A stretch of DNA of 63,544 bases, the filler included, from Nitrospinota bacterium (GTDB lineage: Bacteria; JAUXIQ01): NCBI GenBank assembly GCA_030620925.1. It is 8 parts of 8 records of this genome, joined end to end, with 100 filler letters (N's around TTAATTAATTAA, not from the genome) between each part and the next. Parts side by side here need not be neighbours in the genome. Positions count along the whole stretch, not along the records: positions 38,392 to 41,392 come from JAUXIQ010000374.1; 7 more parts are not named here. The stretch is one strand, 5' to 3'. Position 1 is the first letter of the stretch, and each line of letters starts with the position of its first letter. Shown here one piece after another: positions 1-63,544 of the stretch. The translations under genes were made by a program, and so were the position numbers. The notes under the pieces were generated by a model. The model ran no database searches and had not been told where the DNA came from. It saw only the letters and a list, made by a program, of their open reading frames with translations.

Positions 1-1
1 A

Positions 2-244
2 TCCCGGGAGCTTCTGCCCGATTATATAGAAGCTGCGAAGTCCATCCCTGAGGTGGTCGGTGGAGAAATCGATAGTAAAGATGGAATAGACCTGGAGAAT
101 GTGCTGGATGAAATAGAGAGGACCTACCTTCTGGAAGCACTGGAGAAAGCAGAAGGAGTGAAGAAAAGAGCTGCAGAACTCCTTAATCTCAGTTTCAGAT
201 CCTTGAGGTACAGGCTCAAGAAGCACCAGTTGGATTCCAGATAG
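2..244 (+). CDS. Sigma-54-dependent Fis-family regulator (PilR/NtrC-like), C-terminal HTH, 5'-truncated by window edge
   Basis: Frame open from position 2; ...IERTYLLEALEKAEGVKKRAAELLNLSFRSLRYRLKK is a Fis-type HTH_8. Confidence 0.8.
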   Translation, partial: SRELLPDYIEAAKSIPEVVGGEIDSKDGIDLENVLDEIERTYLLEALEKAEGVKKRAAELLNLSFRSLRYRLKKHQLDSR

Positions 245-467
245 CCTACCCCGCGGCCCAAGTTCCTTAATATGTATATGAAAACCTTCTATGTACTTCC
301 AAAATCGGGTCCGGACCCCCAATTTCAAAACCATTTATGCGGTATACATGATTCAAAGTGTATGATACCTTGCCCCAGGAGATTTCCGGAGGTAGGATTT
401 GAGATGAGTTGTACATCTATTCCGTATCCCCGGTCATTTTTTAGCTAACGATAACTCTAGGGATGAG

Positions 468-3400
468 ATGAGCGACAGATCGTTTGAAGAAATTCTCGGC
501 GCCCTGTCCGAGACCCTTTGTGAATCCCGCAAAAGTGCGGAGGTTATGGGATTACTCCCGTCTGCAAGAGCCCTGCTCCTCGCTAAATTGTACGAGAAAA
601 CCGCTAGGCCGATGCTGATCATAACCGGTGATAACCAGACGGGCAGGGAGCTGCACCGCGATATGGAGTTCTTTTGGCCCGCCGAAAAAGGGCGCGGCCT
701 CTTTTTCTACCCCCATCTCCGGTCAGGGTTTATGGCCCAGGAAGCGCGCCTGGAGCGGATGGAGGCCCTTGAGGGGCTCCGCAGCAATGCGGAAGGGCCC
801 GCGGCGGCAGTGGCATCGCTGAACGCCGTTTTTCAGAGCGTACCGCCCGAAGAGACTTTCGTAGCCCATCTATTAGAAATCTCCTGCGGCGATTTCCTGG
901 ATAGAGACAACCTCTCCCGCTCACTGTCGGATGCAGGGTATCAACGGGCGGACATGGCTGAAGAGGTAGGAGACTTCAGCGTGAGGGGAGGAATCGTAGA
1001 TGTCTTCCCGCCCCTTTCGGAAAACCCCGTGAGGATAGAGTTCTTCGGCGACAAGGTGGAGTCTATAAGGGAGTTCAGCGTTGCTGATCAATTGTCCATA
1101 AAGAGAGTGGAAAAGATACGGGTGGTGCCGGTAAAAGAACCGACAGCCGAAGAGCAGCCCGCCCGGCAGGGCGGCTCTCAACCCATGGAGGGAACCGTAT
1201 TCGAGTACCTGGGCGCAAATGGGGTCATAGTGCTGGATGAGGCGGGTCTCATAAGGGAAAAATTGAAGGCAGGCCCTCCGCAAGAAGAGCAGGAGGAGAT
1301 GTCTGAAGGCGAAGTGGCATTTTCTTCAGACTCCTCCCCCATGCCTCGCTATCTGGATACCGCCCTTCTCAGAGAGGGGATGGAGAGGGCCGTCGTTCTG
1401 GGGCTCTCGACGCTCTCCCTCGGCCCGGAAGACCAGGACGCTGCTCACAACCTTGTATCAAACAGGGTGGCCTCGTTCCGGGGAAAGTTCAACAACTTTA
1501 TAGAGCAGCTTAAGAGCTGGATTGCTGGAGGGTACTCCACGCTTCTGGTATCCCACAACGAGTACCAGGCCCGCAGGATGAAAGCGCTACTGGAGGATTA
1601 CGACCTTGGCGCTAAGATTTACGGGCATCTGAGAGAGCTTGCAGGCGAAGGAGGAGGATGGAAATCGTCGGCCCTGCCCCCGCTGGCAATCTGCATCGGT
1701 TCCCTGACCGCCGGTTTCGAGATTCCCGCAGCCCGACTGGTGGTGGTCACGGAATTGGAAGTTTTCGGGGCGGTTAAGAAGGTCAGGGAGAAGACAAAAC
1801 GAAAAGCAGGGAAATTTGTCTCCGATTTCAGGGATTTGCGGGTCGGCGATTTCGTGGTCCACGTGGATTATGGTATCGGCCAGTACAGGGGGATGTTCGA
1901 CCTCGGTATTAATAGCCGCTCCTCCGAGTTCCTCAAGATACAGTATGCAGGAGGGGAGTTCCTCTACGTTCCCGTGGAGTCTTTGAACCTGGTGCAAAAG
2001 TATGCCGGCTCCGGGGCCGTTCAGCCGTCGCTCGACAGGTTGGGCAGTTCGGCATGGAAGCGAAAAAAAGCGAGCGTCAAGGAATCCGTCCGGAAATTGG
2101 CCAAGGAACTGCTGGAGCTGTATGCCTCCAGGGAGCTGGTGGAGGGACATTCCTTCTCGCCCGACAACCCCTGGCATCAGGAGTTCGATTCCGCCTTCGA
2201 GTATGAGGAGACGCCCGACCAGTTGAAGGCGATAGAAGAGGTAAAGGCGGATATGGAGCGGCCTCGAGCCATGGACAGGCTCATTTGCGGCGATGTGGGT
2301 TACGGCAAAACAGAAGTGGCAATGCGCGCCAGCTTCAAGGTGGTCATGGACTCCAAGCAAGTAGCGGTGCTCGTGCCCACTACCATCCTGGCCCAGCAGC
2401 ATTTAAACACCTTTTCCCGGCGATTCGAGCCCTATCCTGTTAAATTGGAGGTGCTCAGCCGTTTTAAATCGCCTAAAGAGCAAAATGCCATCCTGGAGGG
2501 GCTTGCTGAAGGGAGAGTGGACATAGTAATCGGCACACACCGGCTGCTCCAGAAAGACGTCGTGTTTAAAAACCTGGGCCTGATGGTGGTGGATGAAGAG
2601 CAGCGCTTCGGCGTTAAGCATAAGGAAAAGCTTAAAAAACTGCGCAAGATGGTCGATGTCCTCACCCTTACCGCCACCCCCATACCCAGGACGCTTTATC
2701 TATCCATGATGGGAGTGAGGGACTTAAGCATAATCGACACTCCCCCCGAGGACAGGCTCTCCATAGAGACGCATCTGCTGAGGTTCAGCGACCAGGTGAT
2801 AAGAAAAGCCATCATGAAGGAGATAGAGCGGGGCGGGCAGGTATACTTCGTTCACAACCGCGTGGAAAGCATAGAGGCCATGCGTAAGTATCTGAGGAAA
2901 CTGGTGCCCGAGGTGAAAATAGGGGTGGCGCATGGTCAAATGCGCGAACGCTCCCTGGAAAATATTATGATCCGTTTCCTCAGCAGAGAGTTCGATCTGC
3001 TTTTAGCCACCAGCATCATAGAATCGGGGCTGGATATATCATCGGTTAACACCATCTTGATAAACCGTGCAGACAGGTTTGGCCTCTCCCAGCTCTATCA
3101 GCTCAGGGGTAGGGTGGGGCGCGACAAGTACAAAGCCTATGCCTACCTGCTCGTTCCAGCCAAGGATGCCATTACCGAAATCGCCCGGGAACGCCTCAAA
3201 GCCATTCAGGAGCTCACCGAGCTCGGCTCCGGATTCCGCCTGGCCACCAGAGACATGGAAATACGCGGTGCAGGGAATATATTAGGCGCCGAACAGTCCG
3301 GGCACATTGCAACCGTGGGGTTCGATCTCTATTGCCGCCTCATAGAAGAGACCATCCATGAGATAAAAGGTGATGAATATCAAGAAGAACTGGAGGCGGA

Positions 3401-3854
3401 GATAGACCTCGGCTACCAGGGAATGATACCCCAGGACTATGTAACCGACACGAACCTTCGCCTGATGATTTACAAAAAGCTTTCCCCGCTGAAAGAAGCC
3501 GAAGAGCTAAGCGGCTATAGGGGAGAGCTGGAGGACAGATACGGCAAGCTGCCACCGCCTATGCAAAAACTGATGGAATACTTCGAAATCAAGATTATGG
3601 CCGGGAGACTCAGGCTGGAGAAGTTAAAAATCGAAGGAGAGAATTGCCTGCTTACATTTCATGAGACCACCCCCCTGGAGCCTGATGCAGTGATCGATCT
3701 GGTGAAGCGAAAAGGAGAGGGCGCCCGCTTCGTGTCTGATAAAACCATCCAAATAAAACTCTATGACGGCGATTCTGAGAACATATTTATATATTTGAAA
3801 AAATTGTTGCAAGATTTTATAAATAATGATAATTTTAATAGAAAACGAGGTTAA
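468..3854 (+). CDS. mfd: Transcription-repair coupling factor
   Basis: 1128 aa; UvrB-like RGGIVDVF, RID domain (VVHVDYGIGQY), helicase motifs GDVGYGKTEVA, DEEQRFGV, TATPIPRT, QLRGRVGR, TRG motif RDMEIRGAGNILG. Confidence 0.98.
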   Translation: MSDRSFEEILGALSETLCESRKSAEVMGLLPSARALLLAKLYEKTARPMLIITGDNQTGRELHRDMEFFWPAEKGRGLFFYPHLRSGFMAQEARLERMEALEGLRSNAEGPAAAVASLNAVFQSVPPEETFVAHLLEISCGDFLDRDNLSRSLSDAGYQRADMAEEVGDFSVRGGIVDVFPPLSENPVRIEFFGDKVESIREFSVADQLSIKRVEKIRVVPVKEPTAEEQPARQGGSQPMEGTVFEYLGANGVIVLDEAGLIREKLKAGPPQEEQEEMSEGEVAFSSDSSPMPRYLDTALLREGMERAVVLGLSTLSLGPEDQDAAHNLVSNRVASFRGKFNNFIEQLKSWIAGGYSTLLVSHNEYQARRMKALLEDYDLGAKIYGHLRELAGEGGGWKSSALPPLAICIGSLTAGFEIPAARLVVVTELEVFGAVKKVREKTKRKAGKFVSDFRDLRVGDFVVHVDYGIGQYRGMFDLGINSRSSEFLKIQYAGGEFLYVPVESLNLVQKYAGSGAVQPSLDRLGSSAWKRKKASVKESVRKLAKELLELYASRELVEGHSFSPDNPWHQEFDSAFEYEETPDQLKAIEEVKADMERPRAMDRLICGDVGYGKTEVAMRASFKVVMDSKQVAVLVPTTILAQQHLNTFSRRFEPYPVKLEVLSRFKSPKEQNAILEGLAEGRVDIVIGTHRLLQKDVVFKNLGLMVVDEEQRFGVKHKEKLKKLRKMVDVLTLTATPIPRTLYLSMMGVRDLSIIDTPPEDRLSIETHLLRFSDQVIRKAIMKEIERGGQVYFVHNRVESIEAMRKYLRKLVPEVKIGVAHGQMRERSLENIMIRFLSREFDLLLATSIIESGLDISSVNTILINRADRFGLSQLYQLRGRVGRDKYKAYAYLLVPAKDAITEIARERLKAIQELTELGSGFRLATRDMEIRGAGNILGAEQSGHIATVGFDLYCRLIEETIHEIKGDEYQEELEAEIDLGYQGMIPQDYVTDTNLRLMIYKKLSPLKEAEELSGYRGELEDRYGKLPPPMQKLMEYFEIKIMAGRLRLEKLKIEGENCLLTFHETTPLEPDAVIDLVKRKGEGARFVSDKTIQIKLYDGDSENIFIYLKKLLQDFINNDNFNRKRG

Positions 3855-4060
3855 TAAGACACCTTTTTAAAATCCCGATAGAAGGATTTCGCAATAATAC
3901 TTGAAACACTCTGGAAATAACAGTAAACTGTCGTTTGGGCTTGTCTTTGAAGGCGGTTGACGCATCGTGGCCCCGATTCCAGAGGCCCTGCGGCAATACA
4001 TACTTTAAAATGTTCTATAAGACGTGGTATAGGGGGCAAAACGAGGCACGGGTTGACATT

Positions 4061-5047
4061 GTGAAAAGAGTTAAACTTATGGCAAAAGGAATTTCCGCCC
4101 TGGCTGTCCTGCTTTTATTAACATTATCGGTGGGCGCGGCGCGGGGGATAGTAATAGACCGGGTTGTGGCTAAGGTTAACGATGAGGTCATTACCCTGAG
4201 CGAAGTTCAGGAGAAGGGTATGCCTCTGCTTTCTAAGGTGAGGGGCAGCCGTTCTGAAAACGGGCGAGAAGTGCAGGAAGCGGAAAAAGAGGTTCTGAAT
4301 CGCCTCATAGATATAAAGCTTCAGCTCCAGGACGCCAGAAGTCTCGGTTTAACTATCGCTGAGAAGATAGTTGATGAAGCCGTTGAGAACATAAAGAAAA
4401 AGAATAACATCACCCAGGAAGCCCTGGAAAGGATGCTGGTGGAGGCGGGCACCGGCATCGAGGCTTACCGAAACGAGATAAGGGATCAATACCTGTTGCA
4501 GAGGGTCTATTATTTCAGGGTCATAACCTCCGCCAAAGTTAATGCGGCCGACATAAAAGCCTATTACACAGAACATATATCCGAGTATACAAGTCCGGGA
4601 AAGGTGAACGTCTTTCAGATTTTCTTCACCGTGGACCCCGGCAACCCCACCAAGAGGGAGGATGTGGTGCGGGCCAGGGCCATGGAAGTAATAGAGCGTA
4701 TAAGCGCCGGTGAAGATTTCGCCATTCTGGCTAAAGCCTATTCCGAAGGACCGAACGCATCACTGGGGGGAGACTTGGGATTTTTTAAGCGCGGGGAGGT
4801 TCTTCCCGTGCTTGAAGAAGCCATGTTCAGCCTGGAATCGGGCCAGGTTAGCGATCTTATCAGGAGCAAAGCGGGCTTCCATATTCTCAAGGTCAAGGAG
4901 CATATTTATCCTGCGCCCTTGCCCATAGAAAAAGTTAAAAAAGATATAATTAGTATCATCAAAAAGGAAAAAGCTGAGGATAATTACGGGAAATGGATTA
5001 AAGAACTGAGGCAAAAAGCTTTTATAGAGATAACCTACGACCTGTAA
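4061..5047 (+). CDS. SurA/PrsA-like parvulin peptidyl-prolyl isomerase (start could be GTG 4061 or ATG 4079)
   Basis: Signal peptide, SurA N-domain DRVVAKVNDEVITLSE, PpiC motifs FAILAKAYSEG..GGDLG and GFHILKV; follows mfd. Confidence 0.88.
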   Translation: MKRVKLMAKGISALAVLLLLTLSVGAARGIVIDRVVAKVNDEVITLSEVQEKGMPLLSKVRGSRSENGREVQEAEKEVLNRLIDIKLQLQDARSLGLTIAEKIVDEAVENIKKKNNITQEALERMLVEAGTGIEAYRNEIRDQYLLQRVYYFRVITSAKVNAADIKAYYTEHISEYTSPGKVNVFQIFFTVDPGNPTKREDVVRARAMEVIERISAGEDFAILAKAYSEGPNASLGGDLGFFKRGEVLPVLEEAMFSLESGQVSDLIRSKAGFHILKVKEHIYPAPLPIEKVKKDIISIIKKEKAEDNYGKWIKELRQKAFIEITYDL

Positions 5048-5101
5048 GAGAAGAAGGCTGAGCATAAGGTCGGTTGATAGGCGGGCCTAAGGGAATTAAA
5101 A

Positions 5102-5389
5102 TTGCGCCTGGATAACTACCTAAAAACCTGTCGTCTGATAAGGAAGAGGGCCCTGGCCAAAGAGTTGTGCAAGGAGGGGGCCGTATCCGTGAACGGTATG
5201 AAAGCCAAAGCGGGGAGGGCAGTCAAAGAAGGGGACAGAATAATTATAGATTTATGGGATAAGTCGATGGAGCTGGAGGTGGTGAGCCTGCCGGCTGGGA
5301 ATGTGTCGCGCAGCGAGGCTCGAGAGTTGTACTGTATGTTGGATGAACGTAAGAAGTCGATGGAAATGGAGCGGCAAAGCCCCGACTAA
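5102..5389 (+). CDS. S4-domain RNA-binding protein (YabO/Hsp15-like)
   Basis: MRLDNYLKTCRLIRKRALAKELCKEGAVSVNGMKAKAGRAVKEGDRI; TTG start. Confidence 0.88.
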   Translation: MRLDNYLKTCRLIRKRALAKELCKEGAVSVNGMKAKAGRAVKEGDRIIIDLWDKSMELEVVSLPAGNVSRSEARELYCMLDERKKSMEMERQSPD

Positions 5390-5487
5390 TCTCTCGAGCG
5401 AGTGAAGGGACACCACTGGAAAATGTTTTCCTAAGTAATTACAAAGAGAGAGGTAATAACTTTAACTTTTGAAAGGTGTGAAGGAAG

Positions 5488-6276
5488 ATGAATGTGAAAA
5501 AAAACAAGGAACAGGATATCGTAAAAGCCGTCGACCATGCTTTCGACGTGCTTGAAGCCTTTAACGGGAAAAGCGATGAGTTGGGTGTTACGGAGCTGAG
5601 CAAGGCTCTGGGCCTCTCGAAAAACAACGTGTTCAGACTGTTGGCCACCTTTGAGCTGAGAGGTTATATAGAGCAGAATAAGAAAACCGAAAACTATCGG
5701 CTGGGCCTCAAGGTGTTTGAACTGGGCCAGATATACAAACACCAGAGCGGACTGCTGAGACAGGCGCGCCCCATACTCAAAGAGATGGTGGCCGAATGCG
5801 ACGAATCTGCCTATATCGCCATTATGAGAGACGGCCATGTCGTCTATCTGGATATGATCGACACCACGAAGTCCATCAAAGTAATTTCCAGGGTGGGTTT
5901 GAGGGTGCCCGGATACTGCACGGCCATCGGTAAAGCCCAGTTGGCATTCGAGTCGGAGGACGAGATAGAAAGGTTGTACGAGGGGAAAACTCTGGAGCGG
6001 TTCACCAAAAACACCATTACCGACCTGGGAAAACTCAGGGCCGAGCTCCAGCAGATAACCATCGATGGTGAAGCCATAGACACCGGAGAGTACGAAGAAG
6101 AGATCAAGTGTGTGGGCGTTCCCATAAGGGATTACACACGCCGGGTCGTGGCCGGCATCTGCATATCCGGCCCTTCTTTCCGCATGGCCAAAGAACGGAT
6201 GAAAAAGGAGCTTTCCCCGCTGGTCCATGATGCCGGCATGAGGATATCCATGAAGTTAGGCTACCCCGGGGATTAA
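5488..6276 (+). CDS. IclR-family transcriptional regulator
   Basis: N-terminal wHTH (LGVTELSKALGLSKNNVFRLLATF), YRLG, CTAIGKA, CVGVPIRD..AGICISGP. Confidence 0.95.
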   Translation: MNVKKNKEQDIVKAVDHAFDVLEAFNGKSDELGVTELSKALGLSKNNVFRLLATFELRGYIEQNKKTENYRLGLKVFELGQIYKHQSGLLRQARPILKEMVAECDESAYIAIMRDGHVVYLDMIDTTKSIKVISRVGLRVPGYCTAIGKAQLAFESEDEIERLYEGKTLERFTKNTITDLGKLRAELQQITIDGEAIDTGEYEEEIKCVGVPIRDYTRRVVAGICISGPSFRMAKERMKKELSPLVHDAGMRISMKLGYPGD

Positions 6277-6292
6277 AAGCCCCCAGACTCAA

Positions 6293-6838
6293 ATGAAATA
6301 CAAAGACAAGAGAACGGTGATGAACAAGGAGGAGATGAGAAGGGCCGTAATGCGCATCGCCCATGAGATTCTGGAGAAGAACAAGGATGCAAAAGACCTG
6401 GTTATCATCGGGATAAAGGGTGGAGGCGTATTTTTAGCCAGGCGGCTGGTCAGCCAGATAGAAAAGATCGAGCAGATGGACGTGCCCATAGGAGAAATGG
6501 ATATCACCCTCTACCGTGACGATACGCCAAGCCCGCTCAATAAACCCATAATCCACAAGACCGAAATACCCTGCTCCATTAACGACAAAAGAGTAGTCCT
6601 GGTGGACGACGTGCTTTACACCGGAAGGACCATCAGGGCCGCACTGGACAGTCTCATGGATATGGGCAGGCCCAGCGCGGTGCAATTGGCCGTGCTCATA
6701 GACAGGGGCCACCGTGAACTGCCCATCCAGGCCGATTACGTTGGCAAAAACATCCCCACTGCCAGGAGCGAGGATGTAAAAGTGAAGCTGGAGGAAGAGG
6801 AAGGGGAGGACAGCGTTATCATACAGGAAGCGGTTTGA
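6293..6838 (+). CDS. pyrR: Bifunctional pyr attenuation regulator / uracil phosphoribosyltransferase
   Basis: RIAHEILEKN, DITLYRDD, PRPP motif VVLVDDVLYTGRTIRAA, DRGHRELPIQADYVGKN. Confidence 0.97.
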   Translation: MKYKDKRTVMNKEEMRRAVMRIAHEILEKNKDAKDLVIIGIKGGGVFLARRLVSQIEKIEQMDVPIGEMDITLYRDDTPSPLNKPIIHKTEIPCSINDKRVVLVDDVLYTGRTIRAALDSLMDMGRPSAVQLAVLIDRGHRELPIQADYVGKNIPTARSEDVKVKLEEEEGEDSVIIQEAV

Positions 6839-6895
6839 AAGAGTTGGAGTAAGAGTGTGAACATGAAATTTCCGGTGCGCTCAAGAATTGTTATG

Positions 6896-6931
6896 AGCCT
6901 TCTCCTTTGATTAAGGGGGAGGCTTTTTTTT
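6896..6931 (+). terminator. Intrinsic terminator between pyrR and the amidohydrolase gene
   Basis: AGCCTTCTCCTT-TGATT-AAGGGGGAGGCT stem (12 bp including G:U pairs) followed by a T run. Confidence 0.85.
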
Positions 6932-6940
6932 ATTGATAAA

Positions 6941-8215
6941 ATGAAAAAGGAGCGATCACAAGTGCCTCACGGCTACAGCCTTATGGTAAAAGAAGCACTT
7001 ATCCAGAGCGCTGAAGAATCCAGCCAAACTGATATTTGTATAAACAGCGGTGAAATATGCGATATAGGCAGACCCCTCGAACACCAGGCGGATGAGTACA
7101 TAGAAGCCGGAGGGAAACTGGTTAGCCCGGGCTTCGCCAACGCTCACACCCACCTGGACAAGTCGGACCTCCTTTCTCGAATGACGCCGGACCAGTTCGG
7201 ATACAGTCTGGAGCAGAACCGTCAGCTCATACGACAGTTTAAGAAGAACTATACCGTCTCCGAAGTAAAGGAGAGGGCCGTAAAAGTCGCTCTGGAGATG
7301 CTGGCGCAGGGCACCACCGCCATCCGGACACAGGTGGATGTAGACCCCACCGCGGGCCTTACCCCCCTGAAAGCTTTGCTGGAATTGAAAGAAGAGCTGG
7401 TAGATAAAATTACCATACAGATATGCGCTTTTCCGCAGGAAGGGGTGCTCAAGGAAGGAGCATATAAATTGCTGGAAGGGGCCATGCAAGAGGGAGCGGA
7501 CCTCCTGGGAGGTCTTCCTCTGGTGGAGGAGGGGCTTGAGAACCAGAGACGTCATATAGATCTGCTTTTTGAGCTGGCCATGAAATATGATAAGCATCTG
7601 GACGTTCAGGTGGATGAGTCCAACGACCCCAAGGATTTTATCCTGCCCTACCTCGTGGAGAAGACCTTGATGGAGGGGTATCAGGGGCGCGTCGCCGCCA
7701 CGCACGCCATCTCACTGGCCGCCGTGGAAGACGCCGCGGCAATGCCGGTTATGGAAAAGATGGCCGAGGCGAAGATGACGGTGATCGTGACCCCCAGTTG
7801 CAACCTCATCACCCGGTTCCCGGCGCAGCCCGGCTCGCGCCCCCACAACAGCATCACCCGCATAAAGGAACTTTCCCGGGCGGGTGTGAAGGTGGCGTTG
7901 GGCACGGATAATATCCGAGACGTCTTCTACCCCCTGGGAAACGGCAGCATGTTAAGAGAGATGCACGTGATGGCGACCACCACGCGCTTGAGCGGAGTAA
8001 AAGATATAGATGCAGTACTGGATATGGCCACCCTGAACGCCGCGGAATTGCTCGGTCTCGATTACGGTGTTGAAAAAGGTAAGACCGCTGATCTGCTGGT
8101 GACCGCGGCAGATTCCAAAAGAGACCTCATTTGCGGCCCGGAAAATATTCCTGTTATAATAAAAAACGGGAGGATGGTCAGAAGGACGGCCCCCGTCCCG
8201 CCGACCAGGTCGTAG
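6941..8215 (+). CDS. Amidohydrolase of the bacterial cytosine deaminase (CodA)-like family
   Basis: PGFANAHTHLDKS (HxH), GTTAIRTQVDV, AFPQEG, AATHA, ALGTDNIRD, MATLNAA, GKTADL. Confidence 0.85.
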   Translation: MKKERSQVPHGYSLMVKEALIQSAEESSQTDICINSGEICDIGRPLEHQADEYIEAGGKLVSPGFANAHTHLDKSDLLSRMTPDQFGYSLEQNRQLIRQFKKNYTVSEVKERAVKVALEMLAQGTTAIRTQVDVDPTAGLTPLKALLELKEELVDKITIQICAFPQEGVLKEGAYKLLEGAMQEGADLLGGLPLVEEGLENQRRHIDLLFELAMKYDKHLDVQVDESNDPKDFILPYLVEKTLMEGYQGRVAATHAISLAAVEDAAAMPVMEKMAEAKMTVIVTPSCNLITRFPAQPGSRPHNSITRIKELSRAGVKVALGTDNIRDVFYPLGNGSMLREMHVMATTTRLSGVKDIDAVLDMATLNAAELLGLDYGVEKGKTADLLVTAADSKRDLICGPENIPVIIKNGRMVRRTAPVPPTRS

Positions 8216-8282
8216 CAGGGCGGGGATAAACCCTGCCTCGAGGAGTATGGTGGCCCGGGAGGGCTAACTGAAAGGGAATAAG

Positions 8283-9221
8283 ATGCCCCCTATAGAGAGC
8301 GAGATAGAAGAGCTGGTGAAGGAAGCTTACGACCTGCACCTGCACGTGGGCCCCGACATCCTCCCCCGAAAGTACAACGTGAAAAAACTGATAGCCGAAG
8401 AAGAGGGGAGAATAGCAGGTGTGGCCCTCAAATCTCACAGTTTCCCCACCATTTCCGCCATCGCCGACGTGCTGCAACAGCAGCAGAGCCCTCTGAAGCT
8501 CATCGGCTCGATAACCCTCAACTATTTCATGGGCGGGTTCAACCCCAGTGCGGTGTACGCCTCTACCATCATGTCAACCGAGTTCCCGCTCATCGTCTGG
8601 TTCCCCACCGTCCACGCATGGAACCACCTCAAACACAACTACAGCGACTACGAGATTCCGCCCGAATGGGTCAAAGATCCTAATTTTATGCCCAGGCTGA
8701 AAACTGAGCTTAAGGCCATTCGTGTATCCGATGACTTGAATAATCGTCTCTTCGAGAAATGCTCGAAAGTGCTGAACATGGTGCGCAGGCTGAATTGCAT
8801 CATCGCCACCGGACATCTCTCCTGGCCCGAAGCGGAGACTCTCACCAGAGAGGCGCTGGATATGGGATGCAAAGTAATCCTTACCCACCCCATGCAAAAA
8901 GATATCAATATGCCCCTTGAGGTGCAGATAGAGCTGGCCCGGGCGGGCGCCTTCGTGGAGTTCTGCTATATCATGTATCTGGACAGGGATAACCCCGAAG
9001 ATTACCCCCCGGACCTCATTACCAAATATATCAACGAGATAGGCGCTGAACATTGTATCCTCTCCTCGGATGCCGGCCAGCACCACAACCCGGGGCCCAG
9101 CGAGTCACTCATGAGTTTCGCGATACTGCTTGCTGAACAGGGCATCACCATCGATCAGTTGGAAAAAATGATGGTGAGGAACCCCCGCTATCTCCTGGGG
9201 TTGGAAGAAGCGGACACTTAA
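8283..9221 (+). CDS. Metal-dependent TIM-barrel amidohydrolase-related protein (DUF6282-like)
   Basis: YDLHLHVGPD, LKSH, VWFPT, ATGHLS, LTHP, ILSSDAGQ..NP, RNPRYLL. Confidence 0.75.
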   Translation: MPPIESEIEELVKEAYDLHLHVGPDILPRKYNVKKLIAEEEGRIAGVALKSHSFPTISAIADVLQQQQSPLKLIGSITLNYFMGGFNPSAVYASTIMSTEFPLIVWFPTVHAWNHLKHNYSDYEIPPEWVKDPNFMPRLKTELKAIRVSDDLNNRLFEKCSKVLNMVRRLNCIIATGHLSWPEAETLTREALDMGCKVILTHPMQKDINMPLEVQIELARAGAFVEFCYIMYLDRDNPEDYPPDLITKYINEIGAEHCILSSDAGQHHNPGPSESLMSFAILLAEQGITIDQLEKMMVRNPRYLLGLEEADT

Positions 9222-9331
9222 TGAAGCGCCTCTATCCGGGCCTGACATACCATTTCAATAAGAAGAACGAGGGATAAACCAGCGGCTTAACATTGGAATT
9301 TTTTCCTGATACGTTAACCCGGAGCTCGAGT

Positions 9332-9971
9332 ATGCCGCAAAAACATAACGCCGAACGTTGGGATGAGATATTCGCCTCCTCGGAGGGTGATATTTCATGG
9401 CCTCTCGCTTATCTGGTCGAAGAGATGGACAGGCTCAAGCTGAAGGGCCGGGCCCTCGACCTGGGGTGTGGTGCGGGTCGGCACTGCATACCGCTGGTGC
9501 GCAATGGCTTCGAGACCCACGGACTGGATATTTCCCTTAAAGCGCTGTCGAAGGCTGCTCATAACATCCGGAGGGAAGGGGCAGATGCCAATTTGAAACA
9601 GGGGGAAATGGGAAACTTACCGTACAGAGAAGGCATCTTCGACCTGGTGGTGTGCATAAACGTGATTCACCATAACGACTCAGAAGGTGCCCGGAGGAGC
9701 ACCGAAGAGATAAAGCGGGTGTTAAAACCGGGAGGATATCTCATCGCCACCATCGCCGCCACCAGACACTATAATTACGGCAAAGGCAAAAAGATAGATG
9801 AAAAGACCTTCCTCCGCCAATCGGGAGTCGAAACCGGGATTCTTCATTATTTCATGGAGGAGAAGGACGTCCGGTCCCACTTTCAGGGTTTTGCCTTTGA
9901 GCACCTGGCCGAGCTTTTGGGCCCCGGTTTTTTTAACGAGAGCAGAGGAAAGGAGAACTACCACTGGTTCC
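9332..9971 (+). CDS. Class I SAM-dependent methyltransferase, 3'-truncated by contig end
   Basis: ALDLGCGAGRH, GLDIS, LPY..FDLVV, RVLKPGG. Confidence 0.9.
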
Positions 9972-10071
9972 NNNNNNNNNNNNNNNNNNNNNNNNNNNNN
10001 NNNNNNNNNNNNNNNTTAATTAATTAANNNNNNNNNNNNNNNNNNNNNNNNNNNNNNNNNNNNNNNNNNNN
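9972..10071. other. Artificial contig linker
   Basis: 44 N + TTAATTAATTAA (stops in all six frames) + 44 N. Confidence 0.99.
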
Positions 10072-10266
10072 AGTGACCGGCAGGAAGAAGTCGTGGCCGC
10101 GGTCTCATACGCTATTCATAACCACCTGCGCCAAGAAGCCGTCCCACTCCTGCCGGCGGCGGCCGGTGAAGGGAACGGCAAGGGCTCGAACCCCTGGAGC
10201 ATCGCGGGAAGGATGCGCCTCATGAACGACAGGGCCAGATTGCTGGATAGGGGGCGCGGAAGGTAA
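10072..10266 (+). CDS. C-terminus of a Na+-translocating decarboxylase OadG/MmdD-type (delta) subunit, 5'-truncated; not in the ORF track
   Basis: Translates SDRQEEVVAAVSYAIHNHLRQ...SNPWSIAGRMRLMNDR...*; the EEVVAA..AI and W..AGR..M pattern plus position before biotin carrier and beta subunit. Confidence 0.7.
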   Translation, partial: SDRQEEVVAAVSYAIHNHLRQEAVPLLPAAAGEGNGKGSNPWSIAGRMRLMNDRARLLDRGRGR

Positions 10267-10313
10267 AGTTAGCAAGGTTTTTCTGCTATAACCGATAAAA
10301 CAATCCGGTATAC

Positions 10314-10430
10314 GGGAATGTTAAAAACTGATCCTTAAAGTAGACGGGATACTCAGTCCGGCAAAAGGAGCAGACTACTTCGAAAAAATTTTCGGCATCA
10401 CAAAAAAACTCGGGTGTTTGTAAGATTCCC
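10314..10430. mobile_element. Putative MITE / IS-end remnant (117 bp)
   Basis: Terminal inverted repeats GGGAATGTTAAAAAC / GTTTGTAAGATTCCC (13 of 15 match); non-coding interior. Confidence 0.45.
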
Positions 10431-10626
10431 CCTCCCTTTACCCCGCCTTGCGCGGGGCAGACATGGGGGAGGAAACCGAATACCACACTTTTCATATCAA
10501 CTATTGCCTCATTATTAAAGAACGCTTAGCTTTGTTGAAACTCCCTCCCTTGACGGGAGGGGATCGGGGAGGGTGGTTTATTTAAATTTATCCTCTCTTT
10601 AGTCCTCCCCCCAAGGGGGAGGAAAC
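10431..10626. repeat. Cluster of GC-rich REP-like palindromes
   Basis: Hairpins CCCCGC-CTTGC-GCGGGG, CCCTCCC-TTGAC-GGGAGGG and TCCTCCCCC-CAA-GGGGGAGGA; GGGGGAGGAAAC at both 10465 and 10615. Confidence 0.55.
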
Positions 10627-10709
10627 TTGAATAGAAGTATAATGTAAATCAATCTCATCGTCTCAGGCTGCCCCCCTGGGGACATGAGGCGCTTTTTGGG
10701 GAAAGATCA

Positions 10710-11228
10710 ATGAAGAAATACGAGCTGCTCATTAACGGTAACAAATACGAAGTTCAAATCCAGGCCCTGAACGACGGAGTGGCCACTGTACAGGTGAACG
10801 GCAGTATATACCGGGTCGAGGTTCTGGGAGAAAAAGTGGAAAATATATCCAGCCAGGCTGCGGCACCGACGCTGGCACCGGTACCCACACCGGCGTTGCG
10901 GCCTGCACCACAACCGGCTGCACCCAAACCATCACCGGCGCCGAGGGCGGCTCCTGCGCCTGCGCCCGCTCCAAGCCCTGCTCCCGCCGCTCCTTCGGCC
11001 CCCAAGGCCGGTCCCGGTGATGTAACCGCCCCAATGCCGGGCCTTATCCTCGAGCTGAAGGTGGATGAAGGGGATGTGGTCAATTCAGGCGACGTGGTGG
11101 TGCGCATGGAAGCCATGAAGATGGAGAACGATATCCTGGCCGTCAGGGATGGGGTTGTCAGCAAGGTGCATGTGCAACAGGGAGCGGAAGTTCAGAGCGG
11201 ACAGGTACTGGTCACCATCGGCGACTAG
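10710..11228 (+). CDS. Biotin carboxyl carrier subunit of a Na+-pumping decarboxylase (MmdC/GcdC-like)
   Basis: Ala/Pro-rich linker, APMPG, biotinylation motif EAMKMEN. Confidence 0.93.
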   Translation: MKKYELLINGNKYEVQIQALNDGVATVQVNGSIYRVEVLGEKVENISSQAAAPTLAPVPTPALRPAPQPAAPKPSPAPRAAPAPAPAPSPAPAAPSAPKAGPGDVTAPMPGLILELKVDEGDVVNSGDVVVRMEAMKMENDILAVRDGVVSKVHVQQGAEVQSGQVLVTIGD

Positions 11229-11305
11229 ATAAAATCGGAACTATATATCTCAACCCACCTCAAGATTATAACCGCGCGGCCCGCCTCTCGTAACAGGAGC
11301 GAAGA

Positions 11306-12418
11306 ATGGGTGATAATATAATCGGATTCTTACAGAGCACCGGTTTTTACGGAATGACTCCGGGTAACGTCGTCATGATCGTGGTGGCCATCGTCTTCTT
11401 CTTCTTCGCCATAAAGGAGCACTACGAGCCGCTGCTTCTGATCCCCATCGGGTTCGGCATACTGATAGGGAACGTACCCCTTTCCTTCACCAATATAAGT
11501 ACCCCTCCTCTCAGTTACCTCTACCTGGGGGTGATACAGGGGATATACCCGCCGCTCATATTCCTGGGGCTAGGCGCCCTCACCGATTTCTCTTATATCA
11601 TCGCAAACCCCAAGCTCATCCTGCTGGGGGGAGCGGCGCAGTTCGGCATATTCGGGACGCTGCTGGGAGCGCTGGCGCTGGGGTTTTCCCCCCAGGACGC
11701 AGGCTCCATAGGAATCATAGGAGGCGCCGACGGCCCCACCGCCATCTTCCTGTCGGCGGCCCTTTCGCCCAAACTTATCGCGCCCATAGCCATTGCCGCT
11801 TATTCATACATGGCCCTGGTACCCATCATACAGCCTCCTTTCATGAAACTTCTTACCACCAGGAAAGAGCGTCTCATTAGAATGAATCCGATCAGGGAAT
11901 GCTCCAAGCTGGAGAAGATGATATTCCCCGTGGCCGCCTTCCTGGTATGCACACTGATAGCTCCGCGGGCCACGGTGCTTCTGGGAATGCTCTTCTTCGG
12001 CAACCTGCTGAGAGAGAGCGGCGTAACCGACCGGCTCTCCAACACCGCCAAAACCGCCTTCATAGATACGGTAACCATACTTCTGGGAATCTCCGTGGGG
12101 GCCAGCGCGTCGGCGGAAATTTTCCTCACCAAGACCTCCCTCACCATCTTCGTCCTGGGTGTGACGGCTTTCAGCCTGGCCACCTGTTCCGGAGTGATTT
12201 TCGGCAAGTTGATGAACTGGCTTTCAAAGGACCCGGTCAACCCGCTGCTGGGTGCGGCGGGGGTATCGGCGGTGCCCGATTCGGCGAGGGTGGTGCAGAT
12301 GGTGGGCGCCAAGGAGGACCCCAATAACTTCCTGCTCATGCACGCCATGGCGCCCAACGTGGCAGGCGTCATCGGCTCGGCTATAGCGGCGGGCGTCATC
12401 TGGTCGATGTTCGGTTGA
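11306..12418 (+). CDS. Na+-translocating decarboxylase beta subunit (OadB/MmdB/GcdB family)
   Basis: EPLLLIPIGFG, GIIGGADGPTAIF, AAYSYMALVPIIQPP, GAAGVSAVP, HAMAPNVAGVIGSA. Confidence 0.97.
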   Translation: MGDNIIGFLQSTGFYGMTPGNVVMIVVAIVFFFFAIKEHYEPLLLIPIGFGILIGNVPLSFTNISTPPLSYLYLGVIQGIYPPLIFLGLGALTDFSYIIANPKLILLGGAAQFGIFGTLLGALALGFSPQDAGSIGIIGGADGPTAIFLSAALSPKLIAPIAIAAYSYMALVPIIQPPFMKLLTTRKERLIRMNPIRECSKLEKMIFPVAAFLVCTLIAPRATVLLGMLFFGNLLRESGVTDRLSNTAKTAFIDTVTILLGISVGASASAEIFLTKTSLTIFVLGVTAFSLATCSGVIFGKLMNWLSKDPVNPLLGAAGVSAVPDSARVVQMVGAKEDPNNFLLMHAMAPNVAGVIGSAIAAGVIWSMFG

Positions 12419-12557
12419 TACCCCGGCCCGCAAACGGATGAAAAACCGCCCGCCTCATGCTATATTTAGGATAACGTTCGGCTGATATACTATTACAACC
12501 GGAGGCGGCGAGTCTTTCTTATAACCTGAACAGAGATTCCTTAAGAGGGGGGGCGTT

Positions 12558-12899
12558 ATGTCCAAGATAAGAAGAAAAGTCAAGGTGACCATGGTCGAGA
12601 AACGAGGCAAGTGCTCGCCTCACGAGGTGGGGGAAAGCTTCGAGTATCCGGTGGTATTTTCCAGCCAGGTTCGGCCCAAAGGGATGTGTGTGGCGGTTGC
12701 CCATTCCTTGAAGCCTTACGTGCAGAGCTGCTACCTTGGTGCAAAATCCTGGGAAAGGGACACCCCTGACATCTGGTTCATCTCCTGCCCCTCGAAGAAG
12801 GGAACGGTATGGAAAATCGAAGCCATGGAATTGAGCGACGAAGACTTCAAAAGCCAGGTGAAAGAAGTATACCGGCAGTTCGAAGCGAAAGAACTGTAA
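12558..12899 (+). CDS. Small Cys-containing conserved protein (TIGR04076-like)
   Basis: KVTMVEKRGKC..HEVGESF, GMC..VAHSL.PY, ISCP..GTVWKIE; G-rich RBS. Confidence 0.55.
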   Translation: MSKIRRKVKVTMVEKRGKCSPHEVGESFEYPVVFSSQVRPKGMCVAVAHSLKPYVQSCYLGAKSWERDTPDIWFISCPSKKGTVWKIEAMELSDEDFKSQVKEVYRQFEAKEL

Positions 12900-13013
12900 C
12901 CCTCAGCCGGTGATACCGTCTGCGAGGGGCATATTTTATACAAAGGTGATGGAGTAAGGGGCGTATAGATGGATATAGGGGGGGGTTAATATCAATAAGA
13001 AAGGTCTCGTGGT

Positions 13014-14218
13014 ATGAGCGACGCGGAGAAAATAGACCAGGAAAAAAAGAAGTGGGAAGATACCACCCTGAAAAAGACCCTGGAGAAATCCAAGGAGCGC
13101 CGGCCGCGCTTCGAGACGACCTCCGGGATAGAGTTCGACCGCATATACACCCCCGGCGACCCGGGCGACAAGGATTACCTCGAAGACCTGGGGCTGCCCG
13201 GCCAATACCCCTTCACCCGGGGCGTACAGCCCACCATGTACAGGGGCCGGTTCTGGACCATGCGCCAGTATTCCGGCTTCGGGACGGCGGAGGAGACCAA
13301 CAGGCGCTTTAAATACCTGCTGGATCAGGGGCAGACGGGTTTGAGCGTGGCTTTCGACCTTCCCACCCAGATGGGTTACGATTCCGACCACCCCTTCGTT
13401 CACGGCGAAGTGGGCCGGGTAGGGGTGGCCATCGACAGCCTGCACGACATGGAGACACTGCTGGACGGCATAACGCTGGATAAAGTGAGTACCTCCATGA
13501 CCATCAACTCAACGGCGGCCATACTGCTCTGCATGTACATCGCCGTGGCCGAAAAGCAGGGTATCTCCGCCGACAAACTGCGGGGGACCATTCAAAACGA
13601 CCTGCTCAAAGAGTATGTGGCCCGGGGCACGTATATATACCCCCCCAAGGCTTCCATGAAAATCATCACCGACATCTTCCAGTTCTGCAAGGACTGCCTG
13701 CCCCAGTGGAACACCATAAGCATCAGCGGATACCATATAAGGGAAGCGGGCTCTTCGGCGGTGCAGGAGGTGGCCTTCACCCTGGCCGACGGCATAGCCT
13801 ACGTGGAAGCTGCACTGGAGACAGGATTGAACGTAGACGATTTCGCCAAGCGCCTCTCCTTTTTCTTCAACGTGCACAACAATTTCTTCGAGGAAGTGGC
13901 CAAGTTCAGAGCCGCCCGGCGGATGTGGGCCCGCATCATGCGGGAACGCTTCGGCGCGCAGAGCGACGAGTCGTTAAAGCTTCGTTTCCATACCCAGACC
14001 GCCGGGAGCACCCTCACCGCCCAGCAGCCGGACAACAACGTCGTCCGGGTCGCCATCCAGGCGTTGGCCGCGGTTATGGGAGGCACCCAGTCCCTGCACA
14101 CCAATTCCCGCGACGAGGCACTGGCGCTGCCTTCGGAGGACTCGGTGCGTATCGCCCTGCGCACCCAGCAGATAATAGCCCACGAGAGCGGAGTCGCCGA
14201 TACCATCGACGGCATGGC
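13014..14218 (+). CDS. Methylmalonyl-CoA mutase, substrate-binding large subunit (likely split type), 3'-truncated
   Basis: [18 protein letters not shown] (Tyr specificity residue of MCM), [37 protein letters not shown]. Confidence 0.95.
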
Positions 14219-14318
14219 NNNNNNNNNNNNNNNNNNNNNNNNNNNNNNNNNNNNNNNNNNNNTTAATTAATTAANNNNNNNNNNNNNNNNNNNNNNNNNN
14301 NNNNNNNNNNNNNNNNNN
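14219..14318. other. Artificial contig linker
   Basis: N44-TTAATTAATTAA-N44. Confidence 0.99.
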
Positions 14319-15158
14319 GAGCACCAGGAGCAATTCCAGAGGCGCTACGGCCTGGAAGAAGTGGTGGAAGTCTTCGGCTCCACGGAAGGAGGAGCCACTA
14401 CCATGCGCTTTCCGGAAGACCCCAGGGGAAGCGTGGGCGCCATGCCGCCGGAGCTGAAGTTACTGAACGAGAAAATGGAAGAATGTCCTCCGGCTGAGCT
14501 GGACGAAAACGGGAAACTGCTCAACTACGACGACGCGGTTGGTGAAATTTTAAACGTCGAGGGCGTTGGCAGGTTCGAGGAATACTACAAGAACCCCCAA
14601 GCCACGGCCGCCAAGACGGAAGGCAACATGTTCCACACTGGCGACCTGGCCTACTACCGCATGGGGGAAAAGGATGGCGAGCAGGTCCGCTTCATGTATT
14701 TCGTTGGCAGGACGGACGACTGGATAAGGAAAGACGGCGAGAACTTCCTGGCCGACCCCCTGGAGGAGATACTTACCCGCTTCGACGATATCTTCCTCTG
14801 CTCCACTTACGGCGTCCCCTGCGCCGACGGCGACGAGCACGTGATGGCGGCGCTGGTCCTAAGAGAAGGCGGTAAGTTCGATCCCAAGAAATTCTACGAC
14901 TTTCTAGATAACCAGGGCGATATGTCGGACAAATGGATTCCCGATTACGTGCGGGTGATGGAAAACCTGCCCCAGACCGACACAGTGAAAATACTCCGCC
15001 GTGTGCTGAAGAAGGATTACTTCAACCCCGATAAAGTCAGTGACACCATGTACTGGCGCGAAAGGGGGGAGACTACCTTCAAACCCTTCAGTAAAGCCGA
15101 TTACGAGCGCCTGCGACAGACCTTCGTCGAGGCGGGGAGGGACGACCTGCTTATCTGA
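14319..15158 (+). CDS. AMP-binding acyl-CoA ligase (FadD17/CaiC-like), 5'-truncated
   Basis: Frame open from contig start; FGSTEGG, YYKNPQAT, FHTGDLAY, GRTDDWIRKDGENF, LPQTDTVKI. Confidence 0.85.
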   Translation, partial: EHQEQFQRRYGLEEVVEVFGSTEGGATTMRFPEDPRGSVGAMPPELKLLNEKMEECPPAELDENGKLLNYDDAVGEILNVEGVGRFEEYYKNPQATAAKTEGNMFHTGDLAYYRMGEKDGEQVRFMYFVGRTDDWIRKDGENFLADPLEEILTRFDDIFLCSTYGVPCADGDEHVMAALVLREGGKFDPKKFYDFLDNQGDMSDKWIPDYVRVMENLPQTDTVKILRRVLKKDYFNPDKVSDTMYWRERGETTFKPFSKADYERLRQTFVEAGRDDLLI

Positions 15159-15184
15159 CACCGTTCAAAAAACTGGCGACACCG

Positions 15185-15215
15185 ACGGCCCGGAGCTCCT
15201 CCGGGCCGTTTTTTT
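15185..15215 (+). terminator. Intrinsic terminator
   Basis: ACGGCCCGGAG-CTC-CTCCGGGCCGT followed by a T run. Confidence 0.9.
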
Positions 15216-15357
15216 GAATGGATATTTTTTGTAAGGTTGAACCCTGATTGTTTTTGACGAAATCGAAATTGTTTAGAGGTGTTATCTAAATTCGCGACAA
15301 AGCCTGCCCTGGAAGGGAAGCTGTTCCTACATAGCGTGGCGCGGGTTCTTGAATTTT

Positions 15358-15420
15358 GTAGTAGCGCCTTCCAGGCGCGATCCGGAACAAAAGGTTAATG
15401 GGGGCGGCATCATGCCGCCC
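15358..15420. repeat. REP-like palindrome doublet between convergent genes
   Basis: GTAG-tagcgccttccaggcgcgat (GCGCCT-TCC-AGGCGC) and GGGCGGCAT-C-ATGCCGCCC. Confidence 0.5.
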
Positions 15421-15426
15421 AGAGCT

Positions 15427-16200
15427 TCACAGCATCTTCAACGGCCAGCCGCCGTTGACACCGAGGCAGATGCCGGTGACGTATGACGCCGCCTCGGAAG
15501 CGAGAAACACCACCGCCGCCGCCTGTTCTTCAGGCTCGGCCAGCCTTTTAATGGGAACCCTGCCTTCCATTCTCTCCCTCAGTCCGGGATTGCGCTCCAG
15601 CGCACTGATGACCACCGGTGTGAGCGTTGCACCGGGGGAAACTGCATTGACGGTTACCCCGTGCCGGGCCACCTCAGCCGCGCAATGCCTGGTAAAACCG
15701 AGCACGCCCGCCTTGGCGGCGGAATAAGTTGCCGGCCCCAGGACGCTGACCAGCTCTCCGGCCAGGGAAGCTATGTTTATTATCCTTCCCCATTTTCGCT
15801 CTATCATGCCCGGCAGGACCGCCCTGGAGCAGAGAAAAGCGCTCTTGAGGCACAGGTCTATGGTGCTTTCGAAGTCCTCGTCGCTGGTGTCCACCACCTT
15901 GGCCCCCCGGGGGCCGCCGGCGTTATTGACAAGGATGTCTATCTTCTCGAATGTACCCAGGGCGCCTTCCATCATCTCCCGGACGCCATCGCTTCGGCTC
16001 ACGTCGGCATGCACCGCCGCGGCCCTCCCACCAAGGCCCTCTATTTCTTCAACTACTTTTCCGGCCCCCTCCAGGTTTATGTCGGCTACGACCACTTCCG
16101 CGCCTTCGCAGGCCAGCATCAGCGCCGAAGCCTTGCCGATGCCGCTGGCAGAGCCGGTGACCACGGCCGTCTTATTTTCAAGGCCGACTTTAAATCTCAT
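15427..16200 (-). CDS. Classical short-chain dehydrogenase/reductase (FabG-like)
   Basis: TGSASGIG, NNAG, YSAAK, VNAVSPG; AAGGAGG RBS before ATG at 16200. Confidence 0.95.
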   Translation of the reverse strand: MRFKVGLENKTAVVTGSASGIGKASALMLACEGAEVVVADINLEGAGKVVEEIEGLGGRAAAVHADVSRSDGVREMMEGALGTFEKIDILVNNAGGPRGAKVVDTSDEDFESTIDLCLKSAFLCSRAVLPGMIERKWGRIINIASLAGELVSVLGPATYSAAKAGVLGFTRHCAAEVARHGVTVNAVSPGATLTPVVISALERNPGLRERMEGRVPIKRLAEPEEQAAAVVFLASEAASYVTGICLGVNGGWPLKML

Positions 16201-16407
16201 TTCATCCTCCTTTCCGTAAGCCAGAGTCGTCTCAGCCTTCCACCAACCGTGGAGCATTATCACAGATTGGAAATCAAATCAAGGACAGAAGGAGGCCGTG
16301 GGCGCCCGGAAAATATGAATACGAACTTTTTGTATTGAATAATAGGTTGAGAATGTCGTAAAGTTCAGGATGATTTTTTTCCTTTACAATTTAACGGAGG
16401 GTATGAC

Positions 16408-18387
16408 ATGGGAAAAGACATCTCCTATGGATACGGGGGAAGCATACTACGCATCGATCTTTCAAATCGTTCCGGCAGCAGAGAGCGGATTACCGATGAG
16501 CTGAAAAAACGCTTCCTGGGCGGGCTGGGGATAAACGATTGGCTCCTGTGGCAGCATTTCCTGAATACCGATATCAACTGCGACCCTCGCAGTGAGGATA
16601 ACGTCCTGATAGCAGGTCTTGGTCCCTTCGGCGGCACCGCACTGGGCCTGGGCAGCAAGATGAAATTTACCTTCAAGAGCCCACTCACCAATATGTTCGG
16701 CGACTCGGCAGCCGGCGGCACGCTCGGCCCTAATATGCGCTGGGCGGGCTACGATAACCTGGTGGTGACCGGTAAGGCAGAGAAACCCGTCTATATCTTG
16801 ATAGACGACAAAAAGGTGGAAATACGGGATGCGACTCATTTATGGGGAAAAGGGACGGAGGAAACCCAGGAGCATATCTTTGCTGAGATCGGCGATCCTT
16901 CGGTGGGCATCGCCTGCATCGGCCCCGCCGGGGAAAACCTGGTGGGTTATGCCTGCATAACGGTAACCCATGAACGGGCGGCGGGCCGGACGGGGGGTGG
17001 CTGCGTGATGGGCTCCAAAAACCTTAAGGCGATAGTAGCCCGGGGAACCAGAGGCATACCCGTCTATGATCCGAAGGCGTTTTTACAAATCGCCGCCGAG
17101 ATGCGCAAATTTATCAACGAGCCCGCCCGCAGGGGCTTCAAGAAGGCGGGAACCATAGGGGTTGCCAGGCTGTACAAGGAGATAGGGGATTTAACATACA
17201 GAAACGGACTTCTGGACTCGATGCCCTCAGACAAGCTGGACATGTTAATGCCCGATTGGGTCATTAAAAACCTTAAGCTCTACGACTACTCCTGTTCCCC
17301 CGGCTGCAGCGTCGGCTGCTGCAACATCATCTCCGTTAAAGGGGATGAATCACCCCACGCAGGAAGACTCGCCGGAACCTATTGCGTGGCCCCGGAGCTC
17401 TACGCTTTGGGTAAGTTCGGGGTGGGGTGCGACGTCGGCGACTTCCCGGCCATAACTTATATGAATAATCTGTGCAACAGATACGGGCTGGACGGTCTGG
17501 AGGTGAGCAGCATCATCCCCTGGCTCATGGAGCTGTGGGAAAGAGGGGTGATCACCGAGAAGGAGACCGAGGAGTGGTGCGGCGAGCCGGTCCGCCTCGA
17601 GTGGGGGAACGTTGATGCCATGGAAACGGTAATCCGCTCCATGGGCGAGCAGGACAACGAATTGGGCCGCATCCTGAAGGACGGCATCCTCCCCGCGGCC
17701 GAACGCATCATGATGATTACCGATAAGCCGACATTACCCTACGCCACCTACGGCAAAGGCGGCATGGCCTATCTCAAGGAGGTTCGTCCGTTCCCATCAT
17801 GGGCCGCTATGCTGGCTGTCTCTTCTCGTGGCGCCGACCACCTTAAGGGGCTTAACATGGTGGAGAAGGGGCAGCGGAAGGATATAGCCATGGCCTGGTT
17901 CGGCAAGCCTGAGGCCGCTAAAGCCTACGATCCCGAAATGAAGGGCATGACGCACGCCAGGGCGGAAAACAACGTAGCTGCCATAAATGCGCTGGGTATT
18001 TGCGTATTCTTGCCCAGTTTCGAGCCGTTGAAGATCAGTTTCGATCTGTTCGCCTCCGCTTATCACGCTCTCACCGGTATAGAGCTGACGGGGGATGAAC
18101 TTTACGGTATAGGGGAGCGCTGCTCTAATTTGGAAAAAGCTTTCAATTCCCGCCTGGGGCTTACCAGGGAGGACGACAAACTCTGCGAGCGCTACATGAA
18201 GGAGCCCGTTACTTCCGGGCCCGGCAAGGGGATGAAGTGCGAGGACTATTTCGACCACCTGCTGGACCAGTATTACGATTATAAGGGCTGGGACAAGAAG
18301 ACCTCGCTCCAGACCAGGAAGAAGTTGGAGGAGTTGGGGTTGTCCGAGGTGGCGGACGTCCTGGAAAAAGATAAAGCTCTGGTCTGA
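16408..18387 (+). CDS. Aldehyde:ferredoxin oxidoreductase family (tungstopterin) enzyme
   Basis: KSPLT, CIGPAGENLV, AAGRTGGGCVMGSKNLKAI, CSPGCSVGC, CNRYGLD, SSRGADH, LGIC, YY..KGWD; GGAGG RBS. Confidence 0.93.
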   Translation: MGKDISYGYGGSILRIDLSNRSGSRERITDELKKRFLGGLGINDWLLWQHFLNTDINCDPRSEDNVLIAGLGPFGGTALGLGSKMKFTFKSPLTNMFGDSAAGGTLGPNMRWAGYDNLVVTGKAEKPVYILIDDKKVEIRDATHLWGKGTEETQEHIFAEIGDPSVGIACIGPAGENLVGYACITVTHERAAGRTGGGCVMGSKNLKAIVARGTRGIPVYDPKAFLQIAAEMRKFINEPARRGFKKAGTIGVARLYKEIGDLTYRNGLLDSMPSDKLDMLMPDWVIKNLKLYDYSCSPGCSVGCCNIISVKGDESPHAGRLAGTYCVAPELYALGKFGVGCDVGDFPAITYMNNLCNRYGLDGLEVSSIIPWLMELWERGVITEKETEEWCGEPVRLEWGNVDAMETVIRSMGEQDNELGRILKDGILPAAERIMMITDKPTLPYATYGKGGMAYLKEVRPFPSWAAMLAVSSRGADHLKGLNMVEKGQRKDIAMAWFGKPEAAKAYDPEMKGMTHARAENNVAAINALGICVFLPSFEPLKISFDLFASAYHALTGIELTGDELYGIGERCSNLEKAFNSRLGLTREDDKLCERYMKEPVTSGPGKGMKCEDYFDHLLDQYYDYKGWDKKTSLQTRKKLEELGLSEVADVLEKDKALV

Positions 18388-18478
18388 AAAGTTTCATTAA
18401 TGAGGGAACCTTTTTAAAAAAACCTCCTCGTTGGAAGGGGCTCATATTCCTTCTAAAAACCTTTGATTTCCAGGTCGT

Positions 18479-18955
18479 CTATTTTGTCCCTTCCAAATAG
18501 TCCACGGCCATCTGGAGCCCTTTTTCGGCTATCCTGCGCATGACCTCTTCCCGCTCACCTTCGAACTCGTGGTGCTCGCACCTGTTGCCGTCGGGGGTGC
18601 AGAGCGCTATGTAGGCGGAGCCCAGAGGTTTCGACGAGCGGCCCGGGATGGGCCCGGCGATGCCCGTCTCGGCGATGGTGATATTCGCCCTGGTGCGTTC
18701 CTTAACACCTTCCGCCATGGCGATAGCGCCCTCTTCACTCACCGACCCCGGCCCGTCCAGCACCTCCGCCGGAACACCCAGCACGTGAATCTTGGTGTTC
18801 CGGGTATAGGTCACTGTGCCTCCCAGATAGTATTTAGAGGCCCCCGGAACGCTCACGATGAGATGGCTCATGAGACCGCCGGTGGTGGACTCTGCCGCCG
18901 CTATGTGCCAGCCTCTCTCTATTAGCAACTGCCCCAATTTTTCTTCGGTTCTCAC
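18479..18955 (-). CDS. CinA C-terminal domain protein (NMN deamidase, PncC-like)
   Basis: AAESTTGGL, GASKYYLGGTVTY, VSEEGAIAMAEG, TGIAGP; GTG start after GAGGGGG. Confidence 0.9.
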   Translation of the reverse strand: MRTEEKLGQLLIERGWHIAAAESTTGGLMSHLIVSVPGASKYYLGGTVTYTRNTKIHVLGVPAEVLDGPGSVSEEGAIAMAEGVKERTRANITIAETGIAGPIPGRSSKPLGSAYIALCTPDGNRCEHHEFEGEREEVMRRIAEKGLQMAVDYLEGTK

Positions 18956-19045
18956 GGTTATTCCCCCTCTTGAGATGAGATTTATCACACTTGACATGAA
19001 ACTTATTCTGCGTTATCCGTATGCCGATTTCCGCCTCCATCTCCA

Positions 19046-20584
19046 TCAGACCAGCTTCTTGCCGGACATAAAAACCGACGGGATAAACGCCAGGGCGAAA
19101 GCTACGGTGATTAAAAAGAAGGAGTCTTGAAAAGCCGATACCAGGGCCTCCTTGCTCACAATGGTGCTCAGCACCATTATCGCCATTCCCTTAGCTTCGT
19201 AGCCCATGTGCCCTATGCTCTGGAAGTAGCGTTGAATCGAGCCCAGCGCCAGCATGGTAGCGTAGGAGGATGGGTCGTGATACTTGGCGGAGGAGACAAA
19301 ATGTACGAACTGTCTTTTCTCCAGCATGGTGCCTAAAATGGCGATGCCGAACATACCCCCCAGTGTCAGGTTCAGGCTCAGGATGCCGGAGGCCATGCGC
19401 GTCTTTTCCTGGGGCAGGTTTACCAGTGCGCCCGCCATCATGGGAGGAGCAGAGATGCCCAGGCCTATGCCCCGGAGGAGCATGATCATGGTTACGGCCA
19501 TGAAGGATACCCGGACGTCCAACAGGCCAAAAACGTAAGTGAAAAGGGCCCAGATGAAAAGACCCAGGAAGAGAGGTATTTTAATGCTCGAACGGTCCGT
19601 CAGCCATCCACCGAAATACGTGCAGGGAACGGCGATGGCCGCCCCGGGGATCATGGCGATCCCGGCCTTCATGATGGGATAGTCCAGAATGTTCTGCAAG
19701 TAGATGGGAATCAGGAAGTTTGTGCCGTAGAGACCGATACCCACCAGGAAATTTATTATCAAGGCCGCGGCGAAGTAGCGGTCGCCGGCCAGACGTATTT
19801 CTATAAGCGGATCGGGCTTACGCAGCTCCACTATTAAGAATATCGTGAAAGCCGCGGCAAAAATCATAAGTAGACGTAGTATATAGTCCGACCCCCACCC
19901 CTCCGTCTGCCCCTTGCTGAGGGCGATGAGGAGCGCGCTGACGAAAACGGTCAAAGTGATGAAACCTGCCACATCAAATTTTCCGACGGGCTGCTTCTCT
20001 TCCTTGGGGAAAAGGATGGAGGTCATTATCATGGCCAGTACGGCGGCCGGGACTATGGCATAAAATGCGAGGCGCCAGTTAAGCGATTCTGTGAGGAAGC
20101 CTCCCAGGGTGGGTCCGATGGCGGAGCCCACGTTTGCGCTCAACATCCACATGGCCACGGCCATGCCGCGTTTATTTTCCGGAAAGATACTGATGAGAAT
20201 GGCCAAGGACAGGGGGTAGACGACCCCGCCCCCGATTCCCTGGACGATCCTGAACGCTATCAGAGAGTCTATGTTCCATGACAGCCCGCACAAGACGGCC
20301 CCTATAGAGAACAACCCCAGCGACAGGATGTAGAGGTTCCGGTTGCCTACAACTCTACCCAGCCAGCCCACCATGGGCATCAGGACGGCCTGGGAGAGCA
20401 TGTATACGGTGATTATCCACTTGACCTTGTCCACGCCGGTCCCGAGGGAGGCCATGATCTCCGGGATGACTATGTTGACGATCGTGATATTGAGTATAGA
20501 GATGAAAGAGCCTATGAGAACGGCTATAGTGGGCCAGAGGAGTTCCCGCGTTCTACTTTGTTCTGCAGCTATTTGAACTTCCAT
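19046..20584 (-). CDS. DHA2 (EmrB/QacA) MFS transporter
   Basis: LNITIVNIVIP, WIITVYML, FRIVQGIGGG, IGPTLGGFLT; about 14 hydrophobic segments. Confidence 0.93.
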   Translation of the reverse strand: MEVQIAAEQSRTRELLWPTIAVLIGSFISILNITIVNIVIPEIMASLGTGVDKVKWIITVYMLSQAVLMPMVGWLGRVVGNRNLYILSLGLFSIGAVLCGLSWNIDSLIAFRIVQGIGGGVVYPLSLAILISIFPENKRGMAVAMWMLSANVGSAIGPTLGGFLTESLNWRLAFYAIVPAAVLAMIMTSILFPKEEKQPVGKFDVAGFITLTVFVSALLIALSKGQTEGWGSDYILRLLMIFAAAFTIFLIVELRKPDPLIEIRLAGDRYFAAALIINFLVGIGLYGTNFLIPIYLQNILDYPIMKAGIAMIPGAAIAVPCTYFGGWLTDRSSIKIPLFLGLFIWALFTYVFGLLDVRVSFMAVTMIMLLRGIGLGISAPPMMAGALVNLPQEKTRMASGILSLNLTLGGMFGIAILGTMLEKRQFVHFVSSAKYHDPSSYATMLALGSIQRYFQSIGHMGYEAKGMAIMVLSTIVSKEALVSAFQDSFFLITVAFALAFIPSVFMSGKKLV

Positions 20585-20640
20585 ATAGGAGTTTGTCTAT
20601 TGGTAATGAATGACGCGACCCCGTGCATCGCGAGACGCCC

Positions 20641-20660
20641 TATTAACTATAAAGTTAATA
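20641..20660. promoter_or_regulatory. Perfect 8-bp inverted repeat upstream of the MFS gene, candidate operator
   Basis: TATTAACT-ATAA-AGTTAATA. Confidence 0.35.
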
Positions 20661-20722
20661 GTCGGAGCTTCCCGCAGCGCATATCGTGCATCATGCATCC
20701 TGTATCAAGCGCTGTGCATCGT

Positions 20723-22345
20723 TTAATACTGTTTTTTGATCTCGTACCCTGCTTCCTCGCGGTCCCAGGTATCCGGGGTCACACCTTCTTCCTTGAGCTT
20801 AAACTTGCGCACGCGCTGGGTGCCGGTTTTCTCCAGCTCTTCCACGAACCTTATATAGCGCGGCACCATAAAATATGACATGTTTTCGGCGCAGTAATCT
20901 ATAATTTTTTCGGGGTTTATCTTTTGGTCCGGCTGGGGCACCACGGCTACCATCACCTCGTCTTCGGCGAGCTCTGAGGGGACGCCGAATGCCGCGGACT
21001 CCAACACCTGGGGGTGTTTGTTCACCACCTTTTCTATTTCGTAGGAGGAGATGTTTTCGCCGCGCCTGCGCATGCAGTCGTTTTTCCTGTCCACGAAATA
21101 GAAGAAGCCTTCTTCATCGTAATACGCCAGGTCGCCGGTGTGCAGCCAACCCCCTTTGGTCTTCTCCACGGTGGCTTCCGGATTCTTATAGTATTCGTAA
21201 AATCTGAGGTTGGGGTCGGCGGGCTTGCCCACGAGCTCTCCGACCTGGTTCGACCCCAGGGGGTTGTCGTTATCATCGAATACCTTCATATCCCAAATGA
21301 GCGTGGGACTGCCCATGGCCCCCACGCGGCCGTCAAGGTGGTTGAGCAGAAGGCCCCCTTCAGTTTGAGCGTAGAGTTCAAAGATTTTTACACCGAAGCG
21401 CTGCTCAAAATCCTTCCAGAAATTCTTGGGGGCGGCGGCACTAATGACTATTTCCACCGGGTTATCGGCGTCGTTTTCCTTTTTCGGCTGGTTGCACAGG
21501 ATGGGTATCATGGCTCCCAGGGTCATCGTCCAGCGAGTGTTGTGGGTTTTCGTATCCTCCCAGTAGCGGCTGGCGCTGAACCTCTCGGCGATGGCCACTC
21601 GTCCGCTGGCGCATACCGGCATCCAGAAACAGGCCTGGGCGCTGATGTGAAAGAGAGGCAGGGAGGTATAGAAAGCTGCCCCCTCCTCTACTCCCAGCAC
21701 GGGATTCAGGAGCATGGAGCCGAGCGCGCGGGAATGCTGATAGTGGACTCCCTTGGGCAAGCCCGTGGTGCCTGAGGTATACATGATGGATTCGTAATCG
21801 TCGGGGGTGATGTCTACCTGCGGGTTGCCCGTTTCGCCCTGCAACAAGGTCTGGTAGGTGATGGAGTCTTCGGGGAAGCTGAAATCTTCTCCCGCCCCGG
21901 TAGGTTCTATTATGAGCCGTTTGATGTTCTTCAGGTCTTTTGCTATCTCGAGGTATGAATCGAGGTAGCGGTGGCTGATTATCATGGTTTCTGCGTCGGA
22001 ATGATTTACAATGTAGGAAAAGCCTTCCCCTTTGAGAGCGGTGTTCAGGGGTACGTTCACCGCCCCCATTTTGCAAAGGCCCATCCAGGTATAAATTGAC
22101 GCGGGGCTGTTGGGGAGCATTACGCAGACCTTGTCGTCTTTATTAATACCCAGGGCGGCTAAACTGTGAGCGACCTGATTGGCTCTTTCGTTGACTTCAC
22201 GGTAGGATATATTTTGATCCTGATAGGTGATGAGAATCTTTTCGTCGTTCTCTGCCGCCCTGTCCTCAAAAACGCGCTTGAATGTCAATCCCTCCGGATT
22301 TATCTTTTCTATGGCTTCCATAAGGAGTTTATCTCTATCCTGCAT
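20723..22345 (-). CDS. AMP-binding CoA ligase (crotonobetaine/carnitine-CoA ligase CaiC-like)
   Basis: YTSGTTGLPKG, LPLFH, FSASRYW, YAQTEG, LHTGDLA, DRKNDCMRRRGENISS. Confidence 0.93.
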   Translation of the reverse strand: MQDRDKLLMEAIEKINPEGLTFKRVFEDRAAENDEKILITYQDQNISYREVNERANQVAHSLAALGINKDDKVCVMLPNSPASIYTWMGLCKMGAVNVPLNTALKGEGFSYIVNHSDAETMIISHRYLDSYLEIAKDLKNIKRLIIEPTGAGEDFSFPEDSITYQTLLQGETGNPQVDITPDDYESIMYTSGTTGLPKGVHYQHSRALGSMLLNPVLGVEEGAAFYTSLPLFHISAQACFWMPVCASGRVAIAERFSASRYWEDTKTHNTRWTMTLGAMIPILCNQPKKENDADNPVEIVISAAAPKNFWKDFEQRFGVKIFELYAQTEGGLLLNHLDGRVGAMGSPTLIWDMKVFDDNDNPLGSNQVGELVGKPADPNLRFYEYYKNPEATVEKTKGGWLHTGDLAYYDEEGFFYFVDRKNDCMRRRGENISSYEIEKVVNKHPQVLESAAFGVPSELAEDEVMVAVVPQPDQKINPEKIIDYCAENMSYFMVPRYIRFVEELEKTGTQRVRKFKLKEEGVTPDTWDREEAGYEIKKQY

Positions 22346-22556
22346 ATTCTTTCTCCCACTGCATGAGATGTAAATATGGCTTCGACTCTTTTGGGCAGAT
22401 ATTATATGAAAAATGGAGTATAAACAAGGATAAATAGGACGGGGACATGAATATTATGCTCGACCTCAACGGCCGCAGATTATAAAATTGATTTAGTCTA
22501 TTTCGAGTTGTTTATCTTATGCGGCTGTGGTATTAGAGGTTGTGGCTGTGTATAAT

Positions 22557-22582
22557 GAATAATCACGATTTATGGGCGTCTA
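22557..22582 (+). promoter_or_regulatory. Putative ECF-sigma promoter (autoregulatory), copy 1
   Basis: GAATAA-N13-GCGTCTA, 5 nt before ATG 22588; same motif and spacing at 24165. Confidence 0.6.
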
Positions 22583-22587
22583 ATGAT

Positions 22588-23193
22588 ATGGCGGCGTCTG
22601 TCGATGCAGAAGATAAAGAATTAATCCTCAGGTGCAAGAAGGGAGATATCGAAGCCTTCCGGGGGTTATTTGAAAAATATCAGGGCCGCAACTACGCCGT
22701 GGCTTACGGCATAATAAGAAACCGGGAAGACGCCCTGGAAGTTTCGCAGGAAGCGTTTATAAAGGCGTACAGGTCCATAAAGAGTTTCCGCGGGAGGTCC
22801 AGTTTCGGCACGTGGTTGTTTAGAATAACCACCAACAAGGCCATAGATTTCCTGAGGAGAAACAAGAAGCATAAAAACCTGGAAATTAAAGACTTGAACA
22901 GTATCGCATCTAATGAAATCACAGAACATAAATTACTCGACCACAGGAGGGACCCTGGGGAGACGCTGGCCGACAAAGAGCTGGGAAAAGAGATAGAACG
23001 GGCTCTGGACAAACTCCCCCCAAAGCAGCGGGCGGTAATAATACTCAGGGAAGTGGAAGGACTCTCCTACGAAGAGATCAGCAAGACTTTGGGATGCCCC
23101 AGGGGGACTGTGATGTCCCGATTGCATGGAGCGCGCATTAAGCTCCGGGAATTGCTTCAAGGGCATCTCGAAGAGGGAGATGAAGTGCTATGA
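22588..23193 (+). CDS. ECF RNA polymerase sigma factor (RpoE/SigW-like)
   Basis: DALEVSQEAFIKAY, FRGRSSFGTWLFRITTN, LREVEGLSYEEI, GTVMSRLHGAR. Confidence 0.95.
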   Translation: MAASVDAEDKELILRCKKGDIEAFRGLFEKYQGRNYAVAYGIIRNREDALEVSQEAFIKAYRSIKSFRGRSSFGTWLFRITTNKAIDFLRRNKKHKNLEIKDLNSIASNEITEHKLLDHRRDPGETLADKELGKEIERALDKLPPKQRAVIILREVEGLSYEEISKTLGCPRGTVMSRLHGARIKLRELLQGHLEEGDEVL

Positions 23194-23693
23194 ACTGCAA
23201 GAGAACGCAACGGTTTTTAGACCGCTACCTGGACGGCGAGCTGGCACGTGATGCGTCTCTCAGCGTGGAAGAGCACGTGAACGGTTGCCCCGATTGCGGC
23301 GAGTATCTGAAGAGCGCTCGAAGCACAGGCCGCATCATAAGGGAAGCCGCCCAGGCGAACCACACCGACTTGATTTTATCCGATCGGGCCTGGGACAGTT
23401 TTAAGGAGAGCGTGAATCAGAAAGAACGGCTCTTCAACGCCGGCACTCTGATAAACTGCTGGCGATGGCTGGCTTTTTACCCCAGGCCGATATGGGCCTC
23501 CGCAATCGCCGCCACAGCCCTGTTGGTGGTTTTCACCACTGCCGGCATGGTCAGCTACCAGGGCTCAAAAAACATTCATCCCGTGGTAGAGTACGTGGAT
23601 AGCCCTTCATCGCAGGTGATGGTCCTAATGCCGGAACAGAGCCCGGTAACCGTGATCTGGGTTTTTGAAAAAAGTGATGCCCAGGAAGGTTGA
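23190..23693 (+). CDS. Zinc-finger (zf-HC2) transmembrane anti-sigma factor
   Basis: MNC..YLDGEL..HVNGCPDC (HxxxCxxC), one TM helix; ATGA overlap with the sigma gene. Confidence 0.9.
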   Translation: MNCKRTQRFLDRYLDGELARDASLSVEEHVNGCPDCGEYLKSARSTGRIIREAAQANHTDLILSDRAWDSFKESVNQKERLFNAGTLINCWRWLAFYPRPIWASAIAATALLVVFTTAGMVSYQGSKNIHPVVEYVDSPSSQVMVLMPEQSPVTVIWVFEKSDAQEG

Positions 23694-24147
23694 TTATAGC
23701 TTGAGAAAAAAAACCATCTCGCTGATTGTTGTATTGGTTGCTCTGATGTTTGCTGCGGTTGGAGTCGCTTCCGGGGTAGAGCGAGTGAACGTGGAGGTTG
23801 AGGTTATCTACGCCTCCAACCAGCCTCATCCAACAGAGCCGAGCCTCTCCCGCCTTAAGATTCAATTGCAGTCCTTCAATTTCACTTCTTATACCCTCCT
23901 TGAGAAAAAAAGGATGGTGCTTTCCCGCGGTAACGAGGGAAAGTTGAGTATCCCCGGAAAGAAATATTTGAAAATTGAGCTGGAGGAAGTTATTAAAGGT
24001 CAAGTCAAGCTCAAGGTCGTAGTTTTAGACCGCCGCCGGGTTCTCTTGACCACGATGTTCAGGATTTCCCCGGGCCAAACCGTTCTCGTGGGCGGGCCCA
24101 GGTATGAGAGCGGCACCCTCATCATTGCCATAAAAGCCGACTTCTAA
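23677..24147 (+). CDS. Exported hypothetical protein, third gene of the ECF operon
   Basis: Overlaps anti-sigma stop; signal peptide; beta-rich body ending TVLVGGP..GTLIIAI. Confidence 0.7.
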   Translation: MPRKVDYSLRKKTISLIVVLVALMFAAVGVASGVERVNVEVEVIYASNQPHPTEPSLSRLKIQLQSFNFTSYTLLEKKRMVLSRGNEGKLSIPGKKYLKIELEEVIKGQVKLKVVVLDRRRVLLTTMFRISPGQTVLVGGPRYESGTLIIAIKADF

Positions 24148-24164
24148 AATCCCTCTGCAAGTTA

Positions 24165-24190
24165 GAATAAACGAGCTACACCTGCGTCTA
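24165..24190 (+). promoter_or_regulatory. Putative ECF-sigma promoter, copy 2
   Basis: GAATAA-N13-GCGTCTA upstream of the ORF at 24247. Confidence 0.6.
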
Positions 24191-24246
24191 TATGAGTAGA
24201 GAGGGAAAGCTCGCAGCATTGCATTTGATGTGAAGGAGAAGAAAAA

Positions 24247-24630
24247 ATGGCGAAGTTGCTTTTAATCCCCGTTCTGGCACTGGGGTTGGGTTTAGCGTTT
24301 GCCGTAGAAGCCAAAGCCTGGACTTTCAGCTTCCAGTACTCCGTTGAGCCGGGGTATCTATTCGTGGATGAACATGGCCTCCGGCACCAAGGAGGTTACT
24401 CCGGTTTTACCTACTCTTACCACGACTATGGCCGTTACCCCCCCTACTACAAGCCGTACTACCGCAACAGGCCATACGGGTATCGTTACTACAGGGACTA
24501 TGGCCCCCGCTTCCAGTACAGGTATTACAACGGGTGGAAGAATTGGTCGAAGCACGGGCACGAGCGCCGGCATCATAGAGGCGGAGGAGACCACTTTCCT
24601 TCGCATAGGCCCCGCCATCGGTACAGGTAG
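24247..24630 (+). CDS. Exported Tyr/Arg/His-rich low-complexity protein
   Basis: AAGGAG RBS; signal peptide ending AKA; YYKPYYRNRPYGYRYYRDYG and His-rich tail. Confidence 0.7.
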   Translation: MAKLLLIPVLALGLGLAFAVEAKAWTFSFQYSVEPGYLFVDEHGLRHQGGYSGFTYSYHDYGRYPPYYKPYYRNRPYGYRYYRDYGPRFQYRYYNGWKNWSKHGHERRHHRGGGDHFPSHRPRHRYR

Positions 24631-24678
24631 GGAGTCCACCGAACGGCTCCGGTAGAGAGAGGAAAAGGGCTGGCCATT

Positions 24679-25890
24679 TCAGGTCAACAGCCTGGTCTTG
24701 TAGCCCTGTTTCTTTAACAGTTTCAGGATGCGCTTGAGATGTTCTGAACCCCTGGTCTCAAGATCGATCTCTACCTTGGCCTTCTCCAGGGAAACTTCTT
24801 TGCCCATCCTGTCGTGATAAATCTGCAGAATGTTGCCTCGCTCTCCCGCCAGCAGCGATAGGAGCTTTGCCAGCGAGCCTGGTACGTCGTCTATCTCCAC
24901 GACCATCCTCATCAGCCGTCCGTCTCTCAAGAGACCTTTTTCGATTATGCGTTCTACTATATTTACATCTATGTTTCCACCGCTTATGAGAGCGCACACC
25001 CTGCGCCCTTTAACCGAAACCTTATTATGCAGCAATGAAGCGAGAGAGACAGCGCCTGCTCCTTCCGCCATCACCTTCTCGCTTTCCATGAGGAAAAGGA
25101 TGGTGGAGGCGATCTCCTTCTCGTCGACGGTTACCACCTCATCCACGTATCTTTGTATCAAGGGAAACGTCTGGCTCCCCGGCGCCTGTACCGCTATGCC
25201 GTCCGCCAGAGTATGCGTCCAGGGGATTTCCACCGGTTCCCCTTTTTTAAGCGAGAGGGCCGCGGCGGCGGCGTTGGCCGCCTGCACACCGATAATTTTT
25301 ATCTCAGGCGCTGACTCCTTTATGGCGGCGGCTATTCCGGCTATCAGTCCGCCACCGCCGATGGGCACCAGCACCGTCTCCGGGGTGTCCGGCTCAGAGA
25401 GCAATTCCAGGCCTATGGTTCCTTGACCGGCCATCACCGCAGGGTCGTCGAAGGCGTGCACGAAGGTGAGCCGCCGATCCTCAGAGATTTCCAGTGCGTG
25501 AGCCTTAGCTTCGTCGAAACTGGTCCCGAACAATACCACCTCCGCTCCCAGGGCGCGTGTGGCGTTGTATTTGGTAATGGAGCATTGTTCGGGCATCACT
25601 ACCAGGCATCGAGTACCGAAAGTGGCAGCGGCCATGGCCAGCCCCTGGGCGTGGTTTCCCGCCGAAGCGGTTATCACACCCTTTTCCATCTGCTTCCTGG
25701 TTAAGCATGAAATCTTATTGTAGGCGCCGCGAATTTTGAAAGAACCGGTTTTCTGAAGGTTCTCCAGCTTCAGATAAACCTCCAGGCCGGTGGTCCGGGA
25801 GGAGAGGTCTGAATATACGATGGGTGTAGGCCTGATTACCCCCCGCAGCCTGCGTTGAGCGCTTCTTATGTCTTTTAAGGATAGGGTCAT
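24679..25890 (-). CDS. ilvA: Threonine ammonia-lyase with C-terminal ACT domain
   Basis: LKLENLQKTGSFKIRGA (PLP Lys), ASAGNHAQG, GQGTIGLE, IGGGGLI, ISGGNID, DVPGSL. Confidence 0.93.
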   Translation of the reverse strand: MTLSLKDIRSAQRRLRGVIRPTPIVYSDLSSRTTGLEVYLKLENLQKTGSFKIRGAYNKISCLTRKQMEKGVITASAGNHAQGLAMAAATFGTRCLVVMPEQCSITKYNATRALGAEVVLFGTSFDEAKAHALEISEDRRLTFVHAFDDPAVMAGQGTIGLELLSEPDTPETVLVPIGGGGLIAGIAAAIKESAPEIKIIGVQAANAAAAALSLKKGEPVEIPWTHTLADGIAVQAPGSQTFPLIQRYVDEVVTVDEKEIASTILFLMESEKVMAEGAGAVSLASLLHNKVSVKGRRVCALISGGNIDVNIVERIIEKGLLRDGRLMRMVVEIDDVPGSLAKLLSLLAGERGNILQIYHDRMGKEVSLEKAKVEIDLETRGSEHLKRILKLLKKQGYKTRLLT

Positions 25891-26040
25891 GGTATTACCC
25901 TGAGGGGAAAAGTGAGACCATGTTTCTGCTCTATCGCTGTATCAGGCGATTATATTATACATTCACATAACGTATTGATAGTATTATTAATGATAGAGCC
26001 CGTTCGCTGACGGATAGTGAACTTGTTAACCCGACTCGCG

Positions 26041-27387
26041 ATGAGTTTTACAGCCATGAATGAGCTCAGGCGGAAAGCGGAGAGAGTTCTGAAAACCCTG
26101 GTGGACGAGGGGTTCGAAGCCTATTTCAGTGGCGGCTGCGTCAGAGATATGGTGATGAACCTTGAACCCCAGGACTACGATATAGCCACGAATGCCACCC
26201 CACAGGAGGTTGCACGTATTTTCCCGCGCTCGCACAACGTTGGCGCACAGTTCGGAGTAGTGGTAGTGGTTGAAGAGGATGAGCGGTTCGAAGTCGCCAC
26301 CTTCAGGTCCGACCATGGTTACGCAGACGGCCGCCACCCGGACAGTGTGGTTTATACTGAAGCCCGCGAGGACGTGAAGCGGCGCGACTTTACCATCAAC
26401 GGCATGCTCTATCAGCCCTTGACGGGCGAACTCCTCGACCTGGTGGGCGGTAGAGAGGACATAGATGCCAGGATGGTGCGCACAATAGGCGAGCCCGAAA
26501 AACGCTTCAGCGAGGACAAGCTGAGGATGATGCGCGCAGTAAGGTTCGCCGTGCAGCTGGACTTTTCTGTTGATGAGGCCACTTTCCAGGCCATCGGGAA
26601 ACTCGCACCGGAAATCCTCCAGGTGAGCTGGGAGCGGATAAGGGACGAGTTGCTCAAAATATTAACTGGTTCGCAGGCCGCCCGGGGGATGATCCTGCTG
26701 GATGAGACGGGCCTTTTAGAGTCCATCCTGCCCGAGATAACCGCCCTCAAAGGCGTCCAGCAGCCGCCGGAGTTCCATCCCGAGGGAGACGTATGGAACC
26801 ACGTGATGAAGATGCTCGAAAACATGCATAACCCTTCGTCGGTGCTTGCCCTGTCGGTTCTGTTGCATGACGCGGGAAAACCTGAAACATACTCCGAAGA
26901 GGATCGTATCCGTTTTGACAATCATACAAAGGTGGGTGAACGGATAGCGGAAGAAGTCTGTCGACGACTCCGGCTCTCTCGCCAGGAGACGGAGACCGTG
27001 AAGTCTCTTGTGGCGCAGCACCTCCGCTTCATGCACGTCAGAGATATGAGGCAGGGGAAACTGAAGAGGTTCTTGCTTGGGCCGCTCTTCAACGAACACC
27101 TGGAGCTGCACCGGCTGGACTGCATCGGAAGCCATGAGGATCTTAGCATTTATCAGTTTTGCCTGGACAAGCTGAAAGAGTACGAAAGGGAGGTGCCACC
27201 GCAAAAACCACTCATCAACGGAGATGACCTCATAGCCCTGGGTTTTACCCCGTCACCACTGTTCAAGGAAATTCTTGCCGAGGCGGAAGACGCTCAACTG
27301 GAGGGGACGATTACTTCCGCGGAAGAGGCGCGAGAATTGGTGCTGAAAAAATTCGGCCATCTGTTGCCCAGGGGGAAAAGTTCCTGA
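26041..27387 (+). CDS. Class II tRNA nucleotidyltransferase (CCA-adding/poly(A) polymerase family) with HD domain; start uncertain (26017/26041/26056)
   Basis: GGCVRD..DYDIAT, EVATFR, RRDFTING, RFSEDKLRMMRAVRF, HPEGDV..H, LLHDAGK. Confidence 0.92.
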   Translation: MSFTAMNELRRKAERVLKTLVDEGFEAYFSGGCVRDMVMNLEPQDYDIATNATPQEVARIFPRSHNVGAQFGVVVVVEEDERFEVATFRSDHGYADGRHPDSVVYTEAREDVKRRDFTINGMLYQPLTGELLDLVGGREDIDARMVRTIGEPEKRFSEDKLRMMRAVRFAVQLDFSVDEATFQAIGKLAPEILQVSWERIRDELLKILTGSQAARGMILLDETGLLESILPEITALKGVQQPPEFHPEGDVWNHVMKMLENMHNPSSVLALSVLLHDAGKPETYSEEDRIRFDNHTKVGERIAEEVCRRLRLSRQETETVKSLVAQHLRFMHVRDMRQGKLKRFLLGPLFNEHLELHRLDCIGSHEDLSIYQFCLDKLKEYEREVPPQKPLINGDDLIALGFTPSPLFKEILAEAEDAQLEGTITSAEEARELVLKKFGHLLPRGKSS

Positions 27388-27513
27388 TCCTTCATCTATC
27401 GCGGTTTTAGATGCGTTTCCTTTATTCGTTCCCAGGTAAATTTTCGCCCTGTGTGGTAAAAGGTTGTTTCGTGTTGTTATGATAAGATTCAACAATCATT
27501 AAGGGAAGGGGAA

Positions 27514-28143
27514 ATGGAAATAAAAAAAGCCATAGAAGAGAGGAGGACAATTCGTAAATTCAAGCACGACGAGCCTGTCCCCGATGAAAGCCTTCTCGAA
27601 CTGATGGAAGCAGCGAGGCTGGCCCCTTCGGGGGGGAACTTGCAGCCCTGGCGCTTCATTATCGTGAGGGATCAAGAGACCAAACGGAAGATAGCAGAGG
27701 TATCCGGCGACCAGCCCTTCATTATAGAAGCACCGGTGCTTATCGTATGCTGTGGAGACCTGCGCGCACTGAGGGATCGGCCCAAGGCCATGAGAGAACT
27801 GGTGAACGCAGGTGCCCTGGAGCGTGTGCCCCAGTCTATTCTGGATGAGATTATTGCTTCTACCGAGCAGATGTACGGCACCGACCTGCACACCCGAGGC
27901 GCAATCAGTAACTGTTATATAGCCATCGCTTTTATGGTCCTTCAAGCCATGGAGCTGGGGCTGGGAACCGCCTGGATCGGTTACTTCGATCAGGATAAGC
28001 TGAAGGCTCTACTGGAGATTCCTCCCGATGACGTGATGGTGGCATCGCTTCTGGCAGTTGGGTATCAGAACGAGCATCCCAGGCAGCGGCCGCGAAAGAA
28101 GCTGGAAGAAATTATGTTCATGGAAAGGTGGGGAGGGAAGTAG
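27514..28143 (+). CDS. Nitroreductase-family FMN oxidoreductase
   Basis: RRTIRKF, ARLAPSGGNLQPWRF, LGLGTAWIG, RPRK. Confidence 0.93.
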   Translation: MEIKKAIEERRTIRKFKHDEPVPDESLLELMEAARLAPSGGNLQPWRFIIVRDQETKRKIAEVSGDQPFIIEAPVLIVCCGDLRALRDRPKAMRELVNAGALERVPQSILDEIIASTEQMYGTDLHTRGAISNCYIAIAFMVLQAMELGLGTAWIGYFDQDKLKALLEIPPDDVMVASLLAVGYQNEHPRQRPRKKLEEIMFMERWGGK

Positions 28144-28220
28144 GTATTCCGGGAGCAGTATGGCTTGAAGTGATTTGAAAAAGGGTAGGGGACTTTCCAA
28201 AAGGCTCAGGAGGAAGCGGT

Positions 28221-29063
28221 TTATATACTCCTCCGCCGACTCTGGCCTTTTATCTGATACCAGGAGCAGGCTTCCAGGAGCCTGTCCGCCACCCTTTCTC
28301 CCAGAACACGATCGAGCTGGCGGGGATCGATATTGGTCGTGGTTATCAGGGGTTTTTCCTTTATGATACGCTCGTTGACGATGAGGAAAAGCTGTCCACG
28401 TTGCTGATCGCTTAATTTGTCCACTCCCAGATCATCGAGTACTACGATTTCTCTATCGCTCAACTGCTGGAAAATCTCCTGTTCCTCTGTTACAGCATCC
28501 CCGGCGCGATGCCATCTAAGCTCTTGAAGAAGATTTGGGACTGAGAAAAAACCGGCGGAACAATTTTCGCCTCGCTTAATCTGGTCCATTAATATCTGGC
28601 ATATAATAGCCGACGCGAGGTGCGTTTTCCCCACGCCCGTGGGCCCATGGATACCGATGCCCCTAGCGGTATCGGCTGAAAAAGAGAGAGAAAATTCCAC
28701 GCAGCTTCGGTAAGCTTCCTCATTTTCTTCGCATACTTCGAAGTCTACGAAGCTTTTTCCTGCAAGTCCGGGCGACATATTTATCTCCTGGCATTTTTCT
28801 TCGAAAGCCGCCTTGAAGACGCATTCGCAAACCCCCAATATTTCTTCTCCCTCCTGGAACCATTCTTTACGTATACCCCTGTACACGGTCCCCGGACGGT
28901 ACCTCCCGTAGTCGAAAGTCAACACGCTTGTCTCACCCCAGACCTCTCCACCGGAGCCGTCGTAGAGCGGAATGCTCCGCTGCGCCCGCCGTGAAGGAAC
29001 AGCGCCATTGCAGAGAGGGCATCTAACCGATGAAGGACTCCATTTTATGTCTTGCTCGCTCAT
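28221..29063 (-). CDS. DnaC/IstB-like AAA+ ATPase with N-terminal Cys (Zn-finger-like) region
   Basis: CPLC...CEC, GPTGVGKTHLA, VVLDDLG, TTN, RVADRL, GQSRR. Confidence 0.85.
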   Translation of the reverse strand: MSEQDIKWSPSSVRCPLCNGAVPSRRAQRSIPLYDGSGGEVWGETSVLTFDYGRYRPGTVYRGIRKEWFQEGEEILGVCECVFKAAFEEKCQEINMSPGLAGKSFVDFEVCEENEEAYRSCVEFSLSFSADTARGIGIHGPTGVGKTHLASAIICQILMDQIKRGENCSAGFFSVPNLLQELRWHRAGDAVTEEQEIFQQLSDREIVVLDDLGVDKLSDQQRGQLFLIVNERIIKEKPLITTTNIDPRQLDRVLGERVADRLLEACSWYQIKGQSRRRSI

Positions 29064-29210
29064 GGATACACCACATACAGAGAGAGATAAAAATAATTGT
29101 ATTTCTATTATACTGTAGGTTAATTGAAAAGTTAACCTCTCAAGTTTCCCACTTGGTCTGTCAACCCACAGGGGTATTCTCTTCCCTCAGCCAACCCTCT
29201 TGGATGCAGA

Positions 29211-29621
29211 TTACCGATATAAAGGTCGGTCAGAATGCGCTCCGGTGCTCATCTCCAGCACCTGTTCAATATCGGCCATCAGTTTGTAACGTGTTTGGGG
29301 GCGATGCTCCCACCGCTTTTCCGCTGCCGGGGAATAGCCGTCGATCACCTCGACTTGATCGATCTTTTCCACCTTGCAGATGAGCTGAAAGCCGAGCTTG
29401 TTTACAGGGTCCATTACCGCCACCGACAGCCTGGGATTGACCAGCAGGTTTTCCATCGTTTTTACACAAAACCAGGCGCTGAAGCAAACCCTTCCTTCAT
29501 CTTCCACTCTTATCCCTTCGGCGGTGGCGATATGAGGCAACCCTTCTTCATCCGCCGTTGCCAAGTAGACTATGTTATCGTCATTCAAAAACTCTTTCAT
29601 AGTTTCCGGAATGGATTCCAT
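29211..29621 (-). CDS. Pyridoxamine 5'-phosphate oxidase-like (split-barrel flavin-binding) protein
   Basis: YLATADEEGLPH, KTMENLLVNP, GFQL; AAGGAGG RBS before ATG 29621. Confidence 0.85.
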   Translation of the reverse strand: MESIPETMKEFLNDDNIVYLATADEEGLPHIATAEGIRVEDEGRVCFSAWFCVKTMENLLVNPRLSVAVMDPVNKLGFQLICKVEKIDQVEVIDGYSPAAEKRWEHRPQTRYKLMADIEQVLEMSTGAHSDRPLYR

Positions 29622-29919
29622 TTTGACTACCTCCTTGTCCGTAGGTCTTCTTTGAATAAAGATAATACGGTTGAGAGTTAAGGTAATAAGCATGTAGATC
29701 GGCATGTTAACTCAAATGGATTCAGCTACTGTGGCGGGCTTTTTTTCGTCCTGATCAGTTTTCGTAATGGGAGGACTCATATCCACACAAAATATTAAAT
29801 ATCTCTTGAACAGGTCGATTCCGTTATGTATTATTTCCCTCATCGATATAGCGGCTGCTGATTGTCAGAAGCGAGACTTTTATGCATAGCCCGTCAGGGA
29901 CCCAAAGGAGGGAAGAAAA

Positions 29920-31544
29920 ATGATTAGAGGCGATGGCACCTCGTACTACGAAGCCGACCCGCACGAACATCTCCTCAGAGATATCACCATCGGTCAACTG
30001 CTGGACGAGAGAGCCCGCGAATTGCCTGATCAGGAAGCCGTTGTCTACTCTGTATACGATGAAGATGGAATCAATGTGCGCTGGACCTACAGTGAATTAA
30101 AGCAGAAAGTGGACAGGGTAGCCAGGGGGCTTATGGCTATGGGGGTGGAGAAGGGTGAGAAGGTCGCACTGTGGGCCACCAATCTCCCTGAATGGATACT
30201 CATGGAGTTTGCCATGGCGAAGATAGGAGCGGTGCTGGTCACGGTCAACGTAAACTATCAGCCCCCTGAATTGGAGTATCTGCTCACGCAGTCCAATTCC
30301 TCTTCCCTGTTCCTGATGGAGGGGTTCAGGGATACCGATTATCTGGGGACCATAAACCAGCTTGCCCCGGAACTGGCTTCCTCCCAGCCCGGAGACCTCA
30401 ACTGCCCGAAACTGCCCGACCTCAAGAGGGTGGTATTCATAGGAGACCAGGTGCCCCCGGGGACCTTCAACTTCAACCAGCTCGATGAAATGGCTGACGA
30501 GGTTTCCGAGAAAGAATTTTCGGAGAGACAGAGCCGGATTTCGCCGCAGGACCTGGTTCAGATACAGTATACCTCGGGCACTACGGGCTTTCCTAAAGGG
30601 GCTATGCTCTCAAACTACAACCTGGTCAACAACGCCTTTTTCCTGGCGGACAGGTTAGGGGTGAAGCCAGGAAAGCGATACCTCTCAGGTATGCCACTGT
30701 TTCACACCGGCGGGTGCGTGTGCCACACTCTGGCCACCATAGCGGGGGGAGGGACTGTTATAGAATTGGTCTACTTCGATCCCGTAAAAATGATGCAGGC
30801 CCTCCAAAAAGAGAAGGCCACGCATTACCTCGGCGTCCCCACCATGTTGATCGGCATAATGCAGCACCCCGAATTCCCCCAACACGATTTCAGCTCCCTG
30901 GAGATAGTGATGTCCGGGGGCTCGCCGGTTCCCATAGAGGTGGCCAGAGAGGTGGAAGAAAAGATGGGCTGCAAGGTGCTGGTGGTTTTCGGCCTGACTG
31001 AAGCGAGCCCGGTGATCACCCTGGCCAAACCCGAGGAACCGCTGGAGCTGCGCGTGGAGACTGTAGGCAGCGCGCTCCCTTACATGGAAATCAAGATAGC
31101 CGACCCTGAGACCGGAAAACCTGTGCCGCTGGGGGAATATGGCGAGTTCTGCAACAGGGGCTACAACATAATGCCGGGTTACTACCAGATGCCCGATAAG
31201 ACCGCCGAGACCATCGACGAAGAGGGCTGGCTCCATACCGGCGACCTGGGCGTAATGAGTGAGAGCGGACATTGCAACATAGTGGGCCGCATAAAAGACA
31301 TGATAATACGCGGAGGAGAGAATCTGTATACCCGTGAGATAGAAGAGCTCCTGATAACCCACCCCAAGATAATGGACGTCTACATCGTGGGTGTGCCGGA
31401 CAAAAAATGGGGCGAGGAAGTCGCCGCCTTCGCAAAGTTACACCCCGACCAGCAGTTGGACCTTGAAGAGATGCGCAGCTTCTGCGAAGGGAAACTGGCG
31501 CGCCACAAACGGCCTAAGTACCTCACGCTGGTGGATGAGTTCCC
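29920..31544 (+). CDS. AMP-binding acyl-CoA synthetase (ACSF2/YngI-like), 3'-truncated
   Basis: QYTSGTTGFPKG, PLFHTGG, FGLTEASP, WLHTGDLG, GRIKDMIIRGGEN. Confidence 0.95.
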
Positions 31545-31644
31545 NNNNNNNNNNNNNNNNNNNNNNNNNNNNNNNNNNNNNNNNNNNNTTAATTAATTAA
31601 NNNNNNNNNNNNNNNNNNNNNNNNNNNNNNNNNNNNNNNNNNNN
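31545..31644. other. Artificial contig linker
   Basis: N44-TTAATTAATTAA-N44. Confidence 0.99.
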
Positions 31645-33411
31645 CAGGTCATTGAAACGGATGTGTTGGTCGTGGGAGGCGGTGGCGCGGGTTTCAGGGC
31701 CGCGATCGGGGCCAGGGAGAAGGGAGCGAAGGCCCTCATGTTGAGCAAGGGGCCTCTCGCTCGCTGCGGAGCGACGCCCATGGCCGGCGCCGATTTCACC
31801 CTGGACGGCCGCAGCTTGAGGGAGCTGGGCTTCTTCGGGGAACCCAACGACACCAAGGAGAAATTCTTCAGCGATATCGTGCATCAGGGCTACTATCTGA
31901 ACAATCAAAAACTCGTCGAGCAATATATTGATACGGCCCAGGGAAGATTGAAGGAATTGCTCGATTGGGGAATAGAAGTCAGAATGTCGGATGAGCGGGC
32001 CATCATAACCAGCGGTATAGGCATCATGGATGCGCTGCTGCGGGGAGCCAGAGAGCATGGCGTTGATATGCTGGAAGACATAATGCTTCTGGACCTTGTG
32101 AGCCGGGAAGGCAAGGTCACAGGTGGTCTCGGACTGAACGTCAAGAGAGGCGAGTTCATCCATTTCAAGGCCGGGGCGGTGGTCATGGCCACGGGCGGAT
32201 GGCACAAGGCGTTCTGGCCCAACACGGGTATGCGCGACCTGTCGGGAGAGGGGATCGCCATGGCCCACCGGGCGGGCGCAGACATCGGGAACATGGAATT
32301 TATAACTTTCTGCTGCAACACTCTCGTCGATCCTCCGGCCTGGCGCGGCAGCATCGCCACCTACATAATGAGCATGCTGTGCGGAGGCGAGCTCACCAAC
32401 GGCAAAGGCGAGACGTTTCTCGATAAGTACGACCCCTATACGGTAGAGAAGGGCACCGGCATGGAGTGGAACAAGAGCTTCGTCTCATTCGCCACTATGA
32501 GAGAGGTGCGAGAGGGCAGGGGGACACTCAACGGTGGCATCTACTACGGCAGGGGCCAGCTCCCCTGGGAGCCGTTCGAGCAGCGGGCGATGATGCTGTT
32601 TCCCAAGTGGAAGTATAAGGCGCTGGATTTGACCGAGCTGGGCAGGATGCTCAAAGACGGAGAGTCGGTCGAAGTGGCTCCCTCCGTGGAATACTTCGAT
32701 GGTGGAATAGTGGTCAACGAAAGCTTTGAAACCAATATAGAAGGGCTTTACGCCGCGGGCGAATGTACGCTGGGCGCATTCGGCTCAAACAGAGTCGCTT
32801 CGGCAATAACGGAGATGCTGGTCCACGGGGCGGATGCGGGCAGGAACGCCGGTGAATACGTTAAAAAAGCCGGGGTCTCCCCGCTGGATGAAAAGGCCCT
32901 GGAGGCCTTGCAGGAAAAGGCCAAACAACCACTTCTCAGGAAAAAGGGCCTGAATCCGGCCCAGGTCAGGAGGCGTGTCCAGGAGATGGCTCATAAACAC
33001 CTGGGGCCTATTCGGAACAAGGAGGAACTTGAGGCGTTCATCGCATACCTGGAGGGAGTGAAAAAAGACGAGCTGCCCAAGCTGGCCCCCGAATCCAAAA
33101 GCAGTGTCTATAACAAGGAATGGATAGACGCCGTTGAGCTGGAGAACATTGTTCACCTCCTGGAAGCGGCGGCGAGAAGCGCCCTGTTCCGCACCGAGAG
33201 CCGGGGGGTCCACTATCGGGAGGACTTCCCGCAGACCGACAACGACAACTGGCTGCAGGAAAGCTTCGTGAAAGGGGATGGCGGCGCTTTGGAGATCGAC
33301 AAGCGGCCGGTCACCGTGACTTCGCTCACGCCCCCCGGGGGCGTTACGCCCTACCTGGATATGCTCAAGAGAATGATTGAAGCCCACTCCGATACCGGCG
33401 GTCATCATTAA
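31645..33411 (+). CDS. SdhA/FrdA/NadB-superfamily flavoprotein with non-canonical active site, slightly 5'-truncated
   Basis: ETDVLVVGGGGAG, VVMATGG, GLYAAGE, ALFRTESRGVHYREDFP. Confidence 0.88.
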   Translation, partial: QVIETDVLVVGGGGAGFRAAIGAREKGAKALMLSKGPLARCGATPMAGADFTLDGRSLRELGFFGEPNDTKEKFFSDIVHQGYYLNNQKLVEQYIDTAQGRLKELLDWGIEVRMSDERAIITSGIGIMDALLRGAREHGVDMLEDIMLLDLVSREGKVTGGLGLNVKRGEFIHFKAGAVVMATGGWHKAFWPNTGMRDLSGEGIAMAHRAGADIGNMEFITFCCNTLVDPPAWRGSIATYIMSMLCGGELTNGKGETFLDKYDPYTVEKGTGMEWNKSFVSFATMREVREGRGTLNGGIYYGRGQLPWEPFEQRAMMLFPKWKYKALDLTELGRMLKDGESVEVAPSVEYFDGGIVVNESFETNIEGLYAAGECTLGAFGSNRVASAITEMLVHGADAGRNAGEYVKKAGVSPLDEKALEALQEKAKQPLLRKKGLNPAQVRRRVQEMAHKHLGPIRNKEELEAFIAYLEGVKKDELPKLAPESKSSVYNKEWIDAVELENIVHLLEAAARSALFRTESRGVHYREDFPQTDNDNWLQESFVKGDGGALEIDKRPVTVTSLTPPGGVTPYLDMLKRMIEAHSDTGGHH

Positions 33412-33435
33412 GTTTGGAATGGGGAGAAATAGACG

Positions 33436-33771
33436 ATGTCCGAGAATATGATAAACGTTAAAGTCTTCCGCTTCGATCCATCCGTGGACAGAGAACCTTA
33501 CTACAAAGAGTATGAGGTGCCTTTGCAGCAGGGCATGGGCGCCATGGACATCCTCGATTACATCTATCAGAACCTGGACAGCACCATCGCTTATTACGAT
33601 CACGCGGGATGTTCTCTGGGAATATGCGCCCGCTGCGCCGGTAAGATTAACGGGAAATCGGGCCTCTTGTGTCAGACTATCGTTGAGGGGAACGTCACGC
33701 TGGAGCCGCTTTCCGGGTCTGAGGTGATAAAGGACCTGGTGGTCATCAGGGGGGAGAAAGGCGATGGCTGA
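33436..33771 (+). CDS. Stand-alone 2Fe-2S protein (SdhB/FrdB N-terminal domain only)
   Basis: VFRFDP, C-X4-C-X2-C-X11-C (CSLGICARC...LLC), LEPL..VIKDLVV, then stop. Confidence 0.9.
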   Translation: MSENMINVKVFRFDPSVDREPYYKEYEVPLQQGMGAMDILDYIYQNLDSTIAYYDHAGCSLGICARCAGKINGKSGLLCQTIVEGNVTLEPLSGSEVIKDLVVIRGEKGDG

Positions 33772-34885
33772 GACCCTAACCATCACTGAAGGGGAATTTA
33801 AAGGGCGTTTTGACAGCGCTCAGTCGCTGATGAGAGAGAGGGGCCTGGACGGCCTGATCCTGTTCAGCGGGTTTCAGGAAAGGGAAGGGCACCTCTGCTA
33901 TCTGACCAACCATCGCAATGCGTTCCCGAACGTACTGTCACACATGGGGTTGGGGCACAGCGCGCTTATCCTGCCCGCAGAGGGATGGGGGACACTGGTC
34001 TCTCCCATGGGATACGATGCGAGTAAAGTGGTCAACATCGACGCCGCCAGGACGGGCTTCGTACTTGTTACTGAAACAGCGGAGGCGGTGAAAGAGAATG
34101 GGCTCGAGGACAAGAAACTGGGCGTCGTGGGTCTGGACATCATTCCGGCGGAGTATTACGAGGGGATCAAGGGGTCGCTCGGGAAAGCGAGCTTCGAAAA
34201 TGCTAATGACATCCTTGAAAAGATGCGGCTTATCAAAAGCCCCGCCGAGGTGGCCCTTCTCCGGAAGGGGGCTCGGGTGGCGGACGCCGCGCTGCTTGCG
34301 GGCATGGAGGCCGCCTGTGAAGGGGCCACCGGCCATCAGGTCGAGCTCGCCGCCCGCAAGGCCGCACTGGAGGAAGGCGCCGACTTCGTTCCCAGGATAC
34401 GCGTCTCCTCCGGCCCCCAGGTGTTGGGCCCGAGGTGGCCTACGGCGTCGGACCGTAGGATTGCAAAAGGAGACTTCGTCTTCCTGGACGTCATCGGATG
34501 GGTCGGAGGCTATGGGTTCGATAATTCCAGAATAAAGGTGGCTGGCGATCCCACGGGAGAGCAGAAGCACTATCTGGAGCACGCGGCTGAAGCCACCGAA
34601 TGGATGATAAGCCGGCTGGAGCCGGGCGCTCAACTGTCTTTTGCTGTGACCATGTCCAGGGAGAGGCAGATCACGGCGTTCGGGCACGGGATCGGCCTTG
34701 AAATTTGCGAGAACCCTTGGCTGGTCATGGAGGCGGGTAAGGCGGCGGTTGAGCCTGGAATGGTGGTGTGCATAGAGCCCAAGGTCGTTGACCCTCATTT
34801 CGGCGGCATGGCCATCGAAGACACCGTGTTGGTGACTGAAAGCGGCGTGGAGGTGTTAAACCGGTGCCCCCGGGTCTTCTGGTAG
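33764..34885 (+). CDS. M24 (Xaa-Pro peptidase/creatinase fold) hydrolase
   Basis: Creatinase-N domain, MRLIKSPAEV, D..GYGFDNSR, GHGIGLE, IEP, IEDTVLVT. Confidence 0.88.
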   Translation: MAETLTITEGEFKGRFDSAQSLMRERGLDGLILFSGFQEREGHLCYLTNHRNAFPNVLSHMGLGHSALILPAEGWGTLVSPMGYDASKVVNIDAARTGFVLVTETAEAVKENGLEDKKLGVVGLDIIPAEYYEGIKGSLGKASFENANDILEKMRLIKSPAEVALLRKGARVADAALLAGMEAACEGATGHQVELAARKAALEEGADFVPRIRVSSGPQVLGPRWPTASDRRIAKGDFVFLDVIGWVGGYGFDNSRIKVAGDPTGEQKHYLEHAAEATEWMISRLEPGAQLSFAVTMSRERQITAFGHGIGLEICENPWLVMEAGKAAVEPGMVVCIEPKVVDPHFGGMAIEDTVLVTESGVEVLNRCPRVFW

Positions 34886-35185
34886 CAATTAACTTTGAGC
34901 CATAAGGAAGCCCGCCGTTGCGGCCGGAGAGATGCCGCTGCTCAATTCACCGATATCCCCCCTTTTCCGTGGACGAATCCTTTGCTGTTGCACCGAGGTG
35001 TTCTTGACTCGTACCTGTGATAGAGTTGGAGAATCAAGATAAGTAAACTGCCTGCCCTCACCCGGATGTCCTTTCTCCGGTTGGAATTATCGGAGCTATT
35101 TTTCGCGGAACTTTGGCAAAATCCGGAAATGGGACCAACAGGGGAGCCAACGGTAAGACCGTGAACCAGTAGTGAGGTGCAACTC

Positions 35186-36736
35186 ATGGCACCTGAAAGC
35201 GGAACGCAGTCCGGAGAAGCCGGGCGCTACAAATGGATGCTGACCTGGTCGGTGCTCATCGGCGCAATGCTGGCTCCCATGAATTCAATGATACTGAGCG
35301 TCGCTATTCCCGATATCATGGCCTCTTTCGGGGTGAACGTGGATCGGGTGCAATGGGTGATGACGGCCTATATGCTGGCGGCGGCGGTGGTGATCCCCTG
35401 CATCGGATGGCTGGGGGAAACCTTCGGCTACAAACGGTTTTACCTGGCGGGAGTTTGTATCTTCACACTGGGTTCCGCGCTCAGCGGGCTGGCCTGGAAC
35501 ATCGAGTCGCTCATCGCCTTCCGCGTCGTTCAGGCCCTGGGCGGCGGAGTGCTGTGGCCTCTGGGACTGGCCATCATCATCGAGGTGTTCCCCGAGGAGC
35601 AGCGGGGCATGGGAATGGGAGTGTTCAGCCTGGGGGGAATGCTCGGTCCCTCCCTGGGACCCCTGATGGGGGGATACCTGGTAGACAAGTTCAATTGGCC
35701 CACCGTCTTCTTCGTGAACGTGCCTTTAGGAGCCCTGGCCTTCATCCTGGTGGCGTTGGTGATGCGGGACGAACACCCCCGCAGAAAGATCGCCTTCGAC
35801 TTGCCCGGTTTCGCCGCCATGTGTGTATTCGTGGTGAGCCTGCTGCTGGCCCTGAGCCAGGGACAGAAAGAGGGCTGGACATCCAACTTCATCCTCGCCC
35901 TGTTCGCCATATTTTTCGTGGGCCTGGCCCTGTTCCTGGTAATCGAGCTGCGGGTGGAGAGACCATTACTGGATTTGCGTTTGCTGCGGTTCAGAAATTT
36001 TTCGGTGGGGTTTGTCTCCAATATTCTGTTCGGGATCAGTTATTACCCGGCCCTGTTCCTCCTGCCTCTGATAGTGGTCAACGTGCTGTTCTACACCGCG
36101 TTTCAGGCGGGCCTGTTGATGGTGCCCGGATCGTTTGTCATGGCCGCGGCCATGTTGCTGGCCGGTTGGCTGGCCGACCGCTGGGACGCAAAGCTCATCA
36201 TCTCGCTGGGCATCGTGCTCGGTTTCGGGGGGATGCTCTGGCAGTCGCACCTGAACCTCCAGACCAGCTCCATGGCCATCGTATTCATGCTGGTTTTACG
36301 GGGGGGGATGGGCATCATGTATCCTCCCTTGATGAAAGAGGCTGTGCGGAACTTGCCCAAAGAGAAGGTAGCGATGGCCTCGGGCATGATGTACCTGATG
36401 ATGTATATAGGGGGGATGTTCGGCATCGCCGTTTTCAGCACCTTTCTGGATAAACGCACGGCGGTGCACAACACGAGCAACATCGAATGGGTGACTCAGT
36501 CTTCAGTGGCCGCTCAGCAGGCGATGTCTTCGCTCAAGGGGTTCTTCATGAGCATCGGGAATGTGGGCCACCGTGCCGAAGCGATGTCCCTGGCCGTCTT
36601 AAAAGGTTTCGTCTCGCGGGAGGCGATCATCTCAGCGTTTGATGACTCCTTTTTACTCCTGGCCTTCGCTTACCTGGTATTACTGGTGCCTACTTTTTTC
36701 CTGCGCAAGGGCACCGCCCTGAACGGCGGCCGATAA
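35186..36736 (+). CDS. DHA2 (EmrB/QacA) MFS transporter
   Basis: WVMTAYML, FRVVQALGGG, LGPLMGGYL, FFVNVP, PLLDLRL. Confidence 0.93.
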   Translation: MAPESGTQSGEAGRYKWMLTWSVLIGAMLAPMNSMILSVAIPDIMASFGVNVDRVQWVMTAYMLAAAVVIPCIGWLGETFGYKRFYLAGVCIFTLGSALSGLAWNIESLIAFRVVQALGGGVLWPLGLAIIIEVFPEEQRGMGMGVFSLGGMLGPSLGPLMGGYLVDKFNWPTVFFVNVPLGALAFILVALVMRDEHPRRKIAFDLPGFAAMCVFVVSLLLALSQGQKEGWTSNFILALFAIFFVGLALFLVIELRVERPLLDLRLLRFRNFSVGFVSNILFGISYYPALFLLPLIVVNVLFYTAFQAGLLMVPGSFVMAAAMLLAGWLADRWDAKLIISLGIVLGFGGMLWQSHLNLQTSSMAIVFMLVLRGGMGIMYPPLMKEAVRNLPKEKVAMASGMMYLMMYIGGMFGIAVFSTFLDKRTAVHNTSNIEWVTQSSVAAQQAMSSLKGFFMSIGNVGHRAEAMSLAVLKGFVSREAIISAFDDSFLLLAFAYLVLLVPTFFLRKGTALNGGR

Positions 36737-36793
36737 TAAACGGCCGGCTTCTATCACCCGCATAGTGGCCGGAATATTTAGCGAAAGCCCCGC

Positions 36794-37672
36794 TCAGAGA
36801 TGAGCTTCATACCATTTTGTAGCCGCCTTCATGACTTCCTTGAGAACCGGGTTCACGTATACCGCGTGATGGGCCACATCGGGTATGACGTGGAGCCGTT
36901 TCGGCTCCCCCGCCAGGCTGTACAGGATGCGGGATTCTTCGACGGGCACCAGCGCGTCGTCCCCGGCGTGGATGAACATGATGGCCCTGGGAGAAACCCT
37001 GTCCACCACTTCTTCGGGTTTGAAGTCCATGACCGCCTCACCTGTCTCCAGGGGCAGCTCGCATTTCCTTTCCGGAAACTGCTTTAGGATTTCGACGTGG
37101 GTGGCCAGCGTCCCGGGGTCGGGGACCATTATCTCGTACGGTTCCACGTAGCGCGACTTGCCCGTCATCACTCTGTTTTTTCTGTCCTCGGCCAGGGTTT
37201 TCAGGAATTCGTTCCATTCCCATAGCTGCCGGAGGCTTTTCATCCAGCGCTCCCCGTTGCCGATGCCTACCGTGCTCACCGTGCACCTGACCCTTTCATC
37301 TATGCCCGCCGTGTAGGAGACGTTCGCCCCGCCGAAGCTCGTCCCGTACAGGCCGAGCCTCTCGGCATCCACACCGTTCTGAAGGCTCAGGAAGGTGAGT
37401 GCGTTTCTTATGTCTTCCACCTGCTCGGTGGGGATGAGCCGCCAACGGGGGCCTTCGCTCTCTCCAAAACCACGGTAATCGAAGATGAGGCAGACATACC
37501 CGGCCGATGAAAGATGTTTTGCTACATCGGGTAAATAGAGCTCCTTTATCCCCGTGAACCCGTGACAGATGACTATTCCCGGTCGCTTCTCGCCGCTCTT
37601 CATCCCCCTGGGTTTGTAGATAATTCCCGCCAGCTTATGCCCGCTGCTGTAGAACGCCACCTCTTTTGCCAT
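36794..37672 (-). CDS. Alpha/beta-fold hydrolase
   Basis: CHGFTG, FDYRGFGESEG, nucleophile elbow GTSFGG, D.LVP, HH. Confidence 0.92.
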   Translation of the reverse strand: MAKEVAFYSSGHKLAGIIYKPRGMKSGEKRPGIVICHGFTGIKELYLPDVAKHLSSAGYVCLIFDYRGFGESEGPRWRLIPTEQVEDIRNALTFLSLQNGVDAERLGLYGTSFGGANVSYTAGIDERVRCTVSTVGIGNGERWMKSLRQLWEWNEFLKTLAEDRKNRVMTGKSRYVEPYEIMVPDPGTLATHVEILKQFPERKCELPLETGEAVMDFKPEEVVDRVSPRAIMFIHAGDDALVPVEESRILYSLAGEPKRLHVIPDVAHHAVYVNPVLKEVMKAATKWYEAHL

Positions 37673-37723
37673 GTTTCCCCCCGGTTGTCCGGTAAATTTT
37701 TGTTGGTAAATGCAGGTCTCACG

Positions 37724-38275
37724 CTATTTTTCTTCAGGGATTTTCTCCGCGCGTCTGTAAAGTTCGTCGAGGTCGACGACGTTGTAATACCGGCCGATAT
37801 CAGCCAGGCTGTGAGCGTCGCTGTTGGAGAGGAGCATGAGGTCGTTATCTGCGGCTACTTCCCTTATTTTCTCTTCGTCGATGTACCAGTAGGAGTTGTG
37901 CATTTCCAGGCCGTGTATGCCGTCCAGTTGATGGTGGTTGGTGTGGAACAGGTAGCCGGGATGGGCGATAAAGCGGAAGACGGTGTCGCTCTCCAGGTAA
38001 AGCTCCACCACGTGATTATCTCCTGAGCGTTTTTCCTGCCCCGGAATGATGATGATGGAATTATCAAAACTCTCTTCGACCACCCGTCTCACCTGGCGGG
38101 CGTATTTCAGGGCGTCGTGGTCGGTGATGGCCAGCCCGTCGAGATCGCGCTCCAGGGCCTTATCTACGATCTTCCCCACCGTCTTCTCATCCACGGGGGC
38201 GAACTGTGTGGCTTCCTGACAGTGCGTGTGAAGGTCCAGCTTGAGCTTCATTCCCGCTTTTTCCGAGGGTTTCAT
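37724..38275 (-). CDS. Small PHP-domain phosphoesterase
   Basis: DLHTH, AITDHD, IPGQE, AHP, NSDAH. Confidence 0.88.
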   Translation of the reverse strand: MKPSEKAGMKLKLDLHTHCQEATQFAPVDEKTVGKIVDKALERDLDGLAITDHDALKYARQVRRVVEESFDNSIIIIPGQEKRSGDNHVVELYLESDTVFRFIAHPGYLFHTNHHQLDGIHGLEMHNSYWYIDEEKIREVAADNDLMLLSNSDAHSLADIGRYYNVVDLDELYRRAEKIPEEK

Positions 38276-38291
38276 GCTTCTTCGGCCGCTA

Positions 38292-38391
38292 NNNNNNNNN
38301 NNNNNNNNNNNNNNNNNNNNNNNNNNNNNNNNNNNTTAATTAATTAANNNNNNNNNNNNNNNNNNNNNNNNNNNNNNNNNNNNNNNNNNNN
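38292..38391. other. Artificial contig linker
   Basis: N44-TTAATTAATTAA-N44. Confidence 0.99.
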
Positions 38392-39812
38392 CCCATCATG
38401 GATGAGCTCACGTCGCGCAGGATGGCCAGCTCGCCTCCGCTCTGTTTCTTATCCCTTTTGTAGACCCTGGGCAGGCTGGGCGTCGCGTCCTCGCTCCACA
38501 GGGAGCTTTCCACGGGGTCGGTGTCCAGGATGTCATCGAGGTCCTTCATGTGCTGCCAGGATCTCGGCTGGCCTCCCCTATGAGGGATCTGGTCGGCTAT
38601 GCTCTTTTCAACCTTTCCCTTGATGACCTTGAGCAGCAGGTCTATGTTTTCTATGGTCTCTTTATGGAGGTATTGCTCTTCTTCATCGCCCGGATCGCCG
38701 AATTCCTTGCGCTGAAGGGCGGACATGTTCTTGTCCAGGGCCTCTTTCTGCTCGCCTTCCTGGGCGGCCTGATCCATGGGTTCCCCTTGTTCTTCCCCCT
38801 CTTCCTCAGAACCCATCTCTTCGGCCTGGTCCGCCTCTTCGTCGGAGTCAGGCTCCTCCTCCATCGCTATTTTTTTTTTGTCGATTATCTCCTCGGTAAT
38901 CTCTTCTATCTGTTCGTGCACGTCCGGCGGCACCCGGAAGGTGGTTATATATTTCATCACCTTCAGGTCTTCCAGGATCGCTTTGGAGCGGCCGGAAAGG
39001 ATGGCTTTGGACTTAATGATCTTGATGCCCTTAACCAGGAACGTCCGGTCTGTGAGAAGGGAGTTGGTGTCGTCCAGCTTATAATCGTTGATGAGGGTGG
39101 ATAGAAGCTCCAGCAGCGCCTCTTTGACCTCTTTGGGGACTTCAACCGCGGACATGAGCTTGAAGGCCCTTTCGAAAACGTTCCTGTCCACGCTGGGGAC
39201 TATCTGGCTATAGTCGGTGGTGGCATCGGCGTAGAGGTCTACTACTTTCTTTGCGGCCTCCCACATGTTCTGCTGGATGAGGCCCACGGTCTTATATTGG
39301 ATGGTGAAGCGGTCCAGGTTTGCGGGGTCCAGCGGTTCGTTATAGTATTCGTCCTTTGTGGGGTTGCTGGTAGCGATGGCGGTGAGAAGAGGTATCTTTT
39401 CCCCGCCGTACTTCCGTTCGTTCAGGATGCGAAGAAGGATGTTGAGCGCTTCGCCGGGCGCCCTGGAAACGTCGTCCAGGACGCAAATTTCCGCGGTGAG
39501 TATTCCTCCCTTCCTTATGCTCTGCTTGATAAGCTCGCCTTCGGTGCTTTTTTCCCTGGCGATTATGATATCGCCCACCAGCTCGGCCAGGCGGGTATCC
39601 CTGTGGAGTTGGTAGAAGTAGAAGTGGAGGTCGGCGGTATCGGCGGCGATTTCGGCGAGCATGGTTTTGGCGGTTCCAGGCGGACCTTCCAGGTAGATGT
39701 GCTCCCTGGAGACGATGCCCAGAAGGATGGCCTCCTTCATGTCATCATGGCCCACGACATATTTGTCCATCTCGCTTATAATGTTTGCCATACCTTTGTT
39801 TACGTCTTTCAA
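38392..39812 (-). CDS. MoxR/RavA-like AAA+ ATPase fused through an acidic linker to a VWA domain, 3'-truncated (TTG start; ATG 39791 is an alternative)
   Basis: EGPPGTAKT, VLDDVSRA..LNILLRILNER, ATSN, LDRF; E/D-rich linker; LAILRDVSSSM (MIDAS DxSxS) at contig end. Confidence 0.85.
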
Positions 39813-40200
39813 AACCCGCTCCCGCTAATTTCAATTTTAAAGGGTTATTGTTCGTCTGGATGCAGGGTATGCATCGAGCGGTCGACAAAATTCACTTAAA
39901 CTTATTTTAACACCCGTTTGTTTACAGTCAAGGTGGATAACCACCACCCACTCCTCATTACCTTAATAATTTTCGGTATTCGCTCTGCATTTCATGCAAA
40001 GGTATGGATAGGGGGATACTTGATCTGAGGGGTGAATTTAAGAGCTTAACCAGGGAAAACAACACTGCAAATGGCTACCAGGCAATGGGGCAAATCGCAT
40101 CACGTCCCTTTTAGCCATCGGCTGATAAAACATCTAACCAATATGGATTTCCCGGTCCCCCATACCTTTTGCAGTGGTTACCTTAAACGAAAATAGTTTA

Positions 40201-40635
40201 TTATCCTCGAGACGGCAGAGCCGCCACCGCATGGCCTTGAACGGTTTTCTGGCCCTGCTGAGTTTCGCCCCATATATCCATCTCTACCAGATTGTCGCTG
40301 CCCTCCTGGTATTTTTTAGTAATCTGACCTTTGCAGGTGACGGTGTCGCCGGGGAAAGTCACGGCGGTGAAGCGCACGCCGAGCTTCTTCAGCGAACCTT
40401 TGGGCAGCCAATCGGTAAGGAACTGGCCCACGAAAGCCATGCTGAGCATACCATGGGCGATGGGTTGATCGAACCCTGCTTTTTTAGCGAAATCCTCTAC
40501 CGTGTGCAAGGGGTTGAAATCTCCTGAAGCTCCGGCATATTTGACCAACTGCACCCTGGTGACCGGCTCTTTAACCAGCTCGGGTATGCTGTCACCTTCG
40601 TTGACGTCCTCGAAACAGAGCTCTTGTTCCGCCAT
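40201..40635 (-). CDS. MaoC-type (hot-dog) enoyl-CoA hydratase/dehydratase
   Basis: YAGASGDFNPLH, IAHGM, VRF..FPGD. Confidence 0.93.
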   Translation of the reverse strand: MAEQELCFEDVNEGDSIPELVKEPVTRVQLVKYAGASGDFNPLHTVEDFAKKAGFDQPIAHGMLSMAFVGQFLTDWLPKGSLKKLGVRFTAVTFPGDTVTCKGQITKKYQEGSDNLVEMDIWGETQQGQKTVQGHAVAALPSRG

Positions 40636-40836
40636 TTCGCCGCCCTCTTAAGTGATTGATAATTAGTATTAAACTTAAACTTATTCTACTATAGTTACTA
40701 AATGCATTATAAGTTGTTCTCCCACTATGTCAAGCGTTTTTTCAGAACACAACTGGTGATACATTTAAGAGGGCCTCTGTTCTCCCCGGCACCGGTTTTG
40801 AGCCCGGTTTCATGAAAAGGTTTTGAATCTTTTACA

Positions 40837-41391
40837 TCATGTCAGGTGCTGGTGAAAATCCTCTATGAGCGGAGTCATTTCCCTGGTGGAAGAGCCCCAC
40901 TTTTGAGCTACGTTTTCCAGAGCTTCACTGAACCCGCCGGCCCAGCAGGCTTTCAGAAACTCCCCGGCATCCGGGTTCCTGAACCAGTCTTCGTTGAACT
41001 CTTCCAGCAGGCGGCGCCTGAGCCCTGCCTCAAGATTCCAGGCCGAAAGGTTCGTGGCGCCCTTGAACCAGGGGGGGATATCCATCAGGCGGCGTTCCTG
41101 CGGGTAGTCGACACCGGTGGCATGATGCATCGATTCTCTGAACAGGGAGCCTTCTCCGGCGGGAGTTCCTGAATGTATCTCCAGCTCGTAAATGAAACGC
41201 CCCGCCTGTGCACGCACCGAATATAGCTTCTCAAAGTATGCGGAGCGTATCAAGTCGGGTTCCATCTCGATGTCCAGGTGTCTTCTTAGCCAGAGGGGGT
41301 CCCTCAATAGTGAGCCGAACAGGAAGGCATGAGTCTGCGGTATGGCCGGTTCTCCCAGGCGGCGGCGGAAGGGCAGGTCGGGCTGGATATG
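40837..41391 (-). CDS. Hypothetical protein, C-terminal part, M3-peptidase-like; 5'-truncated
   Basis: Frame open to contig edge: PDLPFRRRLGEPAIPQTHAFLFGSLLRDPLWL...LEEFNEDWFRNPDAGEFLKACW. Confidence 0.5.
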   Translation of the reverse strand, partial: HIQPDLPFRRRLGEPAIPQTHAFLFGSLLRDPLWLRRHLDIEMEPDLIRSAYFEKLYSVRAQAGRFIYELEIHSGTPAGEGSLFRESMHHATGVDYPQERRLMDIPPWFKGATNLSAWNLEAGLRRRLLEEFNEDWFRNPDAGEFLKACWAGGFSEALENVAQKWGSSTREMTPLIEDFHQHLT

Positions 41392-41392
41392 A

Positions 41393-41492
41393 NNNNNNNN
41401 NNNNNNNNNNNNNNNNNNNNNNNNNNNNNNNNNNNNTTAATTAATTAANNNNNNNNNNNNNNNNNNNNNNNNNNNNNNNNNNNNNNNNNNNN
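41393..41492. other. Artificial contig linker
   Basis: N44-TTAATTAATTAA-N44. Confidence 0.99.
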
Positions 41493-42434
41493 GTTTGTGG
41501 TCAACGTTTTGAACCGCTCAGCCCGCTTTTTCTTGTCGGGATGGCAGAGGAGCTGGCAGTTGCCGCAGGTGAGGTAGAGTTTTTTCTTCATCAAGATGTG
41601 GTATGTGCCGCCGCCCATGTCCGGCCTTTTGTTATATGCCTTGATGCCTTTCCGCATCAAATCCAAAAACTCCTCGTCCTTCTCGGGGATTTCGTAGCGG
41701 CCCGGGGACCAGGTGGACCACTTCCCTTCCGGATGAAGCCCGCTCATGCCGCCGCATACGAATTCACAGCGCATATATTCGCGTCGCTTGGAGTAAGTGA
41801 AGGGTATATCGCCGATTACGATATCGGTCTTTTCTTCTTTGTCCATCATGCCCGACAGACAGGAGTTGAGGCAAAGGCCGCAGTTGTCACAGTAGTTCTC
41901 CTCCGGCGGTGTGGGCCCGGTGGGGGTCAGCTCCGCCGAAGTAACGCATGCGCCCAGTATGACCGCCGCACCCTCGTTTTTGGTTAATACGTTACCCGAC
42001 AGGCCGAAAAACGCCGCGCCTGAACGGGCCGCCAGGTAGCGAAGCGAGATATCGGGCATCATGGAATACTTACCGCGCTCCGCTTCTTCGCGGTAGACCT
42101 CGTTGACCTTGACCGCTTTCGATTTGAACCCGTGGTGTTCCAGAAAATTCTCAAGCGCGCATCCGATACCGGCGGCCTGAGTATTAACCCGGAAATTGTT
42201 ATCCTCGTGAGATCGCCTTTCCTCTTTCTTCAGATAGGGTTCTATCAGGGACTGATCCAGGGCCACCGCAAAGCTGATGGCCGACTTCGCTTCGGGCATG
42301 ACGTAGGTTATGTCCGCAGAAGGGGGACCGCCCTCGAGCGTCTGAAGCGTGGCGATTCCTACCGAAGACGCGCCCAGCAACTGGGCGAACTCCATTACCT
42401 TTTCCGCCATTGAATCGGGTGTCCATTCAACCAT
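41493..42434 (-). CDS. QueG/reductive dehalogenase-like cobalamin + 4Fe-4S protein, paralogue C (3'-truncated)
   Basis: SLRYLAARSG..FGLSGN, CVTSAEL, CDNCGLCLNSC, CEFVC, CGNCQLLC; GAGGAGG RBS. Confidence 0.8.
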
Positions 42435-42474
42435 AATCAACCTCCTCTTATATCCATCGATAACTAAATGCCAT

Positions 42475-43524
42475 CTACATGTAAAGGGCGCGAGTCTCTT
42501 CGTCCATGACGGCGATGTGCTCTTCGGCTTTTTCCGGGGAAACTCGCTCCAATGTACCGTCCGGATTCTGGATGATCACGCCGTTTGTGGTCAACTCCTT
42601 GAAGCGCTCCGCTCGTTCCTTCTTGTCGGGAACGCACAGGAATTGACAGTTGCCGCAAGTCGTGTACAACTTTTTGTGCATGAGGATGTTGTAGGCGCCC
42701 CCTTCCATTTCGGGTCTTTTGTAGTAAGCCCTGATGCTTTTACGCATCAAGTCGAGAAACTTCTCGTTCTCTTCGGGCATCTCGAATCGGCCGGGGGACC
42801 AGGTAGACCACTTGCCGTCAGGGTGGAGCCCGGAAGAGCCGCCGCAGACAAATCCGCAACGTAATATTTCACGGCGCTTGGAATAGGAGAAAGGTAAATC
42901 TCCCATGATGATGGTGGTCTTTTCTTCCTTATCCATCATGTTCGAGAGACAGGAGTTCATGCAGAGTCCGCAACTGTCGCAGTAGTTATCCTCCGGGGGT
43001 ACCGGTTCGGTAGGGATAAGTTCTGCTGAAGTGACGCAGCCGCATAAGATAATGCCGGCTCCGTTTTCTTTAGTCAAGATGTTGCCGGAGAGTCCGAAGC
43101 TGCCCACCCCTGAACGGGCCGCCAGATAGCGATGGGAGATGTACGGAAGCATGGAGTTTTTGCCTCGCTCTGCTTCTTCCCGGTAGTCCTCGTTGACCAG
43201 GAGCGCTTTCGATTTAAACCCGTTATGGTCCAGGTAATGTTCAAGCGCAACGGCGATACCCTGGGCCATCAGGTTGGCGCGCCTGTTGTCGGACTCCATG
43301 GGCATTCTATCCTGTTTCGACAGAAAAGGCACTACGGTGGACTGGTCAAGAGGAACAGCGAAGCTGATTGCTGACCTGGCTTCCGGCAGGACATAAGTCA
43401 AATCAGTTGAAGGGGGTCCCCCTTCCAGAGTCTCCAGAGTAGCTATCCCCACCGATGAAGCGCCCATTAATTCAACGAACTCTATAACCCTCCCTGACAA
43501 CGTATCAGGTGTCCATTCAGTCAT
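42475..43524 (-). CDS. QueG/reductive dehalogenase-like cobalamin + 4Fe-4S protein, paralogue B
   Basis: SHRYLAARSGVGSFGLSGN, CDSCGLCMNSC, CGFVC, CGNCQFLC. Confidence 0.8.
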   Translation of the reverse strand: MTEWTPDTLSGRVIEFVELMGASSVGIATLETLEGGPPSTDLTYVLPEARSAISFAVPLDQSTVVPFLSKQDRMPMESDNRRANLMAQGIAVALEHYLDHNGFKSKALLVNEDYREEAERGKNSMLPYISHRYLAARSGVGSFGLSGNILTKENGAGIILCGCVTSAELIPTEPVPPEDNYCDSCGLCMNSCLSNMMDKEEKTTIIMGDLPFSYSKRREILRCGFVCGGSSGLHPDGKWSTWSPGRFEMPEENEKFLDLMRKSIRAYYKRPEMEGGAYNILMHKKLYTTCGNCQFLCVPDKKERAERFKELTTNGVIIQNPDGTLERVSPEKAEEHIAVMDEETRALYM

Positions 43525-43565
43525 AATCAGCTTCCCCCTATATCGATTATTTATTGAATAGTTAT

Positions 43566-44627
43566 TTACATGTAAAGGGCGCGAGTCTCCTCATCCATGG
43601 CGGCGACATGCTCTTCTGCTTTTTCGGGGGTAACGCGTTCCAGAGAACCATCAGGATGTTGGATGATCACGCCATTAGTGGTTAGCATCTTGTAGCGCTC
43701 CGCACGCGTCTTCTTGTCGGGATGGCAGAGGAGCTGACAGTTGGCGCAGGTGGTGTAAAGCTTGCTGTTTATCAACACGTTGTAAGCACCACCACTCATT
43801 TCCGGCCTCTTGTAATAAGACTTGATGGTGCTTCGAATCAGAGGAATAAAGGCTTCATCTTCCTCGGGAAGCTCATAGCGTCCGGGAGACCAGGTCGACC
43901 ATTTTCCGTCGGGATGGAGACCACTCATACCGCCGCAGACAAATCCGCAGCGCATATATTCCCGGCGCTTGGAATAGGAAAAGGGAATATCCCCTATGAT
44001 GACGGTGGTCTTCTCCTCTTCGTCCATCATTCCCGAGAAGCAGGAGTTCAGGCAGAGGCCCCAATCGTCGCAGTAGTTCTCCTCCGGTGGTATGGGCTCG
44101 GTGGGTGTCAGTTCCGCCGAGGTGACGCAGGTGCCCAATATGACCGCCGCACCATCTTCATTAGTTAAAATGTTGCCCGAGAGACCGAAGAAGCCGGCTC
44201 CTGAACGGGCTGCAAGGTAACGATGGGAGATGTCGGGTATCATAGGATTCCTGCCCAGTTGTTCCTCACCAGAATCAGTATCACGGTAGACCAGGTTGGC
44301 CTTGATGGCTTCGGATTTGAATCCGCTGTACTCGAGATAGTTCTCAAGCGAAGAAGCGATGCCCGAAGATATCAGGTTGGCGCGACGGGCTTCGCTTTCC
44401 TGGGAGTCTCTGTCTTCCTTGGATAGATAAGGATCTATTACAGACTGAGCGATAGGCACTGTAAAGCTGACGGCGGACTTGGCCTCCGGCAAGACGTAGG
44501 TCAGGTCCGTGGAAGGAGGCCCCCCTTCCAGCGTTTGCAGGGTAGCGATCCCAGCGGTACGGGCGCCCATCAACAGAACGTAGTCCATGACTCTTTTCGC
44601 CAACGAATCGGGTGTCCATTCAACCAT
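43566..44627 (-). CDS. QueG/reductive dehalogenase-like cobalamin + 4Fe-4S protein, paralogue A (one FeS Cys replaced by Trp)
   Basis: SHRYLAARSGAGFFGLSGN, CDDWGLCLNSC, CGFVC, CANCQLLC; AAGGAGG RBS. Confidence 0.8.
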   Translation of the reverse strand: MVEWTPDSLAKRVMDYVLLMGARTAGIATLQTLEGGPPSTDLTYVLPEAKSAVSFTVPIAQSVIDPYLSKEDRDSQESEARRANLISSGIASSLENYLEYSGFKSEAIKANLVYRDTDSGEEQLGRNPMIPDISHRYLAARSGAGFFGLSGNILTNEDGAAVILGTCVTSAELTPTEPIPPEENYCDDWGLCLNSCFSGMMDEEEKTTVIIGDIPFSYSKRREYMRCGFVCGGMSGLHPDGKWSTWSPGRYELPEEDEAFIPLIRSTIKSYYKRPEMSGGAYNVLINSKLYTTCANCQLLCHPDKKTRAERYKMLTTNGVIIQHPDGSLERVTPEKAEEHVAAMDEETRALYM

Positions 44628-44659
44628 TCTTCTTTCCTCCTTAAACTTATATAGTGTCC

Positions 44660-45265
44660 TTATCTTACGGGCAGTTCGTTACCGTCCTGTTTCAGCATGA
44701 AGATTGCCCCTTCACGCATTCTCTCAGGAACGTACTGCTCCTGCTCTCTCTTAACGAGGCCCATCGATTCCGAGGGGCATTTATAGACGCAGACGCCGCA
44801 GCCCAGGCAGAGGGATTCGCTCTTCAGCGTGGATACATCGTCCACCATTTCCAGCGCGTCCGCCGGGCAGCGCTCCACGCAGAGCTCGCAGCCCGTGCAG
44901 GTCTCTTCATCTATCTCGACGAAGTAGTTGGACGACTGGAGCCCGCCCAGCTGGAGCACTTTCTGCGATTCGAAGAAGAGACAACAGCACGAACAGCAGT
45001 TGCAGATGGTATCCACCCCCATCATGGCGTTGGACATTCCGTGCACCAGCCCCTCATCTGCAGCCTCTTGCAGAATTTCCCTTGCCCGCTCGCGGGTGAT
45101 CTCCTCACCCATCCCCTGCTCTATCATGTACTGTGCGAGGCGGCCGAAGTGTAGACAGTTGCGTGTGGAATATTCGCAATCGTGGTGGTCATCATCCATG
45201 TTCTTGCGATGCCGGCAGGGGCACGTCGAGGTACAGAAAATCTCCTCCCCTTCTATGAACTTGAC
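44660..45265 (-). CDS. Cys-rich 4Fe-4S dicluster protein (CPCR / ICNCCSCCC family), 5'-truncated
   Basis: Frame open to contig edge; TCPCR, NCLHFG, GLVH, ICNCCSCCC, CTGCELCVERCP, CLGCGVCVYKCP. Confidence 0.88.
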   Translation of the reverse strand, partial: VKFIEGEEIFCTSTCPCRHRKNMDDDHHDCEYSTRNCLHFGRLAQYMIEQGMGEEITRERAREILQEAADEGLVHGMSNAMMGVDTICNCCSCCCLFFESQKVLQLGGLQSSNYFVEIDEETCTGCELCVERCPADALEMVDDVSTLKSESLCLGCGVCVYKCPSESMGLVKREQEQYVPERMREGAIFMLKQDGNELPVR

Positions 45266-45267
45266 CA

Positions 45268-45367
45268 NNNNNNNNNNNNNNNNNNNNNNNNNNNNNNNNN
45301 NNNNNNNNNNNTTAATTAATTAANNNNNNNNNNNNNNNNNNNNNNNNNNNNNNNNNNNNNNNNNNNN
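45268..45367. other. Artificial contig linker
   Basis: N44-TTAATTAATTAA-N44. Confidence 0.99.
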
Positions 45368-45592
45368 CCCTACAAAGACCTGAGGAACCTGGTCTTCTCT
45401 ACAGGTGCCAGGAGACATAATGAAATAGTCACATACTGCCAGACCGGTGTGCGGGCAGCCCACCTCTACTTCGTACTGATGCTTTTGAGATATGAGAACG
45501 TTAGGCTTTATGACGGTTCATGGCAGGAATGGGGCAGCACAGGTTCTACGCCCGCTGAAAAGAAAGTGGACCCTGACCACAAGACCTGTTGA
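45368..45592 (+). CDS. Sulfurtransferase (rhodanese) C-terminus, 5'-truncated; not in the ORF track
   Basis: Translates ...EIVTYCQTGVRAAHLYFVL..YENVRLYDGSWQEWG...*: catalytic Cys loop and rhodanese C-terminal signature. Confidence 0.9.
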   Translation, partial: PYKDLRNLVFSTGARRHNEIVTYCQTGVRAAHLYFVLMLLRYENVRLYDGSWQEWGSTGSTPAEKKVDPDHKTC

Positions 45593-45696
45593 GACAGTTT
45601 CTAAGTTGGTGAGCAAACGTTCTGCGATGCGAGATTCAGAATTGATAAAGTCAGCGGGAAAAGGATGGGATAAGCATTTTTTGGGTACTGGAGCCT

Positions 45697-46062
45697 CTAG
45701 TTATCCTCAGGCTGGGTGGCTTCACGGGCATAATTTTTCGCTTCCAGAACCTCTTCTACGGTCACGATGGATTCCAGAATACGATCGAAAATCGGGTTCA
45801 CCCTGTTATTCAGCCATCGGAACATCGATGACTTTTCTTTGAGACCGGTCTTAATAAACCGCAGGCAGCCATAGCAGTTTTCGTTGTGGACTCTATGATT
45901 GCGGCCATCAATTCGATAACACCATCCCAGGGTGATGATTCCCATTCTCAGGGGCTCGCGTACCAAGCGAAACCAGGGCGCCCGGCTGTAAGCGAGTTCC
46001 ACAAGATTGATGGTGCATGTGTTGCATACCGCATCGGAGTTCTGGTGTTCAGGTGATACCAT
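45697..46062 (-). CDS. Small hypothetical protein with two CxxC motifs
   Basis: AGGAG RBS before ATG 46062; VCNTC...WFRLVREPL...NCYGCLRFIK.GLKEKS..FRWLN. Confidence 0.6.
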   Translation of the reverse strand: MVSPEHQNSDAVCNTCTINLVELAYSRAPWFRLVREPLRMGIITLGWCYRIDGRNHRVHNENCYGCLRFIKTGLKEKSSMFRWLNNRVNPIFDRILESIVTVEEVLEAKNYAREATQPEDN

Positions 46063-46131
46063 ACTCATCTCCTGACTGCATATATAGTCATGGATAAACT
46101 CCGTCAGCAGTGAGAATTGCAAGGCTGGGTA

Positions 46132-47217
46132 TCATAAATCATCTATCGTGAATTTAGGGTCGCATGAAGGGGCGCGGCCGAAGACGTGGCGCCAAACGTC
46201 GGCGCTTTCCATGCACAGGTAGACGGGGACGCCCGGAGCGCGGCCTCTAATCCATGAAAGCAGGCTCCGGTAGATGGCTACGCGGATGGGCTTGAAATAG
46301 CGCAGCTTGCCGTCCTCGCAGGGAATCAGCTCACCCAGGGGGAGGTGGCTTTCGGGGAAGCGCTCCCGCATGATGGGTTTCAGGTCGGGGCTGAAGCGGA
46401 GTCCGCCCATGCTGATCCAGGAGATATTCTCGGGCTTTACGCGGGCGAAAAGCTCCTCCACAACCTCCAAGTAATCCTGCTCCCAGTTCCGGTAATTGAC
46501 TATGGGGTCGAAGTGGAAAGCCAGCCTATAGCCGGCTTCCTGGCAGAGGAGCGCCGCTTCAAGCCTTTCCCGCAGAGAGGCTGAATAGGCTTCGTCGCTG
46601 TCTATGATGGGCTGAGGGTTCAGGGACCAGGCAACCACCGTCTTTCCCCTGTGCTCCAGCCCCAGCAGGTTTGTAACCTCCGCCGTTTTGGTCTTCAGTT
46701 CCAGTGTAGCGTTCTCCTTCTCCGCAAAGAAGGGCACCAGCACTTGCGAGAGGCCGGTGATGGGGTCCAGGGCCAGGCTGTCTGTAAGCTCGCCGGTGCC
46801 GATGCGGAACGCCGCAGAACGGCCGGTGGGTGCGGCCTCGAGTCGGGCGTCTATTTTTTCCAGAAAATAATCTATGTTGGCGTAGAGGGTGAGGTAAGGG
46901 CTGTTGATATAGTGTTGAAGGATGCAGTAAGAGCAGTCCAGGGGGCAGCCCACGGCCAGGTTGACGATGAAATAGTTGCAGCAGAGGCGGCCCTGGGTCC
47001 CGGGGCAGGGTTTGAGCGGCTCACCTTTGTAATCTCTGATGTAGAGCCGTTTTTTGGAAGAAGCGATGTCTTCCGTCGTTATTTCGTAGGGAGACGTCCG
47101 GGCCTCATCTGTCTCGTATACCGGCAACTCCGGCAGACTTGAAAGGACGCGACGGGTGAGCTCCCTCTCCATTGCCGAGGGCTCGACGTATATTTCGCTT
47201 ATCTGGTATTTTTCCAT
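46132..47217 (-). CDS. Spore photoproduct lyase-like radical SAM protein
   Basis: GCPLDCSYC (CxxxCxxC), RIGTGELTDSL, LELKTK, WSLNP, HFDPI, GKLRYF, YLCME. Confidence 0.88.
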   Translation of the reverse strand: MEKYQISEIYVEPSAMERELTRRVLSSLPELPVYETDEARTSPYEITTEDIASSKKRLYIRDYKGEPLKPCPGTQGRLCCNYFIVNLAVGCPLDCSYCILQHYINSPYLTLYANIDYFLEKIDARLEAAPTGRSAAFRIGTGELTDSLALDPITGLSQVLVPFFAEKENATLELKTKTAEVTNLLGLEHRGKTVVAWSLNPQPIIDSDEAYSASLRERLEAALLCQEAGYRLAFHFDPIVNYRNWEQDYLEVVEELFARVKPENISWISMGGLRFSPDLKPIMRERFPESHLPLGELIPCEDGKLRYFKPIRVAIYRSLLSWIRGRAPGVPVYLCMESADVWRHVFGRAPSCDPKFTIDDL

Positions 47218-47229
47218 AACCGATCCAGG

Positions 47230-48201
47230 CTAAAGCAGTCCGCATATCTTTTTGAGCTCTTCCAGGTCGGAGACTTCCATGAGCTTCTCCGCCAGACGCC
47301 TCAAAGCGTCTGTTGATTTGAAACTGAGCTCGGCCCTTATGGTATCACCTTCGAGATATGGGGGCAGGCGGAGGGTGATGTCAGGAGGGAGCTTCAGCGC
47401 TTTAGTTAATTCATTGATATTAGACTCGGTGGCGGAGACCTCGGGGAAGCGCATTTTCTTTAGCGCGGCGCGGGCCATCTCCAGCTTCCTGGGCCGGGAC
47501 GCATCGGAATCGCTGATGACCTTAAATTCCTTCCGGGAGAAGATATCGGCTATATCATTACCTTCCCGGGCGGCGGTTTCCTCCGCATTGGCGAGCATCT
47601 CCCGCAGCCTATTCAGGCCCGGCCGCAAGGGACGGAGGAACTCCAAAAGGGTATCCTGTTCCCGATCATTGAAGGAAGCTATGCGGGAAGCGCATGATAG
47701 GGGCATATCCGTCTCGTGGACGTAGTATCTCATATCTTCAGTGAGATTCTGCAGCGAAAGGTAGTCATGCAACAGACTGGGACCTGGATTAAGCCCCAGC
47801 AACGGCATGTAGTCCCGGATGGCCTCATCGTGAGAGGCATGGATAAGGTTGATCAGTTTGTGGAATATATTGCTCTTTTCTACCAGGTTGTAGCCACGAC
47901 TCAAATTGTCGTGCACCGCCAGGCCGAAAGCGTTCAGGGAATCCATCCCTTTAGGATAAATGAGGGCGGGCACTTTTTCCATCCCGTTCTCCAGGCAGGC
48001 TGTCAGCCGCCTGAAGCCGCTTATTATCTGGAGCCTGTCGTCCCGGCGTTTGCGGACTAAGAGCGGATTGAGGAGGCCCACCCGGCTCAACGAGCGGCAC
48101 AGGCCTTCATCAAGGCGAGGATAGGAAATGAGGAAAGTCTCATCATCCCCGGCTATCTCATCAACGGAAATTTCCCTGTATTCCTTCTGCTCAGTCATCA
48201 T
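47230..48201 (-). CDS. ParB/Sulfiredoxin N-terminal domain protein
   Basis: SLSRVGLLNPLLV, QIISGFRRLTA, DNLSRGYNLVEK. Confidence 0.8.
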   Translation of the reverse strand: MMTEQKEYREISVDEIAGDDETFLISYPRLDEGLCRSLSRVGLLNPLLVRKRRDDRLQIISGFRRLTACLENGMEKVPALIYPKGMDSLNAFGLAVHDNLSRGYNLVEKSNIFHKLINLIHASHDEAIRDYMPLLGLNPGPSLLHDYLSLQNLTEDMRYYVHETDMPLSCASRIASFNDREQDTLLEFLRPLRPGLNRLREMLANAEETAAREGNDIADIFSRKEFKVISDSDASRPRKLEMARAALKKMRFPEVSATESNINELTKALKLPPDITLRLPPYLEGDTIRAELSFKSTDALRRLAEKLMEVSDLEELKKICGLL

Positions 48202-48354
48202 GACACCCGATAAGCGACGGTTGATTCATTGTACCCTGCATCACGAAATACCACGGAAAGTTCCTTCCCGTATTTTTCCGCCAAACTTCGGTAGTAATGC
48301 CATTCATCCGTTTTTTCCAGTTTCCGGCACCCTTCCGACAGGATGGTGCAGCGG

Positions 48355-48454
48355 NNNNNNNNNNNNNNNNNNNNNNNNNNNNNNNNNNNNNNNNNNNNTT
48401 AATTAATTAANNNNNNNNNNNNNNNNNNNNNNNNNNNNNNNNNNNNNNNNNNNN
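48355..48454. other. Artificial contig linker
   Basis: N44-TTAATTAATTAA-N44. Confidence 0.99.
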
Positions 48455-48455
48455 A

Positions 48456-48980
48456 ACCCTGGGCCAATCCGACCTCGGCCACGCTGATTTCATCAAGGCC
48501 TCAGAGTTAATCCCCCCCTTTCCTGTTGCCCACATCATTCGGGGGTCTCCCTATATCTTCACAGGCCAATACGACCAGGCCATCGCCGATTTAAGCAAGG
48601 CCATAGAGATAAACCCCGATTATGCTCTGGCATACAACAATCGAGGAACCGCCTATGATAACATGGGCCGATACGACCTCGGCATCGCTGATTTCACCAA
48701 GGCAATAGAGCTAAACCCCAAGTACTTTAAAGCTTACAGCAATCGGGGGTATGCCTATATTGCTACAGGCCGGTTTGACCGGGCTATTGCTGATCTCGAT
48801 AAAGCTCTTGAGATCAACCCGGGGCATGCTCCGGCTTACTATCATCGGGCAATTGCTTACTTCAAAAAAGGTGAATATGACAAATCCTGGAAAGACCTCC
48901 TCAAAGCCCAAAGTTTAGGTATTCCGATTCAGCCGGGATTTATCAAGGCCCTGCGTCAAGCTTCAGGAAGACAAAAATGA
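48456..48980 (+). CDS. Tetratricopeptide repeat protein, 5'-truncated
   Basis: 34-aa repeats AYNNRG.AY...G.YD.AIAD..KAIE.NP; frame open from contig start. Confidence 0.9.
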   Translation, partial: TLGQSDLGHADFIKASELIPPFPVAHIIRGSPYIFTGQYDQAIADLSKAIEINPDYALAYNNRGTAYDNMGRYDLGIADFTKAIELNPKYFKAYSNRGYAYIATGRFDRAIADLDKALEINPGHAPAYYHRAIAYFKKGEYDKSWKDLLKAQSLGIPIQPGFIKALRQASGRQK

Positions 48981-49016
48981 GCCGAAAATTCCACGAAACC
49001 TGAGACACTACTCCAT

Positions 49017-49123
49017 GAGACTATCGAAAAACCTCGAAAAAGTGAATTTGAGGCTTACGAGCCATTGATTTTAGCGATGCAAATTTCGCCAAAACAGAAT
49101 AGTTTGATTTTTTCGACATTCCC
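49017..49123. mobile_element. Putative MITE / IS-end remnant (107 bp)
   Basis: Imperfect terminal inverted repeats GAGACTATCGAAAAA / TTTTTCGACATTCCC (12 of 15); the right end resembles the ends of 10314-10430. Confidence 0.45.
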
Positions 49124-49218
49124 GCTATCTCTCCTGGATTTTCATCATTTTTCCAAAAAGAGCCCGCTTCATTTGAAGTTTCAAGTTTTTAATGGTTAAT
49201 AGGAGCGGCGTTCCTTTA

Positions 49219-49959
49219 CTATTCGCCGGGCATGGGGAACCAGGCCCTGGATTTTATCTCCAGGCCCGCCTCTTCCAATGCCAGCCTGCCCGCCTTCATG
49301 CTGAGGGCGGCCTGGGCCACCTGGCTGCCCACGCCTTTGACCGCCGTCATGCCCAGCCAGTCTTCCTTGACGGCGAACCTCGTCTCCTTGACCAGTATAC
49401 CCACGCCCTCCTTGGTAGAGACGGTGGATGCGCCGAAGGCGACCACGCTGAGCCCGATGGCCAGCAGGGAGATGGTCATCATCTGCAGGGTGGTGTCTTC
49501 TCCGGCGTTCCTGTAGAAAGCCACGGTCAGAGGCGCCGCCGCCTTGCCACGCAGCCGGTAGTCGTGGACGAAGGTGCGGGAGCGGTCTATGAATGTCTTG
49601 ACCTGCCCCGGAACGGTGGCGATGTAGACCGGTGCGGCGAGAATGATCCCGTCGGCCTCCAGCATCTTCTTATGGAGTATTTCCATGTCGTCCTTGATGC
49701 CGCAGTTGTATTCCTTGACGGGCACCGGCATGACGTCGAAGCCTACCTCCTTCTGCAGCCTGTGCACCCTGCTCAGGCAGCCTTCGCAGCCGATGCAGTA
49801 TTCTATGCGGTAGTCCTGCAGGTGGACGAGTTCGGTCTCCACCGGCCCCGTTTCTTCGGCCGCTTTGAGGGACTCCTCGAGCATATACTGGCAGTTGCCG
49901 TCCTTTATGGGGGTGCCCACTATGCCCAGGACTTTGACCTTCAGGTCATCAGCATTCAT
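49219..49959 (-). CDS. Flavodoxin-fold iron-sulfur flavoprotein (NADPH-dependent FMN reductase family)
   Basis: LGIVGTP..GN, CIGCEGC...CGIKDDM, ADGIILAAPVY, KTFIDR; GAGGTG RBS before ATG 49959. Confidence 0.9.
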   Translation of the reverse strand: MNADDLKVKVLGIVGTPIKDGNCQYMLEESLKAAEETGPVETELVHLQDYRIEYCIGCEGCLSRVHRLQKEVGFDVMPVPVKEYNCGIKDDMEILHKKMLEADGIILAAPVYIATVPGQVKTFIDRSRTFVHDYRLRGKAAAPLTVAFYRNAGEDTTLQMMTISLLAIGLSVVAFGASTVSTKEGVGILVKETRFAVKEDWLGMTAVKGVGSQVAQAALSMKAGRLALEEAGLEIKSRAWFPMPGE

Positions 49960-50155
49960 AATTTCACCTCTGTTCTCTGATTGAGTAGTGGTTTTTTTTG
50001 TGTTGTCTATCCCGCCGCAGACGGAATAATCGAAGTTAATCGTATGGGGAGTTCTTATGGCAAATTCACCCTGAGTTGTCAAGGAAATAGGAGGGGGCTA
50101 TGCTGAGCATGACAGACCGAGGCGAGCCGGGATGTTCTTGGGCTGAACGTTTCTT

Positions 50156-50389
50156 TCAGCCGGGATTATCGGTGGGCATGGACAGGACTTCGCTTTTAAC
50201 CGTGAGGGGCACACAAATGTAGGAGGTTACGTTCGTCAACTGCCTGTAATAGGACAAAAATCTCGGGTCAAGGGCGGTATCTTCTATGAGGATATGTTCC
50301 TGGTTCATCACGCAGGAGCCGATAACACTTCCGTGGATGCTGCGGGCGGTAACCTGAAAACATCCGCTTACCCGCAGACCATGCCGATC
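50156..50389 (-). pseudogene. GAF-domain gene remnant
   Basis: Start-less frame reads ...GSVIGSCVMNQEHILIEDTALDPRFLSYYRQLTNVTSYICVPLTVKSEVL.. then early TGA. Confidence 0.55.
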
Positions 50390-50642
50390 TGAGAGAATAG
50401 ACCGATGGCTCTTGTTTGTTATTGACTGACATAGCTCAATCGGACACTTTTTAAGAAACGTCCGCCTTCATCAAGGGCAGGGTGGAAATGGCGGGACGCA
50501 CAGAAATTAGATAACACGAGTTTTTTTACAGCAATTATTTTTAATATTGGTAATTAGACTGGTATGTTTCCAATGTGTGGTTTCCTTCTCCCTCGTTAAT
50601 TTTTAAGATTTAGCCGCTCAGTAATCTTCTTTTTATTTACAA

Positions 50643-51794
50643 CTAATAGGGGCGATACTCCTTTCCGATGGTCTCCCGGGCGATGACTATCTTACACACC
50701 TGGGCCGTTCCGTCGCCTATCTCCATGCCTATAACGTCCCTCAGCCTTTGCTCCACCGGAAACTCATCCGTGTAGCCGTAGTGCCCGTGGAGCAGGAGCA
50801 TCTCGTGGATGATATCGACGGAAATTTTGGGCCCCCACCATTTGCACATGGCCGCTTCGATGGTGTGCGGCAGGTTGTTGTCTTTGAGCCAGAGCGTTCT
50901 GTAGCACTGCCACTTGGCGGCGTCGAGCATGGTCAGCGCTTCGGCGATGGGGAAGGATACGCCTTCGAACTTGGCGATGGGCCTGCCGAAGGCGGACCGC
51001 TCCTTGACGTATTGAATGGTGTCTTCTACGGTCTGCTCGGCACACCCTATGCACATGAGGCCCAGGAGGGCCCGGCTGAAATCGAAGCCTTTCATTACCT
51101 GGTAGAACCCCTGTCCCTCGACGCTGAGTATATGGTCTGCGGGTACACGGACATTGTCGAAAAATAGTGACCCCCGCACCACCGCCCGATGGCCCAGGTC
51201 ATTGAACTTGGTCCTCTCTATCCCCGGCTGGTCCATAGGCACAAAAAAGGCGGTGACACCCCTGGCCCCCGCCGAGGGGTCGGTTCGTGCAAACACTATG
51301 GACGCATCGCAAACGTATCCGGTGGTGATGGAAGTCTTTTCGCCGTTGAGGACGAATTGGTCGCCGTCCTTTTCGGCTTTAAGCTGGAGGTTGGCGGCGT
51401 CGGAGCCGGCGCCCGGTTCGGTTAGCGCAAGGGAGATTACGACTTCTCCCTCAACGAAGCGGGGCAGCCATTCCTCCTGGACCCGCGGCGAGGCGTGTTC
51501 GGAGATCAGCCCACCCATCAGGCCACCCATGACCACGAACTGAGCGCAGCTCATATCTCCCCGGCCGATCTCTTCCGCCGATATGCCGGCGGTTATGCAG
51601 TCCATTCCCATGCCCCCGAATTTCTGCGGAACGTTGGCCCCCAGGATACCCAGCCGGGCCATCTGTTTGTATGCTTCCCGGGGAAACTCCTCGTTTTTAT
51701 CCCATTGGGCGGACTGAGGTTTGAGTTCATTGTCAGTAAAATCTCTTACGGTTTTTCTAAACATCTCCTGTTCGGGCGTGAAAGCGAAATCCAT
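50643..51794 (-). CDS. Acyl-CoA dehydrogenase, cyclohexanecarboxyl-CoA dehydrogenase (AliB)-like
   Basis: MDFAFTPEQ, ALTEPGAGSDA, LNGEKTSI, HGHYGY, QRLRDVIGMEIGDGTAQ (Asp at the usual catalytic Glu position). Confidence 0.85.
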   Translation of the reverse strand: MDFAFTPEQEMFRKTVRDFTDNELKPQSAQWDKNEEFPREAYKQMARLGILGANVPQKFGGMGMDCITAGISAEEIGRGDMSCAQFVVMGGLMGGLISEHASPRVQEEWLPRFVEGEVVISLALTEPGAGSDAANLQLKAEKDGDQFVLNGEKTSITTGYVCDASIVFARTDPSAGARGVTAFFVPMDQPGIERTKFNDLGHRAVVRGSLFFDNVRVPADHILSVEGQGFYQVMKGFDFSRALLGLMCIGCAEQTVEDTIQYVKERSAFGRPIAKFEGVSFPIAEALTMLDAAKWQCYRTLWLKDNNLPHTIEAAMCKWWGPKISVDIIHEMLLLHGHYGYTDEFPVEQRLRDVIGMEIGDGTAQVCKIVIARETIGKEYRPY

Positions 51795-51910
51795 GGTATC
51801 TTTTCCCCCTTCTTCGTATAGTCGATCCAATGTTTTATTCGGCTGCATGAAAGGTCATGGAATTTATAGCGGAATAATCCGCTTTAGACAATGAAAAAAG
51901 ATGGGAGAAT

Positions 51911-51940
51911 AAAAAAAGGGCCTTTTAAAAAGGCGCCTTC
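51911..51940 (-). terminator. Probable terminator downstream of the tRNA pair
   Basis: Minus strand AAGGCGCCTTTT-T-AAAAGGCCCTT followed by a T run. Confidence 0.55.
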
Positions 51941-51955
51941 TTATAACCGGTTATA

Positions 51956-52030
<75 letters not shown>

Positions 52031-52047
52031 GACATATACGGAAAATC

Positions 52048-52122
<75 letters not shown>

Positions 52123-52139
52123 TCTCGGTCATTGATATT

Positions 52140-52169
52140 AATCTATACTATGGTCTCCTTTAGTGTCAA
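52140..52169 (-). promoter_or_regulatory. Sigma-70-type promoter of the tRNA-Gly/Cys operon
   Basis: TTGACA-N18-TAGATT, 17 nt upstream of tRNA-Gly. Confidence 0.6.
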
Positions 52170-52254
52170 CCAAAGAGTTATGGGCATGGACCATCGCTGA
52201 TTACCACCCTCTGTGCGAAGACGTATGCCCGCTATCCTCATGAAATCCAGGGGC

Positions 52255-53328
52255 CTAAATTTCGTCGAAGAAATAGGGTTTCAGGCTCTGAATCCTGGTT
52301 TTGTATTCGTTAGGATTTATGAACCATTCAGCGGCGGAGACGCTGCTGAGAAGGCTGTTTCCGTCCTGAGGGGTGAAGCAGAACCCGACTATCTCGTTGC
52401 CGTTGCGCACGTGCAGAGTGGGCAGGCATACCACGGTCTGGTTGAGAAGCCTGCCGTAGTATCCGTGGTCTCTCCCGAAGGAGAAGATGAGGTTTGCAGA
52501 GGTCTTTTCAGTCACCGCAACGCTTTCGTCCTCACGCAGGCGCTGAATCACCTTCTCCAGGTCCACGGGGTGTTTGACCTTGATGTCGAACCAGATGGCA
52601 TGCATATACTGGGTATTGGCTTTGATGGCCGAAGAGAAGAGGTTGAGGTCGATGTCGATCGTTTTGAAGAGGTGATAGGCGTCTCTGGCGTGGTGGGTGC
52701 CGAACTTTTCGTCGTCATGCTTGCCCACCTGGGGCGAAGGGATAAAACTGCCGTCCTGGCTGATGTCATTGGCTCGCCTGATACACAGGAACCGACCTTC
52801 CACGAAATTGTCCCCGTCTGTTTCCACGCCGCCCACGTTTTTTATCAGCACGGCCAGATTATGAGTGTTACAGCTTACTATATGGATAAACTGGTCTTCA
52901 CCCGGCACGAGAGCCGCATCGTTTATGCCTCGGGCGTACATCTTCCCGAAGCCGAACTCGCTGCCCTGGGCGATGAATCCTTTAGTATTATGCCTGTATG
53001 CCTGATAGAAATTTTTCTTGTTGCTCCGACCCACTCCGGAGGGAGTGCAGTCGATGACAACGGTGGCTCTCTCCAGGGCCTCCAGGGATTCGTAGGTGGG
53101 CTCCATTTCCAGTTTTCTGAATTCGCTCTCCTTGTCGCTATCGACGCATAACTTCGCCCCTCTCCTTATGAGCGACCGGACCTTGGACCTGTCCGAGGTG
53201 AGGGGGGTCCTTTTGTGAAAGGTCACTTCGTCGATGCGTATCTCATCTTTCATATTGACCAGAAGACCTATAAGGGGTTCCCCGATGGTCCCCGTACCTA
53301 TTACGTGAACAACTGTGGAGTCACTCAT
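52255..53328 (-). CDS. Archaeal-type (class II) GAPDH-like dehydrogenase
   Basis: VIGTGTIG, VVIDCTPSG, AQGSE, IVSCNT (catalytic Cys), RRAND, THHARD. Confidence 0.75.
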   Translation of the reverse strand: MSDSTVVHVIGTGTIGEPLIGLLVNMKDEIRIDEVTFHKRTPLTSDRSKVRSLIRRGAKLCVDSDKESEFRKLEMEPTYESLEALERATVVIDCTPSGVGRSNKKNFYQAYRHNTKGFIAQGSEFGFGKMYARGINDAALVPGEDQFIHIVSCNTHNLAVLIKNVGGVETDGDNFVEGRFLCIRRANDISQDGSFIPSPQVGKHDDEKFGTHHARDAYHLFKTIDIDLNLFSSAIKANTQYMHAIWFDIKVKHPVDLEKVIQRLREDESVAVTEKTSANLIFSFGRDHGYYGRLLNQTVVCLPTLHVRNGNEIVGFCFTPQDGNSLLSSVSAAEWFINPNEYKTRIQSLKPYFFDEI

Positions 53329-53718
53329 ACCCAGTCTCCTACAAAGAAGCTGCCTCCCTCAGGAGGTTAACATATTGTTTTTAACACCTTGTTTCCAGAG
53401 ATTTGTTCCCTCTGGTGTTCGATCAATTAAAAGTTATGTGAGAGTCACGGCAGGTTCCGCTTTTTGGGGGAGAATAAACAGCAGGTTGTTGTAATATCCT
53501 GTTTCCATCCGTTTTGCACTTCTCAGTATAATTCTTCATCGGTTTCTTAGCAACAGTTTTATATGAGTTGTTTCCCGGAAATGGGCCCACCGCCGGTCTA
53601 AACCGGACGAAAATGCTTGACATTGCCCCCTCATTGTTTTAAGGTCAGCACCTAAATATACCAAAAATTCATGTTCCGGACAATAGCGTTTCCATGGAGA
53701 AATATTGCGAGTTAATGT

Positions 53719-54699
53719 ATGGACTTTAAAGATACTTTAACGCTGATTAAAGACGACCTGGAAAAAGTCGAAAAAGCTATCGGGAAGTATTTCGAGTCTG
53801 ATGTGGAAATCATACCCACAATAGGCTCTTATCTGTTTTTCGGGGGCGGCAAACGGATAAGACCTGTAATGGTGCTGATGAGTTCACGGCTCTGCGGATA
53901 CGATGGAGAAGACAGGCACATCGCCCATTCCTGCGTGGTGGAATTCCTGCATACCGCCACCCTCCTTCATGATGACGTCATCGACGCCTCGCCCAAGAGG
54001 CGCGGCAATCCCTCAGCCAACTCCAAGTGGGGCAACGAAGTGTGCGTTCTTGTCGGGGATTTCCTTTTCGCCAAGTCGTTCGATATCATGGCCCATGACG
54101 GGGATTCAAGAATGCTCAGGATCCTTTCCGACACTTGCCTCAGGATGGCCGAGGGTGAAGTTCTCCAGCAGGTAAACGTATGCAACCTGAAGCTCACCGA
54201 AGATGAATACGTCAACATCATCGAGAGGAAAACGGCCACCCTGATATCCACCTGCTGCCGTTTGGGAGCGGTACTGGGGGGCGCCTCTGCGGATGAGGAA
54301 AAAGCCCTGGCATCATTTGGCTTAAACGTGGGAATGGCCTTTCAGTTGGTGGATGACTATCTGGATTATACCGCTGATGAAGAAAGGCTCGGCAAACCCA
54401 CCGGCACCGACCTACGGGAGGGAAACATCACCTTTCCCCTTATCCTCCTGTATGAGAACTGCAACTCGGAGCAGCGCAGCAGGATCGGGCATTTTGTTGA
54501 GAATGGGGAAGTCAACCCTCAGGATATAAAAGAGCTTACCGAGCTGATGGCTGAGCAAAACGTTTTTCAAAGGGTCGAAGCCAGGGCAGTGGACTATATC
54601 AAGAGAGCAAAATCAGAACTGGCCGTTTTCGATAGCGGCTCTCCTTACCTAGACGGCCTTCACGCGGTGGCCGATTTCGTGATCGAAAGAGACCTCTAA
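53719..54699 (+). CDS. Long-chain polyprenyl diphosphate synthase (IspB-like)
   Basis: GGKRIRP, LHTATLLHDDVID..RRG, VLVGDFL, KTA, AFQLVDDYLD, GK..G.DLREG. Confidence 0.95.
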   Translation: MDFKDTLTLIKDDLEKVEKAIGKYFESDVEIIPTIGSYLFFGGGKRIRPVMVLMSSRLCGYDGEDRHIAHSCVVEFLHTATLLHDDVIDASPKRRGNPSANSKWGNEVCVLVGDFLFAKSFDIMAHDGDSRMLRILSDTCLRMAEGEVLQQVNVCNLKLTEDEYVNIIERKTATLISTCCRLGAVLGGASADEEKALASFGLNVGMAFQLVDDYLDYTADEERLGKPTGTDLREGNITFPLILLYENCNSEQRSRIGHFVENGEVNPQDIKELTELMAEQNVFQRVEARAVDYIKRAKSELAVFDSGSPYLDGLHAVADFVIERDL

Positions 54700-54874
54700 C
54701 CCGCCTCGCACATAACTCAACAAACCTTACTTCGTTCGGAAGTCCGGCGGATACCTGCCAGCGGGCCTGATTGCTTATAACCGGGCATCACCAGTTTTTT
54801 CGCAGCGTCGTTTCAGTTATGTGGCCGACGGATTATGCGTCTGCCCGTGCCGAACATGAGCAGGGGGACTGGGA

Positions 54875-56158
54875 ATGAAAGTGCTTATCGTAGGAGGTGG
54901 CGGCAGGGAGCATGCGCTGGCCTGGAAGATAGCTCAGAGCCCCATGGTGAGCCGTGTGTTTTGCGCGCCGGGGAATGCGGGCACTGCCTCTGTGGCGGGA
55001 AACATCCCCCTGGAGCCGACCGACCTGGATTCCCTTGCCGCTTTTGCCCGGAAAGAGGGCATAGACCTGACGGTGGTCGGGCCCGAGGCGCCGTTAGTGG
55101 CGGGATTAGCGGATTTTTTCAGCACCCGCGGTCTCAGGGTCTTCGGCCCCACGAAGGCCGCGGCACAGATCGAAGGCAGCAAGGTATTCACCAAGGAACT
55201 TATGCGGAAATACGATATACCCTCCGCCGCCTTCGAGGTTTTCGATGGGCCGCAGGAGGCCAGAAGATACGTGGAGAAGCGGGGCGGGCCTCTGGTGGTA
55301 AAAGCCGACGGCCTGGCGGCGGGGAAGGGGGTTATCGTCTGCGGTACTACGCAGGAAGCGCTGACCGCCGTCGACCTTATAATGGAAGAAAAGGCTTTCG
55401 GCGAAGCCGGAGAGAGAGTGATCGTTGAGGAGATGCTGTGCGGGGAAGAAACCTCTTACATAGTTCTGACGGATGGCGAAAGGATGCTTCCCATGCCCCC
55501 TTCCCAGGACCACAAACCCGTTTTTGATGGAGACACCGGCCCCAATACCGGCGGTATGGGGGCCTATGCCCCGGCTCCGGTGGTGAGTCCCGAGGTGGAA
55601 GAGCGCATAATGGGCGAGGTGATGGAGCCCACGGTGAAGGCCATGGCTGCTGAAGGAAAGCCTTACAGGGGCGTCCTGTACGCCGGCCTCATGATCCAGG
55701 ACGGGCGGCCCCGGGTGCTGGAATTCAACGCCAGGATGGGCGATCCGGAAACGCAGCCCCTGCTCATGCTCATGGAGGGCGATCCCATGCCGGCTCTGCT
55801 GGCCATAGCGGACGGCGAATTGAGCGAAAATATTGAACTACAGTGGAGCCCGGGGGCGTCGGTTTGCGTGGTCATGGCTTCCGGCGGTTATCCCGGCGAA
55901 TATGATAAAGGGCACGAGATACGGGGATTGGAACAGGTCTCGAAAATGGAAGACGTCCAGGTGTTTCACGCGGGCACCAGACTGGATGAAGACAGGGTGG
56001 TAACTTCCGGCGGCAGGGTGCTGGGGGTGACCGCCAGGGGTAAGGACGTCGGTGCGGCCGTTCAGGCAGCCTACCGGGCGGCGAAGGGAATAGACTGGGA
56101 TGGCGTGCATTACAGAAAAGACATCGGAGCCAAAGCGCTGGCCAGGAAGGGCGTGTAG
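54875..56158 (+). CDS. purD: Phosphoribosylamine--glycine ligase
   Basis: GGGGREHALAW, VVGPEAPL, KADGLAAGKGV, QDHK..GDTGPNTGGMGAY, EFNARMGDPETQ. Confidence 0.98.
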   Translation: MKVLIVGGGGREHALAWKIAQSPMVSRVFCAPGNAGTASVAGNIPLEPTDLDSLAAFARKEGIDLTVVGPEAPLVAGLADFFSTRGLRVFGPTKAAAQIEGSKVFTKELMRKYDIPSAAFEVFDGPQEARRYVEKRGGPLVVKADGLAAGKGVIVCGTTQEALTAVDLIMEEKAFGEAGERVIVEEMLCGEETSYIVLTDGERMLPMPPSQDHKPVFDGDTGPNTGGMGAYAPAPVVSPEVEERIMGEVMEPTVKAMAAEGKPYRGVLYAGLMIQDGRPRVLEFNARMGDPETQPLLMLMEGDPMPALLAIADGELSENIELQWSPGASVCVVMASGGYPGEYDKGHEIRGLEQVSKMEDVQVFHAGTRLDEDRVVTSGGRVLGVTARGKDVGAAVQAAYRAAKGIDWDGVHYRKDIGAKALARKGV

Positions 56159-56172
56159 CGGCGGTCGGCCGG

Positions 56173-56799
56173 TTATTGCAGGTGGGCGAGATGGGAGGTG
56201 TCGTTATAGAGCAGGAGCTTCCCCTGACCCTCATGGCATTCGACTATGGTGAGCGATGCGTTTGACTGGACGAGCTTCCTCCTGTAGTCCGATACGCTTA
56301 ACCCCAGCAGACGGCAGAGCAGTATCCTGTTCACCGCCTCATGTGCCGCCAGCGCCACGGCCTGGTCGTCATGGCGCTCGGCTATTAACGCCACCGCCTG
56401 AACCACCCTTTCCCCGACCTCGAAGCCGGTCTCTCCATCAGGCGGGCGGAAAGAGCCGGGGTCTTTCTCGTAGCCCTCATAGCCTCCCGGAAATCGCTCG
56501 TCGATCTCTTTCAGCGTGAGCCCCTCCCACTGCCCGTAGTTCCTTTCTCTGAGTTCGTTAATGATGGCCACATCCAGTTTGTGGAGCCGGGCCGCCTGCC
56601 GGGCGGTCTCCACCGCTCGCTTCAGGGGGCTGCTGTAAACCGCTTTAAGCGGAGCTTCCCTGAGCCTCTCCCCCAGGGCCTCCGCCTGCTTTTTCCCCAG
56701 AGGGCTGAGATCGATATCGCTTATGTCGCGGCATCCGCAGTAACGGCCCTCGTTTAAATTCCACTCCGTAGCCCCGTGCCGCACTATGTATAGGAACAT
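56173..56799 (-). CDS. Histidine phosphatase (PGM/CobC-like)
   Basis: VRHGATEWN, SSPLKRA, ERNYGQWEG, AH, NDTSHL. Confidence 0.93.
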   Translation of the reverse strand: MFLYIVRHGATEWNLNEGRYCGCRDISDIDLSPLGKKQAEALGERLREAPLKAVYSSPLKRAVETARQAARLHKLDVAIINELRERNYGQWEGLTLKEIDERFPGGYEGYEKDPGSFRPPDGETGFEVGERVVQAVALIAERHDDQAVALAAHEAVNRILLCRLLGLSVSDYRRKLVQSNASLTIVECHEGQGKLLLYNDTSHLAHLQ

Positions 56800-56839
56800 C
56801 GTCCTTACCCTTTCTTGTGCATTGAGGAGATTTTTCCGG

Positions 56840-58456
56840 TCAGCGCTGTTTTATATATACGTCCTTCAGGGACGTGAAATCACCCCCAGGATAGAGGCGG
56901 AACCCTTCGACTTCTTTCCGCATCACCACCACGTTGGTCTCATGCCACAGGCTCACGTAGGGGGCATCCTCCGCAATTATCTTCTGCACCCGGCCGTAGA
57001 CGGCTTTTCGTTGATCTAAATCGACCGCCCTGCGCCCCTTAACCAGGAGCTCGTCTATCTCTGCGTTAAGGTATCTTCCCCGGTTGGCTCCCTTGGGGGG
57101 CACATTGGAAGTATGGAAGATGTAGTAGTAGATATCCGGTTCCGTTATCCCCACCCAGGTCAGGGAATATATCTGGAAGTTCCCTTTCCTTATGTGAGAG
57201 AAAAAAGTTCCCCATTCGTATGATTGAATCTTCAGGTCCACCCCTATATCCTTCAGGTTCTGCTGGATAACTTCTGCGATCCTTCGGCGGAGCTGATTCT
57301 GGGAGGTCTTGTAGACCAGTTGGAACCTGGGCTTGGGCCCGTCCCCGTCGGGGTCCTTGAACCCCGCCCTGTCCAGCAGCTGTGCGGCATGGGCAGGGTC
57401 GTATGGGTAGCTCTGCACGTCGCCTTCGTAGGCCCAATGCTCGGGGGGGAGCAGCCCGGTAGCGGGGATGGCTGTGCCTTTCAGGATATTAATTATGATG
57501 CTTTCCCTTTTTATGGAGCTGGCTATGGCCTGTCTTACCATCCTGTGCCGCAGGATGGGGTCTTCCATGTTGAACCCCAGGTAAGAGTAGTTGGTGCTGG
57601 GGCCGGTGATTATTTTGAGGTGTTCGTTCTTCCTCAGTCGGGGAAGGATATCGGGTGAGAGACCGTTCTGAAGGAGATGCACCCCGCCCTTTTCAATTTC
57701 CAGTAAACGGATGGTCTCATCGGGAACTATTCTGAAGGCGATTCTCCTGAGCTTCGGTTTCCCGCCGTAATAGTCCTTAAAGGCCGTCAGCTCTATCTTC
57801 TCGTCCTGCTGCCAGCTATCGAAACGGAAAGGCCCGCTTCCCACCGGATTTAAGCGCAGTCTGTTTTCAGCGGTGTTGGCGATGTGCGCGGGCACTATCC
57901 CCTGGATCATGGAAACCATAAACGGGGCGTAAGATTCCTTGAGCTTGAATATGATCGTCAGGGGATCGGGGGCCTCTATTTTTTCAACGGCGAGATAACT
58001 TCCCCTTTTGGCGGAGCCCAGCTCGGGGTCCAATATGGATTCGAAGGTGTATTTGACGTCCCGGGAGGTGAGCTCTCTGCCGTCGTGAAAAAGCGCCCCC
58101 TTTTTCAGGTGGAAGATGTATGTGAGGGGGTCCGGGTTTTCCCATCCTTCCGCCAGGTCCGACACTATGTTGAGTTTCCGGTCGAATCGAACCAGCTTGC
58201 TGTATATGAGCTGGTTAACCCTCTCCGAAGCCGCATCCAGGGCCAATCTGGGGTCCAGGTTGGTGGGGCTGCTTTCCAGTGCGATGACCAGTCTGTCGTC
58301 GGTCCGGCTTTCAGAGCCACAGCCGGTCGCTCCCGCCAAGACGAAAAAGGATAGGATGAAGATAGCCGCTGCCCGGAAAAAAGAGCCTGGTTTTTCTTTA
58401 GAGACTTGCGGAAGGGCTATTACAGCGATCGATTTGAAGGGATTAATATTATACAA
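56840..58456 (-). CDS. ABC transporter substrate-binding lipoprotein, family 5 (peptide/nickel); start uncertain
   Basis: Lipobox-like GATGC, TNLDP, FHDGRELTSRDV.YTF, GSGPF, YLGFN, VRQAIA. Confidence 0.92.
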   Translation of the reverse strand: MYNINPFKSIAVIALPQVSKEKPGSFFRAAAIFILSFFVLAGATGCGSESRTDDRLVIALESSPTNLDPRLALDAASERVNQLIYSKLVRFDRKLNIVSDLAEGWENPDPLTYIFHLKKGALFHDGRELTSRDVKYTFESILDPELGSAKRGSYLAVEKIEAPDPLTIIFKLKESYAPFMVSMIQGIVPAHIANTAENRLRLNPVGSGPFRFDSWQQDEKIELTAFKDYYGGKPKLRRIAFRIVPDETIRLLEIEKGGVHLLQNGLSPDILPRLRKNEHLKIITGPSTNYSYLGFNMEDPILRHRMVRQAIASSIKRESIIINILKGTAIPATGLLPPEHWAYEGDVQSYPYDPAHAAQLLDRAGFKDPDGDGPKPRFQLVYKTSQNQLRRRIAEVIQQNLKDIGVDLKIQSYEWGTFFSHIRKGNFQIYSLTWVGITEPDIYYYIFHTSNVPPKGANRGRYLNAEIDELLVKGRRAVDLDQRKAVYGRVQKIIAEDAPYVSLWHETNVVVMRKEVEGFRLYPGGDFTSLKDVYIKQR

Positions 58457-58586
58457 AAAACGTATCCCACTATCCGCCCTTGTTCAGGAGAGCCGGGTGA
58501 AGGTATTATCGGGTTTCTGTCTGCGAATCCACCAGGTCAGCAGTTGGCGGCAAGGGTTCACACAACTATGTCGGCTGCTGAGATAA

Positions 58587-59942
58587 TCAACGCACCGCTA
58601 TCTGCACGATGACCATCATTCCCGGTTTCAGCTCGGTCCTGGGGTCGTCCACTTTTATCTTGACCGGTATCCTCTGGGTAACCTTGGTGAAGTTCCTGTT
58701 GGAGTTATCGGTGGGGAGGAGGGAAAATTCCGATGCCGCCGCCGCCCCGACATTGATAACATAGCCACTGAACACCCGGCCGGGGTAGGCATCGACCTTG
58801 ACGTCCACCCGCTGATTCAAGCGCACCTTTCGGATATATGTCTCCTCGATGTTGGCGCTCACCCAGATATCCTTGACGTCGTTGATGATGAGCAGGGGCT
58901 GGCCGGGCTGAACCCTTTCCCCCACATCGGCTATTTTCTTGCTCACAACACCGTTCAGTGGGGAGAAGATTTCAGTATCGCTCATGAGATTTTCTATATC
59001 GCGCAGGTGCGCCTTTTTCTGCTCTACCCTGGATTCCAGGACTTTGATGTTCTCTTTGCTGAGGGCCACGATGGTCTTCGCCGCTTCCGCCTTATCCAGG
59101 ATGGCCAGCGATCGCTTCAGCTCACCCCGGGCGGTTTTGACCGCTTCCTTTTTAACGTCTATCATGGCTTTCATCGTCTCAGTCAACTTGAGGTTGGCGG
59201 TGGCCACCTGTATCTTTTCCCTGGCTGACTGATTTCGGGCCTTCTCGACGTTCAGGCTCTCGTCCTTCCCATCCATTTGCTGTTTGGCGATGACTCCCTT
59301 CTCGTAGAGCTCCTTGTGCCTTTTGTATTCGGCTTTGGCCATATCCACCCTGGCAGTGCTCTCGTTCATGGCCGCCATCGATGCCTTCAGGCCGGCCTGG
59401 GCGCTGTTTATCTGTTCGGCCCTGGTCTTGATTTCCATCTCCAGGTCTTCCTGGGACTGTTTGAGTCGGCTCTGGGATACCTCCACAGAGGCGCGGGCCT
59501 GATCGAGGTCCGCCCTCACCTGCTCTTTCTGCAACGCATAGGAGAGCCTGGCTTTTTGCAGCTCGCTGATCGCCGCATTTAAGTCGGCCTTTGCTATCGC
59601 TACTTTCTCACGTATTTCAGCAGGGTCCAGCTTCACCAGCAGCTTGCCGGCTTTAACCTTGTGGCCTTCATCTACGGTTATCTTTTCAATCCTTCCGGGG
59701 ACTCTGGGGCTGATGGTAACCATAGTCCCCTTCACCCTGGCGTCATCGGTGGAGACGTGGGTTCTCCTGAACTGAATCCACTTAAAGCCGAAATAGCCTC
59801 CAACCAGAATAACCAGCACCAGCACCACCACCATGGCCGTTTTGTTCTTAGAGCCTGAAGGCGTGGGGCTGAGGTCCTCTTCTCCCCCCACCGGGGGTCC
59901 TGCGCTAAGGTTGCTCTCTTCGTTCAATTTACTCTCCTCCAT
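58587..59942 (-). CDS. HlyD/EmrA-family membrane fusion protein
   Basis: TM anchor, VSTDDARV, long coiled coil, WVSANIEET, FSLLP..NFTKVTQRIPVKI. Confidence 0.93.
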   Translation of the reverse strand: MEESKLNEESNLSAGPPVGGEEDLSPTPSGSKNKTAMVVVLVLVILVGGYFGFKWIQFRRTHVSTDDARVKGTMVTISPRVPGRIEKITVDEGHKVKAGKLLVKLDPAEIREKVAIAKADLNAAISELQKARLSYALQKEQVRADLDQARASVEVSQSRLKQSQEDLEMEIKTRAEQINSAQAGLKASMAAMNESTARVDMAKAEYKRHKELYEKGVIAKQQMDGKDESLNVEKARNQSAREKIQVATANLKLTETMKAMIDVKKEAVKTARGELKRSLAILDKAEAAKTIVALSKENIKVLESRVEQKKAHLRDIENLMSDTEIFSPLNGVVSKKIADVGERVQPGQPLLIINDVKDIWVSANIEETYIRKVRLNQRVDVKVDAYPGRVFSGYVINVGAAAASEFSLLPTDNSNRNFTKVTQRIPVKIKVDDPRTELKPGMMVIVQIAVR

Positions 59943-60405
59943 CAGGTCGAAACCGTTTAATCACGATCACGACCCGGTTATTCCGTTCGTAATGTCGTGA
60001 TAGGAGATATTTAATATTAAACTGCCCTGTTGTGCGGCCTCTACTTTCGCTGTCTTACGGTTGAAATCGTGCCGTTTGATGACCATCCTCTATTATTTAA
60101 ACGACCTCCCTATGTTTATAAATATTAATAAGCCAAGAGGTTTTATCTACTATACTAAATTATCTTAATCTTATTGTTAATGTCAAGCAAAGTTTTCTAG
60201 GAAATTTGTTGGATATTTATAGGGCGTTTTCTTAATATTATTAAAATCATAGGCAGGATTACATGGTGGGTATTCTAACCGCGCGGGAAAAACTTGTCAA
60301 CACACCTTTTGATTGTCGGTCATAAAGGTGTATCATCGGATTATTGAGCATGCAGGCGCGTGTTTCCCTTCGGGTCTCCAACCGACCGTAGACGCACTTT
60401 CTTGT

Positions 60406-61422
60406 CTACAGCGTCCTTCCGGCAAGCTTAATGTACGGCTCCAATTCCGCCATCAGTTTATGAAAGTTCTCAGGCTTCAACGACTGAGGTCCGTCCGAAA
60501 GCGCCTCCTGGGGGTTGGGGTGGACTTCCACCATCAGACCGTCTGCACCCGCTGCCACGGCAGCTTTGCAGAGGGGAATCACATATTTCCAGTTGCCGGT
60601 TGCGTGGCAGGGATCGACCACTACCGGCAGGTGGGTCTCCTGCTGCAGCACCGGGATGCTGCTTATGTCCAGGGTGTTGCGGGTGGCGGTCTCGAAGGTT
60701 CTTATGCCCCTCTCACAAAGGATCACCTGTTGATTACCTTCCGAGAGAATGTACTCGGCGCACATGAGCAGCTCCTCGATGGTGGTACTGAGCCCTCTCT
60801 TCAGAAACACCGGTTTCCCGACCGTGCCCAGTTTTTTAAGCAGGGGGAAGTTCTGAGTGTTCCTGGCCCCCACCTGAAGGATATCCACGTATTCGGCCAC
60901 CAGGTCTATATCCTCGGGGTTCATGATTTCCGTCTGCACGGGGATGTTCAGGGCTTCGCTTACTTTTTTAAGCAGTTTGAGTCCCCCTTCGCCCATGCCC
61001 TGGAAGCTGTAAGGGGAGGTCCTGGGTTTGAAGGCGCCTCCTCTCAGGACATGCGCTCCTCCCTCCTTGACGGCGGCCGCCGCCTGGAAGATTTGCTCCT
61101 CGCTTTCCACTGAGCAGGGTCCTGCCACCATAAACATGTGTTTTCCGCCTATTTCCACGTCCCCGACTTTGATCACCGTCTTCTCTTCCCTGGCTTGCAG
61201 GCTGGACAGTTTGTAGGGCTTGAGGATGGGGATGGTATTTTCCACCCCGGGCATGGAGATCAAGGATTCCAGTTGAGCCTTTTCGCGCTCGTCGCCCACT
61301 GCTCCGATGATTTTTTTCTCAACTCCGGTGATAAGGTGCGCTTTGTATCCCATTTCTTCTATTTTGCTCATGACCTCTGATACCTCTTCTTCTGTGGCGC
61401 CATTCTTCATGACTATTATCAT
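60406..61422 (-). CDS. aroF: 3-deoxy-7-phosphoheptulonate (DAHP) synthase, type I-beta with N-terminal regulatory domain
   Basis: [76 protein letters not shown] before ATG 61422. Confidence 0.95.
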
Positions 61423-61460
61423 TGTTATTATTCCTCCTCCGGTTGACTTTGAACTACCTT

Positions 61461-61515
61461 GAAAATACAAAAGGCCATGGGTTTTATTTTGCTGCCCATG
61501 GCCTTTTGTATTTTC
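61461..61515 (-). terminator. Attenuator terminator in the DAHP synthase leader
   Basis: Perfect 21-bp inverted repeat GAAAATACAAAAGGCCATGGG / CCCATGGCCTTTTGTATTTTC, 13-nt loop, U-rich 3' arm. Confidence 0.88.
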
Positions 61516-61534
61516 TGCTTTATTTAGTTAACGG

Positions 61535-61630
61535 TCAGGTGAACACGCAAGGCGACGGGCTGCGGCTAAACCAGAAATAGCCCCAAAAAAATCGATAGCC
61601 GTTAAAAAAATACGCCTTACGATTACCCAT
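61535..61630 (-). CDS. Aromatic amino acid-rich leader peptide (31 aa); not in the ORF track
   Basis: MGNRKAYFFNGYRFFWGYFWFSRSPSPCVFT*; 11 of codons 7-21 are Tyr, Phe or Trp. Confidence 0.88.
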   Translation of the reverse strand: MGNRKAYFFNGYRFFWGYFWFSRSPSPCVFT

Positions 61631-61685
61631 TGCCTTTATGTTCCGCCTACCTTTGAGAAAAGTTGATATTTCTGTTACCTAATGA

Positions 61686-61714
61686 TTTATACATCCTTGC
61701 ATAAAACGTGTCAA
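61686..61714 (-). promoter_or_regulatory. Sigma-70 promoter of the leader-aroF transcript
   Basis: TTGACA-N17-TATAAA on the minus strand. Confidence 0.75.
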
Positions 61715-61786
61715 GAAAAAAAGGCCCCGAATACGTCCTTTCTGTTTGTGTTAATAATGCGTATATGATACCTATATTGATTTCGT

Positions 61787-62674
61787 ATGGAAGCTCAGAA
61801 CAAAAGGGAGTTTAAAAGCTATCTATTCATCGGCCTGATTCTCATCGGGTGGGGCGAGATTCTTGCAATCAGCCATTGGCAGCCCCTGGCGAGGTGGGCC
61901 TACCAGTTTTTCTGGTACGGCTACATACTCTTTCTGGATGCTGCCATTTACTATCGTAAAGGCCGCTCCTTGATGATCAATCGGCGGGCGGAGTTCGCGG
62001 CCGTGCTTCCGATATCCGCGGGCCTGTGGCTTTTATTCGAATGGTATAACCTCTACCTCGAAAACTGGCACTACGTGAACCTCCCTTCCCAATATTGGGT
62101 TTCGGTGACGGGTTCTCTGGTCGCCTTTGCCACCGTAGTCCCCGGGGTCTTCTTTACCTCTGAGCTTTTAGAGGATGTGCTCAGGCTGGACCGGTTGAAA
62201 GTCAAACCCAGAACCTTCTCGAGGAACGCGCTTGCAGCATCTGTCGTATTCGGAGCCCTGTGCGTCACGGTGCCCCTGTTTTTCCCCTCAGGTTACTCCA
62301 GCTATCTGTTCGGTTTCGTGTGGCTGGGTTTTTTCTTTTTATTCGACCCCATCAACTACTGGCTCAAGGGGGATTCCCTCCTCGGCGACCTGGCCCGGGG
62401 GGAGATCAGCAGGGCACTGGCCCTTCTAATTGGGGGTTCGGTGTGCGGTTTCCTGTGGGAGTTCTGGAATTACTGGGGATACACCAAATGGGTCTACGAT
62501 GTGCCTATCATGAACCATATAAAACTCTTTGAGATGCCCGTCCTGGGTTTCCTGGGTTTCCCCCCTTTCGCGCTGGAGCTTTTCGCAATGTACGCTTCCC
62601 TCAAGCTGCTTCACTCCTTCCTGAAGGGAACGAAAGCCCGAGGATACCGGAAAAAAATGGAGTTCTTCCCCTGA
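61787..62674 (+). CDS. Conserved-looking Trp-rich integral membrane protein
   Basis: About 8 TM segments with a duplicated motif (W..FEWYN...NWHY / LWEFWNYW..KWVY) and FEMPVLGFLGFPPFALE. Confidence 0.75.
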   Translation: MEAQNKREFKSYLFIGLILIGWGEILAISHWQPLARWAYQFFWYGYILFLDAAIYYRKGRSLMINRRAEFAAVLPISAGLWLLFEWYNLYLENWHYVNLPSQYWVSVTGSLVAFATVVPGVFFTSELLEDVLRLDRLKVKPRTFSRNALAASVVFGALCVTVPLFFPSGYSSYLFGFVWLGFFFLFDPINYWLKGDSLLGDLARGEISRALALLIGGSVCGFLWEFWNYWGYTKWVYDVPIMNHIKLFEMPVLGFLGFPPFALELFAMYASLKLLHSFLKGTKARGYRKKMEFFP

Positions 62675-62870
62675 AATTCCAAGCCCGCCTGCCGACTCGC
62701 CGACCGGGCTTCTCAAATTGAGACCGGATCTTCGACACCATTCGCGTCCCCCTAGCATGCATAATGAACATTGCCATACCCATCCATTTCTGGTATAAAA
62801 AGCCTTGATTATGGAAAAAATATCCTCTTCCATAGATAATGTGTGGAAATAAATATACAGGGGGACTGCT

Positions 62871-63544
62871 ATGTATTTCGATTTTACTCCTGAACAGAAT
62901 GCTTTCCGGCAGGAAATGAGGGAGTTCGCCCAATCGGCTATTACCCCCGAGGTTATCGAGGAGCTCCAGCAACAGGGAGAAGTTCTCAACGCCCATTCGC
63001 CGACTATCTACAAGCAGCTGGCGCAGCGGGGATGGCTCGGTCTGCAGTGGCCCAAAGAATACGGCGGCGGCGGGGCCAGTTTTATGGAGATGGCCGTTTT
63101 CATGGAAGAGATGGGCTATGCGGGCATACCCATGGGTGCCTATCAGTTGACGGTGAACCAGGTAGGGAACACGTTGCAGGCCATCGGCACCGAGGAGCAG
63201 AAAAAGGAGTACCTGCCAAGAATTATTAATGGTGAAATACTCTTCTGCGTGGGTTTCACTGAACCCAACGCGGGGAGTGATTTAGCCGCCCTGGAGTGCA
63301 GGGCAGAAGAGGATGGAGATGAATTTGTAATAAACGGCCAGAAGATATTTACTTCCAACGCCCACATAGCCGATTACATTATCCTGGCGACCCGCACCGA
63401 CCAGAACGTCCCCAAACACAAGGGCATTACCATGTTCATCGTGCCCATGGACTCGGAGGGGATTTCAGTCCGGCCCATATGGACATTGGGCGGAGGCAGG
63501 GTAAACGAGACCTTTTTCGAGGGCGTGCGCGTTTCCAGGGAAGC
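62871..63544 (+). CDS. Acyl-CoA dehydrogenase (FadE26/FadE29-like), truncated by window end; not in the ORF track
   Basis: MYFDFTPEQNAFRQEMREF...GWLGLQWPKEYGG...GTEEQKKEYLP.I..GE..FCVGFTEPNAGSDLA..INGQKIFTSNAH..PKHKGIT. Confidence 0.92.
   Translation, partial: MYFDFTPEQNAFRQEMREFAQSAITPEVIEELQQQGEVLNAHSPTIYKQLAQRGWLGLQWPKEYGGGGASFMEMAVFMEEMGYAGIPMGAYQLTVNQVGNTLQAIGTEEQKKEYLPRIINGEILFCVGFTEPNAGSDLAALECRAEEDGDEFVINGQKIFTSNAHIADYIILATRTDQNVPKHKGITMFIVPMDSEGISVRPIWTLGGGRVNETFFEGVRVSRE

Follow-up and report, generated by a model that had tools for sequence, protein, structure and literature searches.

A conserved A10 run at the ATPase-linker junction of a fused MoxR-VWA gene, a probable recoding site for two ATPase subunits from one gene

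Can a single gene, by way of a run of ten A's placed where its ATPase module ends, supply both a free MoxR ATPase and an ATPase-VWA fusion? The question is raised by a minus-strand gene in the window, by which we mean the whole stretch of DNA analyzed here (63,544 nucleotides of contigs chained by N44-TTAATTAATTAA-N44 linkers). An earlier note on this DNA had proposed that it may, by slippage on the A run, and the comparative analysis described below supports that proposal. The A10 run (Table 1) is probably a site of programmed recoding, placed at the boundary between the domains of a ChlD-like MoxR fusion gene, and, judging from the run, frames and stops of its orthologues, one gene very probably makes both the free ATPase and the ATPase-VWA fusion.

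Table 1. Positions in the window of the fused MoxR-VWA gene and of the elements discussed in the text.
Feature	Position	Strand	Basis
Fused MoxR AAA+ / acidic linker / VWA gene, 5' 1421 nt (473 codons)	38392..39812	-	ORF
AAA+ core: bpMoxR residues 9-183, AAA_5 residues 38-169, Walker A GPPGTAKT, Walker B LDD	39264..39788	-	Pfam + alignment motifs
AAA lid domain, residues 234-289	38946..39113	-	Pfam AAA_lid_8
GAGGAG, SD-like, 9 nt upstream of the A10 run	38889..38894	-	sequence
A10 run, codons K312 K313 K314 and first base of I315; proposed recoding site	38870..38879	-	sequence
+1-frame TAG directly after the run; product of an A9 transcript would end at 314 aa	38867..38869	-	sequence
-1-frame TGA 7 codons past the run; product of an A11 transcript or -1 shift would end at 321 aa	38848..38850	-	sequence
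Acidic linker, predicted disordered, residues 315-466	38415..38869	-	translation + P0001 AlphaFold model
MIDAS motif DVSSS (DxSxS), start of VWA domain	38400..38414	-	sequence; Pfam VWA in P0001
Artificial contig joint (N44-TTAATTAATTAA-N44), not biology; another contig lies beyond	38292..38391	.	sequence

The window gene lacks its 3' end. Contig G000:C179 (3001 b) stops at 38392, two codons past the MIDAS motif, and a search of genome G000 did not find the missing part elsewhere, the sole match covering residues 1-473; the VWA domain of the window gene is therefore visible only through orthologues. One of these, P0001 (636 aa), is 96% identical to the window protein over 100% of the window protein's length and carries a Pfam VWA domain at residues 462-619 (39.2 bits, cut-off 23.8), which joins the DVSSS sequence of the window in assigning this half to the VWA domains with MIDAS. 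By profile the ATPase half belongs to the MoxR class of AAA+ proteins, with scores above the curated cut-offs for bpMoxR (PF20030, 77.7 bits, cut-off 27), AAA_5 (68.4, cut-off 22) and AAA_3 (42.8, cut-off 27), and 2r44 (E 1.2e-17) and RavA are the closest chains of known structure. The window match to AAA_lid_8 (E 1.6e-4, 21.9 bits) lies slightly below the 22.8-bit cut-off, which orthologues pass. Walker A (GPPGTAKT) and Walker B (VLDD(V/I)SR) are intact in the window protein and its orthologues, and G43-T50, D113/D114, D467, S469 and S471 are invariant in an alignment of 20 sequences (A1). The AlphaFold model of P0001 gives pLDDT values below 50 for residues 325-386 and 408-456, and a predicted helix (H302-330) spans the junction with the KKK sequence inside it.

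On the minus strand the junction reads ...GAGGAG ATAATC GAC AAAAAAAAAA TAG CGATGGAGGAGGAGCC TGA..., and here the earlier note had read the DNA correctly: the ten A's stand at the AAA/linker junction, frame 0 passes from D311 through K312, K313, K314 and I315 into the acidic linker and on to the MIDAS motif, a TAG closes the +1 frame at once, and a TGA closes the -1 frame seven codons on. The nearest relative, L002, has the same +1-frame TAG and a -1-frame TGA at the same place. The run is the longest homopolymer of the window, where the runners-up reach 8, and the sole A/T run of at least 10 inside a long ORF in the 2.5-Mb genome. By count alone its length is unremarkable, with 2 A/T runs of at least 10 observed in the whole genome vs 1.7 expected from composition, so that the case rests on the position and the conservation of the run. 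The A10 is real in the DNA of the window: Logan contigs from three independent studies (X1 record 2, X2 record 7 and X5 record 10) bridge it with 0 gaps and no indel, though contigs would hide minority variants of run length. A fourth contig (X6 record 15), with 19 letters only on one side, was left out of this count.

Orthologues were taken from a genome survey, comprising the best 80 of 375 genome hits plus the window, and from a metagenome survey, comprising the best 80 of 558 hits. The latter were obtained with an alignment query, the metagenome search with the window protein alone giving no relative. Among these phylogenetically related sequences, many rows of which come from one Dadabacteria clade, 69 of 69 run-bearing orthologues (68 public genome loci) hold 9-12 unbroken A's at the homologous spot, and 26 metagenome genes have A9-A12 at the homologous place as well. 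With the window included, the 70 genes comprise 53 with A10, 10 with A9, 6 with A11 and 1 with A12, and the run-bearing MAGs are labeled Nitrospinota, Entotheonella/Tectimicrobiota, Poribacteria, Dadabacteria/Thermodesulfobacteriota and others. It is the nucleotide run that is kept, as AAA and never as AAG in orthologues down to 46% identity, a conservation that the earlier note had put forward as a check on its proposal. Every codon phase is represented among the starts of the run (50, 9 and 11 genes; examples are GAC AAA AAA AAA A, CGA AAA AAA AAA G and CAA AAA AAA AAC), and the longest other A run within the same genes measures 4-8. Elsewhere in the N domain lysine is encoded by AAA 697 times and by AAG 699 times, and in six alignment columns with a Lys conserved across at least 90% of rows the counts are 197 and 217. 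A homopolymer of at least nine A's is conserved here beyond the needs of the protein, as at slippage sites of the Thermus dnaX type.

The reading frames around the run come in two arrangements. An in-frame fusion is found in 24 of the 70 genes, the window's included; in the 46 out-of-frame genes the zero frame meets a stop 0-8 codons past the run, and reaching the VWA half requires a shift of -1 in 45 genes and of +1 in one. Beyond the run all 45 of the -1 genes have an uninterrupted VWA frame, and the nucleotide diversity of this frame by codon position (0.18 / 0.13 / 0.54, 43 alignable genes) indicates that the out-of-frame VWA half is under purifying selection. No conserved start or Shine-Dalgarno sequence was found for this half, the first ATG, GTG or TTG after the run lying anywhere from +2 to +345 nt in the out-of-frame genes, with an SD-like motif before the first start in 4 of 46. 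As the earlier note would have it, out-of-frame stops follow closely behind the run across the orthologues: the 24 in-frame genes reach a -1-frame stop at a median of 2 codons past the run (background median 17) and a +1-frame stop at a median of 8.5 (background 13), and the window, with stops at 0 and 7 codons, has its alternative frames closed in the manner of a slippage site. On the N-domain tree at least six switches between the in-frame and out-of-frame states are needed, 4-5 of them forced by starred branches. The out-of-frame state occurs in short-read assemblies (L036, L047, L054, L056, L065, L073 and L079, by their MEGAHIT/SPAdes-type names) and in chromosome-level MAGs too, and is therefore not the artefact of one sequencing technology.

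Fused genes that lack the run may be regarded as a natural control, in which the job appears to be split between two genes. In 12 of 12 such genes from SAR324/Lambdaproteobacteria-type loci, where the longest A stretch at the junction is 2-4, a standalone bpMoxR gene lies ~30-210 nt downstream and encodes a product of 326-345 aa that ends at the homologous junction; in L023, for instance, the fused gene occupies 3995-6007 and the free ATPase gene 6109-7089. A standalone MoxR gene is likewise found directly downstream in 6 of 6 further run-less fused genes on metagenome contigs, the 18 of 18 genes with an adjacent MoxR gene being those with a readable downstream flank. No standalone MoxR gene was found in the flanks of run-bearing loci (0 of 68), nor was a separate free ATPase gene found by whole-genome search of G002, G003, G004 and G000. 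Against this pattern stand three run-less fused paralogues (L180-L182, 45% identity) next to which no free ATPase gene lies, although their genomes carry an A10 copy as well. Neither the run-less fused proteins nor the standalone ATPases have KKK at the junction position, from which it follows that the protein itself does not need KKK there. For P0004, a run-less fusion and the sole listed homologue without KKK, the corresponding DNA was absent from 17 genomes of the Entotheonella-type phylum. In the two-gene lineages both forms are encoded constitutively, which argues that both are needed at once.

How, then, might one gene provide the two forms? From an in-frame allele such as that of the window, faithful transcripts would give the long subunit of ~636 aa, and transcripts with one A more or one A less, or a -1 slip of the ribosome, would run into a stop within 0-7 codons and yield the ATPase alone, with 314-321 aa and ~35 kDa. 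Most orthologues would show the reverse situation, with the short form as zero-frame product and the fusion requiring a shift. Both products would then be built into a single MoxR motor, with free ATPase protomers next to others that carry a tethered VWA adaptor, much as ChlI works with ChlD. The earlier note had gone on to infer that the site sets the stoichiometry of the two. The frequent switches between in-frame and out-of-frame states speak against the need for an exact ratio. The two kinds of allele should differ greatly in their long:short ratio, a poor fit to finely set stoichiometry.

Slippage by RNA polymerase is probably the main mechanism, and we somewhat favor it over -1 frameshifting or sliding by the ribosome because at least nine A's are kept, though seven suffice for a ribosomal shift, and because no downstream structure is conserved. 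Efficient slippage of bacterial RNA polymerase on runs of nine A's or nine T's is described in a recoding review (PMC5009743). That the ribosome rather than the polymerase changes frame, by a -1 shift on A_AAA_AAA or by poly(A) sliding and with the same products, is a possibility of some substance that we nevertheless consider unlikely. Every run of at least nine A's holds an in-phase A_AAA_AAA heptamer, although the general X_XXY_YYZ pattern is found, trivially, in any such run; the shift required is exactly -1 in 45 of 46 out-of-frame genes; and chlD uses ribosomal A_AAA_AAR sites at the analogous junction, according to the same review. Yet seven A's would be enough for a ribosomal site and 70 of 70 genes have at least nine, and the +1 arrangements (L041 with A9, L088 with A12) lie beyond rescue by a -1 shift, though these may be assembly errors. 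Across the 70 genes we found no conserved stimulators of the kind that accompany -1 programmed ribosomal frameshift sites, be it an SD-like motif or a stem-loop. The GAGGAG to which the earlier note had drawn attention is indeed present in the window, and an SD-like GAGG stands ~9-12 nt upstream in the window and in L002, but no more than 18 of the 70 genes have such a motif ahead of the run, among them only 5 of the 45 -1 genes. We rejected it on these counts as a conserved stimulator, and in the window it probably represents just two Glu codons. As for RNA structure, the flanks of the window run show no more folding than shuffled sequence does (z +0.59 downstream, -0.24 upstream), median downstream z values are -0.23 for in-frame genes and -1.24 for -1 genes, and the AT-rich -1 genes L047, L072 and L079, in which structure is absent, reach downstream minimum free energies of only -1.5 to -3.3 kcal/mol. 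An RNAalifold consensus of 21 sequences (-5.85 kcal/mol, covariation term -0.28) is weak and shows compensatory change in 2 of 12 pairs, for which reason a conserved downstream structure was rejected as a general stimulator. The 70 nt that follow the run do fold better than shuffles in one Dadabacteria clade (z down to about -3, and -3.7 for L039), and z falls below -2 in 9 of 45 -1 genes, which leaves room for ribosomal frameshifting there.

Three further explanations would do away with recoding as such, or with its importance. The run could be a DNA contingency tract, in which replication slippage flips cells between fused and unfused states such that each cell has one form. Tract length does differ between near-identical sequences in three clades (L116 with A10 vs L101, L074 and L080 with A11; L041 with A9 vs L072, L079, L098 and L099 with A10; and a third with A12 in L088, A10 in L007 and L010, and A11 inferred from in-frame proteins such as P0070), and the tree with its at least six frame switches points the same way. 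Phase variation of this kind is nonetheless improbable: in one whole clade all 25 genes have A10, need a -1 shift and share their zero-frame stop, the lineages with two genes express the two forms from constitutively separate coding sequences, and the contigs of all three studies give A10 in the window's population, minorities hidden in contigs aside. Contingency loci, moreover, are typically surface or host-interaction genes and not cytoplasmic ATPases conserved across phyla.

Marginally less probable still, for the in-frame alleles, is that the run persists as an evolutionary relic or serves as a hinge rich in Lys, with the full-length fusion alone of importance and any slippage products noise. 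The window gene is an in-frame fusion as far as its contig goes, its KKK lies inside the predicted junction-spanning helix, and its run length is not unusual for the genome by count. Against this, the in-frame genes have uninterrupted A's in three phases, with CGA and CAA codons extending the run; conserved Lys columns elsewhere are AAG half of the time; run-less fused proteins and standalone ATPases do without KKK; the -1 frame closes far sooner after the run than the background does; and in-frame genomes lack a separate ATPase gene. Homopolymers are also error-prone in sequencing and assembly, and many of the loci are from MAGs, which include long-read ones, so that in truth there might be two ordinary genes, or an ordinary fusion everywhere. 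Such an artefact is very improbable: it is contradicted for the window by the independent short-read contigs of three studies, which give A10 without a gap, short-read and long-read assemblies alike show the two frame states, out-of-frame VWA ORFs have no conserved starts, and an error model leaves the conservation of the run unexplained. Programmed slippage, probably by RNA polymerase, is the reading that we prefer.

The arrangement invites comparison with chlD of Mg- and Co-chelatases, which makes two subunits from one gene by programmed frameshifting, as set out by Kuznetsov, Milenkin and Antonov (2022, PMC9227772) and by Atkins et al. (2016, PMC5009743). Both genes encode an AAA+ module, an acidic linker and a VWA domain with MIDAS, and have an A-rich signal at the AAA/VWA junction that accompanies the absence of a separate gene for the small subunit; in both the short product is, or here would be, the free ATPase subunit and the long one the ATPase-VWA subunit. 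They differ in that the window ATPase is of the MoxR/bpMoxR type (PF20030, AAA_5, AAA_3; 2r44, RavA) and not ChlI/BchI, that the signal is a homopolymer of 9-12 A's instead of an A_AAA_AAR heptamer with downstream structure, and that in-frame and out-of-frame alleles coexist in the MoxR-VWA family. Identity with chlD/cobT was rejected on model scores (NCBIfam TIGR02442, 19.5 bits vs a cut-off of 779.45). Pfam Mg_chelatase reaches 19.8 bits vs a cut-off of 20.3, over residues 18-54 only, and BchD/ChlD or BchI/ChlI models do not appear among the matches listed for the window protein. Among 34 flanking proteins (12 loci and the window) there is no ChlH/CobN, no beta-propeller protein and no conserved operon or partner that would name a function; neighbors differ between phyla and include MaoC dehydratase, RibBA, SDR, PHP, peptidase S58, YceG and glutamate 5-kinase-like proteins.

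The layout is also that of Thermus thermophilus dnaX, for which PMC5009743 describes tau and gamma as arising via transcriptional slippage on A9/T9, from an in-frame gene with stops in both other frames. In-frame MoxR-VWA genes share with it a long product in frame, a homopolymer of at least nine A's and close stops in both other frames, as well as a short product that is a truncated AAA+ protein co-assembling with the long one (as we propose here), and in both cases other lineages obtain the same two products by different means. The AAA+ clade and function of dnaX, a clamp loader, are unrelated, and the out-of-frame arrangement is rare in dnaX whereas it forms the majority in the MoxR-VWA family. 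With the pairs RavA-ViaA, NorQ-NorD, CbbQ-CbbO and CobS-CobT the family shares a MoxR-class hexameric ATPase and one VWA/MIDAS partner. In those pairs the VWA protein comes from a separate gene without ATPase module, whereas here the VWA domain shares one chain with a complete ATPase module, and the same gene would also supply the free ATPase. MoxR-vWA-beta-propeller ternary systems are those from which we take Pfam PF20030 (bpMoxR) to be derived; the window ATPase matches this model best (77.7 bits), yet no beta-propeller gene or other conserved partner is adjacent here. For NorQD (PMC13036017) and CobST (bioRxiv 10.64898/2026.10.09.757910) docking of the VWA domain at the central pore of the ring is described.

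We found no earlier description of recoding in a MoxR gene in the literature; the chlD gene sets and supplements of Antonov and colleagues (2013, 2020) might conceivably include family members. Nothing was found that links MoxR with transcriptional slippage. By titles and abstracts among the matches listed, work on MoxR and frameshifting contains no recoding of a MoxR gene, the matches listed for transcriptional slippage, von Willebrand and AAA+ hold nothing relevant, and the examined part of the 2016 recoding review (PMC5009743) mentions neither MoxR nor von Willebrand.

In the fullest form of our reading, which we give an even chance, this would be an old, multi-phylum system, a ChlI/ChlD-like MoxR motor whose free and VWA-tethered ATPases both stem from a single gene, through slippage of RNA polymerase on 9-12 A's. 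Slippage would be efficient enough for the genomic frame to hardly matter, so that lineages drift freely between alleles and some escape by duplication to two genes, and the motor would have a housekeeping role that is kept in Dadabacteria-type genomes of 1.4-2.4 Mb. The interchange of alleles makes the family a tractable system for asking how much variation in product ratio such a machine tolerates. For annotation, about two thirds of the orthologues will appear as two genes or as a pseudogene, by which the fusion protein is hidden. The family forms a well-supported and widely conserved addition to the few cellular, non-mobile bacterial genes that recode for two subunits. The VWA partners otherwise described for MoxR ATPases lack an ATPase module, and the logic of ChlI and ChlD, a free ATPase next to an ATPase-VWA subunit, would be extended from the chelatases to the MoxR class; knowing that there may be two subunit types is a prerequisite for reconstituting this conserved machine.

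The earlier note placed an A10 run between an SD-like GAGGAG and stops in both other frames, and its reading of the minus strand at 38848–38895 is confirmed in the sequence (see the table). Frame 0 crosses the junction as D311-K312-K313-K314-I315, followed in translation by an acidic stretch. The contig carrying the gene, G000:C179 (3001 b), stops at 38392, so that only 473 codons lie within the window, and the VWA domain proper is visible in orthologues such as P0001, a homologue (636 aa, 96% identical; Pfam VWA 462–619). Seven linkers of the six-frame stop type chain separate contigs in the window, and gene order across these joints is thus meaningless. Residues 9–289 match Pfam bpMoxR (77.7 bits), AAA_5, AAA_3 and AAA_lid_8, with the MoxR protein 2r44 and RavA as nearest solved chains; chelatase models give no match, TIGR02442 scoring 19.5 bits where its cut-off is 779. 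In the AlphaFold model of P0001 (mean pLDDT 68) the ATPase module extends to about residue 320, in agreement with a run located at the end of this module, and is followed by low confidence at 325–386 and 408–456 and a confident VWA fold at 461–630. Homologues number more than 1000, the 120 listed being almost all fusions of 590–750 aa (two are shorter, at 432 and 443 aa), with KKK (104) or KKN (15) at the junction in 119/120 and P0004 as the lone exception.

Coordinates of features at the window locus and at the other loci discussed (window positions unless a locus or contig is named)
Feature	Position	Strand	Basis or remark
GAGGAG, SD-like	38889-38894	minus	sequence; nine bases before A10
A10 run	38870-38879	minus	sequence
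TAG, +1 frame	38867-38869	minus	sequence; abuts run
TGA, -1 frame	38848-38850	minus	sequence; seven codons past run
DVSSS	38400-38414	minus	sequence; reached by frame 0
Artificial joints	9972-10071, 14219-14318, 31545-31644, 38292-38391, 41393-41492, 45268-45367, 48355-48454		N44-TTAATTAATTAA-N44
PHP-type phosphoesterase ORF	37724-38275	minus	neighbouring contig, beyond artificial joint
PHP_C ORF, Entotheonella-type loci	L003:6959-7651, L010:7095-7790		~1 kb downstream of orthologue, after SDR gene
MaoC-like dehydratase gene	40201-40635	minus	upstream of MoxR-VWA gene
MaoC-like dehydratase gene, nearest relative	L002:3237-3677		upstream of MoxR-VWA gene
A9 run, same genome, outside window	G000:C263:2454-2462		CTC AAA AAA AAA TAC
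Two-gene example L023	fusion 3995-6007; free bpMoxR ATPase 6109-7089
Tandem recoded genes, L007 (Entotheonella sp. DD2 contig)	4001-5889, 8257-9884		~4.2 kb apart

Gene neighbourhoods differ among relatives, with no conserved neighbours. The MaoC-like dehydratase gene shared with the nearest relative was not found upstream in the other phyla examined, and the PHP ORF near the gene may reflect coincidence or contigs ordered on a reference.

The length of the run is by itself unremarkable, as the whole 2.5-Mb genome holds two A/T runs of at least 10 against 1.7 expected from composition. No homopolymer in the window is longer, and it is the sole A/T run of at least 10 within a long ORF in this genome; the only other of at least 9 deep in a long ORF is the A9 on contig C263, which falls near codon 336 in an open frame of 578 codons. 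Contigs from three independent studies bridge the run gap-free, which bears out A10 as the DNA consensus and means that the in-frame reading is no homopolymer error. Near-identical sequences elsewhere do differ in run length (L116 A10 vs L101/L074/L080 A11; L041 A9 vs L072/L079/L098/L099 A10; L088 A12 vs L007/L010 A10), owing either to genuine polymorphism of the tract or to faulty assembly.

Scanning a single genome for each species gave 375 relatives, of which the best 80 were examined, yielding together with the window 94 ATPase modules. In this set 70 fused genes carry 9–12 uninterrupted A at the homologous place (A10 in 53, A9 in 10, A11 in 6 and A12 in 1), so that the run is indeed kept without AAG in orthologues. 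Its start falls in any of the three codon phases (50, 9 and 11 genes), with CGA, AGA and CAA among the flanking codons recruited into longer runs. Lysine codons elsewhere in these genes are balanced (AAA 697, AAG 699), also at the six lysine columns that 90% or more of the 70 genes share (AAA 197, AAG 217), and a pure run in all phases against this balance places the conservation at the nucleotide level. The run-bearing sequences are mutually related, one clade accounting for 25 of the 45 -1 genes, and taxon labels of MAGs are as deposited. A second scan, of metagenomes (best 80 of at least 558 relatives), repeats the pattern: of its 26 run-bearing genes, 11 are in frame, 13 are -1, 1 is +1 and 1 is undetermined, and some surely belong to organisms already sampled among the genome loci.

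Relative to the ATPase frame, the VWA half lies in frame in 24/70 genes, the window included, in the -1 frame in 45/70, with a zero-frame stop 0–8 codons past the run, and in the +1 frame in one (L041, A9). All 45 -1 genes keep the VWA frame open beyond the run, starting at the run itself, and diversity by codon position (0.18/0.13/0.54 in 43 aligned out-of-frame genes) is that of a frame which is translated and under constraint. Its first ATG/GTG/TTG falls +2 to +345 nt past the run, varying among close relatives, and is preceded by an SD-like motif in only 4/46 out-of-frame genes. Independent VWA initiation is thus no conserved feature, and a change of frame at the run is the one conserved way for such genes to reach the VWA half. 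Among the 24 in-frame genes, the median distance from the run to closure is 2 codons for the -1 frame against a background of 17, and 8.5 for the +1 frame against 13; out-of-frame stops lie close behind the run in orthologues also. Switches between in-frame and out-of-frame states number at least six on the N-domain tree (FastTree, a quick tree), and short-read and chromosome-level assemblies each contain both states. Such easy switching speaks against a tightly set ratio. The tandem genes of L007 are both complete; in each, A10 is followed at once by a zero-frame TAG, and the VWA half lies in -1.

Lineages with two genes provide a natural control. At 12 loci labelled SAR324 or Lambdaproteobacteria (L015, L017, L019, L023, L028, L031, L034, L035, L037, L044, L064, L071) the fused gene lacks both run and KKK (longest A stretch 2–4), and at all 12 a standalone bpMoxR gene of 326–345 aa, whose end is homologous to the site of the run, follows within ~30–210 nt downstream. 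Six more run-less fusions on metagenome contigs (L103–L106, L108, L109) have the same order. A standalone ATPase gene is absent within the flanks of 68/68 run-bearing loci, and whole-genome search of G000 and three other genomes (G002, G003, G004) gave no extra copy. The free ATPases are 52–60% identical to the P0001 N domain, versus 32–51% for the run-less fusion's own ATPase module; in the N-domain tree they cluster with the recoded genes, the SAR324 fusion module lying on a long branch, and both retain Walker A and B. This suggests duplication followed by division of labour. Exceptions are the run-less fused paralogues L180, L181 and L182 (G016, G017, G013; ~45% identity, 640–645 aa), which have no adjacent ATPase gene and whose genomes additionally carry an A10 copy, as well as P0004, known here as protein alone, and L111, cut by a contig end. 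The G013 paralogue contains an internal TAG within the match.

As agent of the proposed frame change we lean, by a modest margin, towards RNA polymerase over the ribosome. Seven A would suffice for a ribosomal shift, yet at least nine are kept, and neither of the accompanying signals is conserved: an SD-like motif precedes the run in 18/70 genes and in only 5/45 -1 genes, so that GAGGAG does not hold up as a conserved signal, while downstream folding of the window is no better than that of shuffles (z +0.59), downstream folding potential is almost nil in three -1 genes, and the consensus structure of 21 sequences reaches -5.85 kcal/mol. One Dadabacteria clade does fold better downstream than shuffles, and ribosomal frameshifting, the somewhat less probable agent overall, may contribute there. 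Polymerase slippage would also keep the rare +1 alleles productive, and according to a recoding review (PMC5009743) bacterial RNA polymerase slips efficiently on 9-A or 9-T runs, and Thermus thermophilus dnaX, in frame with both other frames stopped, yields about half of its product at full length. The window allele would give the full fusion, put at ~636 aa by homology, along with two short forms: one of 314 aa made from A9 transcripts, and one of 321 aa, ending ...KKKNSDGGGA, made from A11 transcripts or by shifting to -1.

That one gene gives two subunits through a frameshift at an A-rich site is established for chlD (PMC9227772; PMC5009743), and slippage is likewise established in Thermus dnaX, whose T. 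thermophilus layout is exactly that of the window. The present family follows the logic of chlD, but its ATPase class is MoxR, its signal consists of nothing but a homopolymer, and a single orthologous family contains the in-frame and out-of-frame arrangements as well as a two-gene alternative. No description of MoxR-VWA recoding was found among the papers that the literature search listed, outside which lie the primary articles on chlD from 2013 and 2020, and 'MoxR' and 'von Willebrand' are absent from the consulted sections of PMC5009743. A CobN/ChlH or beta-propeller partner was not seen among the neighbouring genes examined. The control loci indicate that these organisms obtain the free ATPase and its ATPase-VWA counterpart either from two genes or from one run-bearing gene. 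By analogy with ChlI/ChlD, a joint motor of short and long forms is expected, and one is likewise suggested by NorQ-NorD and CobS-CobT, where a MoxR-type hexamer has a VWA domain docked on its pore (PMC13036017; bioRxiv 10.64898/2026.10.09.757910); free ATPase and tethered ATPase-VWA protein would then build one motor presenting a MIDAS-bearing adaptor.
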